The notes beneath the pieces were generated by a model. The model was not told the origin of the DNA, did no database searches, and worked only from the letters and a program-made list of their open reading frames with translations. A stretch of DNA of 64,000 nucleotides from a virus (taxonomy: Duplodnaviria > Caudoviricetes). Position numbers and translations under genes: made by a program. Position 1 is the first letter of the stretch; the number at the start of each line of letters is the position of its first letter. The stretch lies in IMG/VR virus record IMGVR_UViG_3300021387_000452. One strand, written 5' to 3'. Positions 1-64,000 of the stretch are shown here, piece after piece.

Positions 1-778
1 AAAAGCTTTCCCAGTACTTTACTGTTCTTTGGTAGTCTTCATAGTCTTTTGGAGTTCCCCAACAAAAGTACTTATCAACATTAAAAATCTTTGCTGATAG
101 TCCTAGCTTTAGAATGTAGTTGATCACTTCATCGACATAGAATTCGTTATTTATTCGCTTATTATCAGCTATCATATCTTCGGCAGCTTTAACAAAATCA
201 GATCCTCGCTTAAACCAGAATACTGCAGTTACAGCTGGGTCCTTCTCAGGATTATCTGATATAGCTTTCTTTACAGAAGCTGATAATATGTTGTCTTTAT
301 CATCAATCTTCATCCAACCATACGCATTTGGATTATCGCATACTGAGTCATTATTTGTAAATGTAAACACTATACAATCGCATGACTTCTTCAACTCTTC
401 AAACTTTTTAACATCAATGTTCATTCCACAGTCACATGGGCCAATAAGAAGTTCTTCATCTGAATTTATGTAATCTTTTGCGCATAAGCAAGTTGAAGCC
501 TGACCGTCTGTTAACTTATCAAGTGTGATAAACTTAACTCCCTTCCAATATTGCTTAATTGTGTCTTCAACTCCCTGAGATTTATGGAAATCTCTATCGA
601 TAAAGATCATAGTGTTGCTGTCATTATCAGCACCATATAGATTATTTGCAGCGCATACTACCATAGGTAGTTCTTTATTAGACTTTCTATCATATGTTGG
701 AAGAAGTGGCTTTGGGACTTTATAACCTGATTCTGAAAATCTACTGCCCTCTCCGGCCATTGGGATAAGAATGTTCAT
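1..778 (-). CDS. Sugar-phosphate nucleotidyltransferase (NTP_transferase/GT-A fold), runs off the window edge
   Basis: Manual translation from ATG at 778: MNILIPMAGEGSRFSESGYKVPKPLLP; ATGA overlap with the upstream paralog; absent from the ORF track. Confidence 0.8.
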   Translation of the reverse strand, partial: MNILIPMAGEGSRFSESGYKVPKPLLPTYDRKSNKELPMVVCAANNLYGADNDSNTMIFIDRDFHKSQGVEDTIKQYWKGVKFITLDKLTDGQASTCLCAKDYINSDEELLIGPCDCGMNIDVKKFEELKKSCDCIVFTFTNNDSVCDNPNAYGWMKIDDKDNILSASVKKAISDNPEKDPAVTAVFWFKRGSDFVKAAEDMIADNKRINNEFYVDEVINYILKLGLSAKIFNVDKYFCWGTPKDYEDYQRTVKYWESF

Positions 779-1560
779 CGATTAGCTCCTTTCAAAATAT
801 TCATCCACATATTAAATTCTTCTAAGTCTTCTGGAGTTCCCCATTGACAAAAAAATCTAATATTGTCTGGGCACCAAACTCTCTTATTATCTTTAACTAG
901 ATAGTTATACACGAGACTAGCATAAAACTCACCATTTAATGAATCATCTGCTTTTATAAGCTCATTTGAATAGTGATATGCAATGTCTCCTGATTTGAAG
1001 TAATATATACCAGGTGAGTGATGTGCAAGAGTCTTATCTTCTTCAAAAGAGAACTTTTCTCTAATCTCTTCTAGACACTGATTAGAGTTAATCTTACACG
1101 ACGCGTATAAGTTCTTCTTGGGAATCAGGTGCGGATGAAACCCGGTATAGCATGGTATAGAGCCATCTACATCACGTTCTAAGCACTCTTTAATAAACTC
1201 ATTAGAATTCCATAAGCAGAAAAAGTCACAGTAATTTATTATGGTTGGAAGTGATTTGTCAATCTCATCAGTTTCATATGCTCTACAAAAATCATTCACT
1301 GGCCCTAGCTTAATCCAGTCATATATTGGAACTATCTTTGTATGTTTTGCTATAAATTGAAGCTTCTGAAAATCTTTATCATTTACTAGATGCGCACTTC
1401 TACATATAAAGATAAACTCAGTAGAATCCTGATCATACATGGATACTATCCACTCGATCATGGATTTTCCAGCAACTTTAATGAATGGCTTTAAATGCTT
1501 GTAGCCAGCTTTAACAAATCTAGAGCCATACCCCGTCATCGGTATTACAACTTGAATCAT
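775..1560 (-). CDS. Sugar-phosphate nucleotidyltransferase, capsule-locus type
   Basis: VVIPMTGYGSRF...KPFI N-terminal motif, NYCD, NGEFY, WGTPEDL. Confidence 0.8.
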   Translation of the reverse strand: MIQVVIPMTGYGSRFVKAGYKHLKPFIKVAGKSMIEWIVSMYDQDSTEFIFICRSAHLVNDKDFQKLQFIAKHTKIVPIYDWIKLGPVNDFCRAYETDEIDKSLPTIINYCDFFCLWNSNEFIKECLERDVDGSIPCYTGFHPHLIPKKNLYASCKINSNQCLEEIREKFSFEEDKTLAHHSPGIYYFKSGDIAYHYSNELIKADDSLNGEFYASLVYNYLVKDNKRVWCPDNIRFFCQWGTPEDLEEFNMWMNILKGANR

Positions 1561-1562
1561 AG

Positions 1563-2507
1563 TTAGATTTCCTTCTGTCTATACTTTTCTGAATCCCAGC
1601 CTAATAAGCTATTTACATCAGATATAGATAGTGACGCACTAGTTACTATAGCATTCGCTTTCAAAACTTCTTCAATCTGTTTACATCTAAGAAATGATTT
1701 ACTTGCTATAAAATTATACCCATCATATGATATACACGTAGGTCTAACTTCACAGTCATCACTCATATGATACAGAGTCCCACCACTGTATATTACACAA
1801 TCCGGAGTTTTTCTTAAGTTATCCATTGGTGCATCTGTTATTATGACATAGCAAATTTCATTAAACTTCTCATATAAATAGTTTTGAACATAGCTGATCT
1901 TATTACATATCAGTCTATAACCGGTTACTTTTTCACAGAATACAATAACATCATCTATAATCTTAAACACTTCATTAAGATCATTAGAATGAACTATTAA
2001 TCCGTGATTATCTAGGAAGATGATTTTCTTATCACCAGTGATATGATCAGACAATTCAAGCCCTGGTCTATAATAATCAATAAACTCAGCTGTAGACTCA
2101 TACTTATCAATTAGCTTTTGCTTGCATGAATCTAAAGCTTGTATTACTAGCGATGGATGAAGATGAACTGTGTACTTAAGTGTTTTAGCATGAAAGAATG
2201 TTTCAAGCGATGGCTGAGAACCTAATATTGTAGATGACTCCAAGAATTCTTTCTCAGAATCATATACTCTGTTATTGTTATCATTAAATGATTTAATTTC
2301 TGAAAGATCAACTACTGAGATATTCTTATCAGGTTCTACATCAAACAATGTACATCCAGATGATTTAATGAATAGCTCATCTCCATGCTTTATGGAGATA
2401 TTCCCACCACCAGCCTGAACTAGATCTGGGCGTACTCCGTAATACTTACAAATACAGCTAAGTAAATCTCTAGTACTAGATGTCTGTGCAAATTGCGTCA
2501 ATCTCAT
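1563..2507 (-). CDS. Class II aldolase/adducin-family protein (RhaD-like)
   Basis: QAGGGNISIK, PSLET, VHLHP, NHGL metal-binding motifs. Confidence 0.8.
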   Translation of the reverse strand: MRLTQFAQTSSTRDLLSCICKYYGVRPDLVQAGGGNISIKHGDELFIKSSGCTLFDVEPDKNISVVDLSEIKSFNDNNNRVYDSEKEFLESSTILGSQPSLETFFHAKTLKYTVHLHPSLVIQALDSCKQKLIDKYESTAEFIDYYRPGLELSDHITGDKKIIFLDNHGLIVHSNDLNEVFKIIDDVIVFCEKVTGYRLICNKISYVQNYLYEKFNEICYVIITDAPMDNLRKTPDCVIYSGGTLYHMSDDCEVRPTCISYDGYNFIASKSFLRCKQIEEVLKANAIVTSASLSISDVNSLLGWDSEKYRQKEI

Positions 2508-3033
2508 TAATCACCTCACTTAAATACTTTTCTTTTAATTCTGGCTGACCCTGAAGTTCTGGAGATACGAAACAGATCTTATAGCCAAGACTATGAATCT
2601 CATCTGCAATTTCTTTTGTGAGAGGATTTTTTGTAAACGTGTCAACCCAAACCCAGTTACATTTTCCAGCCATTGCACGTACAGTATCTAAACCCTCAAA
2701 CTCAGAAAATCTTATAGCTATATTATGCTCACCATCAGATGATAGCTTATAAATCATTGGGAACGAGCAATCTAAAAAGAAGTAGTTCTTTATGTTGTAC
2801 TTATGAATAAGTTCTAGACATCGGTGCTCAAGTCTTTCTTCTTTAATGTCAAGAATAAGAGTGCCATGGTTATAATTTGATAGCCACTCTTCAAAATCAA
2901 CTCCATCACTATATGCTTCATGCTGTAGAATGAGCCTATCACCAATAGATCTAATGTCTATCTCAGCTCCATAATTAGTTGGCACGTTCTTTAGACAAAG
3001 AACGCAATTAATTCTGTGAGCAATTATTTCCAT
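2476..3033 (-). CDS. Glycerophosphodiester phosphodiesterase/PI-PLC-like protein
   Basis: MEIIAHRIN...GAEIDIR...HE...DIKE; start moved to 3033 (SD GGAG at ~3040). Confidence 0.7.
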   Translation of the reverse strand: MEIIAHRINCVLCLKNVPTNYGAEIDIRSIGDRLILQHEAYSDGVDFEEWLSNYNHGTLILDIKEERLEHRCLELIHKYNIKNYFFLDCSFPMIYKLSSDGEHNIAIRFSEFEGLDTVRAMAGKCNWVWVDTFTKNPLTKEIADEIHSLGYKICFVSPELQGQPELKEKYLSEVINEIDAICTDI

Positions 3034-3440
3034 TGAAATCTCCTTTTGAGAAGAAAAATCTTTACTTAATTTATATACAACAAAACTCACTACGAGTAAA
3101 TGTACTTGCATAGTGAGTTGCTATTTCTACTTATGTAGTTTTATGTAATCTTCTGGATGTTGATACATCTCAAAGAATTCAATTCTACCTTTATCAGTTA
3201 AAATATCATAATCCCATGTGCCGTCATCATTGTAGAAATATAGCTTAGTAAGATCTCCAGAAAGTATCATGCAGAATTCTCTAATCATAAGAAGCTTTGC
3301 GCTTAACTTCGCTTCTGATAAGCTTCTAAATCTTCCGTAAATTTCTGCGTCTCCATTCTCATCTATACGATAAAGAAAATAGTCATTTCTATCAACCATA
3401 TCACTCACCTACAGCAAGATTTTACTAAGCCAATAATTTA

Positions 3441-4463
3441 TTAGATATGTAGATGGTGACACTCTGAGCAGCCATTATGTTTCATACAAACACACCAGGC
3501 GATTAAATGGCCAAGTGACTTACGCAGCTTTCTAGCCTTTGTTGGCTTAAGGCCATTGCAAACTGTAGTAGCCTCAGCCAAAATATCTTTAATTGGCTGA
3601 TTTACATTTATCACGCTATCGACTAGTACTGAGCTAATAAAACTTCTAATGTTACTTGGAGTATCGTCAGATGCTGCAAGTTCACTTACTTCTTGAAAAA
3701 TGAAATCATTTACATCAAATTTCTCATATAGATGAGTAGCCATTCTCCATAGATCATTAAATGTAGCGCCTTCATCTTTAGCGTAATTCATTGGAAACTG
3801 GATGTAAATGTCAGACACTGGGTCATATAACGTTGTATGAATATCTGAAAATCCATTTAGATTAGAGCACTTGCTTGAAAATGTAAGCATTGGCTGAACA
3901 GATGCTCCAATTACTTCTTTAAAAAGATTCATACTTACTTGTAGTCCAGAAAGAACTTCGTCTGCTTTAACTAACACTTTATCATCAGTGTCATACTTTT
4001 CTTTAAAAGCAGCAAAGCAAGTAAACGATTGCTGATTTTCACTAACTTCGAATGGCCATGGAGAAGGACCGTTTTCAAACATAGTCCCTTCTTCACCTTT
4101 AGCAGCATTTATGTTTAGATCAATGATAAACAATCTATCTTCTGGTAATGCATAAAATACAAAGCAGTCTGAGAAGCACTTAAATAGCTTATTAATAATC
4201 GGCAGTGCTAAATCAATAACATCAGTTTCAGAGCAAACAGCGCTTAAAAGCTTTACCTTTACACCAAGTGAATCAACAAGCTTCTTAAGAGATGGCTTCG
4301 ATAAACTGAATTTATCTCCATTAGTTGTTTCAATGATATACTCATCATCATTAGACGCGTCTTTCTTAAAAGCAATCACATCAGAGCTTTTAATAGAAAA
4401 TGGCTGTGGGATGCAACTCTTAAGATAGTCAAAGTGCTCATTAAATCCAAAGCTTTCAATCAT
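3441..4463 (-). CDS. Hypothetical protein (340 aa, C-terminal Cys/His cluster)
   Basis: Long ORF with SD; no recognised motif. Confidence 0.6.
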   Translation of the reverse strand: MIESFGFNEHFDYLKSCIPQPFSIKSSDVIAFKKDASNDDEYIIETTNGDKFSLSKPSLKKLVDSLGVKVKLLSAVCSETDVIDLALPIINKLFKCFSDCFVFYALPEDRLFIIDLNINAAKGEEGTMFENGPSPWPFEVSENQQSFTCFAAFKEKYDTDDKVLVKADEVLSGLQVSMNLFKEVIGASVQPMLTFSSKCSNLNGFSDIHTTLYDPVSDIYIQFPMNYAKDEGATFNDLWRMATHLYEKFDVNDFIFQEVSELAASDDTPSNIRSFISSVLVDSVINVNQPIKDILAEATTVCNGLKPTKARKLRKSLGHLIAWCVCMKHNGCSECHHLHI

Positions 4464-4484
4464 ACTAAACTCCTATATAATCTA

Positions 4485-4919
4485 TTAGTAATTTGCTGAT
4501 GTTGCGTCAAATCTATTTGACGTTATAATAAACTGCGCGCTGTTATAAAATCTAACTACAGACTCTGCTGAAGATTTAGCTGTTTCATAGCCAGCGATTA
4601 GAGCTACACACTCAGCCTTCACATTAGTAAAGCTCTTAATATACTGAGACTTTACATTATATTGCTCTCTACTTTCTGGATTCATTAGCTCGTTTAATGC
4701 CTTTACTATCATAGCATTAGCATACTGTAGCTTTTGAAGTGAATCGCAGATAATGTTGTATTTATATGTTGCTTCAGAAAATAACTCATAAAACTTATCT
4801 GGAGAGCTTCTAAGCTCTCTGTATGAAGGTAACGATCCGGCAGTCGGGATTATTTCCATGCTTTCAATAAGTGAAACAATATATTTGTAAACATCTTCTA
4901 TTCCAATTGGTTTTGCCAT
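4485..4919 (-). CDS. Hypothetical helical protein
   Basis: ORF tightly coupled to neighbours. Confidence 0.5.
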   Translation of the reverse strand: MAKPIGIEDVYKYIVSLIESMEIIPTAGSLPSYRELRSSPDKFYELFSEATYKYNIICDSLQKLQYANAMIVKALNELMNPESREQYNVKSQYIKSFTNVKAECVALIAGYETAKSSAESVVRFYNSAQFIITSNRFDATSANY

Positions 4920-4921
4920 TT

Positions 4922-5638
4922 TTAGTTTGCCTTATTCAAATCAGTTAGTAAGTTATAAAGAGCTGCTTCTTTGTTCGCTTTTGATTTCACAAACCTACAT
5001 ATCGCTGGCCTTATCTTCTTTCCATATCGCTTATTTGATTGTATGATTAGATTAGCATAATGAGATGAAGCTCCCCTTATGTTTTGAGTCTGAACTTTAT
5101 TTAAGAATGTCAGAATCGATGATGTAATACTAGCAGCATTATTCTTATTCACTGTTGTGAAGAACACACTATTAAGTACATCTTGTGTCCCAAGTATTGA
5201 ATTATATAGTAAGTATACTGATTGATCTTCAGAGTCATCTACGTGAATAGAACCGTTGCTTATAAGACAAGTCTTTATCTGATCAAGTAAGCAGTCATAC
5301 TTCATCGTGCTTATAAGCTTAAGCTTATCTTCTTTACGAAGCTTTATATACTGAACTGGTAATAAATTTTTAAGAAGGCTATCATTAGTTGTTAGATCAA
5401 CGTCAAAATGATGATTATCTACTATTACCCATTTATCAGTAATAGAATTGAGCTTCTCTATAGACTCATCGCTACTTTTTCCACAGAAAATAATTCCGTT
5501 TGTATGAAGATTGTCGTATGAATTAAGATCTTTCACATACTCAAAACTCGGGTGAATAAAGCTCATAAAGCTAAGATGATCTTCTTGTATGTTGACTGAT
5601 TTATGAAGTAATAGCTTATCATTCATTTGAATACTCAA
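4922..5638 (-). CDS. Hypothetical protein, possible clamp-loader small subunit
   Basis: Overlaps the delta'-like gene; function inferred from adjacency only. Confidence 0.3.
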   Translation of the reverse strand: MSIQMNDKLLLHKSVNIQEDHLSFMSFIHPSFEYVKDLNSYDNLHTNGIIFCGKSSDESIEKLNSITDKWVIVDNHHFDVDLTTNDSLLKNLLPVQYIKLRKEDKLKLISTMKYDCLLDQIKTCLISNGSIHVDDSEDQSVYLLYNSILGTQDVLNSVFFTTVNKNNAASITSSILTFLNKVQTQNIRGASSHYANLIIQSNKRYGKKIRPAICRFVKSKANKEAALYNLLTDLNKAN

Positions 5639-6176
5639 TCAAAGATAGTAACTTATCTCTATCATTCCTTCTATACTTCTTGACAAGATAGTCATCATAT
5701 GATAAGACTGGGTTGTACTTATTATATATCAGCTGTTTATCATCAACTGATAAGTCATTGAACTCATCAGCATCATTTATCAGCATTTCTCTAGCTTTAT
5801 TAGTCTTTATGAACCCAGCTCGATCTCCACTACTAACCACATAATACTTTCTAAATTCTTTCATTCTTGAGATCACTGTGCCAAGAATGTTATCTCTACT
5901 TGCAAGTAAAATAATGTTCAAGTTAGAGTCTTCTATAAACTTCAGTAATAAAGATTGCTCAAGCGGAGATAGAAATGATATATCACTAATAATGACAGGT
6001 AGCGTATAATTCTTATAGTGACTAAAGCTGTCTATCAGATTCACCAAGTCTTCTTTTGAAGAAATGTAATTGATGTTGTAGTTATAGTTATTCTTTTCAA
6101 TGAATTTACAAAATGCTTTTGCTGCAGCCCCAATAAATAACTTCGGGAATATTTTCGGAACTGACTCATTGCTCAT
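5619..6176 (-). CDS. Clamp-loader (Pol III delta'/RFC-like) AAA+ subunit
   Basis: QSLLLKFIEDSNLNIILLASRDNILGTVISR resembles the LLKxLEE...ILxTIxSR sensor/Arg-finger segment. Confidence 0.55.
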   Translation of the reverse strand: MSNESVPKIFPKLFIGAAAKAFCKFIEKNNYNYNINYISSKEDLVNLIDSFSHYKNYTLPVIISDISFLSPLEQSLLLKFIEDSNLNIILLASRDNILGTVISRMKEFRKYYVVSSGDRAGFIKTNKAREMLINDADEFNDLSVDDKQLIYNKYNPVLSYDDYLVKKYRRNDRDKLLSLIEYSNE

Positions 6177-6399
6177 TCTTCATTTCTCTTTTCTGAATGC
6201 GCTCAATTTCCATTTGGCAGTAACGAATAGCTTTCTGAAGATCTTGAATCTCTGTGTCTTTGCTTTTCTTTCCACTTCTTAGGACATACTTAATGATATT
6301 TCCCTTATTGAAGTTGAGCTCATATTCATCAATAATGTCAATAACACTCATGTTTGCTTTATTGTAGTATGATGGTATAATTACAGATTCATCAGCCAT
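6166..6399 (-). CDS. DUF3310 family (T7 gp1.7-like) protein
   Basis: PSYY...FNKGNIIKYVLRSGKK...QDLQKAIRY. Confidence 0.8.
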   Translation of the reverse strand: MADESVIIPSYYNKANMSVIDIIDEYELNFNKGNIIKYVLRSGKKSKDTEIQDLQKAIRYCQMEIERIQKREMKNEQ

Positions 6400-7137
6400 T
6401 TCTAAATACTCCTCGCTTTACAAGCGCTAAATCACTAATAAATATATACAAATAAAGAGCATGGATTTTAATACCAACACTCTTTAGATATGTGCTGCAT
6501 TAGTCTTCTCTACCAAGTTCTATACAGAACTGTGGTACTCCATTCTTATCGCTAAATAAAATTCTTGGAGTGTCTATCTTATTATTAACTTCTACATTTG
6601 TACAACGTGACTCAATAATATAATCTAAGAACTGCTTCCATGTAAATCCAGTGCCATAAGCATATTCCCATTTATTATAACCATTTTTCCACCATGGGGC
6701 AAATAATCTTCGCCAGCCACTGAAATAGTCTCTACACCCTAAAGATTCTGCTTCAGTAAAAGCATCTGTTGTAATCTTGCTGACTCTCTCGCATACTGTC
6801 ACAAACATACCTTCATTCTCAGTAGAGATATAGTTTGGTAATAAGACTAATAATCCTCGAACTCGATCAAGAATTGACTTCTCTAATTTATCTGCAATAG
6901 TCTGCTTATCCATGATAAACTCCTAAGTAAATAAATCTTCAGGCAACTGTGCTGGATTGTGAAGCATCTCACAAATAACTTCACCGTTAAATGAAATTGA
7001 CCAGTCAAACTCGCTTGCATCTTTACATCGTTCCCAATATGAAGTTAATTCCATTGCCTCTTCTAATGAGGAATACAACCACTTTGTTGGGATTCTACTT
7101 CCTGGAACATATAATGATAACGTGTACATATGCATAG

Positions 7138-7668
7138 CTAATCCCATAAGTCAAGATAATGATCAGCCAAAATTTGGAACGCTTCTTTTCGCATAACTAA
7201 TGCAATATTACGTTTATTTTCTTTATCTTCAGAAGATAGCTTCTCATATTCATCTGAATAAATATAATCAGTAGCAACAAAAGCATCTCGAACTTTTCGA
7301 AGCATATCTTTCCATGTATCGAATTCAATATTTGCAGGGTGTGATATACCTTTATCAATCCACAATGTAAGTGCAGGAATAGCTCTATTCATTAATTCAG
7401 TTCCGAAGTTCCATGCTAAATCTCTATCAGCACCGCAGTTTAGATCTTTATCAACTTCTTTACAATTTACCCAAGCTACTATATCACTGCAGTCCTTCTT
7501 AATAGCAGTCGGCGTTTCATCAGTGCTTGGGTAATACCAAAACTCATCATCATAGTTATAATTGAGTCTTACAATCTTTCCAGATTTAAGTTTAACCAAA
7601 CACTCTACAATGTCACCACCCCAAACGCCTTCAGTAATAGGAACCCATTTCATATTACATTCCTCCAA
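7138..7668 (-). CDS. Hypothetical protein with DUF551-like N-terminus
   Basis: MKWVPI...IVAW pattern. Confidence 0.4.
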   Translation of the reverse strand: MEECNMKWVPITEGVWGGDIVECLVKLKSGKIVRLNYNYDDEFWYYPSTDETPTAIKKDCSDIVAWVNCKEVDKDLNCGADRDLAWNFGTELMNRAIPALTLWIDKGISHPANIEFDTWKDMLRKVRDAFVATDYIYSDEYEKLSSEDKENKRNIALVMRKEAFQILADHYLDLWD

Positions 7669-7948
7669 ATTAAATAAATGACCAACCGCACCACACGCTG
7701 TTCTCTAACTCGAAAGATGAAACAAGTTTTGGAATAGACATAATAAGCTCAAACACTCTTATGTCTATTATAATAGACTCGTCTTTAAATGAGTCTTTTG
7801 ATAAAGCTGATTCGTATTCTAATCTGCATGTTGCAAGCTCACTAATAGCTTCAGCCATATCTTTACACTCACGAGTCTCAAGATCAAGAAATGAATCATC
7901 GCTATAATGAGCAGTAACTACAATAAGATACCCAGATGTCTTCATAGT

Positions 7949-8374
7949 TTACTCCAAGCTGTCAAGATATAAAATTCTCTTTGATACTTTTTCCTGTAGT
8001 GTGTCAAGTTCATTTAAACCTACAAGATCACGATACTCTTTTCCACAGCACATACCATCAGTAAGCAAGCAATCAAACAAATCTCTAACATGTGTTATTG
8101 CAGCATAAATTGCTGTCAAAGCATCTTGTTCTTGGTAAACATCATCATTTTCTTCAATATAAGCCCAATGTATTACAAGATCTTTTCGTAAACCATTAAC
8201 GCCTTTCGTATCTTCTGGTTTTGAGAATGACTGTGTATCTTTATGAAACAACATAACTTCATAATGTGTTTCATAGATGTTCTCATCTTCATTAACAGGA
8301 TACTTATACTGAACAACACATAATTGAGTATCTGTTTCAATATTTGGTAATGTATTTCCTTTATGCCACTTCAT
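7949..8374 (-). CDS. Hypothetical protein with DUF551-like N-terminus
   Basis: MKWHKGNTLP...VIHWAYI. Confidence 0.4.
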   Translation of the reverse strand: MKWHKGNTLPNIETDTQLCVVQYKYPVNEDENIYETHYEVMLFHKDTQSFSKPEDTKGVNGLRKDLVIHWAYIEENDDVYQEQDALTAIYAAITHVRDLFDCLLTDGMCCGKEYRDLVGLNELDTLQEKVSKRILYLDSLE

Positions 8375-8913
8375 AATTATCTACCTGTTAATTTATGAAA
8401 GAGATTATTATTATACTCTTCGCCAGCATAACCAGTATCTTTTGAAACTGCCTGATTTGCTAATTCCTTTGAATCTATGCTTGACTCATCATCGCTATTT
8501 AATAACTCTTGCAGTTTAGACTCAGCAAAAGCAAGCAGATCTTCAGGTGTATCTTCAATGTCTACGCCATTTAGAGACTCACACATAGATCTATGTGTAA
8601 ATACTATAAGCTTATTCCACTCATCATTATAGAGACAATCTGTCTTACTATCTATGCATTCTAGACCTTCTAGATGAGGTTCATTATTCTCACTATACCA
8701 ATAAAACTTATCATTCTTACATTTGAATTTAGTGTAATGACCATCATGAATCCAGCAGTCAATAGCAATATCACTAAATGATGGATTTTTCTTAATCAAA
8801 TGTCTAATCTGACGTGAAACGACTACGTTAGAGCACGAGACATCATCAAGATCTCGTAGATTAATTTTCTGCTTGGCATTTGTATTTTCACTCATGATAA
8901 TATCTCCACACTT

Positions 8914-9291
8914 TTAATCGTTAATAAAAATCCAATCGTTACCATTTGGAGTAATGACATCTTCAGCGCCATCATACTCATCAATGCGATATTGATTCCC
9001 ACTGATTTCTTCAATGGCTAAATTTGCACAAGCTCCGCTAGCTTCTTTACCAAGAGCTTCTACAACAGCGATCAAGTCTGGGTGATGTCTTTTGCCATCA
9101 AATAAATCAGAAATGCCATAGCAAAGATACTCATACTTTAATGAAACATCTGAGCTAAGATCATTAGTCTTAATCATCTTAATACGCTCGCGTAATGCTT
9201 CATCCTTGCAATGCTCTTCCAGCCAGTCAACAGCTTTAAGTGAAAGAGAAAAACCGCCATAGCAGTTATTGTAAACGACCTTGTGCCCCAT
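8914..9291 (-). CDS. Phage hypothetical protein
   Basis: KVVYNNCYGGFSLS...RHHPDLIAVVEALG...YRIDEYDGAE; start moved downstream of the cassette. Confidence 0.65.
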   Translation of the reverse strand: MGHKVVYNNCYGGFSLSLKAVDWLEEHCKDEALRERIKMIKTNDLSSDVSLKYEYLCYGISDLFDGKRHHPDLIAVVEALGKEASGACANLAIEEISGNQYRIDEYDGAEDVITPNGNDWIFIND

Positions 9292-9310
9292 AATAATCTC
9301 CGTGAAATTA

Positions 9311-9401
9311 TCGGGTAGCCATTCCACCCGATTTCTAAAGATACTTATAAACCAGACTGTACTTTGAGTAAACAAAAATCACCGCACAGTGCGGTGATTT
9401 T
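9311..9401 (-). promoter_or_regulatory. Terminator-promoter-5' hairpin cassette, copy 1
   Basis: AAAATCACCG/CGGTGATTTT hairpin; -35 TTTACT, 17 bp, -10 TATAAG; leader TCGGGTGG-AATGG-CTACCCGA. Confidence 0.85.
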
Positions 9402-9408
9402 GCTTTTA

Positions 9409-10659
9409 TTAAAATATGAGTTTTCGTAGCTCAGATTCTTTTATAGTTTCACAGCCTGAAATTCCTTTGTCTAACCTCCAGCAGTCAATGACTGCATGTG
9501 TAAGTCTTAAACTTCTAGCTGAAACATTCTGACCCTGAATTGTAGCAACCCTGCCATAATAGTCTGGGTTAAGCTTAACAATCCCGCTATCATCTATAAT
9601 TGTAGCATCTTCTTTAACAAAGTCTGAGACATTTGAACAAACCGCTATTGGGTGAGTAACTGTAGACCCATCTTGCCTTTCAAGCATAACAGAAAAAACG
9701 AACCCAACAACCATGTTTTGATTTCGTGTATCATCTTTACCAATAACATAATCAGTAACAAATGCATCAAGATCTTTTGTTAAAGTATCAGCCGTTGATC
9801 TTTTTACCTTTACACAGTCAATAGTGCGTGATGATGTAGCATGATACACGGCATTTTTATTTTTGAGTACAACGCCCTCTTTATCGTTTGCTATAAGTCT
9901 GTCGAAAAAGTCTCTTTTAGCTTCTGGGTACTTATCTGTATTTTCAACAACTGGATTAATATCGCAACAAAATCCTGAATTTTTCAACATACTAGCAAGC
10001 TTAATTGCATGTGGATGACGTTCTATCCATGGTTTATTTATAAGATTATCTGAATCTAGAAGGCAGTCAAATATGATGAATTTAAGTGGGTTATCTTTTT
10101 GTATGCGTTTAGAATCTGTAGGATTAAGATTTAATAAAGCTGCTGTAGACTGAAGCTGAGTTAAACATCTTGTGTTAGTCTCTATCTCTGGATTTGTACT
10201 AATAACTTCACAGTCAAGCACAAAGTTATATGGGTAGCTAAACCCATTATCAGTAGTGTATATAGTATCAGAATAATCTTGTGGCAAATAATCTTCTACT
10301 GAATTGTTACGACTATAAAAATGGAATTGCTTTTCGCTTGCATCATATAAAATGAGCATACGACAGCCATCAATCTTCTCTTCTGCAATCCAGTCTTGAG
10401 ATTCCCAGACCATCTCTTGTTGCTCTTGTTTAAGATCTTTTATGCGTCTACATAATTGAGGGCACTCAATAGAAAGCATAAATGAAAGTGACCATGGGAT
10501 ATTGTCTCTAGAACCGTACTTCTCAGTAATGAAGTACTCACGTAATGCTTTTACAAGATCATCTTTCATCAATTTACGACCAGCTGGAACGACTGTAATT
10601 CCAAGTTGATCACATTGATTTTGCAAGTAATCTATACGACGCGCGCATTCAATAGCCAT
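9409..10659 (-). CDS. ATP-dependent DNA ligase
   Basis: Motif I EEKIDGCR, LDCEV, FIIFD, EGVVLK, KVK. Confidence 0.9.
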   Translation of the reverse strand: MAIECARRIDYLQNQCDQLGITVVPAGRKLMKDDLVKALREYFITEKYGSRDNIPWSLSFMLSIECPQLCRRIKDLKQEQQEMVWESQDWIAEEKIDGCRMLILYDASEKQFHFYSRNNSVEDYLPQDYSDTIYTTDNGFSYPYNFVLDCEVISTNPEIETNTRCLTQLQSTAALLNLNPTDSKRIQKDNPLKFIIFDCLLDSDNLINKPWIERHPHAIKLASMLKNSGFCCDINPVVENTDKYPEAKRDFFDRLIANDKEGVVLKNKNAVYHATSSRTIDCVKVKRSTADTLTKDLDAFVTDYVIGKDDTRNQNMVVGFVFSVMLERQDGSTVTHPIAVCSNVSDFVKEDATIIDDSGIVKLNPDYYGRVATIQGQNVSARSLRLTHAVIDCWRLDKGISGCETIKESELRKLIF

Positions 10660-10671
10660 AGTATAAGCTCC

Positions 10672-11328
10672 TTATTTAATGTTTTCATAAAGAAGTGTAA
10701 GATGATTTTTCTTAATAAGTCCATCTATTCCTTTACACCTGCAAGCCATATTAGCAAATTGCACAGTGTTAAATGGATGTGCTATGATATGTTTTCCTGT
10801 TCTAGTAGGAATGACTGCTACTATTTTCTTCTTAGGCTCGCAGTCTTCAACCATGTCTATATAATACTTTGTAAGCTGATCAACTGTACATACACCATTA
10901 ACACTATACCAATCTGCGTCTTCTTTATCAACATCAATAATCCAAAGCTGTTCTGAGCGTTCTACATATTTTGCAGCGCATGAATCGAATATAGAATATG
11001 GCTTATCAAAGTTATCTTGCGCAATACGATTAGCATATTCAGCCATAGAGTTTAGTGTAACTTTGTGCCAAGATTTTGCATTTACTGAAGTATAAGCTCG
11101 CATGTTAAGAGTATCACAAAGTAACTTAATTTCATTCTCATACTTATCAAAGTCTTCCATTGTTCTGATGTAATATGTTTTGAATTTATGATTGCCTGCT
11201 ATAATACGAGCATTATCTTTAGCACGACCTATAATCTCTATTGTGTAAAATAAATCAGTAAGTGAATCAAATTGATTACACCACTGAGACTGAATAAATT
11301 CTTTAATAAGTTTGAAGTTATCAGTCAT
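10672..11328 (-). CDS. Possible AEP/primase-polymerase-like protein
   Basis: WIIDVD (hhhDhD) and PTRTGKHII (GxH) motifs. Confidence 0.4.
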   Translation of the reverse strand: MTDNFKLIKEFIQSQWCNQFDSLTDLFYTIEIIGRAKDNARIIAGNHKFKTYYIRTMEDFDKYENEIKLLCDTLNMRAYTSVNAKSWHKVTLNSMAEYANRIAQDNFDKPYSIFDSCAAKYVERSEQLWIIDVDKEDADWYSVNGVCTVDQLTKYYIDMVEDCEPKKKIVAVIPTRTGKHIIAHPFNTVQFANMACRCKGIDGLIKKNHLTLLYENIK

Positions 11329-11984
11329 GGTACCCCCCTATTACAGATCAATATAGCTATTCTGCGCATGAGCTTTAGAAACATCTAAACCCATGTCATG
11401 ATATATACTAACGAGCTCTTCTCCGAAATCACTGCAAGTTAAATCTTTATTGAGTTTAAGAAGAGCATTACAGCTAGGACAATCCATAGTTGATCCAATA
11501 TGATTTAACATTTCAGACTCAGTTAAACCTGTTGAAAAAGCTTTTCCACAAATAGGACATGTACCTTTCCATTTATTGCTCATCTTCAACCTCCACTATT
11601 CTTGTTTCAATTCTCGTTTTAGAATCATTCAACCACAAAAGGAAGTTTGCCCACGTACGGCCTCTAAAAGAACTAAGCCATGCGCCAATATACGTATTGT
11701 GAATTGTGTATTGGCGCCATCCATCTGTCTGCTGCGATCTGAGTTCAATTTGGTATTTCATCTTAGTACTCTCTATCTGGGTGGGTCATATAACGATTCT
11801 TAACTTCTTTATATCGCCTATCAAGAACTTTATTGATTCCATTCCATATACCCTTAACAACAATGTCTAATTCCTTATCACTAAGATTGAATTCATTGTC
11901 AACTACAGAGACTAATCTAATGGAAGCTTTGCTTATCCTTTCGAGTCTTTCGTCCTTTGCCATATTGACCTCCATCTATGATTA

Positions 11985-12058
11985 TTGGGTGGATCCATTC
12001 CATCCAATTTATGAATTACTTATAAATCAATCTCAAGCTGGTGTAAACAAAATTCACG
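11985..12058 (-). promoter_or_regulatory. Cassette copy 2 (no upstream hairpin)
   Basis: TTTACA-17-TATAAG; leader TTGGATGG-AATGG-ATCCACCCAA. Confidence 0.8.
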
Positions 12059-12106
12059 CGTCATTAACTAACTTAAGATACTCACTGGAAGTCATGGCTA
12101 TTTCTC

Positions 12107-12778
12107 CTATTGTTGAGGTTCAATATCACCAACTGCTTCAAGCCCATTCTGGAACAATTCCATTTTAACATACTCATCTTGAACTTTATCGTCTACATCT
12201 CTACCTGATTGTTTTGAAGCAGCAAGCTTTATGATTTTCTTATATTTATCCTTTGGAGAAAGATTTACAGTTTCAGCTTGCTCAGCTAAAACATCTGTCA
12301 TATAGTCATTCTTTTCGCAAATACTAGTTTGTAGTGGATCCATTTGGTTTATAGCTTCAGCTACAACTTGCTTTGCTTCATTAGATGGGCGAGTAAACTT
12401 CGATTCATCAATAGAAATAGTAATCCCCTTCTCTTTTACAGCATCTAAATAAACACTAAGAAGATCTTCTTTTCCTGTAGCATATGAATTAGTAACAATG
12501 TCAACAAGATGGCGGAATGTAGGTGAAACACGATCTGGAAATTTCTCTGATTCTTCAGACTTTTCAAGGCAATTATCTCCCCACCCACGACCTCTATAAT
12601 GAAGATAATCCTTTACTCTCATTAAAGTATTGCGATCAATACTAGTCTGCTGTGAACATAACTTTGCTATGGAATTCATTTCTTTCCACAATGCAGCTTT
12701 TTCATTATGATACTGAATTCCCTGGTCAATACACTCAGCTCTAAGTTGTTCTGTATTCTGAATGCTTTCTGTAGTCAT
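12107..12778 (-). CDS. Hypothetical helical protein (223 aa)
   Basis: ORF with SD. Confidence 0.55.
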   Translation of the reverse strand: MTTESIQNTEQLRAECIDQGIQYHNEKAALWKEMNSIAKLCSQQTSIDRNTLMRVKDYLHYRGRGWGDNCLEKSEESEKFPDRVSPTFRHLVDIVTNSYATGKEDLLSVYLDAVKEKGITISIDESKFTRPSNEAKQVVAEAINQMDPLQTSICEKNDYMTDVLAEQAETVNLSPKDKYKKIIKLAASKQSGRDVDDKVQDEYVKMELFQNGLEAVGDIEPQQ

Positions 12779-13297
12779 AATTACAACTCCACTAATTCAT
12801 TGCAAACATTGGTTCACGAACCCAAAGAGGGCATACTTCTTCAACATAAGACCCTGAGTATGATTTGTAAATATCACGATCTTCATTAGAAAGCTTATCG
12901 AATTCTACAAATTTACCATTCACATAAGCGGCACACGGAAAATCATAATCATTCACTTTATAAATAAATGCAATAAAGTCTTCAAGATACCAAGGCTCTG
13001 TGAAATAATGAGCTGAGTTTTTAATTCCTGCAATAGAATTATACGTTTTACGCATATAAAATGTTTTATTGAAGTCAAGTTCTTCGTCAGCATACGGATC
13101 AGAATGCCATTTAGCAATATGCTGTTCACGATCTTTTTGTCTTTCTTCAGCCTTATATGGTGTAAGTCTGAATTTAATAACAAAACCTGAGTCTTTACGA
13201 GGTTTAAAGATTGTGTTATTGTAGTCTGCCATGGTGATTCTCCTTAGTCTACTAAATGAGTCCGTTCTCATTCAATATAAGTAAAAGTATTGTGTGA

Positions 13298-13456
13298 TTA
13301 TTTTGAAATGTACATTACCTTTTCATCATCGTTCTGTGTAAAATCAGATTCACACATTTCACCTTGAACCCATTCGTAGCCATCTTTACATGGTCCAATG
13401 ACTTCATAATCTTCGTTAAATGTTTTAAGTTTTTCAATTAATTCTTTTACTGTCAT
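13298..13456 (-). CDS. Small acidic MTVKELIEKL-family protein
   Basis: Paralog of the 52-60 kb family; SD AGGAG. Confidence 0.7.
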   Translation of the reverse strand: MTVKELIEKLKTFNEDYEVIGPCKDGYEWVQGEMCESDFTQNDDEKVMYISK

Positions 13457-13479
13457 AATGTTTTCTCCTTCTAGGTTTA

Positions 13480-13570
13480 TTGAATGGACCAATTCCATCC
13501 AATCTTGAGAGACTTATAAGCTAAGACGTAAAACGTGTAAACAAAAATCACCGCTTATTGCGGTGATTTT
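13480..13570 (-). promoter_or_regulatory. Cassette copy 3
   Basis: Full terminator hairpin, TTTACA/TATAAG, leader hairpin with apex variant GGAATTGG. Confidence 0.85.
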
Positions 13571-13920
13571 AACTATTACTCAGCCCAATCAAAAAAGAAC
13601 GTCTTATCAAGACATTCGACCTTAACAACAGGCCAACCACCAGCTGGGCCCTCTTCTTTAATTATAGAGCATTTCACTTTCTTAGTGGCATTGTCCCATA
13701 CCCACGCCTGCATATCAGCTTCAGACATGTTATTCTCTTCAGCCATTGACCACAAAATATCATTCTCCTTTAATGGAGCAAAGAATTCATCTTCACTGAG
13801 GAATTTGTTCTTATCTAGCCCAGCATATGTCTCAAGCATATCAGCCAGATCAAAGAATGATGAAATTATTTTGTAAAGTGAATTGATGTTTGCCATATTG
13901 TGATCTCCTGTGGAGTTAGT

Positions 13921-14010
13921 GGACAGGAACCATTCCCGCCCTTTATGCTGTTCTTATAAATCTTATCTGAAAATTCGTAAAATAAAATCACCGAATTATT
14001 CGGTGATTTT
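13921..14010 (-). promoter_or_regulatory. Cassette copy 4
   Basis: Leader GGGCGGGAA-TGG-TTCCTGTCC (covariant stem); full terminator hairpin. Confidence 0.85.
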
Positions 14011-14014
14011 GTGT

Positions 14015-14290
14015 TTAGTGTCTATGCCTATGATGGTTTGGTGGTGGAGGCGGTGGATGATGGCCAGGTCTTGGCCATCTTGGTGGCGGTGGAGTTGGTC
14101 TATAGTGACGAGGAGTATATAATGGATAGTAATAACGCTCTACACATTCACATCTATTATGTGGAAACGGCAGTAAAACTGTGTAGCATCTTTGAATTCT
14201 GCAATCACTAATTACTACAGGTTGAGCAGAGCATAAAGTTGGAACAATCATCATTACGCTAGCAAATAAAATAGCATATAATTTATTCAT
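14015..14290 (-). CDS. Small secreted Pro/His-rich protein
   Basis: Signal-peptide-like N-terminus, Cys pairs, PPPP/HH tail. Confidence 0.55.
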   Translation of the reverse strand: MNKLYAILFASVMMIVPTLCSAQPVVISDCRIQRCYTVLLPFPHNRCECVERYYYPLYTPRHYRPTPPPPRWPRPGHHPPPPPPNHHRHRH

Positions 14291-14354
14291 AGCAATATCT
14301 CCATAAAGTGAATTAGCTTATTAGTTATATTGATACTAGAAAATTCTATGCCAA

Positions 14355-15038
14355 TTATTCGAGAAATTTAAAGTGACGTTCATATACATGAAGACTCGCT
14401 GCGTTCCAAATAATATCGCCTTTAGTCACATTTAAATTATACTGATTAAGTTCATCAACCATTTTTGATTGAACATACTGCGCCCATAATATATCATTGC
14501 AAAATCCGTATACAGCATCGTTCGATCTCATAAACACAGTGTAATCAAGCTTATATTTATTATCATTAATTTCATTCAAAAATACTTGCGCTGCATAAGT
14601 ACACATAAAATCGTGCATACCATGGTAAGTGCAATCGTATTGCATAGATGGTCTATTGTAAATCATGCATGCTTCACGCGTATGATTATCATATAGCAAT
14701 CTATCTACACAATTGTAGAATTGCCTATAATTCTCATCTGAGAATATACACCATCCATAGTTTGAATTTATCTTGCCATCTCTATCTGCGCAAGCCTGCC
14801 AAATCTTCGGTACATCTCCAGGAATGTCTTTTACATACAGAGATTGTGATTCATACCATTCTATTTCACGTTTTGCATAATCATAATTAGGCTCACGAAT
14901 AATCCAATCTTTATCTACTAAAAAGTGAGCATTTTGAATTTCAACTGTCTTGCCAAACTTTCCAGTTCTAAAGACGCCTTCATTGTAAAGTCTTTTTAGT
15001 TCGTCTCTAATGTCAGATGTTGTTGGAATGCTTATCAT
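14355..15038 (-). CDS. dCMP hydroxymethylase (T4 gp42-like)
   Basis: EIEWYESQSLYVKDIPG, INSNYGW, DFMCT, MRSNDAVYGFCND with the dCMP-specifying Asp, SLHVYERHF. Confidence 0.88.
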   Translation of the reverse strand: MISIPTTSDIRDELKRLYNEGVFRTGKFGKTVEIQNAHFLVDKDWIIREPNYDYAKREIEWYESQSLYVKDIPGDVPKIWQACADRDGKINSNYGWCIFSDENYRQFYNCVDRLLYDNHTREACMIYNRPSMQYDCTYHGMHDFMCTYAAQVFLNEINDNKYKLDYTVFMRSNDAVYGFCNDILWAQYVQSKMVDELNQYNLNVTKGDIIWNAASLHVYERHFKFLE

Positions 15039-15105
15039 TTAACTTCCCCTATAAAATTATAGCCTAGTAGAAATAATCTCTACTAGGCTTAGTATACACT
15101 GTAGA

Positions 15106-16407
15106 TTATAAGCAGCTTAACTGCTTTGTTGTCTGTGTAATATTATCGAATAGAATTGCTCCACTATCATGAACTCGCTGAACTTCTTCTGTTAAACATT
15201 TCAGCGCTTCAGATATTACAAACTGAGCTGTACGGACTGGAACATTCTGACCAATCTTTGGAAATACTCTCTTAATATCACCGTACATCTCAAAGTCATA
15301 AGGCATTCCCATAGATGTTAGCCATTCTCTTATTGTATAGAGACGATCTTCTTTGTAATGAATTGCGCATGGTATTGTTTTGAAAATGCAAGCTGGCAAT
15401 ATATTATTCTTCATGTAGAGCGGAGACATCGTGTAAAAGCTTTTCCCATCAGCTAACTTGCCTTTAATGTGATTAATACTGTGAATGAATCTCTTCTTTT
15501 GATCTTCATCAACATCACTACAATTCTCAGCAAATGAAATCAGGTCATCAAGCTTATTATTATTTATTACATCACATAGCAACGTAGGTGATGAAATCTT
15601 CTCTCTCCAAGAGCTACCATACTGAGACTTAATGTATTTCATAATAATAATGTTTGTGAACGACTGCTCAAGCTGAACATTCATTGGATCACTGTCGTTC
15701 TTTGGAATCCTGCTTAATAGCTCTTCTACTGAGATATGTTTGTTCTCAAAGCCAAGTTGTGGAACACCATCATGAGCAATTTCATCACTAAAGAATAAAA
15801 CAAATGTTCTAGGTCGCTTTTGACAATTGTCATGAAGCTGTGTATCAGTTCTATAATATGCAACTCTATAATTAAACTCATCAGCGATAGACTCTAATCT
15901 TGCTCTAACTGATTTACTTAGAGGGCTTGAATTTGTGAGTCTTGGCGCATTTTCAAAAATATAAATCTTTGGCTTTATTGTCCCAAGAGTAAACTTAGTT
16001 AAAAAGACCATGTTTGAATTTCTAGAATCAAGTGTCTCTTCACTTGCTCTTGTAGCAGCTGACAATCCAGCACATACTGGAACTGCTATCACAAGATCCA
16101 TATTTGAATAATCTGGATGGGCTGACTCACTACCATTTCTTAAAAGTTTTACATTAGCATCTAAATCTCCCTGAAATGGAGTCCGGTCAAATTGATAATA
16201 TGGCACCATTCTATCGTGCTTTTCAAGATACTTGATAAGATTATACTCATTACCAGCGTCAATAAGTACCCCGTTCTTATCATATTTTGGAGCATCAAAT
16301 CCAGGATAAGAAATGATAAATTCAGCAGGATGTCCAGTTGCATTTTCAGCAGAAAAATATTCGCCACCAGTAAGTGGCTGAAGTGCGCACCATTTAATAT
16401 TGTTCAC
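15106..16407 (-). CDS. C5-cytosine methyltransferase-like protein with atypical motif I
   Basis: PVCAGLS (IV), FENAP (VI), QKRPRTF (VIII), TIRE..MGMP (IX), GQNVPV (X); QPLTGG in place of FxGxGG. Confidence 0.75.
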   Translation of the reverse strand: MNNIKWCALQPLTGGEYFSAENATGHPAEFIISYPGFDAPKYDKNGVLIDAGNEYNLIKYLEKHDRMVPYYQFDRTPFQGDLDANVKLLRNGSESAHPDYSNMDLVIAVPVCAGLSAATRASEETLDSRNSNMVFLTKFTLGTIKPKIYIFENAPRLTNSSPLSKSVRARLESIADEFNYRVAYYRTDTQLHDNCQKRPRTFVLFFSDEIAHDGVPQLGFENKHISVEELLSRIPKNDSDPMNVQLEQSFTNIIIMKYIKSQYGSSWREKISSPTLLCDVINNNKLDDLISFAENCSDVDEDQKKRFIHSINHIKGKLADGKSFYTMSPLYMKNNILPACIFKTIPCAIHYKEDRLYTIREWLTSMGMPYDFEMYGDIKRVFPKIGQNVPVRTAQFVISEALKCLTEEVQRVHDSGAILFDNITQTTKQLSCL

Positions 16408-16418
16408 AGTAAATCTCC

Positions 16419-17003
16419 CTATGTATGTTCAACAAAGTGTATAACATCTTTATAGATATCATCCTTGCCCCTAAAATTAGTACCATCATTCACAAATACT
16501 TTCTTTTTATTCTCTATAATTGATTTATCAAAGATGTCATTAAATGCTTGTAGCTCATCTTCTATATCATTCTTTTTAGATGAATAGGATAAACCATCAT
16601 CATTCTTTACAAGTAAATCTGAGCTATTGCTTGTGAGTAGAATGAAGTATAAATCTCTACTGAATATGAATGTTCTAAGCTGACCAACTTCAAGCTTATG
16701 AATTAAACTTTCAACAAGCTCCCTTGATTCGTGTCTATATTTTGGACCATAAACATACTCACCATAAATAGATCTATTATGAATCACTGCATTAATAGAG
16801 TTATCATAATAGCCAGCAAGAGTATCGTGAATAAGCCCATCATAATAAAACTCAAAAAGATTATCTGAAGTAGGAATTCCAGCATGTAGCACTCTTACAT
16901 CTCTGTAGTAATCTTTCAGTTTATTGATTAGTGTATCTTTTCCACAGTTATCAGGACCCTCAATGATGATGATTTTTGGAGCAGGCTTTGTAGAATCAAA
17001 CAT
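16419..17003 (-). CDS. dNMP/thymidylate-kinase-like P-loop kinase
   Basis: IIIEGPDNCGKDT; NRSIYGEYVYG. Confidence 0.8.
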   Translation of the reverse strand: MFDSTKPAPKIIIIEGPDNCGKDTLINKLKDYYRDVRVLHAGIPTSDNLFEFYYDGLIHDTLAGYYDNSINAVIHNRSIYGEYVYGPKYRHESRELVESLIHKLEVGQLRTFIFSRDLYFILLTSNSSDLLVKNDDGLSYSSKKNDIEDELQAFNDIFDKSIIENKKKVFVNDGTNFRGKDDIYKDVIHFVEHT

Positions 17004-17084
17004 AGTTTCACCTATAAAAGTTAAGAGATTCAAATCACTTATTTTTATATATACATTATGTAACGTGTCTATATAAATAAAAAT

Positions 17085-17108
17085 CCCCTAGATCTTTCGA
17101 TCTAGGGG
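17085..17108 (-). terminator. Rho-independent terminator
   Basis: CCCCTAGA/TCTAGGGG stem followed by a T-run on the minus strand. Confidence 0.7.
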
Positions 17109-17749
17109 CTTCATCCTAATCAAACATCATCTCTCTAAATATTGATCTACAATCATAAATAGTCATTTCAAATAAAACATCTTCAACCAAATTTTCAAAT
17201 GCATCTTCATCAATTGAATAAATCTCATCTTTATAGATATGACTATCATCTATATATTTTATACATTCACTAATCTGACATTGTAACGTATTTAATAATT
17301 CATTGTAATTTTCTTCAATATCATCTAGCTTACTATCATCCATTTGTCTAGTTGATCTACATCCGCACATCTGAGCCGCATGATCAGCTAGTCGAATTCC
17401 CAAGCAAGTACCAAGTCTAGAAAAGAATGGTAAAGAGTTCAACATTGATCGTAGTCGATCATCGATCTGTTGAGCATTCATTATAGTTACCTTTCACACA
17501 CCATAAGTTATAGCCAAGCTATTATTCAAGATCTATAGAAGATTTGATATCTGACTTACTCCTGTCTATGAATTCATTATTGAGGCTCATGTGAGAACGT
17601 ATTATATCGCTCATTATGTTCAAGCAAGCTTCCTTTGGCCAATCATATTTGCGCATATCTTCAATAATGCTTAAAAAGAATTTATAGCTACTATTATAAC
17701 GATCTCTTATGCTGTCTATAACATTTAATGTGCTCATTTCTATAAAGCC

Positions 17750-18283
17750 TCACTTTGTTCCAGAGCTGCCAAATCCACCAGTGCCACGAACTGAATCTGG
17801 CTTAAGCTTTTCAAAGTCTTCTGATAAAACTTCTTGAAATGCAGTATGAAGTACTGGTAAATGCATAAATTGAACAAGCTTATCGCCAGTCTTAATTTGA
17901 ACTGGCTCATCACCTGTGTTAATTACATTAAGATGAATCTCCCCAGTGTAATCATGGTCAACTAAACACGCACCAATAATAAGTCCCTTATTTGCTGCAA
18001 CGCCAGACTTATTCACAGCAAGTAAACATGTATCTGTATCGCCAATAATAACACGAATGCCTGACGGAACATTTATTCTACCATGTGGAGCAATTGTGAT
18101 TGTCATGCTATCTCTGTTTGGCGATATACTACACTCATAAAAGCTCTTATTAGTATTCTTAGACTCAAGATCAGTTAAAAATGAGCTATCATATTCTGGC
18201 ACAAAGAAATCTACAGCATCGCCAGTCCCGTATGCTCTATTTGGGCTTTTGACATCACGCGTCTTATTAAAAAGAATGTTCAT
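17750..18283 (-). CDS. dut: Trimeric dUTPase (possibly also dCTPase)
   Basis: NKSGVA, VDHDYTGEI, GDKLVQ, RGTGGFGSSG. Confidence 0.9.
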   Translation of the reverse strand: MNILFNKTRDVKSPNRAYGTGDAVDFFVPEYDSSFLTDLESKNTNKSFYECSISPNRDSMTITIAPHGRINVPSGIRVIIGDTDTCLLAVNKSGVAANKGLIIGACLVDHDYTGEIHLNVINTGDEPVQIKTGDKLVQFMHLPVLHTAFQEVLSEDFEKLKPDSVRGTGGFGSSGTK

Positions 18284-18837
18284 CTATTACAGCTCCTAAG
18301 TCAAATTCATATACATAGATTCATCACGCCCAGCAGCAAACAAATTAGCTACAGCTTTATTGTATTTGATAATGTTGTTATTATCTCCAGCAAGCTTAGC
18401 TAAATCAGTCTTTGGAATAATTAAGAAGAACGTATTTTCTTTATCAGTCTCTCTTAACTTTGCACCATGATCCAAAATATACTTGCAAAGTAACTCGCCA
18501 TCAATAAGATAAAGACAGTCTGACACCTCATCAATAAACACGTACTGTGTAGCTTTATATATGTCTACTTTATTCTTATTAATTGTCATTGTGAAATTTG
18601 GAGAGTTAAAATACTTGGATGAATTCCTCTTAACATTAAGATTCTTCTTAAATCCATTTGAGTAGCACACTATATCAGTGCCATCAAAGTCAGACTGAAT
18701 ATCAGCTTTCATAAACTTAATCCCACTATTGAAATACTTTCTAGACAAAAGCATTTCTACAATAGGCTCATCAACAAGCTTAGCACGGTTAACTGCGCAA
18801 TTGCATTTCATACGTAAATCTCCTCATAAACAGCTTC

Positions 18838-19404
18838 TTAATCAGTTACAGCATACTTATTTGAAATAACTACTCGTGGGTAGATGTATTTCCCACAAAA
18901 CTGTGGCGTGTAAATCACTCTATGAACATTAAATCTTGTGATATTCCTATAATTAAGAACTGTAATCGGCACAGCCATTAAGCCTTCATAATCTATTGGA
19001 ATATCTTTAACACTATCAATGTTGATAATTCCAACGTGGTTGTCTAAGAATGAATACTTAAATTCATTTCCGCGATATGTAGCTTCAAATGAGTTATATG
19101 AGCAATTAGCTGGGCGCTCAGTTGTAAATGTAGCTATAAACTTAATAGAGCCATCAATGAAAATCTTGCCGGTCTTAATAAGATCAAACATTTCAGATCG
19201 TAAAGCAAACTCAATTGGAAGCTTAGCTGACACTTTCTTATTTAGCTTTGCATCTGAAATGAAATCAGCCAATTTGGCTTCATCTTCATCTGATTGAGTT
19301 GCAAGTTTAACATTAGGCTCAATCATCATAGAAATAATGTGATCAAGTAGTTCCTTTTTAGCTGTAGCTTCAATATCCATACTAACTCTCCTATGTAGCG
19401 CCAT
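18838..19404 (-). CDS. Divergent EcoRI-type adenine MTase paralog lacking the NPPF motif
   Basis: INIDSVKDIPIDYEGLMAVPIT...YPRVVI matches the C-terminus of 33630..34532. Confidence 0.55.
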   Translation of the reverse strand: MALHRRVSMDIEATAKKELLDHIISMMIEPNVKLATQSDEDEAKLADFISDAKLNKKVSAKLPIEFALRSEMFDLIKTGKIFIDGSIKFIATFTTERPANCSYNSFEATYRGNEFKYSFLDNHVGIINIDSVKDIPIDYEGLMAVPITVLNYRNITRFNVHRVIYTPQFCGKYIYPRVVISNKYAVTD

Positions 19405-19435
19405 CTAGTAACCATTACTAGATGTATCTCAAATA

Positions 19436-19495
19436 AATATACACTATTTGTAGTCACATGTAAATAGTAAAACCCACTAGATTATCTAGTGGGTT
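19436..19495 (-). promoter_or_regulatory. Terminator followed by a sigma70 promoter
   Basis: ACCCACTAGA/TCTAGTGGGT hairpin; TTTACA (19459-64), 17 bp, TATATT (19436-41). Confidence 0.65.
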
Positions 19496-19501
19496 TATTT
19501 A

Positions 19502-20278
19502 TTAGGTACCTAATGAACCGTAATACGTGCAGGTGCCATTTCTGTGCTTATAAAGATCATCCCAAAGAGCTTCCCAATCAAATGAATCAACTTCATCTTT
19601 AGATGAAAACTCAACAGTTCTAGAATAATTTGCATAACGTGCGCCATACACTAAATCTGTCTCTGTATAGTGATGTTTAACAGTTGCTGTCATTGACCCA
19701 TTCATATAGCCAACATGTACATCGTTTTCATCAAGAACAAAGTCTGCTGACATTGATAATGGAGTAACTTTAACTGTAGCACCATCTGGCATGTGAGATG
19801 CAATGTCTTGAGCTAAACTATCAGCATCTGATAAAAACTCTTTTACATCTCGTCTAAACTGTGTAGCCCATTGCATTGCTTTAGTACCACACATGAATAA
19901 TGCTTTATTCTCTTCTGCTAGTGGGTAACCTAAAGCGCATCTTAAATTAGCATTATCATTAATGTCAGATCTAAACTTACCATTGTCAAAGAACTGAACT
20001 CCCCAAACAAAAACAATCTCAGACCCATCTTTATGGAAATAATTAAACGGTCTACCATCTGGCCAATCAGAGAGATTAAACTTCCATGCAGAAATGTTTA
20101 CTTTTTTACCATTACGAGCAATTGTAGTTGTATTGGCAAATTCTTTTACATCTACATCATCAGGACAAGATGAAAGAATTGCTTTAACCATCTTTGCTCT
20201 AAGAGACTCAGGGCACTCAGGTCTATTAAGTAATTTCTTTGGATCAAATTCGTACCCAGTAAAAGTAATGACTTTCAT
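19502..20278 (-). CDS. Hypothetical early protein
   Basis: ORF behind a degenerate cassette at ~20309-20397. Confidence 0.55.
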   Translation of the reverse strand: MKVITFTGYEFDPKKLLNRPECPESLRAKMVKAILSSCPDDVDVKEFANTTTIARNGKKVNISAWKFNLSDWPDGRPFNYFHKDGSEIVFVWGVQFFDNGKFRSDINDNANLRCALGYPLAEENKALFMCGTKAMQWATQFRRDVKEFLSDADSLAQDIASHMPDGATVKVTPLSMSADFVLDENDVHVGYMNGSMTATVKHHYTETDLVYGARYANYSRTVEFSSKDEVDSFDWEALWDDLYKHRNGTCTYYGSLGT

Positions 20279-20403
20279 CGATATCTCCACAATCAAAAGA
20301 ATCTCTTGTAGTAGCTGCCTTAGCTACATGAAGAGATATAAACTAACTTAGCTAATGTGTAAACACAAAAAAGTGTATCAAACTTTGATACACTTTATGA
20401 CAC

Positions 20404-20745
20404 TTACTTAACTTCTACATTTGCGCTATCTTCAAGTGTAATGTCTAGATTATAGACAGAATCATAAGAGCTTAAAATGTTTGATATTGAGCTCACTTTA
20501 GCAGAGCAGATAGCATAAGCTGTTTGTAGTGATATGTATGACATTAGCAGATCTCCATTAGTCTTAATGGAATCTGTTGGAACTGGATCACATGGATCCA
20601 GCAATGATTGTGGAAACTCAGGCCTAATGTATTGAACTTTAGTTTCAGTTACTGTTTTCACACACCCCGAGATTAGCATCACTATTAATAATAGCAAGCA
20701 GATCATCAGGCAGTGTTTCACTAAACCAATCTTTGACTTCTTCAT
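20404..20745 (-). CDS. o-spanin (Rz1-like lipoprotein)
   Basis: Hydrophobic signal, lipobox LISG/C, Pro-rich PEFPQSLLDPC, overlaps the i-spanin. Confidence 0.8.
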   Translation of the reverse strand: MKKSKIGLVKHCLMICLLLLIVMLISGCVKTVTETKVQYIRPEFPQSLLDPCDPVPTDSIKTNGDLLMSYISLQTAYAICSAKVSSISNILSSYDSVYNLDITLEDSANVEVK

Positions 20746-21046
20746 TGCTTATCACCTGTTCATATATTGCTTGTTTGACAGAAGTATCTTCATCTTTTAT
20801 TTGATTGATACTTGAGATATAGTCATCAGTCACAGCAATAACATTATCAAGTGACTCAATCTCTTTATTAAGAGATTCAATGTTGCACTTCAAAGATTCG
20901 ATCTCATTTGCTTGATTAGTGATAGTTACACTCATCTCATTAATAGTATTGTTAAGACTATTTATGTACACATAGACTGAAATGACTGACGTAACTATCA
21001 CTACAAACACAATAGCTACTATAATTAACTTTACTTTTAGACTCAT
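20645..21046 (-). CDS. i-spanin (Rz-like)
   Basis: N-terminal TM, coiled coil, C-terminal W...LPDDL. Confidence 0.8.
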   Translation of the reverse strand: MSLKVKLIIVAIVFVVIVTSVISVYVYINSLNNTINEMSVTITNQANEIESLKCNIESLNKEIESLDNVIAVTDDYISSINQIKDEDTSVKQAIYEQVISNEEVKDWFSETLPDDLLAIINSDANLGVCENSN

Positions 21047-21248
21047 AGTGCATAATCCAAATTGTAGAATTTAATGCTAGGATCTTCTCTTGTATCATTT
21101 ACAATAGCATAATCCGGAATTGATGTCCCGCCTGTTGGAACACAAACTTCACAGATATCACTATTGTTGTAGTAGTCATTAATAACTAGTACTACATCTT
21201 CATCGTTGCAATTATCTTCTGTAATAACATAATTATAATCGATATCGC

Positions 21249-21863
21249 TCATGCTAAGTCTCCTTTGTCAGAAAGTAAAAGCTTTTCTCTTCTCTTTAAT
21301 TCTTTTTGTCTTAACTTAAATGCTGCAATTTCATCAGCGTTATCAAACTGAAAATCAGCGTCGCCATTATCATGAAGATATAAATGAGCATATAAAAATG
21401 CTTCGCAACAATCATGTGGTATTTTACGCGCCTTGCCGATCTTCAGATTAATAATATACCCGTGATCAGTCAGAGTTTTAAGATATTTATCAGCTAAGTT
21501 CACAGAGTCTGTCTTGTCATACTTATGACCATGAATTCTGCTTCTTAATGTAGCTGGATTGTATGTCTTTACTATATGAGATTCAAACTCTGTATAGAGA
21601 AGAGAATCTAAACAGTAGAGTGCTGCAGACATTGATGAATTCGGGAGAGGCTGCTCATGTATTAATTCAAATTCATTACCATAGCTATAAATAATATCTT
21701 TTATTTGCTTTACTACAGACTGAGCAGCGTGAACTACATTCTCAAACTGCTTTTCACCAATCTTTTCAGATGCTGTGTGAAAGTAAATATTTTTGTCTTT
21801 AATAATGCATATTCCAGAACGAGTATAGCTTGGGTCTATAGCTACAATAAATTTATTGCTCAT
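21249..21863 (-). CDS. RuvC-like Holliday junction resolvase
   Basis: VAIDPSYTRSG, IHEQP, HDCCEA acidic residues. Confidence 0.75.
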   Translation of the reverse strand: MSNKFIVAIDPSYTRSGICIIKDKNIYFHTASEKIGEKQFENVVHAAQSVVKQIKDIIYSYGNEFELIHEQPLPNSSMSAALYCLDSLLYTEFESHIVKTYNPATLRSRIHGHKYDKTDSVNLADKYLKTLTDHGYIINLKIGKARKIPHDCCEAFLYAHLYLHDNGDADFQFDNADEIAAFKLRQKELKRREKLLLSDKGDLA

Positions 21864-22328
21864 CTAATGGATCTCCAAATAAAAATAGTCTACCATCTGT
21901 TTGAACTTCTGATTTGAATTTATTCAACTCAAAATGAGCAAGTCCATTATCATGATCAAACCATAGCTGATTCACTCCAACATCTACCCACTTATCATCA
22001 AACAACTTCATGAGATGATTTACCAAATTATTAAGAACAACTAAGAATTTTCCAGCATCATTGATCTTTACATTAGGCACTTCTTCTATTAAAGAAATGT
22101 TATCTAGACCGCCAGAAATACTCTCAATAGATGATTCACTTAAAGTCGCTGATACTCCCAATGATCCTGAAGTCATTGAGTCACTATTAGAAAATATAAA
22201 AGTTATTTTATCATCAGAGTCTGGAAATGCTACTGACCCTAGATACAGTGACTTCCAATCGCTAACTTTTTCACATACGCTGGACAAAGCTATCTTGTAT
22301 GATTTTATAAACGTTGATAGTTTCATTT

Positions 22329-23405
22329 CTAAAGCTCTCTTATAAAGTCTTCCAATATACTATTGGATTGATCTATCTTCATGTTCTGAAGATCTTTATT
22401 ATTTAATAAGTCTTGCTCAAGCTTAGAATATCTAGATTGAATTTCATTTGGATCGCTATTCTTTTTCTCAGCAAGTGACTCTTCCCATAACTGCTTATAT
22501 GATTTCTTACCTAGCTTTGCAACATGCTCAACTGTAGAAAATTCTTTACTTAAAAGATCGTATGGTCTTGGTGGAATCTTAGACATATATGTCATATGCA
22601 TTCTACTCCAGAATTCACTCCACGTACATGAATCTTCATCAGCCACAGATTTATAAAATGAGCATGGTTGAAATCCAATGCCAGTCTCGCCAGGTGATCT
22701 AAGCTTCTTTGGTACATCTGGCGTATATGGAGCTGATATAGCATCTTCTACTGTAAAGTCATATACATAATAACGAGTGTAAGCTGACATATATGAAACT
22801 GATTCATGATGATGATCTTCATAATTCTTTGCAAGAATTATAGTATCAAGCGCATCTGATAAATCTGGAGTACTGTGCAACTGCTTTTCATAAATGATGC
22901 TAACATTATCCAATGTATAATCGCCAGACTTATCTTTTCTAACTAAGTACATTTTATACGAATCTGGTTCGCATACTAATCCATTAGTTAAACACCAAAT
23001 ACAGAACTTTTTGCAGTCTAAAAAATCATCACATAGTTTAACACCACGCTTACCAAAAAATTGATAGCATTCACTATACTCACTGTAACAATATGAAAGT
23101 AATCTAAGCCATCTACGATATATTGGCTCATAGCATTTATGGAATGCTACAAACAATTGTGGTCTCTTTATTGTTAGCTTTTGATGAGAAACTGGACCAC
23201 TTACAAAACTCATTGAGCAATATGGTAAATTATGTATAAACTCAATATGCTTTTTAAGAAGCTTTCTATCTTTAGTTATGTATGAGAGATCTGGCTGCGA
23301 CTGATCAAATATCTTTTTAATCTTGTTCTGAACAGACTTTGATTCAAAAGTAATTTTATCAGATTTTTTACTATGTGATTTGCTCTTTTCTTTAACAGAT
23401 TTCAT
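22329..23405 (-). CDS. Protein with a degenerate HNH-homing-endonuclease-like domain
   Basis: FGKRGVKLCDDF...RKDKSGDYTLDNV resembles YGGRGI...RIDNxGxYxPxN. Confidence 0.45.
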   Translation of the reverse strand: MKSVKEKSKSHSKKSDKITFESKSVQNKIKKIFDQSQPDLSYITKDRKLLKKHIEFIHNLPYCSMSFVSGPVSHQKLTIKRPQLFVAFHKCYEPIYRRWLRLLSYCYSEYSECYQFFGKRGVKLCDDFLDCKKFCIWCLTNGLVCEPDSYKMYLVRKDKSGDYTLDNVSIIYEKQLHSTPDLSDALDTIILAKNYEDHHHESVSYMSAYTRYYVYDFTVEDAISAPYTPDVPKKLRSPGETGIGFQPCSFYKSVADEDSCTWSEFWSRMHMTYMSKIPPRPYDLLSKEFSTVEHVAKLGKKSYKQLWEESLAEKKNSDPNEIQSRYSKLEQDLLNNKDLQNMKIDQSNSILEDFIREL

Positions 23406-23473
23406 ATATCATAATGTAAATAAAAAGGGGAAGATGATCATCTTCCCCTATAATAATTTAATCTAGCTACGCA

Positions 23474-24184
23474 CTAGACATTAAACACTGACCCAATATC
23501 TTCAGCTGATAAACATTTCTGATCAGCAATAGGAGCATTTGGATCTCCGATCTTAGCAGCTAATTCTTCAGCTGTGTACGTACGACCAATAGCATCCATG
23601 ACCTTACTACCATTGCTAGCCATATACTCAGATACAAACTTAGCAGTAGCTTCATTGTTCATCCACTGAGCTGCGCCAGCTTGAGTTACTTGGCATTTCT
23701 GATACTGTGTTGAAGTGCATGAGAATAACAAATCCATGTTTGTAATAGAACCACCAATCTCAGAAAGTAGTGAAATCTGATCATACATTTCACCACCGAG
23801 AACAAGCAGCTTTGGCTCTACTTTTGTTGAAACGCATCTTCCAGCATTATCAGTCTCATACATTACGCATGGATAGCAATACTTAATACTAACTTTATCA
23901 CAATACTTACAACAAGCACCACCATCACAAATAATACTACCAACTTCAGGATGGTAATGAAGTTTGAGCATAATAACATCTTCTGTTAAAATCGAAATTC
24001 TACAACGACGCCCTTCTTCAAATTTAACTTTTGGAAAAGCAAATCGTGAAAGTTTTGATCCAGTAGGAGCAACTACAACAGCTGGACACTTCTGAGAAAG
24101 ATTCAATGATTTAAGAGAAAATGCTGGTTTGTCTGTAGCAAGAGCAGTGTCATTTGAAGAGACAACATCAAGTTCGTTAGCCAT
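23474..24184 (-). CDS. Putative single-stranded DNA-binding protein (Zn-containing)
   Basis: HYH...CDGGACCKYC; gp32-like layout; replication context. Confidence 0.45.
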   Translation of the reverse strand: MANELDVVSSNDTALATDKPAFSLKSLNLSQKCPAVVVAPTGSKLSRFAFPKVKFEEGRRCRISILTEDVIMLKLHYHPEVGSIICDGGACCKYCDKVSIKYCYPCVMYETDNAGRCVSTKVEPKLLVLGGEMYDQISLLSEIGGSITNMDLLFSCTSTQYQKCQVTQAGAAQWMNNEATAKFVSEYMASNGSKVMDAIGRTYTAEELAAKIGDPNAPIADQKCLSAEDIGSVFNV

Positions 24185-24576
24185 AATTCTTTTTCCTTTT
24201 TGTTTGTAGTTAATGGACATTGGATACGCGATCCGGGTCTGAACTCAAATAATATATACATAATGAATAGAGACGTATTGAATCTCTATTCATATAAATA
24301 TTGATATTTTACTATCGAGGACGCGACAATTCGAATTTTATATCTTCGACTATTTTATCTTCTACTGCTGAAATAATATCTTCAACATCACACCAATTAT
24401 CTGTGTTGAAGCAATTTATCTTATCACCGCTGCTTGTTAGCCAATATGAATTATTACCAGAGTAGCAGAACTTCCATAGACCAACTAATGGCTTACTTGT
24501 GTTAGGCAAAAAGTGACCAACTACACAAGTAGTACCATCTACTGGAGAATTTCTATCAAGTCGTTTCCAATGCATA

Positions 24577-25632
24577 CTAGCTATTTTTCTTAGATCTGAA
24601 AAGAACTTCTACTAAAATAGGCTCAGATATGCTATAGTCACATTTATAGCTAATGCTCTTTATCTTAGCTATAGTTTTACCTGACTTAATAGTCTTTGAA
24701 CCGTCTGGACTATATAACAATACTTCTATTGTATGATCTGATCCAATTCTAAATAAAGTAGACTCAAATAATACGCGTGTCTGGTTAGTCAAGTAAAAGC
24801 TTGCTAGCAAATTAACTCCATGATCATCAACTCTTGTATCTATCTTTGCACAGCTAAGACGTAGATAATCTTTATCGTCTATCTTAAGCTCGAAATGATT
24901 TGTTCTAAAAGCTTCATATTCATTAGATGAATCATCACTGTCTTTAATGTCTACAGAGTACCCTTCAATGTGATCATCTGAAATAAATCGCGAGACATAA
25001 GAAATACCTTTAGATGAAGATCCAGTATCACTATCATATGAGTAGTAATTAACTACTGCTGGATTCTTTGTCTTAAGACACGTTGCTTGAGCAATCTTCT
25101 TAAATCTTTCTATGCTACCAATTGACGGTGGCTCAACAATATCAGCGTTACTTTTAGATACAGAGTAAAGTTTATTTTCTCTAAAGAACTTATGATTACC
25201 CAAAGTCGTCACGTCTGCAGCAAAGTCACGTAATGATTTGTTAATTAGTAAGTCATTGTACTTAGCGTCATGTTTAGTAATGTAATGAAGAGCTGGCCAG
25301 AATGGAACATCTCTATCAAGAGAAATGCTTGTAGCAAAGTCACATACCATTATATTAGACACTACATCATGCACATCAATAAACATTTTGAAATTAACAT
25401 CACGCGGAAGTGATCTAAACTTTGAACCATATTCAAGTGGAGTGTTGTTTATCATATCACTAAAAGTGGATCTTAGTGATAATTCTACTTCAGAAGATGC
25501 TACTTTATCAATAGCTTTCTTCATAAGAGATGCTACTAGATCACAGTCATTCTTTGAATAGTTGTAATCATAGATGTACATGTCGCACTTATTTGTTAAA
25601 TCAACCGCTATTATAACAGTAAGCTCCTTCAT
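24577..25632 (-). CDS. Hypothetical protein (351 aa)
   Basis: Long ORF. Confidence 0.55.
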   Translation of the reverse strand: MKELTVIIAVDLTNKCDMYIYDYNYSKNDCDLVASLMKKAIDKVASSEVELSLRSTFSDMINNTPLEYGSKFRSLPRDVNFKMFIDVHDVVSNIMVCDFATSISLDRDVPFWPALHYITKHDAKYNDLLINKSLRDFAADVTTLGNHKFFRENKLYSVSKSNADIVEPPSIGSIERFKKIAQATCLKTKNPAVVNYYSYDSDTGSSSKGISYVSRFISDDHIEGYSVDIKDSDDSSNEYEAFRTNHFELKIDDKDYLRLSCAKIDTRVDDHGVNLLASFYLTNQTRVLFESTLFRIGSDHTIEVLLYSPDGSKTIKSGKTIAKIKSISYKCDYSISEPILVEVLFRSKKNS

Positions 25633-26180
25633 TACTAACCTCTCTATGGTATTTTTCTATCATTTATAAAATACAAAATTATAGCTACTAAAGATAATAC
25701 AAGAAGTAATAATCCAATTGTTGCAAGTACTGTCTTTACTAGCATAATCTATACCTCATTCACGTTTTAAGTATGAATATTTTGGAGTCTCTGTCAACTC
25801 TTTTTTAAGCTGCCATAGTAATTCTTTAATAAATGAATATGCTGCTGATAATGACTGAGAAGCATACATTGCCTGAGATTCATCATCTGCAACTCTAGAT
25901 AAAAATGCTTCACTCTTAGAAATAGTCATGTCAATAGCATCTTCATGTGGTATTGATCTGCAACCCTCAGTAGCAAGTAGCTTGAACTTCTTTAAAGTGT
26001 CTATAATAGAGAGATACACAATAAGTAGAGACTCTGAACGTATCCCCTGTTTATCTATGCGCTTAAGCTTCTTACAAATATCATCAATGAACAGAATCTC
26101 AAATTCAAGATCACTAAGGTCTTTAAACTGATCGACAATGTCATTAAGACTATCACTCATACTATGCCCCTTTGAAACTA

Positions 26181-26879
26181 CTAGTAATCTACTCTTTCGC
26201 CATTGTTAAATATATGCAACTTATTTGGCTGCACTGAAATCCAATTTTCATCTGACAGCTTAGTAGTTGAGATATGAACTCCATTATTTGTAATTAGATA
26301 ATAAAGGCTCTGCGCATTCATATAAACATACATATTATTAGTAAAGCTATCGGTGAAGATAAGATTCACTTTACCAAGATGAGACATTTCTCTAATGGTG
26401 TTCTCTATTACTGAATAGATAAAGTACATCATTTCTGACTGATTCTCTATCCATGCATGCTCATATAATGAATTGACAGCCTCAACTATAGACATCAAAA
26501 TTCTTTCACTGTCTGTTTCACCGCGCTGTAATTCAAACAAAGCATCAGTATAATAAGTATCTTCGATATAGCCATTATGAATAAGAGCCCACTCTACTCC
26601 GTGAATGTCTTTCTTTATAAATGGATGACAGTTATCAATTGTAGCATTTCCATGAGTCTTAAATCTAATGTGGCACAGAGCTAACTTCGAAGTAAAGTCT
26701 TTTTTACGCAGATCGGAAATGCAACTCATTGCTGAGTTTGGATTAACATAAAAATCATCTTTATCCTGAAGATAATAGCCAAACCCATCCTGATGAACTC
26801 TAGAATGAAGCCAAAATTCATTAGTGTATTTATTAAGCCTAACTGGAACTGACCCACAGAATCCATAAATCTCACACAT
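26181..26879 (-). CDS. Class II glutamine amidotransferase (Ntn)
   Basis: Starts MCEIYG; DGFG, HIRFKTHG, NCHPF, HNG, GETDSE. Confidence 0.9.
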   Translation of the reverse strand: MCEIYGFCGSVPVRLNKYTNEFWLHSRVHQDGFGYYLQDKDDFYVNPNSAMSCISDLRKKDFTSKLALCHIRFKTHGNATIDNCHPFIKKDIHGVEWALIHNGYIEDTYYTDALFELQRGETDSERILMSIVEAVNSLYEHAWIENQSEMMYFIYSVIENTIREMSHLGKVNLIFTDSFTNNMYVYMNAQSLYYLITNNGVHISTTKLSDENWISVQPNKLHIFNNGERVDY

Positions 26880-26926
26880 AATAACAATCTCCAAGTAAAA
26901 AGTCTAGAACCAAACTAGACTAATAG

Positions 26927-27913
26927 CTATATACATGACTTACAATGTGCTGACAACTTTCTAGATCTAAACTTTATAATTCTATCTAAGAAAAAGTTTA
27001 TGCAATCAGAACTCAAATCATATCTGAACAGAATTTGAAATGCGTCTGACTCTATAAGATTTTTAATGTAACTAGTACTCTGTAAATGAGAGGCTATATC
27101 ATACACAATGTAAGTCTGCAGAGTTGCCCAATTCAATATTGTTGTGAGATCTAAAGTACCCTCAAGCTGTCTAGATTCAAATCTCATACTATCACACATA
27201 AGTGAAACTTCACTAAAATCACAATATCTGGCGCTTAACTTCTGATACTTTTCACTTATTACTGGCTGTGTTGATTTACAATATGTATTTCGTCTTCGAC
27301 TAGAAGGTACTAGTGGATCAAGCGCTATCTCTTCCATGTAGCTATAATCGTGTAAAATGTGTCTGACATCGCTCTTATAAAGACCATCATAGCTAAACCC
27401 TATATGTATGTGTGTTCCACATGAATCATTTACTCTGCCATGAAGATGATTCTCTATGCATGATAAAACATTTTTAAGTAGAAGAACATCATACTCATTA
27501 AACAAATTAAGCTTTGATGAAGATAGCTCATAACCAAACTCATTATCTGACCCGTTATACTTTATGCTACTATCTTTGCCTAAGATCCATTGGCGACCAT
27601 CATTATGACTATATTTCCCAGTGTAAAAATACTTATCGCGTAAAAGTCTAGTCATCGCCATATTAAAGTCACATAAGGACTGAAGATTAGCATTACCCAC
27701 AAACTCCAGCTCAATACCAAAAGTAACCTCTGGTAACTTTAGTGATGATAGCTTATATGCCTCGATCGACGACAGTAGACTTTTATAGAGAGGTTGAGCA
27801 ATCTTTGAATCAATTTGAGAATTCTTTAGCTGTAGTATAGCATGACTTGGCGTTTCGTTCTTAAGAGTAATGCCAAAGAGAGCTAACTTTTTGGCATGTT
27901 CTTCATCTATCAT
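26927..27913 (-). CDS. Putative amidoligase (COOH-NH2 ligase)
   Basis: FGIELEF, DSSI, ELSS, NDSCGTHIHIG, ESRQLEGTLD. Confidence 0.85.
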   Translation of the reverse strand: MIDEEHAKKLALFGITLKNETPSHAILQLKNSQIDSKIAQPLYKSLLSSIEAYKLSSLKLPEVTFGIELEFVGNANLQSLCDFNMAMTRLLRDKYFYTGKYSHNDGRQWILGKDSSIKYNGSDNEFGYELSSSKLNLFNEYDVLLLKNVLSCIENHLHGRVNDSCGTHIHIGFSYDGLYKSDVRHILHDYSYMEEIALDPLVPSSRRRNTYCKSTQPVISEKYQKLSARYCDFSEVSLMCDSMRFESRQLEGTLDLTTILNWATLQTYIVYDIASHLQSTSYIKNLIESDAFQILFRYDLSSDCINFFLDRIIKFRSRKLSAHCKSCI

Positions 27914-28944
27914 CTGAGCACCTCAATCTATGGAAATAGACTAAACTATCTTCCCAGAAATATACATCGATAAAAGCTTGGGGTTGAAGCAGAATGACTC
28001 AGTTGCTGATCGTTCAGATCGTTTTATTACAACAACTAATCTACGACCAAGGCTATGACTATAGCTGAAGTAAATGTCTCTTATAGAGTAACTCGCACTA
28101 TCATCACTTATCTGCTTATCTACAGCTCTCTTGATGTAATCCATAAGCCGCTGTGAAATCTTATTAAGATCTAGATACATCGTCTTACTTATATGAGAAT
28201 GATAGTCTATATAACGCTTCGCTGAGATATCTCTAGCATGCTTTAGTTCTAATAAATCAGTTGTGAAATAATTGCTATCTATGCAGTAAAATTGACCACA
28301 ATCTTCTGTAATGATCTTATTGCCATTTACATACTTATCAGTTATAATGCTTAGTGTCTGAACAGGATAATCAAATCCAAAGATGTCTTTTTGTTTACTT
28401 ACCATTGAAATTCTAGCAGAGACTTTGTGATCTTCACCAGATGATAAATCTACAGCTCTATAAATGCTTGACGAGTAGTTGATAAAAGCTGAGCATTGGA
28501 CACGCTTGAAGCTCATACTCTCGTATGCTTTAACAACACTGTTATAGCGATTCTGAATTTGATTCATTGTGTAACCCATATCTAGCTTCCTCCAGAATCT
28601 ATTCGCCCAAGTACCAAACAAGTGACAGACTATACGATCTATCACAATCAGTAAGTATTAGCTTACTATTTATGAGAAGTCTATTATTCATATAGTCATC
28701 ACATTTAATGATAAGCTTAACTTTAGAATCAAGATTTCGCTGAATAACGTCAAGCATATCAGCTATGCTCATCATATTGTCATCAGCCCACATCTTAACT
28801 GAATCATTATCGTACTCAGTTAGATAGCTCATAATGAAATCCTGATTTACAACCAAATAGTTTGACAGAATTCTACTTAAACTAGCTGGTTCTTCTTCAA
28901 AGGATAAGATTCTATCTAAAAGACTCATTGAACTCCTCCATATA

Positions 28945-29018
28945 AAGCCAAGGAACCATTCCTTAGCTTGTGTAGTTCTTATAAACTAATTTGACCAGCG
29001 TGTAAACAAAAATCACCG
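28945..29018 (-). promoter_or_regulatory. Cassette copy 6 (half terminator)
   Basis: Leader CTAAGGAA-TGG-TTCCTTGG; TTTACA-17-TATAAG. Confidence 0.8.
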
Positions 29019-29054
29019 ATAAAAAATCCCGCCTATTCAGCGGGATGATAGAGT

Positions 29055-29168
29055 TAGCAGTTAGCGTCCATACTAAACTAAAGTGCTTTACCTGTTAGAT
29101 GTATTGTAGCACGGTCTGCACTAAACAATGATTCTACTTTATGTGGTATAGCTTATAGCTAACTGCTA
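29055..29168 (-). ncRNA. Candidate ~115-nt sRNA
   Basis: Closed by an 11-bp TAGCAGTTAGC/GCTAACTGCTA stem; ATATCTA motif upstream; terminator ATCCCGC/GCGGGAT-TTTTT downstream. Confidence 0.5.
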
Positions 29169-29186
29169 TAATATAGATATAGTGAG

Positions 29187-29621
29187 CTATGTTCTATGAG
29201 TGTGTCCCCATTTCTCAGCTTGGAATTCAGGCCAGTGGGAATAATAGAAGTTCATATCTTTGTGAGCAAATCTTCTATACCAAAACAGGCATATCGATGG
29301 GATAGATACTATAATGTGAAAGAGTGGCCCATAAACTAAAGACTGCTTTGAATGACCAGTTTCATGAAGTAGCGTGTTTTCTTCACAATCATTAGTTACA
29401 AAAATTATTGGACCAGATGAAAAGCAAGCTCCTTTAATAAAGTTGCCTTTGTTGACACGCAACACTTTAACGCCAGCCTCTCTATTGTAATACCACTCAC
29501 AATTGTGAAACACTGCTAATCCAATCAGCCCTGTAATGAGCTGAGGTAATTGATACAGTAGAAGAAAGAAGTTTACAATAATAGACAATACTTTACTGCA
29601 TTTAATTTCAATCATAATCAC
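29187..29621 (-). CDS. Membrane protein with HExxH zincin motif
   Basis: LLHETGHSKQS, two hydrophobic segments. Confidence 0.6.
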   Translation of the reverse strand: MIMIEIKCSKVLSIIVNFFLLLYQLPQLITGLIGLAVFHNCEWYYNREAGVKVLRVNKGNFIKGACFSSGPIIFVTNDCEENTLLHETGHSKQSLVYGPLFHIIVSIPSICLFWYRRFAHKDMNFYYSHWPEFQAEKWGHTHRT

Positions 29622-29706
29622 CTCCTACAAAAATACCTCCACATATACGCATTCACAAATAAGTGACTAGGCGGTGGAGGTTTGGTATTTACATTAGATA
29701 TTTAAT

Positions 29707-30063
29707 CTATTCTATTATCTCTAAATTTTCTGGCTCAAGACACAAGACTTGGTCGTTACCAGATCTAAGAAGTACTACTACACGATCCATTAAATTCTGA
29801 TCGTATAAACTATTATCGTCTATATATTCTGAAACTTCTCTACGATTATCAAAAAGTCCTTTACGCAACATTATGTCTAAAGTTCCTATTCTAACAACTT
29901 TCCACTCATCACCATCGACATCCATAACTGTATCGCCAACACGCATATTATCAAGCCCACGTGAATTAAATTCAAACTTACGCTGTTTAATATGACCACT
30001 TTCAAGCTTTAAAAGTTTTTCTAAACGGGCAATACGCTGTTCTAATGTTAATTTTCTAGTCAT
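29707..30063 (-). CDS. LEQRIARLE-family protein (putative head-packaged protein)
   Basis: MTRKLTLEQRIARLEKLLKLES. Confidence 0.6.
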   Translation of the reverse strand: MTRKLTLEQRIARLEKLLKLESGHIKQRKFEFNSRGLDNMRVGDTVMDVDGDEWKVVRIGTLDIMLRKGLFDNRREVSEYIDDNSLYDQNLMDRVVVLLRSGNDQVLCLEPENLEIIE

Positions 30064-30149
30064 TTATAAATCCCCATTTATAATACCTCCACGGATATAC
30101 GCTACAGCATAGCTTTGAAGCGCCGAGGGTCTGGTAAATTATTTGATAT

Positions 30150-30479
30150 TTATTTAGGATATACTTTATCGAACTTCTCTTGCATTTCGCTAAGCCAATC
30201 CATAGCAGTTTTAATATAAAATCTAGCTGTTTTAATTAGCTCTTCTTCATCATTGTAATGACCAGGGAATAATAAATCAAGCTTATTTCCTCTAGCTAAA
30301 TCACTGCGCCATACAACATCTGCTTCACTTATATCAGAATACATTTTAGCTAGCAATCTAAACCACGCAAGACTATTTGGATCTACAGCATCATCAGCGC
30401 TAACCAACTCCTCATTTTTTATTTTGAATAACTTTTCTAATCTAGCAATACGAGACTCTAATTTCTTTTTATCCATCAC
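30150..30479 (-). CDS. LEQRIARLE-family protein
   Basis: KKKLESRIARLEKLFKIKNEE. Confidence 0.6.
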   Translation of the reverse strand: MMDKKKLESRIARLEKLFKIKNEELVSADDAVDPNSLAWFRLLAKMYSDISEADVVWRSDLARGNKLDLLFPGHYNDEEELIKTARFYIKTAMDWLSEMQEKFDKVYPK

Positions 30480-30619
30480 TTCTTAACCTCCAACTATAAC
30501 TTCTTTGCCTGAGAAATGATAATCTCAAATAATAAACTAATATCACTAGCTAATTGAATCACTTCATCTGGATAGTAATTCTCATTCATAAATATAAGCT
30601 CTCCAGATAATGTATTTTA

Positions 30620-31114
30620 CTAGTCTAGTAAGACAGCAGGGCGAACACCGATTTCATCGAGATCAGATGTACTGTCCTTGACTTCGTGTCTGTAAACAGA
30701 TGCAGTACTGTAAGAATCTGTGCCAGGCGAACGGAGCCACCACCATCCATCTACTCTTGGTATGTTCCACTCAAATTTTTTATATTCATCTTCAGATAAT
30801 AAAAATAATCTATCACCATTATATGAAATAATAGAAGATCTTTCTTCTGGGGTTAAAGTTCTGTAAAAGTCTGAATTTAACCATTTACGAATACCTGAAT
30901 TCTTCCACTCATCAGTCTCACTTGACAAGCCAGTAAAATACATCTCTTTTACAATATCATCACACAGATATAGAGAATAGCCGTTTAATTCTCCTATTTT
31001 AGTCCAACTAAATCCACCTAAATTCACTGACTCTTGTGAAAATTCAGACTCATTTTTACTAGCCATTCTTTCTAAACGAGCAACTCTTTGCTCTAACGTT
31101 AATTTACGCTTCAT
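30620..31114 (-). CDS. LEQRIARLE-family protein with DUF6273-like domain
   Basis: LTLEQRVARLERMASKNES; IRKWLN, LFLLSEDE, WWWLRSPG, GVRPAV. Confidence 0.7.
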   Translation of the reverse strand: MKRKLTLEQRVARLERMASKNESEFSQESVNLGGFSWTKIGELNGYSLYLCDDIVKEMYFTGLSSETDEWKNSGIRKWLNSDFYRTLTPEERSSIISYNGDRLFLLSEDEYKKFEWNIPRVDGWWWLRSPGTDSYSTASVYRHEVKDSTSDLDEIGVRPAVLLD

Positions 31115-31332
31115 TTATAAATCTCCAATTTGGATATTATTTAATAAGTTTTCCTGCCTGAGCTATAATGATCTCAGATATAAGTTTGATATCGCTAGCA
31201 AGATTCATTACTATAGCTGGGTCATAGTTATCCATAAATATAAGCTCTCTTAATTGATCGCATCTTTTATGAAGAATACCTTCAGATGATTCTATGCAAT
31301 TCTTTATTACATCTATATCTTCGTTCATAAGC

Positions 31333-31620
31333 TTAATCTCTTGGCGGATCAGGTAACGGCATCCAATGAGTTACTATTACGTGAAACCATTTCTCAAGAT
31401 CACCATTGTCGTCTTCTTGACTTGCCCATCTCCCTTTACGTCGTTCAGCGACCATTGGAATAAGTCTAAGCCTTGGGTTCTTCCAATCAACTACTGAGAC
31501 TAACACCCAATCATACTCATGAGATGGAAGTCTATCTTTAACACTAATCCATTTATCTTTCTTAAACTTAAGCGCTAGTTCCATATAAATCTCTCTTTCT
31601 ATCACGCCAAGATAAGGCAT
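31333..31620 (-). CDS. DUF551 family protein
   Basis: WISVKDRLP...VTHWMPLPDPP. Confidence 0.8.
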   Translation of the reverse strand: MPYLGVIEREIYMELALKFKKDKWISVKDRLPSHEYDWVLVSVVDWKNPRLRLIPMVAERRKGRWASQEDDNGDLEKWFHVIVTHWMPLPDPPRD

Positions 31621-32239
31621 AATGATGAATTGACACTGTGTTATCTGTTATTTCTATTTCACCAGACTTTACATTCTTTGGGCAAAAATACTCAGTTGGA
31701 TAAATTATATAGCCGAGTTGATTATTCACAGCTAGCACGTCTAAGTCATTGCTAAACATATCTCTAAAGAAAGAGTTGAATATCCATGACTTACCATAGC
31801 GCTTACCAGCTCTTGAAAGTCTTTCTCTAAACTCAAGTATGCTTTTAAGTAAGAGATCGTCTTCTTTATTACAACACCAAATGCAACCAGCGCATACAGT
31901 GTTCTCAGGATTTATTCTACTTAAAAATGGAGAATCTAAAAACTCATCCGGCAAATGCTTTATGAATTCAACATCGCAATCTACATAAATTCCGCCGTGC
32001 TGATTAAGAACATGAAGTCTTAATATGTCAGAGCAAAACGCAAATTTCTTCTGACTATACCAAAGATCATAATACTTCTTTTCTGTATCATCAAGATGAA
32101 GCTGACTGATATTGGATTCATTCCACTCAATGATTTGATAGTCACTCATGTATTTATGGAATGACTCGATGCATTTATTTGCTAGCTCAGTTTTATGATT
32201 TCCAACCCAGATATAATGTAAGATTTTAGGTATCATCAT
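31568..32239 (-). CDS. Glycosyltransferase family 32 (OCH1-like, DxD)
   Basis: IPKILHYIWVG, SDILRL, GGIYVDCDV, IHHYALSW. Confidence 0.88.
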   Translation of the reverse strand: MMIPKILHYIWVGNHKTELANKCIESFHKYMSDYQIIEWNESNISQLHLDDTEKKYYDLWYSQKKFAFCSDILRLHVLNQHGGIYVDCDVEFIKHLPDEFLDSPFLSRINPENTVCAGCIWCCNKEDDLLLKSILEFRERLSRAGKRYGKSWIFNSFFRDMFSNDLDVLAVNNQLGYIIYPTEYFCPKNVKSGEIEITDNTVSIHHYALSWRDRKRDLYGTSA

Positions 32240-32471
32240 CTATAACTTCTGTAGATAATACTTCAACTTCTGGAATAGATGGATCAATATCATAAATGTT
32301 AGACTTAATTGAAGTACACAGCTCTGTTCCTGTGCAGCCTATTACATTACATCTATCAAAGTGACACTCTACTGAAAAAATGCAGTCTGTAATGTTGCAT
32401 CTTTCAAAGAATGTCTCTTCAGCAAATGTCATATTTTTAATATTTTTTGCTACATGTTTCATAGTAAATCT

Positions 32472-32924
32472 CTAATCACTACTAATATACTGCAATACAC
32501 ACATTGATAAAGCATTGGCTTCTTTTGTAGTACCACGCTTTTGAAAGTTAGTCCCACCTCTATTATAAGCCTTCACCAAAAGTGCAACATGCTTAAATCT
32601 CTCTTGTAAATGTTTGATATATCTAGCGGCTGCTATTGTATTACATTTAATGTCATCAATATCTTCCAGTGAGCAGCCATCTGGCATGTAATGCTTATAT
32701 GTACTCGGCATGAGCTGAAAAAATCCTCTCGCGCCTTTCGAGGATGTTTTAACTCTGCATCCGCTTTCACAAACAGCTAAATAAAAATAATCAGAAGATA
32801 CTCCTTCTGATTCTAGTAAAGATGAAATCTCTTCTTGATATGGTAAACAGCTCTCCAATCTAGAATCAGCAAATGCCGAAATCGGGAAGAGAATCACCAT
32901 GAACATAATAAAAAGTTTAATCAT
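32472..32924 (-). CDS. Lytic transglycosylase (SLT) with signal peptide
   Basis: CESG, GARGFFQLMPST, AARYI, AYNRG. Confidence 0.85.
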   Translation of the reverse strand: MIKLFIMFMVILFPISAFADSRLESCLPYQEEISSLLESEGVSSDYFYLAVCESGCRVKTSSKGARGFFQLMPSTYKHYMPDGCSLEDIDDIKCNTIAAARYIKHLQERFKHVALLVKAYNRGGTNFQKRGTTKEANALSMCVLQYISSD

Positions 32925-32932
32925 ATATTCCT

Positions 32933-33547
32933 CTATTCAATGAATGATTTATTCACAAATAAGTTATACAAGTTACACCCTATGAAGTTAAACAGAATCA
33001 CTACTAGAAGCCTAGAAGTAAGACCCCATATATTATCATAGAATACTGAACTAGCTCCATAATAGAATGAATCTAGAACACAATGAAAACCACCAATAGC
33101 TAAGAATGAGAATACACATGCTATGTGTAATAAATAGCCTGATCTTAGATTATCAAATTTGGCGGCTAATGTTAATAAAAATCCAGTTATCAGAGACATC
33201 ATAATGCAAAGCAAATAGTCTGATGATAAATGGCTCAGCACTATCTTATCAGCATTGCTTACTATAGATTGATTTAGAAATCTTGATATAAGCCCAAATA
33301 AGAAAGCAGCTATCACATTAAGTATAAGAACTAAAATCAGTCTACGAAAGTCAATTGAGTCAGATAGAAATCCAGACTTATTAGTAAAAAGATTCAGATT
33401 AAGTACGCTACATGACAAAAAGCATATAGACGCTAATGCTGATCCAATCATAGAGTCATGACTTAGTAGATATAAGCATCCACCAATACCGACTACTATA
33501 CCAGCAAGTAATGACCTAGATATGACATGATCAACTGGATCTATCAT
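32933..33547 (-). CDS. Formate/nitrite transporter (FNT)-family membrane protein
   Basis: About 6 TM segments; LAGIVVGIG, LNLFT, GFHCVLD, NFIG. Confidence 0.65.
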   Translation of the reverse strand: MIDPVDHVISRSLLAGIVVGIGGCLYLLSHDSMIGSALASICFLSCSVLNLNLFTNKSGFLSDSIDFRRLILVLILNVIAAFLFGLISRFLNQSIVSNADKIVLSHLSSDYLLCIMMSLITGFLLTLAAKFDNLRSGYLLHIACVFSFLAIGGFHCVLDSFYYGASSVFYDNIWGLTSRLLVVILFNFIGCNLYNLFVNKSFIE

Positions 33548-33629
33548 CTTGTACTCTCCTCATATAAAACAAATGCCTATGCAACATATAAATATACATC
33601 GCATAGGCATTCATCTTAATCATCCCAAT

Positions 33630-34532
33630 CTAATCATCTACTCTCTTTAATATAATGCGAACATATGTTGGTTTGTTTGGTGCTAGACACGGGCCTCTTG
33701 TTTTCCAAGGTGGCTTATCAAGATTCACCAAATCACCAGTAATACGACCAAGCTCAAAATCTAACTCATCATAATTGTTAAATACACCAATAATCTTAAA
33801 CTTACTTGGATCATGCTTGGTCAAATATGTAATAGGGACACCGATATAACCATCATAATCAAACGGAATATCAGCTACCTTATTACAATTTATCGCATCA
33901 AAATTCACATACTTCTGATGAATGTTTGGGTCATACTGAACAGATAGATCCAAACTGTAAAGTCTATTAACATCTAAATTTGTGAATGTTGTAATTGAAG
34001 CCACCTTTACATACGAGACATTATCTCTCATATACACCTTAGACTTTGGGTCATTAGCATATTCCATAGGAACTTCAAACTCACAAGTTTTATTTGCAAT
34101 GTAGCCAAGTCTAATGTGATCTTTAATAAGCATAGAAGATACTTGCTTATAACAGATACAATTATTAGTTCCCCAAATAATAAACTTCTTACTAAGCTTA
34201 TCTAGCAACTCAAGAAATTGTCTGAATAGGCTAAACGGTGGATTAGTTACAACAATATCACAATGGCTGTAATTATCTATTGCTACTTCACTTAAACAAT
34301 CAACTCCGTCTTGAAGAGATGTATAAACCAAATCTTCAATTAGCCCATTGGCTTTTAACTCTGAAAAGTATTTGACGAAAGCTGAATCTTCAGTGTCGCA
34401 TGGACAATAGATTGTTTTGCCTTTGAACTGATCAAGATAATGATCGAGCTCAAACTTAACATCTGTATATAGAGTATAAAACTCATCCTTCTTGGATGAG
34501 CGTGCTACAGATAATCGTTGTCTTGTAAACAT
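33630..34532 (-). CDS. Adenine-specific DNA methyltransferase, EcoRI family
   Basis: KKDEFYT, IYCPCD, DIVVTNPPFSLFR, DIPFDYDGYIGVPIT. Confidence 0.88.
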   Translation of the reverse strand: MFTRQRLSVARSSKKDEFYTLYTDVKFELDHYLDQFKGKTIYCPCDTEDSAFVKYFSELKANGLIEDLVYTSLQDGVDCLSEVAIDNYSHCDIVVTNPPFSLFRQFLELLDKLSKKFIIWGTNNCICYKQVSSMLIKDHIRLGYIANKTCEFEVPMEYANDPKSKVYMRDNVSYVKVASITTFTNLDVNRLYSLDLSVQYDPNIHQKYVNFDAINCNKVADIPFDYDGYIGVPITYLTKHDPSKFKIIGVFNNYDELDFELGRITGDLVNLDKPPWKTRGPCLAPNKPTYVRIILKRVDD

Positions 34533-34562
34533 ATCTCTAAACAGATAAACAGGTTAAACAAG

Positions 34563-34635
34563 TGCCCCAAGAAAGACTCGAACTTCCGACCGCCGCATTA
34601 CAGGTGCGATGCTCTACCAACTGAGCTATTAGGGC
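34563..34635 (-). tRNA. tRNA-Thr(TGT), C33 variant
   Basis: Cloverleaf; stem TCGCA/TGCGG, loop CCTGTAA. Confidence 0.9.
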
Positions 34636-34638
34636 AAA

Positions 34639-34727
34639 CGAAGAGAGTAGGATTCGAACCTACGGTACGGTGTAACCCGTACGACTGAATAGCAATCAGT
34701 TGCCTTCAACCACTCGGCCATCTCTTC
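34639..34727 (-). tRNA. tRNA-Ser(GCT)
   Basis: Long variable arm; ACTGA-TTGCTAT-TCAGT. Confidence 0.92.
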
Positions 34728-34731
34728 ACGA

Positions 34732-34815
34732 TGTCAGCAGAGAGACTCGAACTCTCAAGCCTTTCGGCGGCAGCTTCTAAGACTGCTGCGTTTACCCAAG
34801 TTTCGCCATGCTGAC
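34732..34815 (-). tRNA. tRNA-Leu(TAG)
   Basis: GCAGT-CTTAGAA-GCTGC; long variable arm. Confidence 0.92.
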
Positions 34816-34820
34816 ATAAA

Positions 34821-34907
34821 TGGGCGTGGAAGGACTCGAACCTTCTTCTCCGAATGCATCTCTGCATTCCTCGCGAGAGGTGTTTTACCAAGATAAACTA
34901 CACGTCC
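34821..34907 (-). ncRNA. tRNA-like RNA with non-canonical anticodon arm
   Basis: Acceptor, D and T arms present; centre is CCTC-TCGC-GAGG plus AATGCA-GAGA-TGCATT. Confidence 0.7.
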
Positions 34908-34909
34908 TA

Positions 34910-34981
34910 TTGTGAGTATTGGATTCGAACCAATTCTATGAGTGTATGAGGCTCATGTGCTAACCATTACACCAACTCACA
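34910..34981 (-). tRNA. tRNA-Met/Ile2(CAT)
   Basis: Loop CTCATAC; C31-A39 mismatch. Confidence 0.8.
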
Positions 34982-34988
34982 TTATAAA

Positions 34989-35089
34989 TCTGGCTGCTGG
35001 GATTCGAACCCAAAACCTCTGATCCCTTAAATTAATTTAAGGTGACTATCTCATCAGTGTTCTGTTATCATGTTTTAAACTACAGCCCA
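34989..35089 (-). ncRNA. tRNA-like RNA with a hairpin inserted in the anticodon loop
   Basis: CTGAT/ATCAG stem encloses GAGATAGTCA plus CCTTAAAT-TA-ATTTAAGG; T-arm TTGGG-TTCGAAT-CCCAG. Confidence 0.7.
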
Positions 35090-35093
35090 TAAG

Positions 35094-35165
35094 ATGGAGA
35101 ATATCAGAATCGAACTGATGTCTATAGAATGCAAATCTATTGTTCTCCCGCTGAACTAATTCCCC
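35094..35165 (-). tRNA. tRNA-Ala(TGC)
   Basis: G3-U70; ATAGA-TTTGCAT-TCTAT. Confidence 0.92.
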
Positions 35166-35279
35166 ATAAAAGACGGAGGTGTTATTTAGATAGCAGTTCT
35201 ATTTCAACTACAGGGCACACACCTGAAACCTCTTTGTTGGTTAGCCTCGCCAACATTGCCCGATTTGAACGGGACTTGA

Positions 35280-35352
35280 CGGGAAATGTAGGACTCGAAC
35301 CTACGACTCCGGACTTAACAGGACCGTGTTCTACCGACTGAACTAATTTCCC
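35280..35352 (-). tRNA. tRNA-Asn(GTT)
   Basis: CGGTC-CTGTTAA-GTCCG. Confidence 0.9.
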
Positions 35353-35356
35353 ATAA

Positions 35357-35429
35357 TAGCGGGAGCTGGATTCGAACCAACGATCTCTGGGTTATGGGCC
35401 CAGAATGTTAACCACTACACTATCCCGCA
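35357..35429 (-). tRNA. Initiator tRNA-fMet(CAT), C33 variant
   Basis: Unpaired 1:72; GGG/CCC in the anticodon stem; loop CCCATAA. Confidence 0.88.
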
Positions 35430-35517
35430 ATAAGATAAATAAACACCTGTTTAACGATACAGGCAATCGGGGTTATTTAGTCCTCAAACAATCGGACATG
35501 TCGTATCCCAACGGCAA

Positions 35518-35589
35518 TAGCGGATGACAGAGTCGAACTGTCTTAAAGAGTTTATAAGACTCACGTAATAACCGGTATACGAATCCGCT
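35518..35589 (-). tRNA. tRNA-Ile(TAT)
   Basis: GAGT-CTTATAA-ACTC; acceptor AGCGGAT/ATCCGCT, A73. Confidence 0.85.
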
Positions 35590-35594
35590 GTAAA

Positions 35595-35669
35595 TCGGAG
35601 TGGCGAGACTTGCACTCACAAACCTCCCGGACCCAAACCGGGCGCTCTACTAAATTGAGCTACACTCCG
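35595..35669 (-). tRNA. tRNA-Pro(TGG)
   Basis: CCCGG-TTTGGGT-CCGGG; C1-G72. Confidence 0.92.
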
Positions 35670-35674
35670 ATAAA

Positions 35675-35747
35675 TACACCATGAAAGACTCGAACTTTCG
35701 ACCCACGGCTTAGAAGGCCGTTGCACTTCCAACTGTGCTAATGGTGC
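35675..35747 (-). tRNA. tRNA-Arg(TCT)
   Basis: ACGGC-CTTCTAA-GCCGT. Confidence 0.92.
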
Positions 35748-35875
35748 AAATAGATATTATCATAATCTCACGATTATTAACACCCTAATAATCCACTTAG
35801 AAAAACACTAAACATACTCACTTTCATTGTTGCCAATTCCAGTGAGTTCTATATAGGTAACCAGTCTATATAGAA

Positions 35876-35959
35876 TGCTTCAACAGAGACTCGAACTCTG
35901 ACGCCACTTAAGGCAATGGCTTCTAAGACCATTATGTCTACCAATTTCATCACTGAAGC
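35876..35959 (-). tRNA. tRNA-Leu(TAG), second divergent copy
   Basis: ATGGT-CTTAGAA-GCCAT. Confidence 0.9.
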
Positions 35960-35963
35960 ATAA

Positions 35964-36036
35964 TGGAGAAGTGTAGGAATCGAACCTACGACCTACGGAT
36001 TACTCTCCGCAACTCTACCACTAAGCTAACTTCCCC
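35964..36036 (-). ncRNA. tRNA-like RNA with 6-nt anticodon loop and 8-bp acceptor
   Basis: GCGGA-GAGTAA-TCCGT; GGGGAAGT/ACTTCTCC; normal D and T arms. Confidence 0.7.
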
Positions 36037-36211
36037 AAAAGGAGCGGGCCAAATTTTATTTCACAACAATACTTAACCCTAGCAGAACATGACATGAAAA
36101 TGGAAGAATGTTGATTCTCGACAACATTGATCTCATTTATATTATACATAACTTAGAAAGAGAATGCAACTAAATTATGCATAATCTTATCATCTCATTT
36201 AAAGATGATAA

Positions 36212-36284
36212 ACAGGCCACAGAGGATTCGAACCTCTATCCTCGGTTTTGGAGACCGAGATGCTGAACCATTACACCAGCAACC
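36212..36284 (-). tRNA. tRNA-Trp(CCA)
   Basis: TCGGT-CTCCAAA-ACCGA. Confidence 0.92.
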
Positions 36285-36286
36285 TA

Positions 36287-36360
36287 TGGTTCCGTGAACA
36301 GGAATTGCACCTATACTGGCGGAGTCAAAGTCCGCTGTTCTACTATTAAACTATCACGAA
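36287..36360 (-). tRNA. tRNA-Gln(TTG)
   Basis: GCGGA-CTTTGAC-TCCGC; encoded CCA. Confidence 0.9.
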
Positions 36361-36364
36361 GTAA

Positions 36365-36436
36365 TTCCGGGAGCTGGAATCGAACCAACATTAACTGGGT
36401 CAGAGCCAGTCGTCCTAGCCATTAAACGATCCCGAA
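36365..36436 (-). tRNA. tRNA-Gln(CTG)
   Basis: ACTGG-CTCTGAC-CCAGT. Confidence 0.9.
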
Positions 36437-36574
36437 GTAAAGGCTAAATTTTATCTCACGACAATATTTAGCCATGAGGAGCAAAAATTAGAGCAATCAG
36501 TTTGTAGTGCTGTCTTGTTCTAACATATTTAATATACATAATCAAATCAGCAATTTAACTAAATTGATATGTAT

Positions 36575-37270
36575 TTTGACTATCCCCAGGAGCATGAGAA
36601 TTCTTGATTTACATCTACTCTCATTCGAGAACTCAGCTTTATTCCTTCACGAGATAATCTTATAAATCTGATGCCTCACCTTAATTGGCAATCCGGATTA
36701 TCACCCACTAGTAAATGACCTCTAGAAAGTCTCCTAGCTGTTAAAGGACTACTCGTTCGAATAGTAGGTGTTCCAAGTACAGAATTACCTATATCACTAT
36801 AGGTTGCCATAATCCTAAGCGGCCGTGTACTTAAGTCCCATACAGGAATCATGGTCTTTTTTTTGAATCTCATGTTTGAGCATTATTCAAATCACAGAAT
36901 AAGAGGCTTAGAGATTACTCTATAAATATCTTACTGTGTGCTGTTACGCCAAAGTGGAGTGCAATCCTTACCAGTTACGGGGTGATTGCCTACTTCAATC
37001 GGAGTGACCAATAACCTATATACCATTATACTTCACTCTGTCAATTTGGTATATAACCTGATCCGCCTTAATCAGCCGTTGCACTTCTCGTAATGCAGTG
37101 TTTAGTTCTGCCCGAGGTTTGCAATTCTGTAAGATTTATCGCGAATAAATCTGGAATATGTGACCTTTAAGCGTTCTACATCTTGGTAGATATAGAATCA
37201 GGATATATGCTATTGGCGATTGCCACACTCATTAAGGATGGGTGCTTCTAACCCAACCACAATAAGATTT
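36575..37270 (-). ncRNA. Large structured ncRNA (GOLLD/ROOL-like candidate) with a 23S rRNA H43/H44-like domain
   Basis: ~700 nt with no credible ORF inside the tRNA cluster; GTTGGGTTAGAAGCACCCATCCTTAATGAG and GGCGTAACAGC; long-range stems. Confidence 0.7.
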
Positions 37271-37272
37271 AA

Positions 37273-37360
37273 TACCAGTGGAGAGACTCGAACTCTCAAG
37301 TAACGCCATGTTACGCGCCGATTTTGAGTCGACTGCCTTTGCCGATTTGGCTACACTGGC
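37273..37360 (-). tRNA. tRNA-Leu(CAA)
   Basis: GTCGA-CTCAAAA-TCGGC; long variable arm. Confidence 0.92.
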
Positions 37361-37364
37361 TCAA

Positions 37365-37446
37365 TGCGAGAAGTGGGAATCGAACCCACAAGCCAAATGG
37401 CGTAGCATTTTAAGTGCTATGTGTTTACCAATTTCACCATTCTCGC
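37365..37446 (-). tRNA. tRNA-Leu(TAA)
   Basis: TAGCA-CTTAAAA-TGCTA. Confidence 0.92.
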
Positions 37447-37451
37447 AAAAC

Positions 37452-37547
37452 CATAGTATGAAAGGCACGACTCTCACGTACTGCCAAGCTCCAATTGCTA
37501 CCCCATCCCGGTTTAGACAACTGGTTTGCCAAGCTCCCATACTATAG
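37452..37547 (-). ncRNA. Candidate small RNA
   Basis: Terminal stem TATAGTATG/CATACTATG; internal direct repeat GGAGCTTGGCA x2. Confidence 0.45.
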
Positions 37548-37555
37548 TTAGTTAA

Positions 37556-37719
37556 CAAGTCATTTCCATTACCATACGTTAGGACTTTTTCAGGCTCTAC
37601 GTTCTGTTACTCTATTACATTCAACCGTCTTACGTATATGCACCTTGTGCACCAAATACATACAGTGGGCGATGTGTATTCTTTACCATGCAGACTAGCT
37701 CTTCGTAGCAATGACTTGT
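37556..37719 (-). ncRNA. Candidate ~165-nt RNA
   Basis: 10-bp terminal stem ACAAGTCATT/AATGACTTGT, between tRNA genes. Confidence 0.45.
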
Positions 37720-37721
37720 AA

Positions 37722-37799
37722 TGGAAAATGAAAGAATCGAACTTTTCATCTAACGACCCAATAAAGGGTCGGTTATTTTACCAGTTAAACTAATTTTCC
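37722..37799 (-). ncRNA. tRNA-like RNA with extended anticodon stem
   Basis: GGAAAAT/ATTTTCC acceptor; CGACCC-TTTATT-GGGTCG arm; bulged T stem. Confidence 0.7.
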
Positions 37800-37804
37800 A
37801 TAAA

Positions 37805-37976
37805 TGAGAAATGTAGGATTTGAACCTACTCCTTTCATGGCATCTAATATAATTCCTATAATTGTGTTAATCCTGAACTTATAGAGAAGTGACTCTCTAC
37901 TCGGGAATTGAACCCGACCAATTATAGGTATTAGTTTATAGCTTCATGAATATTCTACCAACTAAACTAATTTCAC
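37805..37976 (-). ncRNA. Two-headed tRNA-like RNA (circularly permuted tRNA nested in the anticodon arm)
   Basis: Outer D/T/acceptor arms, long connecting helix, inner T-arm, capped acceptor and D-arm. Confidence 0.75.
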
Positions 37977-37980
37977 ATAA

Positions 37981-38064
37981 TGGAGAGGGGAAGATTCGAA
38001 CTTCCGAAGCCTTTCGGCGCAGAATTTACAGTCCTGACCTGTTGACCGCTTAGGTAACCTCTCC
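37981..38064 (-). tRNA. tRNA-Tyr(GTA)
   Basis: CAGGA-CTGTAAA-TTCTG; long variable arm. Confidence 0.92.
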
Positions 38065-38091
38065 AAGCAAATTAAATAGATATCTTTCTTT

Positions 38092-38136
38092 TATTCAGTT
38101 GTCAAAGATCTTAGAACTATCTATTAGTTAGTTCTA
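38092..38136 (-). promoter_or_regulatory. rRNA-type boxA with upstream boxB-like hairpin at the head of the tRNA operon
   Basis: TAGAACTA/TAGTTCTA hairpin followed by GATCTTTGACAACTGAATA. Confidence 0.7.
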
Positions 38137-38411
38137 TTGAATCTTGCTTTTCGTAAACTGTCTATAGGCTTTCATCCAAGCTGGATTAAAACCATCAAGA
38201 ACTATCTTTGATTTAAAGTCGTTTGTCGGGACGACATCTTTATAGATATTTGAAATTGTAGAAGCATCTTCTTCAGAAAGAAGATTAAGATCAAGCCCAC
38301 CAATATAGACATCATTTTCTTTAATGACGAAGACCTTACGAGATTTCGTACCATTGGATGATGTATAGGTAAACTCTTTAATCATAGCAAACTCTCCTTT
38401 TGTTCTCTAGT

Positions 38412-38478
38412 ATTGGAAGGAACCATTCCCTCCAATCTATGAGATCTATATACCAAAAAGTTTCGCAGTCGTAAACAA
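38412..38478 (-). promoter_or_regulatory. Cassette copy 7
   Basis: Leader ATTGGAGGGAA-TGG-TTCCTTCCAAT; TTTACG/TATAGA. Confidence 0.75.
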
Positions 38479-39307
38479 GTTTTTGCAAAAATTTCACTTT
38501 TTCACCGGAACGTATGTAATCGTTTGTTTTGGCTCAAATTCTTCTGCACAACATTCACATAAGCAATCTTCATAAAACATACTTTCACTATAGGTCTGAG
38601 TAACACCATTTACTCCAACAAAGCCATCTTCACATTTATAGACTGACGTGGAAGTTTCAAACCATCTATGTTTATCAACATAAAGACCACGAGCTACTAC
38701 TTCTAAGTCAAAGTCTTCTTCAAATGAATATAAAGACCAGTACTTTGTGCTGTTCACTTTCTCAATTACTTCTGCTACTTTCATGATTATTCTCCTTATT
38801 TAGAAATTAAGATGAACCACTCATCTTAAGGTGTATACTCTCTTATGATCTCAGACTTTATTATAGTCTTGATCAATTGCCATCTATTCTGCTTAAGATA
38901 GTTACTATTTGCTATTGTCTTTAAAGCTTCCTCTTCTGATAAGAAAACTTTTGGAGAACTATTCCACCAATCATAGCCAACATCATCGCCACGATATTCT
39001 ATCCAATCGGATGATGAAGCAGTAACAAGTGGAATTAGAATAGTGTAATGAACTACGTCTACCATATAACACTCTCAATGTAAATGCTTTTTAAGAAAGT
39101 CCTCAAACTTAAGACATGATTTATCTTTGCTACTAATATGAATTATGTTATCACAGTGATGACACACAATACCTTGATCTCTGACTATCTCTTCTGTAAA
39201 CATTGATAAGCTAAACTCTTTTCCACAATATGGACATTTTGATTTGAATTGATGCTTTTCATAGTATTCTTGTTTAGTCATGATCAACCTCCAACTAAGT
39301 AACCAAA

Positions 39308-39384
39308 CTAAGGAAGTATTTCGTTCCTTAGCTTTATGAGTTACTTATAAGCCAAATCAAAAATCATGTAAACAAAAATCACCG
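39308..39384 (-). promoter_or_regulatory. Cassette copy 8 (variant loop)
   Basis: CTAAGGAA-CGAAATAC-TTCCTTAG; TTTACA/TATAAG; CGGTGATTTTTG. Confidence 0.7.
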
Positions 39385-39749
39385 AACAAAATTGCTAATG
39401 CTCAAGTATGTCTTCCACTACACGGTCTATCGTGTCCATACCAAATGGAGAGATATGGTAAACAGCTTGTTCTAAACCATAGATCTCATTTCTAAACGAG
39501 TCTATAGTTGCGGTAATCGTTCCATAACAACAGTCTTCATACTTCTTAGCAATTCTTTTCACGTGAGGTGTAAGAGCTTCTTTTAATTCTTTAACTGTTT
39601 TACACTTTAGAAATGGAGCTCTTAAGTCATCATACTGCTTATTAACGCTATATTCCAATGAGCTATAAACACCGTACTTCATAAGTAACCTCCATGAAAA
39701 GAATAGGCACATGTAAATAAAATACACGCGCCGTAGTAGTCATTTAATC

Positions 39750-40373
39750 TTAATAAGCTATATCGTCAAATAAAACAGGGATCTTAGATTTTAAATCGTC
39801 AAGTAACTTACGTGATATAGATACCATTTGTGGATGGGCCCGCGAATCACACCGTAAACGGAAAAAGTGTCTCCACTCTCTTATATTGCCAGTAACAACA
39901 ATTTCAGTTGCAAGTGATGTTGGTAACACACCTCTTGCAATTTCAGGTTTTGCGCCATTTGCTAATAAACCAAAGTATGCATGTTCAGCTACCATACATG
40001 TCTCATGCCATATATGGTAAGTAACAGGATCTAGACAATCACCAGGCGAAATAACTTTTATCTCATTTCCGAACTTATCTTTTGAATAATTACAATATCG
40101 CGTACTCTCTTGTGCAAAGCTGAATAAACGATGTCTTACAATCTCATGTGAGATACCACGGTCAACAATGAACTTCACTGATAATTGTGTATGCTCAAGC
40201 ATTGCCTCATGCCCGCGCTCACATAGCATCTTACAAAATTTAATACATGAATCATCTGTGATGTTATTCTCTGACTTGTAGCAAACTCTTCCAGCTCGCT
40301 CAATGTCTTTAAGAATCTTAATTTGATCAGATAAATCTGTTAGAATTTCATACGACTGTTGAATTACTTTCAT
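39750..40373 (-). CDS. thyX: FAD-dependent thymidylate synthase
   Basis: GHEAMLEH, RGISHEIVRHR...SFAQESTRY, ARGVLP, LRCDSRAHPQM. Confidence 0.95.
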   Translation of the reverse strand: MKVIQQSYEILTDLSDQIKILKDIERAGRVCYKSENNITDDSCIKFCKMLCERGHEAMLEHTQLSVKFIVDRGISHEIVRHRLFSFAQESTRYCNYSKDKFGNEIKVISPGDCLDPVTYHIWHETCMVAEHAYFGLLANGAKPEIARGVLPTSLATEIVVTGNIREWRHFFRLRCDSRAHPQMVSISRKLLDDLKSKIPVLFDDIAY

Positions 40374-41118
40374 TCTTAAGCTCCATTGCTTCTCTTAATC
40401 TATCATTGGCTATTTTGAAATAATTGTCGTCAAGCTCTATTCCAATAAAATTACGATTAGTATTGATGCACGCTACTCCTGTAGAGCCTGAGCCCATACA
40501 GTTATCAAGCACTGTCATACCTTCATTTGTAAAGCTTTTAATTAGATACTCTAATAATTCTACTGGCTTTTGAGTTGGATGAACTGTCTTTGTCTTTGGG
40601 ACTCTATTAAATCTAAGAACATCACGTGGATATCGTAAGCCATTATCCACATAAGGCGTTATATTGAAGTTTTTATTATCAACTGTAGTTAATGACTTAT
40701 TTGATTTAATAGCAGGCTTGTTACTTGACTGTTTGCCAGTATGAATCACCATCTGTGGATTATACACTGGCTGCTCTTTATAGAATATAGAGATCATCTC
40801 TGTAGACTTACCAAATCTACGTTTGACTTGCATGAAATTAGTAATCGACTCTTTCTCCCACACAAGATCATAGCGATAATCTTTTATGTTTGAAAGTCTA
40901 AGATATGAACTGAATGGCTCGTTTCCAAATAACACAATAGCTGCATTCTTTTTAGCTACTCTATTATAATGCTTCCACAACTTATCAAATGGTATTAAAG
41001 AATCCCATTCACAGTGAGTGCATGAATATGGAAGATCGCAAAAAATCATGTCTATAGAATGATCTTCTATGTTATTCATCTCTACAAGGCAGTCACCTTT
41101 ATATAAATCATAGATCAT
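40348..41118 (-). CDS. N6-adenine/N4-cytosine DNA methyltransferase (beta class)
   Basis: DLPY, HPTQKPVEL, VLDNCMGSGSTG, FIGIELD. Confidence 0.9.
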   Translation of the reverse strand: MIYDLYKGDCLVEMNNIEDHSIDMIFCDLPYSCTHCEWDSLIPFDKLWKHYNRVAKKNAAIVLFGNEPFSSYLRLSNIKDYRYDLVWEKESITNFMQVKRRFGKSTEMISIFYKEQPVYNPQMVIHTGKQSSNKPAIKSNKSLTTVDNKNFNITPYVDNGLRYPRDVLRFNRVPKTKTVHPTQKPVELLEYLIKSFTNEGMTVLDNCMGSGSTGVACINTNRNFIGIELDDNYFKIANDRLREAMELKNESNSTVV

Positions 41119-41404
41119 GCTACCACCAAGTGACTACATCTTTTAATGAATAATGACTTGAGTTATTGAATAAGTAGTATGGATTTGACTCGTAGATCGA
41201 AAACACTTCATTTGGAACTAATGTCCAATAAATAGAATCTGCAGTTTCACAGATACTGTTTAGATCATAAAATTTACTATTACTGTCATCAATAACTTTA
41301 ACGCTAATCATATTATTCTCAAATCAAAAGTTTAATGTAAAATAAATCCCCAGTGTTATATACACTGGGGATTCCATTTATTTAATGGATAAATTATTAG
41401 CTTA

Positions 41405-42283
41405 CTAGTCATCCCAATCTTTATACTCTGTAAGAGAGAACACAATGCTAGTAATACCTCTTACTTTAGTTTTTTCACCTATGCCGAATAATCTAAAAAA
41501 TTCTTTATTAAATTCTTCAATTGATGTGTGTGATCTACCAAATATTTCTGTACGAAATGCAAGATTGCACCTAGTTTGATTTGTATTTTCAAATGAATAG
41601 TCTTGCTCCCAAGAAGACTGACCAGTCCTTCTACTAGAACCAAAGCCATAATCATAAACCTGTCTATAGCTTCTATATAGCTCAATCTTTTGGCATACAA
41701 AAGCTTGCGTAGCTGTATCAAAACCTACAGTAAGTATGGATTTATCCTTTTGAGTTGACTCTGATGAATATGAGTTACGCTCATCAAGTAAATCAACACT
41801 AATTAGATCTTTATGCATTTCACAACGATCTAAGATTAGATGGTTTGCGTCACAAAACTCTTTAACAAGTGATCTGAATTTATCAAAGTTTTCACTTATA
41901 AGATCTTTAGTATAAACAGTATTAATTATTTTTATCTTATCAACATCTCTGAATTTATAATCTGGGTTAGCCTTATATGATTTACTAGTAAGTCGTATAA
42001 CGGCACCATGCTCTACTAGCTTCTTTAGCTCAGTATTACATGGCCAACCCATTGCCTTATTAAGAGCCATAATACTTTTTGGGCCATTATTCAGAAGATA
42101 TTCCCAGACTGTGTATATAGCGCGAACTTCTCCAGTAGACCATACAGCAGATAAAGCATCTTGATTTGTCGCACTAACTTCACTCTGTTGATCTACATCA
42201 GCACTATCATCCTCATACTTTCTATTAAGTAGCTTTTCAAGTCTAGCCACTCTTTGCAATAAGCTGTTTTCATGAATAGTCAT
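41405..42283 (-). CDS. LEQRIARLE-family protein
   Basis: SLLQRVARLEKLLNRKYED. Confidence 0.6.
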   Translation of the reverse strand: MTIHENSLLQRVARLEKLLNRKYEDDSADVDQQSEVSATNQDALSAVWSTGEVRAIYTVWEYLLNNGPKSIMALNKAMGWPCNTELKKLVEHGAVIRLTSKSYKANPDYKFRDVDKIKIINTVYTKDLISENFDKFRSLVKEFCDANHLILDRCEMHKDLISVDLLDERNSYSSESTQKDKSILTVGFDTATQAFVCQKIELYRSYRQVYDYGFGSSRRTGQSSWEQDYSFENTNQTRCNLAFRTEIFGRSHTSIEEFNKEFFRLFGIGEKTKVRGITSIVFSLTEYKDWDD

Positions 42284-42337
42284 ATGCTATAGTCCATAAT
42301 CAAAATAAGCCCATCATATGATGGGCTTTATATTTAC

Positions 42338-42952
42338 TTAACGTCTAACACGACGAGCTGGCTTTCTAGCTGATTCACTCTTTACTGGACGTTTCATGGG
42401 ACGTTTTACAGATTCATATTCCTCATCATCTTCTTCATCCCAATCTTCATCATCACCGTGAATCATGTCAAAATTGAAGTTTTTCCAAGCTGACAATGGA
42501 TATGAGCAATCACCAAGCCAGTCTTCCCATGAGCACATACCAGTTTTCGGATCAACAGCGCCTTCGCCACTATAGCCATTCATGATAGAACGCCACACAC
42601 AAATAGTGCCTTCTGTTGGACGAACCATAACACTATCAGCTGGATAGCCATCAACATCATATGTAAATGTATAGCGTGCATCAGGATCTTCTTCAATGTC
42701 TTCAACCTGGTGACCACGTAACCAACCAAACATAGGGCTATCAACAATTTCATGCTGATCATCACGTGTGAGTCTTACCCCAACCATTTGACCAAACTGT
42801 TTTGCTAAACGACTAGCAGCTTCACGGGCACCGTCTTCATCAAGATCTGACTCAAAGCTTTCAAATTTCTTAGAAGCACGAGCTTCATTTTTGAGAAGAC
42901 GCTCAAGACGGTTAATACGCTGTTCTAATGTAGGCTTACGATTCTTCATCAT
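42338..42952 (-). CDS. LEQRIARLE-family protein
   Basis: PTLEQRINRLERLLKNEARASKKFES. Confidence 0.6.
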   Translation of the reverse strand: MMKNRKPTLEQRINRLERLLKNEARASKKFESFESDLDEDGAREAASRLAKQFGQMVGVRLTRDDQHEIVDSPMFGWLRGHQVEDIEEDPDARYTFTYDVDGYPADSVMVRPTEGTICVWRSIMNGYSGEGAVDPKTGMCSWEDWLGDCSYPLSAWKNFNFDMIHGDDEDWDEEDDEEYESVKRPMKRPVKSESARKPARRVRR

Positions 42953-43456
42953 TTGTAACTCCATATAAAGTAAATAGAGCAGCCTATTAGGCTACTCAAT
43001 GTGTTTTTATGATATTTTATTAGATATGTAAACTAAAATCACCACCAATTACGATTATCTCTCTGAGCTTTAGCCCATTCTGCATTTCGTCTATTCTGCG
43101 TATGTAGATCTCTATCAAAACCAGGTCCAAATTCTGGATCATACCACTCAGACTTTCTAACTTTCTTCTTACAAGTTATAGTGATGTATCCGCCTTTATC
43201 TCCAGGAAAGATTCCAGTCTGTACATCATATGTCTTAAAGCTTTTGGCTTTAGCAAGAATTTGCTGTGCAGCTGGAGCATCAAGATTTATCCTATCATCG
43301 ATGCCATAAGCTGAGAATCCATCTCTATAGTTGCTAAGCTTGAAATCTTTAATCGTTAGATTTTCTGGATTAATTTCTGGATCAGCTAATAGGCTATTAA
43401 AGATCTTAACGCATCTATCGTAGTCTGGCTCCCACTCATAGTAATAACGAGTAGCT

Positions 43457-43882
43457 TCAGTTTTTAAATTCTTTTTTTTTACCAAATGCAAGTCTTTCTA
43501 ATCTACGGACCTTAGCCTCAAGCTCGCGATTGTTGCATTCTTCAACATCAGCATCTTCATCACCAGATTCATCTTCTGCTGGCTCTTCGTCTTCTACAGC
43601 AAAGTCATCATCAGAATCATCGACAATTTCGTCGTCTAATGGAACTAGATCTCCATCCATATCATCTTCTGGCTCTTCGACTTCATCACAGCAGTTAGGA
43701 AGACTTAATGAGCCAAGAACTCGTTTACACTCAGCATCTGACATTTCTTTTACGCACGCTAAAAGAGCTTCATCAGCATCAAGCGAGCCAAGATCGACAA
43801 GTGAGAGTAAAAGCTCATGAGGATCTTCAACTGATTCATTCTTAAATGAACGAGCATTTCTACGGTTTAGAATTCTTTTCAT
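43457..43882 (-). CDS. Highly acidic scaffold-like protein with a C-terminal LEAKVRRLERL zipper
   Basis: N-terminal FKNES, D/E-rich linker, zipper near the C-terminus. Confidence 0.5.
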   Translation of the reverse strand: MKRILNRRNARSFKNESVEDPHELLLSLVDLGSLDADEALLACVKEMSDAECKRVLGSLSLPNCCDEVEEPEDDMDGDLVPLDDEIVDDSDDDFAVEDEEPAEDESGDEDADVEECNNRELEAKVRRLERLAFGKKKEFKN

Positions 43883-44096
43883 ATTATTTATCTCCAAGTA
43901 AGTTAGACACACTATAGATCAACGTTCAGTATTATAGATATTTACTAATAATAGAATTCTATAAAACACTGAGTCGATACAATAAATTTCTAATCACATA
44001 AAGATTGATATCAAATTTAATTGTATCTTTATTGTAAGAGTTCATAGACGAGCTCTTAATTTAATTAACATCTAGCGAGTAAATGGATAAGGAATT

Positions 44097-44531
44097 ATGG
44101 AAACTATGTTAACGCCTATTGTAGCTTCAATCGCTCTTCTTTGTGTATGTATCTTGCTTTTAATTGTGGTGCCAATTATGGATGGATCAGAAAGATTTGC
44201 AAAATATATCAGTCTACGCTACATTCTTGTAGCGATGTCACTAATCATGGCTCTTGGCTGCATTCTGGACTTTTCACACCTCGCAGAATCATCAAGAAAT
44301 ATTGTTCTAACTGGCGCTGTCGTTTTAGTCGGCATCTTTGTTGTTGTCAGATCACTTGAGAAAGTCAAGCTTGGCGGTAAAAAGATTGAGTTTACTGCTG
44401 AGAAGGGAGACATAAAAGCTGGAGTAAAGATCACCGGTGAAAAAGAGCATCAGGAAGATAAGCCGCATGAAAGAAAGCTTATTTGTGAAAATGCTAACTG
44501 TGATAATGAAAGAGATGATAAAGCTGCATAA
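44097..44531 (+). CDS. Three-TM membrane protein (holin candidate)
   Basis: 3 hydrophobic helices, charged C-terminus, SD AAGGA, terminator at 44539-44560. Confidence 0.5.
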   Translation: METMLTPIVASIALLCVCILLLIVVPIMDGSERFAKYISLRYILVAMSLIMALGCILDFSHLAESSRNIVLTGAVVLVGIFVVVRSLEKVKLGGKKIEFTAEKGDIKAGVKITGEKEHQEDKPHERKLICENANCDNERDDKAA

Positions 44532-44839
44532 CAAGCTTTAAGGGCTCATTTAGAGCCCTTTTATTGTGTCACGAAAAAGTCAATTAAAACGGAAGACTTA
44601 ATTGTGCTGAATAGTTTGCATAACTTTCTTCATCTATAGTTTTCTTATCGATGTACTCATCAAGAACTTTAATTGCTACATCAAGTGCAATTCCGAGCTG
44701 AGTAGGATTCACCATCTCATAGTGATTAGGTATATGATCATCTCGACGCCAGACGTTATGATGAATTAGAATATCTCTTGCTTCTTCTACTGTCATACCA
44801 AAATCTCACCTGGAACTGTGTACAAAACTACTGTAAAGA

Positions 44840-45285
44840 ATAATTAGTGATTCTCTCAAGTTTTGCCGATCAAGTCCCTAGCCTTATTCATCTAGTCGGG
44901 TTCGTGTCTAGCTGCTTAATCTTTAATTGAAAGTGATGTATGAGGTCACGAGTCGCACACACAGATACATGTATTTCAAAGCAAGCTATTAAGAATAGCC
45001 AATTATTTAATAAAATCAATATGTCTTTGCCAGCACCGAGTAGTACTTCTAGAACATCCGGGACCTACATAAGTAGGCGCCTTAGACCTACGAGAGTCAG
45101 TTCTTGACTAAGCTAGCTGTCTTAACTCTCATCCATAAGAATTAAGGATCCTGAACAGGCCTATCACGACGTGAATGACTTATCGATACTAATTGAAGCA
45201 AATTAAGAATTCTAGATTCAGCTTCGTGATCTTGTCATGGGTCATCAGATAATCATGCCAATGAGACTAAAAGTCTCTACATATA
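44840..45285 (-). ncRNA. Candidate ~440-nt structured RNA
   Basis: No ORF in the track; several hairpins; ATATCTA motif at ~45287. Confidence 0.35.
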
Positions 45286-45599
45286 ATAGATATACAAGAG
45301 TTGTTCTTATTGTTTAATCACATAATAGCTTTATCATCACCTAAAGCAATTAAAAGTATTACTATTGCTACTCACAAAAGAATCACTCTAGAGTGACTTA
45401 TTTATCACAAATGGTAAATTATACCAGCGTGACTATAACATCTATTATGAGTGATTTAGCACACTATCTAAATATCACTCAGAATCACTCTCTACTCACT
45501 CAACTTAATAGACTTATATTTATATGAATCATCTAAAAAGTGATCTACAAATGAATTCTGAAATAAAGAGTGTTGGTGAATATGAGTCGCGGGAACATC

Positions 45600-46192
45600 A
45601 GCAGATGATTTGTTTTGAGTTGAAACAGGCATGAAGAGCACGAAAAATTTCGTGCGATGAATAAAATGCGCGGGACTCTCACAAAAAGATTTTTCTGCTA
45701 AATTGAAATGCCATGAACTAGTTCATGGGAAGAAGAAATTCTTTTTATAATAAATATTATTTATTATTTATATTATTAATAAAATAAACATTATTTGTTA
45801 TTTTTGAAGAAGAAGATTAGGAAGGAGATTAGGATTAAGATTAGAATTGAGATTAGAGTGAAGAGCATCAGACTGAGGCATGCCTCAGTCTTTTGCCAAT
45901 TTCAATAAATTATTGGGTATTTGAGAAAGTGAGTTATTTTCTCTACTCTAAAATTCATCATTAAATGTCTCCTCTAATAGAAGTTCTTCGTCTGAAATTA
46001 CTCTCTGATAGAAGTTCTTCAGATGAGTAGAAATTCACATTCCATAAAAATCAATTGAATTTCACAAATGAAGCTATTTAAGTTCATGACGAAAGAGTTT
46101 TTCTAATAGAAGTTCTTCGCATAAAAATAGCACGAAAGAAATTCCTAATAGGAGTTCTTCGTGCGAATGAAAATTACTAATAAGAGTTCTTC
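45600..46192. repeat. Origin-like region: palindromes, AT-rich tract and five iterons
   Basis: CTRATARRAGTTCTTC at 45974, 46005, 46103, 46145, 46177; AT-rich tract 45742-45805. Confidence 0.6.
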
Positions 46193-46569
46193 AGAAATTC
46201 TAGGTATTTTTGAGTGCTACTTTCGATAGAGCTGTCTGGCTCATTTTTTCGAACTTCTTTTTCTTGAGCTCTACATTCTGTAACTTTGTGAGGCTGTGGA
46301 GCCTTAACTTCTTCGATCAGTTCTTGACACCAGTCATCTGCAGTTGGACGTTCAAAATAATAAATCTGAACATTCGTACGATATCGTCTAACAAACTGTT
46401 CAGCTTTCATTCTGCACTGCTCTAAAGTGTCGTACCCTGCGTGAATATATAGCTTCCCAGAATATGGTATGCAAATTGAGTATTCACTGTGAGATAGACC
46501 GAATCTTAATTTTAGATGTTCTAAATTTATGCTGTTGAAGCATTTTCCGTTATATGTTTCGAATATCAT
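46177..46569 (-). CDS. Hypothetical protein adjacent to the iterons
   Basis: 130-aa ORF; stop codon lies in the last iteron. Confidence 0.5.
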   Translation of the reverse strand: MIFETYNGKCFNSINLEHLKLRFGLSHSEYSICIPYSGKLYIHAGYDTLEQCRMKAEQFVRRYRTNVQIYYFERPTADDWCQELIEEVKAPQPHKVTECRAQEKEVRKNEPDSSIESSTQKYLEFLKNSY

Positions 46570-47341
46570 TGCTATACCTACTGATGTTGTTAGACGAATC
46601 TCCGGCTATAATAAATGATTTACTATAGCCGGAGTCTGTACTAAAGAGCATCGATGATTTTTTCTGATTTGTGAGTTCTGCTCAAAATCATCATCCATAT
46701 AATAATAGATATTCTACTAATAAAGTAATGAAAAATGATTGTCTACACTAGCTTTTTTATGTAGTGCCAGCTGACTCTAAATAGTCGATCAAGTAATTCT
46801 CCAATTACTATCGGAACAATGACGAATAGTGCTGTAGCACTAACTATAAGAATTTCTTCTAACATATATGTATTTACTCCAATTGTATGTGAACTATTGT
46901 AGACATGAATTAGATCACATCTATGCTATGGCAATTGACTACTCAAAAGCCATTTTAATTTTAGATACTTACAGTATGACAGCATGTAATCAAATGTAAT
47001 ACATGCTGTCATACTGGATGTAGTTATTAATCACATGAATTGTGTTTACGATCATCTTCTCTTATTGCATTAGCAATAGATCGACCTCTCTTGATGAAAG
47101 ACTTATGACTATCAATTACTGACTCTACAATATTTTCTTTGTAGTCTTTGTCTTCAATAACAGCTTCAAGTAGATCACACTCATGATCGACATCTATTGC
47201 AAGCATATACGCTTCATGCTTGAGCTTTTCTATAGTTGTATTTATTTCATTTATTCTTGACATCTTATCATCGATTTGATGTCTGAAACTATCAGTAACG
47301 CTTACAACTACTAACATGTTCATGATTTTCTCCTGTGAAAG

Positions 47342-47367
47342 TATGGGTGGAGCCATTCCACCCATAT
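47342..47367 (-). promoter_or_regulatory. Stand-alone leader hairpin
   Basis: ATATGGGTGGA-ATGGC-TCCACCCATAC before SD CAGGAG; no TTTACA/TATAAG pair at the usual spacing. Confidence 0.65.
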
Positions 47368-47378
47368 ATAATTTTACA

Positions 47379-47951
47379 TCACTTTGCGTTCGTGATAATG
47401 AATCTAAAGTGAGCAACCATACACTCGCTAAATTCAGCAGCCAGAACTGATCTAGCATGAACTTTCTTTTCACCGTCTGTAATAACTACATCGAATAATT
47501 TTGGATCACTTGACAGAGATGAGAATTTGCATTCAGGCGTAAATCCTTTTTGATTAAGCTTATCAGCCATAGCAAATACTTTGCTATCGAACATCATGGC
47601 TGCTTTTTCAACGCTATTCTCTACAAAGCTTTCTTTACCCATGCTTATAAATTTCTCTGATTGTCTTATAAGACGTTCGAGCTTTTCGACCTCTTTACGC
47701 ATTGGGTTAGTTTGAGCAATATAGATGTCGAGATCTGCAAAACTTAATCTACCGCATGAATCTCTCTTTTCTTTGCAACAGTTGCGAATTTTATTATTGA
47801 GAGATGAAATCTTTGATTTAGCATCAGTAATCTTGTTTGGAAGATTATCATATGATCTTCCAGCACTTAGTCTAACAAGACCAAGATATGTAACTCTTGC
47901 ATTTGCAGTTTGTGATTTAACTACTTCATGGATGCTATCGAAATTACTCAT
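47379..47951 (-). CDS. Hypothetical early protein
   Basis: Start moved to MSNFD, downstream of the cassette. Confidence 0.6.
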   Translation of the reverse strand: MSNFDSIHEVVKSQTANARVTYLGLVRLSAGRSYDNLPNKITDAKSKISSLNNKIRNCCKEKRDSCGRLSFADLDIYIAQTNPMRKEVEKLERLIRQSEKFISMGKESFVENSVEKAAMMFDSKVFAMADKLNQKGFTPECKFSSLSSDPKLFDVVITDGEKKVHARSVLAAEFSECMVAHFRFIITNAK

Positions 47952-47970
47952 GTCCAATCTCCTGTGAATT

Positions 47971-48061
47971 ATTGAATGGAACCATTCCATCCAATCTGTA
48001 GTCTTTATAAGCCAGAGCCGCTTATAGGTAAATAAAAATCACCGAATAAATCGGTGATTTT
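47971..48061 (-). promoter_or_regulatory. Cassette copy 10
   Basis: All three parts present. Confidence 0.85.
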
Positions 48062-48318
48062 ATTCTACCATCTTTTCTTGCCATCTGTGTAAGTGGCAAT
48101 GTGAATTGAATTAACTTCATGGAAACTACCATTAAAGTAATCGCCTTTACTCTTAACTACAGTACTCGAACTACCGGATTTCTTTGAGATTGACTTCGCG
48201 AAATTTGTAGCTGCTCGTCTTTCATTCATGAAGAAGCTCTTGGAAGTGCAGTGAGATTCAGCAGATTCAGCATAAATAACGCGGATGATTTCGATCATTT
48301 TAACTCTCCTTGAATTCC

Positions 48319-48410
48319 ATTGGAAGGAACCATTCCCTCCAATCTTGAATGCTTTATAAGTTCTTTTAGAGAGTATGTAAACAAAAATCACCGAGTAATT
48401 CGGTGATTTT
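48319..48410 (-). promoter_or_regulatory. Cassette copy 11
   Basis: Leader GGAGGGAA-TGG-TTCCTTCC. Confidence 0.85.
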
Positions 48411-49924
48411 ATTTAGTTTTCATATTTAATAATGAACGTTGGTGTGAATCTTATTTCTACATTAAGATACTCTCCATATCCAAATAGTTTCATTACCCAG
48501 TGATGTTCTTATTTACTATCTCAACTAGCTCGTCAACGCCATCTAGTGCTTCTTTAAAGTTTTCAAGTGCTGTACTACTGACTCCATTACGGAACGTAGC
48601 GTCAGTCATTATAGTTCTTAAATGAGCTGCATCTTTTTCCATTCGCCTAGCTATACCTTTTCTTTTCTTCTTTAATTCTTCGATCATGAAGTCTATATCA
48701 CCAATGTCTCTATAGTGAGCATTAAGTGATTCAGAAATGTGATTTGCAAGCTCAATCATGTTTGTGAGATTCATTGTTCGTTCCTTTATTCATCATCATG
48801 AAGCTGCTTAGTTACATCAATTTCATTACTGTCTTTACATACATAATTAATAATGTCTTGGTTTGTTTCAAGCTTTTCACATAAATCCCACTCATTTACA
48901 TAGTATAGTTGTGATCCTTTAATAACATATAGGAACTCAATGTCTCCATGAAGATGATTTACCTCATTCATATCGTGAACATATTCATCTTCGTACTCTT
49001 CATCTTTCATTACTTCGCCAATAAGAACATCATAAACTGATATGTCTTTTACTATAATGCTCATACCAACCGAGTACAGTAGCTTTGTTCTAAGTTCTTC
49101 ACCTACTCCAGAAAGATAGCCATCAAAGTGATGGTAAAACTGATGGGCTTTATTGTCTGGTGTTACAAGAATAATGTTTGAACGAGTGCTCATACTAATC
49201 TCTCCTCTTTGTGTTATACTTCGTATTCTCTAAACAGCTCATCACATTCTAATCGAATGTCATCAACTATAGCTGCTAGCTCAAACCTAACTTCTTTATT
49301 CCAAAATGGCTTTGAATCTGGTCCACTTTTAGTTGGCTTTTCATCATAGTTCATGTCAATTCTAATATCATATTCAACTTCTTTATCTAGTGACTCCATA
49401 ATGAATTTGAACATCTCTGTATAGTCCATATCATTATCATTTGCCCATGAATCAATAAGATCTACATATTCATCAGATATAGCACTTTCTATATCTTCAT
49501 CATCTATTCCACAATCACCCATGTACGTTGAGAGAAATTCTCTTAATGTTTTGTCTTCACTCCAATCTTCTTGAAATTCACGAAGACATTTGTTTGCAAA
49601 TTCTTGATTAAGCATTCTAAACTCCATTAGTAATTAGGCGGCTATTTGGCCGCCTACGTTTATTTTCTAGTACACCAACCAGTGAGATACGCAATAACGT
49701 GATCGTCAGTTAATTCGACCATGTAAGCCCACAGTCCACATTCAGAAATTTCTACAGCGTATTTGTAAGCTTTATCTCTATCAATAAAGCCCATTACATC
49801 AAGCTGAGTATCAGATTCTGGACAAATAACAGCATAATTTACTTTGCCAGTGGATTTCATTTTCTGAATTCTTGAATCATTTGCAAATGGGTTTAGCATG
49901 ATTTTCTCTCTCCTATGCGTTTCC

Positions 49925-50016
49925 AGGATGAATCCATTCCATCCAGTTTATGAATTACTTATAAGGCATTTATGAGAATATGTAAACAAAAATCACCGAG
50001 ATATCTCGGTGATTTT
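49925..50016 (-). promoter_or_regulatory. Cassette copy 12
   Basis: All three parts present. Confidence 0.85.
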
Positions 50017-50389
50017 ACTTAACCCCAAATCCATTCGCCACGTTTAATCTGCTTGATTTCACCATCGCTGATCTTGAGCTCGACGATTTGACCTGCATAT
50101 TTGGCAACAAGCTTTTTAACGCAGGCTATCTGTTTTACAGTCAGGAACCCTTTGTCCAAATACCACTTAGCCAACCCAGAGCCCTTCTTTGCATCCTGCG
50201 GCTTAAACCCAACGCCATTATGATATTTGACATCCTCATGGCATTTTTCATCTTCAACCTGCTTATCATAAATAAACGTCAATGCGTGGATAGCGGTTGC
50301 ATCTTTTACTTCGATTTGATTGCGAAGTCTATCAATAATTTCTTTTTTGCTACTGAACTTGATTGCCATGATCATATCTCCTATGTAAG

Positions 50390-50483
50390 AACTGGTTGGA
50401 ACCATTCCATCCAGTTTATGAGAGTCTTATAAATCGATCTATGATCGATGTAAAATAAAATCACCGACTAAAATGGTGATTTT
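50390..50483 (-). promoter_or_regulatory. Cassette copy 13 (palindromic spacer)
   Basis: Spacer ATCGATC-TAT-GATCGAT (+ strand). Confidence 0.85.
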
Positions 50484-50551
50484 AGTCTATGAACTTTTCT
50501 AAGATCAATTATTTATAGGGGCTATTATTCAGTTTCATTTTAAGAATAGAG

Positions 50552-50965
50552 GTGACACTTATGGTTATCAACACTATTGTGATCAAAAATAAAGTCACCA
50601 AGCTCGAAATAGTTGCTCACTATTCTGGTGACTTTGATTATGGATTATCTTCAGGTGAATCATGCTACTCAATAACGATTGAGTTTAGTGGCTGTGAATA
50701 TGTTATAGGCATAAGTAAAGCATATTCAGAGATAAGCAGAATAGCTGACTGTCTTTCTGAATTTATGAGATACCCACTAGCGATAAATAGAGTAACTCGC
50801 TTAAGAAATAGTCAGTACGATATTGCTAGAGACTCAGTATGTGTAAACGGATTCAACAAATCTCTTGAAATTGAAGACTTAAGAAGCATTTCTCTCAATA
50901 ATGTAGAGGATTATGAGATAGACTTTGATGTTACTGATCGTGTATGGGATAACGATAAAAAGTAA
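50552..50965 (+). CDS. Hypothetical protein, isolated plus-strand gene
   Basis: SD GAGGTG before ATG 50561; hairpin AGGCGCAC/GTGCGCCT downstream. Confidence 0.55.
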   Translation: MTLMVINTIVIKNKVTKLEIVAHYSGDFDYGLSSGESCYSITIEFSGCEYVIGISKAYSEISRIADCLSEFMRYPLAINRVTRLRNSQYDIARDSVCVNGFNKSLEIEDLRSISLNNVEDYEIDFDVTDRVWDNDKK

Positions 50966-52225
50966 ATATTACTATAAAACTAAGGCGCACCGATTATGAG
51001 TGCGCCTGACGTGTCTTTATAAATAGATAGCCTATTGAACATTTCTTGTGAGATAGTCGATAACTTTATTCTGATCAAACTCACAATCAGTGCCGTCATC
51101 ATTAAGAGAAAGAATTCCATCATAGCTTATCTGTGATTTGAAATTACCACTTCTATGACACTCAAGAGAGCCTCTGTAATCATTCTCATTCATATTCAAG
51201 TAAATAATCAATGGAGATAAACTTGTGCAATAGTCAAGGCTCCAAATGTAAACACCGCCACGATCTAGATCTGGATTTTGCTCTATAACGCGTCTAATTG
51301 CTCTTAAAATATCTCCACCAAAATACGAAGTGTCATGTTCATACTTTCTCATACTTCAGCTCCTTCTAATCAAGATCTAGACCAGTAAACCGATTGTTTG
51401 CTTCAATATCAGTTGAGAATTTCTTATAAAGCTTTGCCATAATTCTATCACGCATTTCACTTATAGCCATTGCGCTATTTGGCATTTCACAATAGCTGTA
51501 GTTCGGTGTAAATTCATTTGGCCATTCTTTCTTATCAGGTACATCTTCTTCATAAGTGTCAAGTACTGCAGAAAAGATATCACTAGCACTAAACCAATCA
51601 ACATTCTCATCATAGAGATCATGTTTGAATTCCATGTTAGATCCACGAAGTAAGTTTGTCTCTCCATAAGCCTCGTACCATTCACACATGTTGTTATATG
51701 CATCATTGAATGTTTTAAGTACTTTAATGAGATCGTCCAATGCATCATTAAGATACTGTCTTTTCTGTTCGTTTGTCATATTCAAATCTCCCATGTAAGT
51801 ATTAAGTAGGCCAGCTACTTAGTTAGCTATTCGAAGCAATAACAGTTCTCTTCGACTTTTCAATGTAAACTTTACAATGCTCTTTTTCTATGCATTCTAA
51901 AGCGCGTCTTTTTGCTTCACCAAGAGTTTTACACGGCCAATCATAAGCGGGCCAATCTTCTATATCAGCAAGCTGTCTATAAGTTACTCCATCTTCAATT
52001 AGATCATCATCTTCAGATTTATTAAGATCTGTAAGCTTCCATTCATAGCATTCTTTTATATCCCAACTCATGCCATCATAGTCAGTATCTGACGACTGCT
52101 CTTTTGCTTCTTCTAATGTTTGAAAGATTTTAATATCATACATATTCATAAAGTCTTTTTCTTTAGAAGAATCTCTGTAAACGACTAAAGCATAGAATGG
52201 ATTATTCATAGTAAAGTCTCCAAGA

Positions 52226-52432
52226 TTAAATCCAACGAATATCGACGTCACCATTGCCAAGAACATCTACCGTAAGACAGTATGGCTCTAAATCAGTAAC
52301 CTCATCTTCATAATAAGCTTCTTCGTAACCATCATCTGGGTCTACATAAACACTAGCTACATCTTTAGTAAGAGTGACTTTTGCATCTGGATTTTGCTTT
52401 GAAAGGAAGTTCATAAGCTCTTTTACTGTCAT
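52226..52432 (-). CDS. MTVKEL-family small acidic protein
   Basis: MTVKELMNFLSKQNPDAKV. Confidence 0.7.
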   Translation of the reverse strand: MTVKELMNFLSKQNPDAKVTLTKDVASVYVDPDDGYEEAYYEDEVTDLEPYCLTVDVLGNGDVDIRWI

Positions 52433-52452
52433 TGTTCTTTCTCCTTTAAGTT

Positions 52453-52522
52453 ATTGAATGGAACCATTCCATCCAATCTTGAGAATCTTATAAAACTTAT
52501 TGAGAACTCTGTAAACAAAAAT
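52453..52522 (-). promoter_or_regulatory. Cassette copy 14
   Basis: Promoter and leader abut the upstream stop codon. Confidence 0.8.
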
Positions 52523-52918
52523 TACGCATGATCTTTAAGTTTTTCTATCTCATGTAGAACAGTGTAGTCTGAGTCGAGCTCACTTTCATATACTACAATA
52601 GCGTCATCACCAAATTTCTCTTTGTAGATGATAGTATCTTTATAACATATACTTTCTTGCTCTTTATTCTCACTAGGCAAACAAAACCCAATGATTAGTA
52701 GCATTATCTGAATTCCATAGAATACAGAAAGAAAGATGATCATTTCATCCATGATTACTAGCCCACCAAACAAAAGCAAGAAAAGCAATTGTTATTACTG
52801 GTATGAATGCATCACCTAATAATGGGATTATGCATAAGATAATAATTGTAGTAATAATTGATAGAATAGCAATAGACACTAACCACAAAACTTCTCTCTT
52901 GTCCATGATTTACTCTCC

Positions 52919-53401
52919 TTAAGAATTAGTCTTCTTGCTCAATTGCTTAGCAAGATTTCTTTCTCTAATCTCAGCTTGTTTTCTTATTGTAGCAAATGCT
53001 TTTATTTCATCATTTATACTACAGTCTTCTTCAATAGCATGTAGCTCATGATGAGCTTTTTCACATAGCCAGCAAAGGTTCTCAGGTCTAGTGTCAAATG
53101 GATTATGATTCTTGTGGTGAACGTGCAATTCACCAGAACAAATGTGATCTTTATCAGTACACATACATTTCTTATGTAAACACATCTTTGCAACTTCACG
53201 TGATAGCTTGTACGCGCTTGTTATAAGCGCTTCAATCTCTTTATCATCACCACGCTTAATAGCATTTATGTGTTTCATCTTACGAGATCGATAAGCTTTC
53301 TTTGCTCCTCGCTTTGCACATTTATCTGAACAGTAGATTGTGTTCTTTGAGTCAGATTCAAATGATTTGCCACAGATCTTACATGTCTTTGAATAGGTCA
53401 T
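52919..53401 (-). CDS. Zn-finger HNH endonuclease
   Basis: CKICGK...YCSDKC; LHVHHKNHNPFDTRPENLCWLCEKAHH. Confidence 0.8.
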   Translation of the reverse strand: MTYSKTCKICGKSFESDSKNTIYCSDKCAKRGAKKAYRSRKMKHINAIKRGDDKEIEALITSAYKLSREVAKMCLHKKCMCTDKDHICSGELHVHHKNHNPFDTRPENLCWLCEKAHHELHAIEEDCSINDEIKAFATIRKQAEIRERNLAKQLSKKTNS

Positions 53402-53445
53402 AATTTCATCTCCATTAGTCAGAAAGCTACGATTTTCAGACGGCT

Positions 53446-53640
53446 TTAATAACTACCAATGCTTCTAAAATTAAAGATAAGTGCCTCTCTATTCTCTTTG
53501 TTAAAGTAGGCAAACTTGAATAGTACGCTAGGTTCTAATAACCATGTTCCGCCATCAGCACTATACTCTTCAAATTTAAAGTCTATTTCCAAATTAGAAT
53601 CAAATTTTGATAATTTATCAATCAGCTCTTTTACTGTCAT
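53446..53640 (-). CDS. MTVKEL-family protein
   Basis: MTVKELIDKLSKFDSNLEI. Confidence 0.7.
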   Translation of the reverse strand: MTVKELIDKLSKFDSNLEIDFKFEEYSADGGTWLLEPSVLFKFAYFNKENREALIFNFRSIGSY

Positions 53641-53890
53641 GATGTTTTCTCCTTATTAGTCCATGTAAAAGAAAACCTCTTCCCTAGAACCATCTTTGGC
53701 TACTTCAATGATTTTACTATCATGTAAATTTGGTATTACAAATGTTTCAGAATAGCAATCTTCGAGATCATTAAAGTCTTCCCACAAAACCCAATCATTT
53801 GAATCATTAAACCTAACATAAAGTTTAAATTTACCCTTAACTTTCTGATTACCAGTTATGTGATATTCTTTCATACCAAATTCTCCTCCC

Positions 53891-54133
53891 TTAGTAATTG
53901 TAAAGCACCGGATAATTACGTCGCCAATCACTATAATCTGGCATACGATTAGCAGACTTAAATATTACAACGTTATGTTCAGAATCAAGCTCAAAGCTGT
54001 CTTCATAAAAGTCGTCAAAGTCTATATCTTCTGAATAAGCATCACGATCAGAGGCGGTGGCTGGAATCGCATTTATAACTTCTAAATTGCCATCGAACTT
54101 CTTAAGAACTTCAATCAATTCATTTACTGTCAT
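53891..54133 (-). CDS. MTVKEL-family protein
   Basis: MTVNELIEVLKKFDGNLEV. Confidence 0.7.
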   Translation of the reverse strand: MTVNELIEVLKKFDGNLEVINAIPATASDRDAYSEDIDFDDFYEDSFELDSEHNVVIFKSANRMPDYSDWRRNYPVLYNY

Positions 54134-54151
54134 GGCTTGTTCTCCTTATCG

Positions 54152-54349
54152 CTAATAACCCATCTGTGGCTTTCTCATGTCAATGATAACGTCATTTTGT
54201 TTATCTGTATAAATGTCAACGTCATCAAAACAAATGTAATCCTCATCTCCATCTACAGTTCCGTATGCATTAACATCACAGTAGCGAATATGAACCTGTG
54301 AATCAGGGTCTTGTTTTGAAAGGATTTCGATAAGTTCTTTAGTTGTCAT
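54152..54349 (-). CDS. MTVKEL-family protein
   Basis: MTTKELIEILSKQDPDSQV. Confidence 0.7.
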   Translation of the reverse strand: MTTKELIEILSKQDPDSQVHIRYCDVNAYGTVDGDEDYICFDDVDIYTDKQNDVIIDMRKPQMGY

Positions 54350-54363
54350 GATGCTTTCTCCTG

Positions 54364-54534
54364 CTAATCAACTAAAATGTCCAACAGCTCAAAGTCTTTG
54401 CCATCTTTTGTCTTCCAAGTTTCAGTCTTAAATGCTGCGTCATCTAAATCAAACGCTTCACCTTCAGCAGAAATGACAACTTCTAAGTTCTCGTCAAATG
54501 ATTTTAGCTTTTCAATCAATTCTTTTACTGTCAT
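54364..54534 (-). CDS. MTVKEL-family protein
   Basis: MTVKELIEKLKSFDENLEV. Confidence 0.7.
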   Translation of the reverse strand: MTVKELIEKLKSFDENLEVVISAEGEAFDLDDAAFKTETWKTKDGKDFELLDILVD

Positions 54535-54556
54535 GATGCTTTCTCCTCTATCGCTG

Positions 54557-54646
54557 CTGAATGGAACCATTCCATCCAGATTATGAAGTTCTTATAAGCT
54601 AGACTGAGAACTGTGTAAAATAAAATCACCGAATAAATCGGTGATT
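54557..54646 (-). promoter_or_regulatory. Cassette copy 15
   Basis: All three parts present. Confidence 0.85.
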
Positions 54647-55330
54647 ATGCTAGATTCGTAACCTAACTCCATTGTTTATTTATGTACATGTCTGGCGACA
54701 ACTGCATTTCTGTTTTATTCTTAGGATTAGACAAAGAATAACTTACTATGATCATTCCCTCTTTGCCATTACTGTACTGCATAAACGAAATGTCAATCTG
54801 ATTTCCATACCCAAATGAATTTTCAATAATGTAACGACATACACGTAAAGCAAATTCTTTTGGAACCGTAAATGAAAATAGCTTTGTTGTTGGAACTTGG
54901 TCTGTATGAGTCCAGTTACGGAATATAAGATTATTGTTAAATGAAATACGAGCATCTCCATTTGGTAACTGCTCAATCTTATCAAGCATGACGTTCATTG
55001 CTTACCTCATGTTTCAATGTAACAGCAAGATCATCCAGCATGTTAAAAGATTCTCTGACTTTAACAACTGCATCCATGTAACCGTTTGCAATTTTCATAA
55101 AGCTATTGAGATCTTCTATATCGCCAGATTCTCTGTAATTGTTTAATCTGTATTCCATCATTGGAATGCCATTCACAAAGTAGCTTAAACCTGATCTGCC
55201 TTTACAAAGTGCATCACCAATCTTATCGGCAATACTTTCAGAGTTTATATCCCATGAAGTTTTGTTCACATCATCTTTTAATTCATTTACCTTATCAGCA
55301 ATGAATTGAAGTTCAAACAGTAAATAATCT

Positions 55331-56221
55331 TTATTCATAGCAGCTCTCCATAGAGTCTAAAGATGCAAGCGCTTTGTCAATACTATCTGAAATATACCTT
55401 GCTGTCTTATAAGCATATTCACTTTGTAAGCTGGACCATGCATCTCGTTTATCTTCCAATTCTTGATCTAAAATATCTTTTTGCTTTTCAACATATTCAT
55501 TAAAATCATCATATACATTTTTTCTAAGCGTAATCTTTGACTTTAAGTCGATAGCTTCTTTTGAATTTATGAATTCATTATTTGAATCTTCTGACACTCT
55601 TTTAATGACATATTGCTTTAAGTTTATTTCTTGCACAAACCAATTATGATTTTTGCACATGTAACATCTGCCGCCATGAACATTATGATATGCACAGAAT
55701 TCGCATTTGTTATTTCTATCTTTATATTCTTTAATGTATTTGCTAATATCATACATTGGCTTATTGTCTTCTACAATCATATTTTCAAATTTGAATATCA
55801 GTTCTATAGTATCTCCAGAAAAGCATTCAACATTTGGATTAAACAATGGATAGAATTCTTCAAGGTTCCATTTCTTAAACAAGCTGTGGTCATTCTCATT
55901 ATAAGCATATAACTTTGCTTCTACAAGTAGATCACTTCTACTGCTATGTAGTGCATTACATGGGCTCCATACACTATTTACCCATCTGTTTATAAGTGGC
56001 AAAACATCTTTTATATTTTTATAACGTTCTAAGCAATGAATTTCTCCAGATGTTTTAAAGTGTAGAGACTTATATCCTATAGGACATGCTGGAATTTTAA
56101 CAGCAGGAACTTCCACACGATTAACTGATAATTTAATATGCTCTTGATTATCAGAGATCTCTTTTGGCAAATTAAATTCAATTACAAAATCAAACATGCC
56201 CAATGAATCTGTTGCAAACAT
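55331..56221 (-). CDS. Protein with tail-tube (gp19)-like N-terminus, CxxC pairs and coiled coil
   Basis: VNRVEVPAVKI...INRW...KKWNLEEFYP...IELIFKFE; CEFC/CYMC. Confidence 0.35.
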   Translation of the reverse strand: MFATDSLGMFDFVIEFNLPKEISDNQEHIKLSVNRVEVPAVKIPACPIGYKSLHFKTSGEIHCLERYKNIKDVLPLINRWVNSVWSPCNALHSSRSDLLVEAKLYAYNENDHSLFKKWNLEEFYPLFNPNVECFSGDTIELIFKFENMIVEDNKPMYDISKYIKEYKDRNNKCEFCAYHNVHGGRCYMCKNHNWFVQEINLKQYVIKRVSEDSNNEFINSKEAIDLKSKITLRKNVYDDFNEYVEKQKDILDQELEDKRDAWSSLQSEYAYKTARYISDSIDKALASLDSMESCYE

Positions 56222-56892
56222 ATATTACCCTCTCCTGTTGATGATACCATTATAATATCTGATTAACCACAAAGCATATTCTAATGAGTATGCTTTCGAG
56301 CCTTTTTGTTTTGGTTTTGATGTGAAATAACAATAGTCACCTATATTGTAGGTATACACTTTTATGCCCTTACTTAATCTAAATTTAGAATGGCTATACT
56401 TCTTTCGTTTTATTTTTGATTTGTGTTTTGGTACAGTTGGATGATGAAGCATAGCTATCCTTTCCTGTCAAGATCGTCATTGAATAGCATCATTCTAACA
56501 TAATGATGCTTTTTATTTTGTTTAAGTGTATAGTCGTACGCAGTGTATTTTGCTCTTCTGAATCCTTTTACATTTAAAATCTCTGAAGTAGACTCAAACA
56601 TTCCAGCATTGCCATAATTAGTTTCCTGAAAGTTGTTAAACACAAGTTCACTGTCAAAAGAATCAATGGGCAATCTCAATAACATATTGGCAAAGTCTTT
56701 TGTTGATAATTCATTCTTATATGCCTCTAGATCACCATCTCGAAACAAAGTTATGAAAGTCTTATGTAAATCCTTATTGTAATCTACATCTAAAACGGGG
56801 TGAAGTAAATTATCAGAATCACCCCATAAGACATGCCAATCAAATGGCATGTGATGTAGTATTGTTAGTGCTTTGTAGACTTTCATAATGAA

Positions 56893-58095
56893 TTACTCAC
56901 TAGCCTTAAAATTATACATAGGTTTTATGACTTCAACAATATCAATAGTGTCTTTCACTAATTCTATAATCTCTTCAGCCGGTTTGTACGCCATCGGAGA
57001 TTCATCCAGAGTGGATTCATTTACAGAAGTAGTAAATATACCTTCCATTGAGTGTTTAAAATCATCCATTGCAATCGAGTTCTTTGCCTGTTTACGAGAC
57101 ATTAACCGACCAGCACCGTGTGGCCCTGAACAGTTCCAGTCTTCGTTTCCTTTACCGATTCCTATAATAGAACCATCTCGCATGTTTAATGGAATGATTA
57201 CTTTCTCACCTTTATTACAACGAATAGCTCCTTTACGAATTATGTTATCTTCAAAGTCAATATAATTGTGAACAGTGTGGAACACTTCAACAGGTGTAAC
57301 TTTTAAGAATTCCAAGATTCGCTGCGCAATCTCTTCACGATTCTTGACAGCGTATTCCTGACATATCTTCATATCATGTAAATAATTATCTCTGTGAGCT
57401 CCTTCCAAGTAGCATAAATCATCTGGGATCTTTTGTGCTGAAGCAAACTTTTCTCGTAATTCACGAATAGCATCTTTGATCTCTTTGTGACGTAAAGCTT
57501 CTTTATACTCAGCAATCAACTGTTCAGTTTTAGCTTTTATCTCTTCAGACTTAACATTGCAATCTTCAATTGCCATCGCCTGATAATATCTGCAAACCTG
57601 CTGGCCTAAGTTACGAGATCCGGTGTGTATAACTAAATAAACATCACCTGATTCTGATTTGTTCAATTCTATGAAGTGATTGCCTCCGCCCAATGAACCA
57701 ATTGATGCATGCAAGTGTTCAACATTTCGCAACTCACGTCGCATAAATAATTTGTCTAAATCATCAAAGCCAATAGTATGAGTCACATCATTTGCTGACA
57801 TTCCTGACGGAATATTTTCATGGATGAATTTGTCTAATTCTGCCAATCGCTCATCAGATAAATTCAATTTGCCCATATTGACTACATACATTCCGCAGCC
57901 CACGTCGACGCCTACTAAGTTTGGAACTACTTTATCTCCAAGGTCAGCAGTAAATCCAATAACACAGCCTTTACCTGCATGAGTGTCCGGCATAATACGA
58001 ACTTTTGCGTCTCTAAAAACGTTAACTGACATCAGCTGTTTTAACTGATCATATACTTCTTGTTCTACAGTCTTTGCAAATATTTTTACACTCAT
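56893..58095 (-). CDS. rtcB: RtcB RNA ligase
   Basis: MPDTHAGKG, VGVDVGCG, GSLGGGNHFIE, HTGSR, HNY, SGPHGAGR, DESPMAYK. Confidence 0.95.
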   Translation of the reverse strand: MSVKIFAKTVEQEVYDQLKQLMSVNVFRDAKVRIMPDTHAGKGCVIGFTADLGDKVVPNLVGVDVGCGMYVVNMGKLNLSDERLAELDKFIHENIPSGMSANDVTHTIGFDDLDKLFMRRELRNVEHLHASIGSLGGGNHFIELNKSESGDVYLVIHTGSRNLGQQVCRYYQAMAIEDCNVKSEEIKAKTEQLIAEYKEALRHKEIKDAIRELREKFASAQKIPDDLCYLEGAHRDNYLHDMKICQEYAVKNREEIAQRILEFLKVTPVEVFHTVHNYIDFEDNIIRKGAIRCNKGEKVIIPLNMRDGSIIGIGKGNEDWNCSGPHGAGRLMSRKQAKNSIAMDDFKHSMEGIFTTSVNESTLDESPMAYKPAEEIIELVKDTIDIVEVIKPMYNFKASE

Positions 58096-58124
58096 AGGAC
58101 CCTCCCAAAGCATAAGCTATTTTG

Positions 58125-58292
58125 TTATAGTGAAAAAACTACTGAGTCGTCTTCAACAAAAACGTCGTCTTTTTCAACAACGCCATCATCTTTTATCGCC
58201 TCGCCGTATTCAGAAAATGATAAGACTGAATAACGAACTTCAGCATCTTGATCAGCGTGTGAAAGTAATTCCATCAAATCAGCAACTCGCAT
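58125..58292 (-). CDS. MTVKEL-family protein
   Basis: MRVADLMELLSHADQDAEV. Confidence 0.6.
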   Translation of the reverse strand: MRVADLMELLSHADQDAEVRYSVLSFSEYGEAIKDDGVVEKDDVFVEDDSVVFSL

Positions 58293-58311
58293 TTTGTATC
58301 TCCAGTGAATT

Positions 58312-58387
58312 ATTGAATGGAACCATTCCATCCAATTTATGAGAATCTTATAAACAACTATAAATTTGTTGTAAACAAAAATCACCG
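58312..58387 (-). promoter_or_regulatory. Cassette copy 16
   Basis: Half terminator next to the upstream stop; spacer ACAAC...GTTGT. Confidence 0.8.
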
Positions 58388-58390
58388 AAT

Positions 58391-59695
58391 TTATTTCCAA
58401 CTTTCCATTAAACTAGAAATGGCATCGTCAACTTTAGACGCGTGAGAATTATTTTGGTTATTGTAGTATTCATCAATCTCAGCAATTCTTTCGTCTCTTT
58501 CCTTAGACTCAAGAACTTCATATTTGCATCTTGTAAGAACGGTTTGCTTCTGACTGTGATATTCATCATGAGCTTTAATTTTACCAGACAGCTGTATGGT
58601 GGCGCCTTTGTCTAATGGGTACCACTGAGTATAGTTTGCACGATCATCTTTTACTGTAAATTCTAAGCCAGTTCCAGTAGACCACTTAAAAATATTTCCG
58701 TTGTCATCCATGAACAGATGGATATGAGAACTACCAAATTGAGTATCATATGTATGAGTATTCATATAGGTAACTTTAACAGAGATTTTATCACCTACAT
58801 TACCAACATACTCGCTGGATTTTTTATCTGAATTCTTAAGATCAATGAGCCTTTTATATTCACTCTTACGATATGATGGAATTAACGAAGCGAGAAATCC
58901 AAAGTGTCTTGCTGTACAATATCCAGCATCTATGATCTGTCTAAGATTAAATAGGTAACTAGATCTATTCAACTCTTCTTCTGATAAGCAGTGAATCCAT
59001 TCAATAGCATCAACTGCTTCACTCTCAACTCTATTTCTATCATATGCGTCCATGATGAATTTCCATGTAGCATTCATACTACTGGAAGGCTCAAATCCAT
59101 ATTGATCAATAAGTCTCTTTGCAGCTGAAACGATGTCCACTATATCATATGTTCTAATACCGTTAGACTCAAAGAATTCACCAGCGTATTTTTCTCCATC
59201 TATAATGGATTTTAGATCAGAGCTTTTCTCTTCTAACACTCTCATGTATTCACTTACTTCAGCAATAAGATTACCATCCAAACCAGATGTGAATTCTTTT
59301 ACGCATGAGGTGCCAACAACTTTTCTTTCACCAGACTCATTTTCTAATACGGTGATTGAATTGCGATAGACATTCTTATGACAATGATCACAATGAAAAT
59401 CAGTGTCTTTATATTGAGCAATCAAGCTAGCATCGTCGAAGTAGCACTGAACAATTCCATCTTTTCTTTGAACTAAGCCAAGTGAACGCCAACCATTGAG
59501 TTTAAATGTAACGTCAAGATTAAGATCAACGAGACTGACTTCAAAATTATTACCATCAACACTAACAAGCTTGGTATATGGGTCGCTTACATTAAACGTG
59601 TATGGCACTTGATTCTTTTCACATTTCTTAGTGATGCGACTAATTTTTCTGCAGATATCTTTAGCCATATTATTAAGAATCGTGTAAGTTGCCAT
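58391..59695 (-). CDS. Large early protein with CxxC and C-terminal OB-fold-like domain
   Basis: CDHCHK...VGTSC; YVGNVGDK...IKAHDEY...QTVLTRC. Confidence 0.55.
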   Translation of the reverse strand: MATYTILNNMAKDICRKISRITKKCEKNQVPYTFNVSDPYTKLVSVDGNNFEVSLVDLNLDVTFKLNGWRSLGLVQRKDGIVQCYFDDASLIAQYKDTDFHCDHCHKNVYRNSITVLENESGERKVVGTSCVKEFTSGLDGNLIAEVSEYMRVLEEKSSDLKSIIDGEKYAGEFFESNGIRTYDIVDIVSAAKRLIDQYGFEPSSSMNATWKFIMDAYDRNRVESEAVDAIEWIHCLSEEELNRSSYLFNLRQIIDAGYCTARHFGFLASLIPSYRKSEYKRLIDLKNSDKKSSEYVGNVGDKISVKVTYMNTHTYDTQFGSSHIHLFMDDNGNIFKWSTGTGLEFTVKDDRANYTQWYPLDKGATIQLSGKIKAHDEYHSQKQTVLTRCKYEVLESKERDERIAEIDEYYNNQNNSHASKVDDAISSLMESWK

Positions 59696-59714
59696 GTTCT
59701 GTTCTCCTTGAGTT

Positions 59715-59806
59715 ATCAAATGGAACCATTCCATTTGATTTATGAATCTCTTATAAACTAGACTGAGAACTGTGTAAAATAAAATCACCATATAAATGGT
59801 GATTTT
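59715..59806 (-). promoter_or_regulatory. Cassette copy 17
   Basis: Leader ATCAAATGGAA-TGG-TTCCATTTGAT. Confidence 0.85.
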
Positions 59807-59984
59807 AAGTAGTGCTACTTTATGTGAATGTAGATCCATTCAACAGAAGACTCAAACGCTTCTTTCATACTATCTATGAATGATAGAGCTTGATTTAACG
59901 TTTGAAATGTAGTAAATACAGGACTTTCTAGACTATCACTAGAATCGTGTCTAAGCACATACTCAACAACGTACATATTCTTAC

Positions 59985-60239
59985 CTAGATACATGGGTCT
60001 AGTTGAAAGTCTTGAATAGAAAGCTCTAAGCAATTTACTCTAGAATCAGCGCGGTCTACTGGAATAACTCCATCGAGATCTTTGTCATAAAATCCATAGC
60101 ATGCAATAGCAGTTTTTCCGATCATTAAATCTCTGTTTACTTCATCTTCATCAAGACTATCATATGATGAATCACAAAAGATTATGTCAAGCTCTTGATC
60201 ATACTGTGAAAGCATGCTTATTAAGTCTTTTACTTTCAT
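59985..60239 (-). CDS. MTVKEL-family protein
   Basis: MKVKDLISMLSQYDQELDI. Confidence 0.6.
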   Translation of the reverse strand: MKVKDLISMLSQYDQELDIIFCDSSYDSLDEDEVNRDLMIGKTAIACYGFYDKDLDGVIPVDRADSRVNCLELSIQDFQLDPCI

Positions 60240-60250
60240 GCTATTTTCCT

Positions 60251-61420
60251 TTATCGGTGATATTTAAGAAGAAAATTTGGAGATACGCATTTGAAGTTCT
60301 GCTGACCATCTTGTGAATAGAAAACAAACCCTTCAATATCGCCATCATCGATTGCAGATTTACATGAATCTACGTAATCAACAATTTCTTCTACTGATTT
60401 TGGAATTTTATAATCATAGTCATAGACATGAACGTGTGGTAGATCTCGATCATCACAAACCTTAATCATTTCTTTAATCGGTAATCGTTTACCATCAAAC
60501 CAAATATGAAATACCACAAAGTCGTGTTTATTGTTATTCAATGAGTAATTACGTTTTTGTACTTTGTCACCGTAAGTCTCACCTTGAATTGCAACAGTCT
60601 TTAAACCATGTACAATTTTTAGAGACTTAAGCAGTTCTTTCATATTGTATTTAGCACCTGATTCAGCCCAGATATTATTTTTGAAATAGTTTCCGCCATC
60701 TGAGTCTTTCTCAGGATTCTTAATTACATTATGTGAACCAACTAAATAATTATCCTTCTCATCAAGAATAAATGATGTAGATGCACCGTCAACTTTCTCT
60801 GTAATAATATATGTATCGTCTGAACCTAGCAATTGTGGAAGATTCTGAATGCGCTCAGAGCCAGTTTTCGGCAACCACTCCGGCCACTTACATTTTGCCT
60901 TGTCCTTTTTATGAACAAAGATCTTTGAGAGTAGCCAACGAGCAAATCTGAACTTCATTGCAAATCTAATAATAGAGCTATTAAAGAATTTTTTATGACG
61001 ATCCATTGCACGTTGAAAATCATTTACTTTTTGTTTTGGCTGATTCTCACATACTGGCTCAGGATCATACTTCTCTACGTGAAGTTTATCAGTAACAAAG
61101 TCACCTTCTTTGCAGCCTTTCAGTTCTGGGAAATCAGACAATGGTAAGATTAGTCCCTGACTAACAGTCTTACACATCTTCTGCGTTAAAACGCGATACT
61201 TACGTTTTTCCATAAATGAAAAACGCTCGTCATTAGAAGGCAGAAGAGAGTCAATTTCAAAATAAACTACAAGGTCACCAACTTTAATTTCTTTTGGTGC
61301 AACACACCACCACCCAAGAACTTTACAGCTGTGTACACGATCATATCCATCAAGGTCTTTTGCCTCAGCTACTTTAACAATGTAAGCAAGTTCGCGTTCA
61401 TTAGTTTTAGGGTTTAACAT
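60251..61420 (-). CDS. ATP-dependent RNA ligase (DRB0094/Rnl2-like)
   Basis: VVYFEIDSLLP, SQGL, ERIQN, TEKVDGAS, QGETYG, EGFV, FKCVS. Confidence 0.88.
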   Translation of the reverse strand: MLNPKTNERELAYIVKVAEAKDLDGYDRVHSCKVLGWWCVAPKEIKVGDLVVYFEIDSLLPSNDERFSFMEKRKYRVLTQKMCKTVSQGLILPLSDFPELKGCKEGDFVTDKLHVEKYDPEPVCENQPKQKVNDFQRAMDRHKKFFNSSIIRFAMKFRFARWLLSKIFVHKKDKAKCKWPEWLPKTGSERIQNLPQLLGSDDTYIITEKVDGASTSFILDEKDNYLVGSHNVIKNPEKDSDGGNYFKNNIWAESGAKYNMKELLKSLKIVHGLKTVAIQGETYGDKVQKRNYSLNNNKHDFVVFHIWFDGKRLPIKEMIKVCDDRDLPHVHVYDYDYKIPKSVEEIVDYVDSCKSAIDDGDIEGFVFYSQDGQQNFKCVSPNFLLKYHR

Positions 61421-61974
61421 GTTTAATTCTCCTTTACTGAAGTCCGTCTTCAAAGTTACAGATACTAACGTTTATTTCTGTTGCCAAATCTTCTACCGCT
61501 TTTCTAGCAATTCGTAATTTATCGTAAAGACCATCACTAATATAATGTGAACTAATAGCACAATTCAATCTTAATAATGAAGACAATAAATCAGAACATA
61601 ATCTCTTTGAATCCATTAAACAAGCTATCTCGTAAGCATCTTTAATTTGCTTGTTCTGCATATTACTAATCTCCTATTGCGCCATAAGAAGCTGATCAAC
61701 GTCAGCTACGTAAGCCCATTTGAGATCTGCAATTTCTATGATGCAGTACCCGTTATCAACATCACCAACAAATGGTAGCCATTCATCACATCGAGTATAG
61801 ATCATCTCGTCACCACAAGCAAACCCGCCTTCTTCCAAGTCTGGCATACCAAGAATGAATTTGTCATAGCCATATTCACCGCCATAGGTAACATGTATTA
61901 AGCAAAGATCTTCTTTTTCAGGGAGATGATTTTTACGATCGTTCCATTTCATTTTTAAGTCTCCTTTTAAGTTT

Positions 61975-62050
61975 ATTGAATGGAACCATTCCATCCAATT
62001 TATGAGAATCTTATAAACCACTTTATAGTGGTTGTAAACAAAAATCACCG
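61975..62050 (-). promoter_or_regulatory. Cassette copy 18
   Basis: Spacer AACCACT-TTAT-AGTGGTT (+ strand). Confidence 0.85.
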
Positions 62051-62576
62051 TGATCAGAATTAAAAGCTATAATATGATCGTCTGTAAGATTCTTAATAGT
62101 CGACTCTAATTCAGATAGATTAAATACATCACCAAAAGTGTCATTGACAAAGTCAAGAATATGATGAACTGTGGATGGCGCAGAAGTTTTCCACGTGATT
62201 ATCATTCTATCATGAACTGCTTGAATATAGATCTCACACCCTACATTAGTAAGATATGAATCCCAATTATCAGCAAGTAATCTTGCGTCAGCAGAATTTA
62301 TATTTGAAACCCAAAGCTCTCTCATAGTAACCACATATATGAGTAAGTGGGGTGAATAAATCACCCCTTGTTATTAGTCATCTTCAACCTCTTCAATGTC
62401 GTAGTATTCATCGAATGGCATTCCAAGTTCATCTTCCATTGATGCTTCGAAATCGTCCGACATGCTCAGATAGCATTCTTCGCAAAGTGCAAGATTGGAA
62501 TTGCGTGATACATAGGCGGCCTGATTAAAGCAACACATGCAAGTTCTGCGTTTCATTGTAAGCTCCTTTGTGGTTT

Positions 62577-62667
62577 ATTGAATGGAACCATTCCATCCAA
62601 TCTTGAGAATCTTATAAATCACTATGAAGTGATTGTAAACAAAAATCACCGACTTAAGTCGGTGATT
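62577..62667 (-). promoter_or_regulatory. Cassette copy 19
   Basis: Spacer AATCACT-ATGA-AGTGATT (+ strand). Confidence 0.85.
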
Positions 62668-63010
62668 CCATTATTTATTCGTCATCAATGCTCCATTCCA
62701 TCCAGTACTTAATACCGTCAATGACCATTTCAGTCATAGGCCATCCGCAATTAAAATCCACACCAGTGACTTTGAATTCTACCTGATTATCCAGATTCTT
62801 AATAATAGTATTCACTGCGCGGTCTTCACTGACCTTAGCACCGTACGCTGCATCCGGAATAAAAGCATTTGTCGGATCATTTAATTCCCTAAGAATTTGT
62901 TCTAGACTTTCTGTCTGGAACCATGTCTTAAGAATACCAAAGCAGGTGTTGCGCTTTTCGAAATTATGAAGATCACTAATAGAAATTTCCATGACTACCT
63001 CCAGTAATTT

Positions 63011-63086
63011 ATTAGATGGAACCATTCCATCTAATTTCTGAATCTCTTATAAGCCAAGATTCATTTTGCGTAAACAAAAATCACCG
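63011..63086 (-). promoter_or_regulatory. Cassette copy 20
   Basis: Leader ATTAGATGGAA-TGG-TTCCATCTAAT. Confidence 0.85.
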
Positions 63087-63461
63087 ATTAAGCTGAAGCT
63101 TTTTGCGCTGGAAGCTCTCCAAATACCATAGACCCATTTGGAGTGAATGTGATTCTACGACCGTTTGGAGATACTATCAAACATCTATTAAGAGCCACGC
63201 TATTCATCTTAATGTAAGATAAGCATCCGCAAAGTTCATCTCCAGAATGAACCGCTCTATAAGAATTGAACTCAGTAAGAATGTAGAGAACGAATTTGCT
63301 CATTGATTACTCCATTTAGCCAATATGTGAAAATAGAAAGTTGAGAGCCATACCAATAACATCGGCAAGTTCTTCATGATAGATGCAACCAAGAAGAACG
63401 AATGGAATAAGCATGAAGCCCTGAATATCATCTTTCGTCATTTTTAACTCTCCATAAGATC

Positions 63462-63555
63462 ATTGAATGGAACCATTCCATCCAATCGATAATGCTCTTA
63501 TAAACCAGACTGAGAAGCATGTAAAATAAAATCACCGTCTAAGACGGTGATTTTT
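63462..63555 (-). promoter_or_regulatory. Cassette copy 21
   Basis: All three parts present. Confidence 0.85.
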
Positions 63556-63558
63556 GTG

Positions 63559-64000
63559 TTAGATAAAACTATGTTTTCGTTTACGCTTTAATCTCAATCT
63601 ATCTTTCTTCTCTTTTCGCTCTTCTTTCTTTTCTTTAATGCTTTCATCTTTCTTTTTCTTTTTATCGTTATTATCACCGCCGAGTAGTTCTTCAAGTGAA
63701 ATAACTTGGGCTTCATCTTCATCAGAATCCTTTGTTCTTACGATTTCATAGCCCTTCTTTTCTCTCTTTTTCTTTGGGATTTTGTCTAGAATTTCTTTTG
63801 GGATCTCTTCATTTTTCTCTACAACAAACGGAGGAGCGCACCCCTGACATGAGCTGCAGGCCACATTTAAAGCATGCTTCATTCTCTCTTCTACAGATCT
63901 ATATGGTGCCAACTCATTGAGCACCTTAAATGCACCAAGAGCCACAGAACCACCAATCCCAATTGCATCACAATCGTCAGCTGGCTCTAGAATTGAAAGA
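63559..64000 (-). CDS. HslV/proteasome-beta-like Ntn protease (5'-truncated) with Lys-rich tail
   Basis: The frame continues upstream of the track ORF: ...DCDAIGIGGSVALGA, resembling the AIGSG motif. Confidence 0.5.
   Translation of the reverse strand, partial: LSILEPADDCDAIGIGGSVALGAFKVLNELAPYRSVEERMKHALNVACSSCQGCAPPFVVEKNEEIPKEILDKIPKKKREKKGYEIVRTKDSDEDEAQVISLEELLGGDNNDKKKKKDESIKEKKEERKEKKDRLRLKRKRKHSFI

Follow-up and report, generated by a model that had tools for sequence, protein, structure and literature searches.

On comparative sequence evidence, a 172-base gene within the tRNA cluster of an uncultured gut or rumen phage is confirmed as a real, conserved and unannotated phage RNA gene, with a fold that goes beyond chance. 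The gene occupies positions 37805-37976 on the minus strand of the window, as the whole 64,000-nucleotide stretch of DNA that was analysed will be called, and its product, here the two-domain RNA, is a tRNA body in which a closed, circularly permuted tRNA-like domain replaces the anticodon loop. This architecture, put forward in an earlier note on the same DNA, is supported by both the fold and the homologues. Genome annotation misses the gene: neither ARAGORN in its plain mode nor Rfam at gathering thresholds (29 bits for the tRNA family) calls it.

All of the elements listed in the earlier note can be read directly off the sequence as claimed, from 37976 to 37805 on the minus strand, where all the features given here lie. 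With position 1 of the RNA at 37976, the 5' strand of the outer acceptor stem, GUGAAAU (37970-37976), pairs with one U.U mismatch with the 3' strand AUUUCUC, which is followed by the discriminator A (37805-37812) and, with no encoded CCA, by a UUUA trailer like that of other tRNAs of the array. The outer D-arm, GUUU-AGUUGGUA-GAAU (37952-37967), includes A14, G18 and G19, and the outer T-arm is GUAGG-UUCAAAU-CCUAC (37813-37829). The inner block of 107 nt (RNA positions 32-138; 37839-37945), to be referred to as the cargo, comprises an asymmetric internal loop with AAGCUAUAAA as its 5' strand (37935-37944) and AUGC opposite (37840-37843); the stalk helices P2 (CUAAUA) and P3 (CCUAUAAUUG), the 5' strands of which (37919-37934) have their partners at 37844-37849 and 37855-37864, with a 5-nt bulge at 37850-37854, and which are found in both the MFE and the centroid folds; the inner T-arm UCGGG-UUCAAUU-CCCGA (37901-37917); an inner acceptor-like stem of 8 bp that is closed by a loop (GUAGAGAG-UCAC-UUCUCUAU; 37881-37900); and an inner D-like hairpin, GUU-CAGGAUU-AAC (37866-37878). 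Three stacked helices of 6, 6 and 10 bp lie between the two domains, the inner one of which has a D-like stem of 3 bp and a variable region of 1 nt. The complete structure of the earlier note contains 54 pairs, the U.U being the single mismatch, and was calculated at −38.0 kcal/mol versus −39.9 kcal/mol for the MFE structure; in the homologue L086 the MFE structure is exactly the proposed fold. Since the z-score of the MFE against shuffled sequences is only −2.4, energy alone is insufficient to establish the fold.

The outer body resembles the tRNA-Asn of the phage itself and, when supplied with a 7-nt loop, is called as a tRNA by ARAGORN in standard mode. For the inner domain, re-linearised and fitted with an artificial loop, standard mode gives no tRNA call, and only the relaxed mitochondrial mode accepts it. 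The bases of its elbow are invariant among the homologues, namely the UUCAA of the T-loop, the G-C pair that closes it and the GG of the D-like loop, and from its sequence the inner D-like hairpin would be able to form a tRNA elbow with the inner T-arm. An Infernal search suggested in the earlier note gave a divided answer: the Rfam tRNA model (RF00005), at relaxed thresholds, yielded partial matches to the outer acceptor plus T-arm (20.0 bits) and to the outer D-arm joined to the inner T-arm (17.9 bits), whereas the YrlA model yielded none at E ≤ 10. Compared with a canonical tRNA, the outer body has the acceptor, D and T arms of the cloverleaf, but the RNA has neither a 7-nt loop with U33 nor a score at the gathering level. 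A 7-nt anticodon loop with U33 cannot be obtained from the two loop strands that follow the outer anticodon stem, whether 5 or 6 bp are assigned to the latter, which bears out the earlier statement that there is no anticodon; because no cut-and-join yields such a loop, the two-domain RNA is neither a decoding nor a spliceable tRNA.

Homologues were sought with a covariance model, R1, built from the window sequence and the structure of the earlier note, which scores 216.6 bits on the window sequence itself and matches six further distinct sequences over its full length, at 130-187 bits. No full-length match to R1 was found in 80 thyX-linked loci, where blastn and nhmmer also returned nothing; the first homologue, a sequence of 171 nt scoring 130 bits, was located elsewhere on contig G003 by applying R1 to whole contigs, a pattern search for the conserved core led to four more metagenome contigs, and walking outward from the flanking 83-aa protein led to six more. 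The seven distinct sequences, which represent about four lineages from similar habitats and are all on phage metagenome contigs, are those of the window (identical to L090), L191 (identical to L192-L195), L196, L086, L089, L087 and L081 (identical to L085 and to the G003 copy). The contigs nearest to the window come from metagenomes of the rumen or gut type. Outside this set, an exact 27-mer search of IMG/VR gave no match and a looser pattern gave four further matches there, all by chance; a pattern scan of 185,579 prokaryote genomes led to 94 loci, none of them homologous, with R1 matching only the ordinary tRNAs of one locus; among GenBank phages no close DNA relative of the two-domain RNA was found, and the surrounding 15 kb gave tRNA-sized matches only. 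By applying the intron mode of ARAGORN to about 220 loci, the only RNAs found with a nested T-arm were those of this family. The occurrence of the gene is patchy: it is missing from several close relatives, one of which has a 90%-identical flanking protein, and it must therefore be dispensable. Among the relatives reached through the flanking 83-aa protein it is confined to the P0005 group, and it is missing from the P0003, P0007, P0008, P0010, P0012, P0019 and P0030 groups.

In the alignment of the seven sequences, which was fitted to the structure of the model and thus favours that structure (the same substitutions are seen by eye in a plain MAFFT alignment), 98.1% of the pair cells hold standard pairs and 16 of the 54 pairs are changed on both sides, versus 1-4 when the 3' partners are slid by 1-3 columns (39-48% paired). 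It is on these both-side changes, along with the six other full-length matches to R1, that the fold is considered non-random. The changes involve all seven pairs of the outer acceptor stem, of which four different versions exist among the seven sequences, four of the six pairs of the outer anticodon stem, two of the five of the outer T stem, two of the five of the inner T stem (G-C to A-U and G-C to C-G, around an invariant loop) and one of the eight of the inner capped stem, where the first four pairs beside the T-arm are invariant. P2 (6 bp), P3 (10 bp) and the inner D-like stem show no covariation, their pairs being invariant or changed on one side to G.U, and it is invariance and energy alone that argue for the pairing of these three. 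Mismatches were observed in L191 and L196, with A.C at the fifth pair (A-U) of the inner capped stem and U.C in the outer T-stem. The asymmetric internal loop is invariant except for one base in L089. The helix that joins the body to the cargo, P1, is 7 bp long with a bulge in one lineage and 6 bp long in the other three; the inner capped stem is variable at its far end, with a length of 6-8 bp and a loop of 4-6 nt. The latter variation makes a conserved opening of the capped stem by RNase P unlikely, and for most YrlA RNAs the same event has likewise been judged unlikely (bioRxiv 10.1101/312249).

The two parts of the molecule evolve in a markedly different way. The outer 65 nt are 43-83% identical between lineages; the four outer acceptor stems are GUGAAAU, UGGGAAU, ACCAUGU and GUCAUAC, the discriminator is A or U, and the T-loops differ. 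The 107 nt of the cargo are instead 82-93% identical between lineages, so that the inner domain is kept in the homologues, a point on which the earlier note had made its proposal depend. By taking into account the background identity of the flanking regions, which is 69-71% for thyX DNA and 85% for the adjacent 83-aa gene, the cargo block is seen to be more conserved than neighbouring coding DNA in the sequences compared. From these values it follows that the inner block would be selected on its sequence and the outer body only on its shape. The suggestion in the earlier note that a tRNA scaffold carries a module agrees with the comparative data, with an outer body that has been swapped or evolves fast and an inner block that is nearly invariant.

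The setting of the gene is that of a phage tRNA array. The ORFs of the window are nearly all on the minus strand and include genes of phage type for ThyX, several DNA methylases, RtcB, an Rnl-type RNA ligase and a DNA ligase. The RNA island extends from about 34.5 to 38.1 kb and contains 20 tRNAs detected by ARAGORN. The two-domain RNA is 3 nt from its upstream neighbour, tRNA-Tyr(GUA) (37980-38065, minus), and 4 nt from its downstream neighbour (37721-37800, minus), an odd tRNA-like gene of 80 nt with an anticodon loop of 8 nt. These U/A-rich spacers of 3-4 nt and the missing encoded CCA are the same as for the 20 tRNAs of the array. In L089 the gene starts 1 nt after a tRNA, and in L191 it is the first RNA of the island, behind the conserved leader of the latter. 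This leader (TCTTTGA(A/C)AA..TGAATAAAAGAAAGATAT) was found to precede the first RNA gene of the island, whichever this is (window 38066-38140; L191:5890-5950; L086:1300-1344). The odd tRNA-like gene, of 78-80 nt, adjoins the two-domain RNA in three lineages (window 37721-37800; L191:6127-6205; L081:1780-1855) with about 82% identity, and in G003/L087 the two genes form a separate island. Its anticodon loop differs from lineage to lineage, being CUUUAUUG (8 nt) in the window, an 8-nt loop called as 'tgtt' in L191 and UUCAUUG (7 nt) in L081. Pairing between this loop and the internal loop of the cargo amounts to 5 bp in the window and is not conserved in L081, and the idea was dropped; a sigma-70 promoter inside the cargo block (TATAAT in P3) was likewise rejected, since the scan reports none at that place and the hexamer upstream of it lacks conservation.

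The arrays of the relatives contain other unusual genes. One of them, a conserved tRNA-like RNA whose 3' CCA is encoded (L086:2697-2770, where it is directly 3' of the two-domain RNA, and L003:14123-14203), has two hairpins: one in the 5' half, which resembles a T-arm and has a UUCAUAU loop, and another that precedes the 3' acceptor strand. At L086:2775-2875 there is a tRNA-like gene scoring 23 bits with the tRNA model, in which an anticodon arm enlarged by about 30 nt includes CUGAUGAG. An ORF between two RNA genes of the same array (L086:1808-2476) begins with a zinc finger and has, as judged by eye from the DNA, a DUF559/Vsr-like endonuclease motif; from its sequence it is probably a homing endonuclease. 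Genes of the Pfam DUF559 family are also present inside the tRNA arrays of the relatives L203 and L214. In G003 (IMGVR_UViG_3300021255_002417) a tRNA with a UUA anticodon is split by a 235-nt group I intron (L003:13819-14128; Rfam Intron_gpI, 61 bits); such an anticodon would read the UAA stop codon, as in a suppressor-type tRNA. With this intron as the positive control, Intron_gpI gave no match in the two-domain RNA at E ≤ 10.

The reading that is preferred here, in which we have moderate confidence, is that the two-domain RNA is a non-decoding tRNA mimic that undergoes tRNA-type maturation by virtue of its scaffold and binds a factor by means of its cargo. It would be transcribed together with the phage tRNA array, and its outer acceptor, D and T arms would fold as the top of a normal tRNA, to be recognized by the enzymes that mature the neighbouring tRNAs, with RNase P acting at the 5' end, trimming of the 3' end and addition of CCA. 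Maturation of this type is inferred from the spacers and the missing encoded CCA, which match those of the array, and from the position within the island. Once excised, the RNA would be similar to a tRNA in stability and would expose, in place of the anticodon loop, the stalk with its invariant asymmetric internal loop and the closed permuted tRNA-like domain. The cargo would then be the working part, binding a putative host or phage factor that reads both the tRNA shape and the sequence of the stalk, and serving as a decoy, a sponge or an adaptor, by analogy with the tRNA-like domain of YrlA. The fold and the absence of an anticodon loop are directly observed, as are the conservation and the asymmetry between scaffold and cargo; processing, stability and binding are predicted from them and from the gene setting.

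A different use of the same architecture, also considered in the earlier note, would be that of a bivalent tether or decoy, in which both elbows and the outer acceptor end bridge two tRNA-binding sites, such as those of the halves of a dimeric tRNA enzyme or of an oligomeric anticodon nuclease. The bases needed to form the elbow are kept in both domains, the outer body stays paired through many compensatory changes and is thus under selection, the phage encodes RNA repair functions (RtcB and the Rnl-type ligase), and phage tRNAs are known to counter tRNA-cutting defences (PMC11464382). However, the variation of P1 between 6 bp and 7 bp plus a bulge would rotate one domain relative to the other, so that the angle between them need not be fixed, and the case for a bivalent geometry is weakened. 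Furthermore, the outer acceptor stem, discriminator and T-loop are not conserved, which indicates no specific reader of the outer domain, and the covariation of the outer body could be explained by selection for processing alone. Bivalent binding is therefore regarded as unlikely.

That the cargo might be a Y RNA in the strict sense, namely a diverged YrlA that would bind Ro60/Rsr supplied by the host or encoded elsewhere in the phage genome and link it to an effector, perhaps in coordination with RNA repair of the RtcB type, is doubtful to a further degree. The tRNA-like domain of YrlA RNAs, which are Y RNAs known from bacteria and from some phages, is closed, permuted and modified by tRNA enzymes (Chen et al. 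2014, PMC4201824; crystal structure in bioRxiv 10.1101/312249), and the cargo follows the same order as YrlA (RF02553): stem, T-arm, loop-capped acceptor-like stem, D-arm, stem. The two also share the T-loop and GG-containing D-loop of an elbow, a closed permuted domain with neither an anticodon nor a free CCA, and a capped stem of variable length. On the other hand, the cargo is invisible to the Rfam model and does not share the sequences of the T and D stems; it differs also in its 3-bp D-like stem and 1-nt variable region and in having no Ro60/TROVE gene nearby. At its base, the stalk continues into the anticodon stem of a whole tRNA body and is not the free-ended helix that Ro binds, and the 5' and 3' ends of the two-domain RNA form a tRNA acceptor stem in place of the end helix of YrlA. 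The YrlA model, the gathering score of which is 69 bits, gave no match at E ≤ 10 in the window region 37700-38080 and none at E ≤ 5 in the homologues L081, L086 and L089. Thus, the cargo has the topology of YrlA and is not a member of the family.

The search for a Ro60/TROVE gene, proposed in the earlier note, was also negative: none was found by Pfam in the window ORFs of at least 400 aa, none when the window and the carrier loci were searched by tblastn with the TROVE protein of a phage, and none on the carrier contig G003. In favour of a Ro partner, TROVE proteins occur in gut Bacteroides, and a more distant phage of the group, G004 (IMGVR_UViG_3300037461_000428, a complete 213-kb phage), encodes a 519-aa TROVE/Ro60 protein with a YrlA-like RNA directly upstream (L092:1171-1302). 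The latter scores a weak 25.6 bits with the YrlA model, which gives 29.9 bits on a plain tRNA-tRNA junction, and it overlaps a degenerate tRNA match; G004 does not have the two-domain RNA. As for RtcB, it is encoded in the window, as had been stated, but about 19 kb from the two-domain RNA. The two are found together in the window and in G003, 18-19 kb apart in each, and both are missing from the 95%-complete G002, while in G001, a 42%-complete contig, RtcB is present and the two-domain RNA was not found. The link of RtcB to the two-domain RNA is weak, and the connection with YrlA, Ro60 and RtcB that had been drawn initially is not borne out. In another relative (L203/L204:4051-5265), RtcB directly precedes the RNA island, two small genes ahead of an 84-aa protein.

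The protein encoded just upstream of RtcB in the window (58391-59839, minus; phrog_2319; an ORF of 482 aa, of which about 434 aa from the likely start) is conserved in phages, with invariant Cys/His clusters, and its structure model (pLDDT 87.7) exhibits OB-fold barrels like those of RPA/SSB. It was considered as a hidden Ro60 and discarded, since only weak matches to OB-fold binders of ssDNA/RNA were obtained and there is no Ro ring. On the basis of the model, it could be a nucleic-acid binder that works with RtcB.

We consider it very unlikely that the block is selfish or decaying DNA, whether an insertion of inverted repeats that inactivates the anticodon loops of tRNAs or the scar of a recombination between tRNA genes. 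Such an origin would account for the presence of the same block, rich in inverted repeats, within tRNA bodies that look unrelated, and for its patchy distribution among relatives in arrays that hold homing-endonuclease genes and a group I intron. However, there is a single copy per contig, with no second copy in the loci searched, no direct repeats flank the block, the inner T-stem shows compensatory changes and the host tRNA bodies stay paired, unlike those of dead genes, and the block is conserved above the neighbouring coding DNA. Least probable of all, to the point of being nearly discounted, is a precursor of one or two real tRNAs, in which the block would be an intron or a permuted tRNA that is cut by an endonuclease and sealed by RtcB to leave an outer tRNA capable of decoding, with the inner one perhaps passing through a circular intermediate: although RtcB is the ligase of protein-dependent tRNA splicing, permuted tRNA genes are so processed in algae and archaea (discussed in bioRxiv 10.1101/312249) and the intron mode of ARAGORN calls a tRNA-Ile(GAU) with a 98-nt intron, the loop that the program itself proposes, UAGAUGC, has A at position 33, no cut sites give a loop with U33, no bulge-helix-bulge motif is present and the inner capped stem of 6-8 bp offers no conserved opening site. 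Nor does the inner domain have the features of a functional permuted tRNA, as its 'anticodon stem' would be the 16-bp stalk, which has no loop, its variable region is of 1 nt and standard-mode ARAGORN rejects it.

Phage tRNA clusters are usually explained by the supply of codons or by the replacement of tRNAs cut by host defences. The two-domain RNA suggests that they also hold non-decoding RNAs under strong selection. The division into scaffold and cargo provides an experimental handle, in that the 107-nt cargo could be moved, mutated and used as bait for its partner. If the latter were a defence nuclease or a tRNA-handling enzyme, the RNA would be a device for RNA-based counter-defence or host takeover.

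A full-text search of the literature revealed no account of one tRNA nested within another or of a tRNA scaffold occurring in nature, and no corresponding Rfam family was found. Mimicry of rRNA, tmRNA or other families was set aside, as the Rfam matches do not go beyond fragments of the size of a T-arm, and a recent preprint on new bacterial tRNA mimics appears to deal with other families. The species 1 and 2 RNAs of phage T4 (rnaC and rnaD) are likewise stable non-decoding RNAs among phage tRNA genes, and rnaC ends in a T-arm of tRNA type; however, rnaC has a single T-arm, long hairpins and no second tRNA-like domain, with no sequence similarity to the phage RNA described here. In other settings, the mascRNA of MALAT1 and the tRNA-miRNA units of gammaherpesviruses are tRNA-like 3' modules cut by RNase P/Z. 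They resemble the two-domain RNA in that a module with the shape of a tRNA is the processing handle for another RNA, but the partner RNA is beside the unit and is released, whereas the phage cargo is nested and would stay attached. Red algae and archaea have permuted tRNA genes (Soma et al. 2007, discussed in 10.1101/312249) that share the arrangement of the inner domain, in that the 5' acceptor strand and the D-arm come after the T-arm and the 3' acceptor strand and a loop initially closes the acceptor stem; in these genes, splicing at a bulge-helix-bulge then generates an anticodon loop and a working tRNA, and the phage RNA has neither.

A further parallel is the laboratory 'tRNA scaffold', in which recombinant RNA is expressed in bacteria as an insert in the anticodon stem of a tRNA (PMC3753655). 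If the preferred reading is true, the two-domain RNA would be a natural precedent for tRNA-scaffolded RNA expression. A more specific proposal, which we put forward tentatively and consider possible rather than probable, is that phages have independently evolved the same trick, with a tRNA body that is free to evolve and would only mature and protect the nested device, and that this device, a closed tRNA-like head on a stalk of invariant sequence, captures a specific host tRNA-handling protein or defence nuclease, in which case it would represent an undescribed class of phage anti-host RNAs. The laboratory scaffold is an engineered device, while in the phage RNA processing is inferred. In the laboratory construct, as in the proposal made here, a cargo RNA replaces the anticodon loop, tRNA enzymes process and stabilize the product, and the sequence of the scaffold is free to vary while that of the cargo is not.
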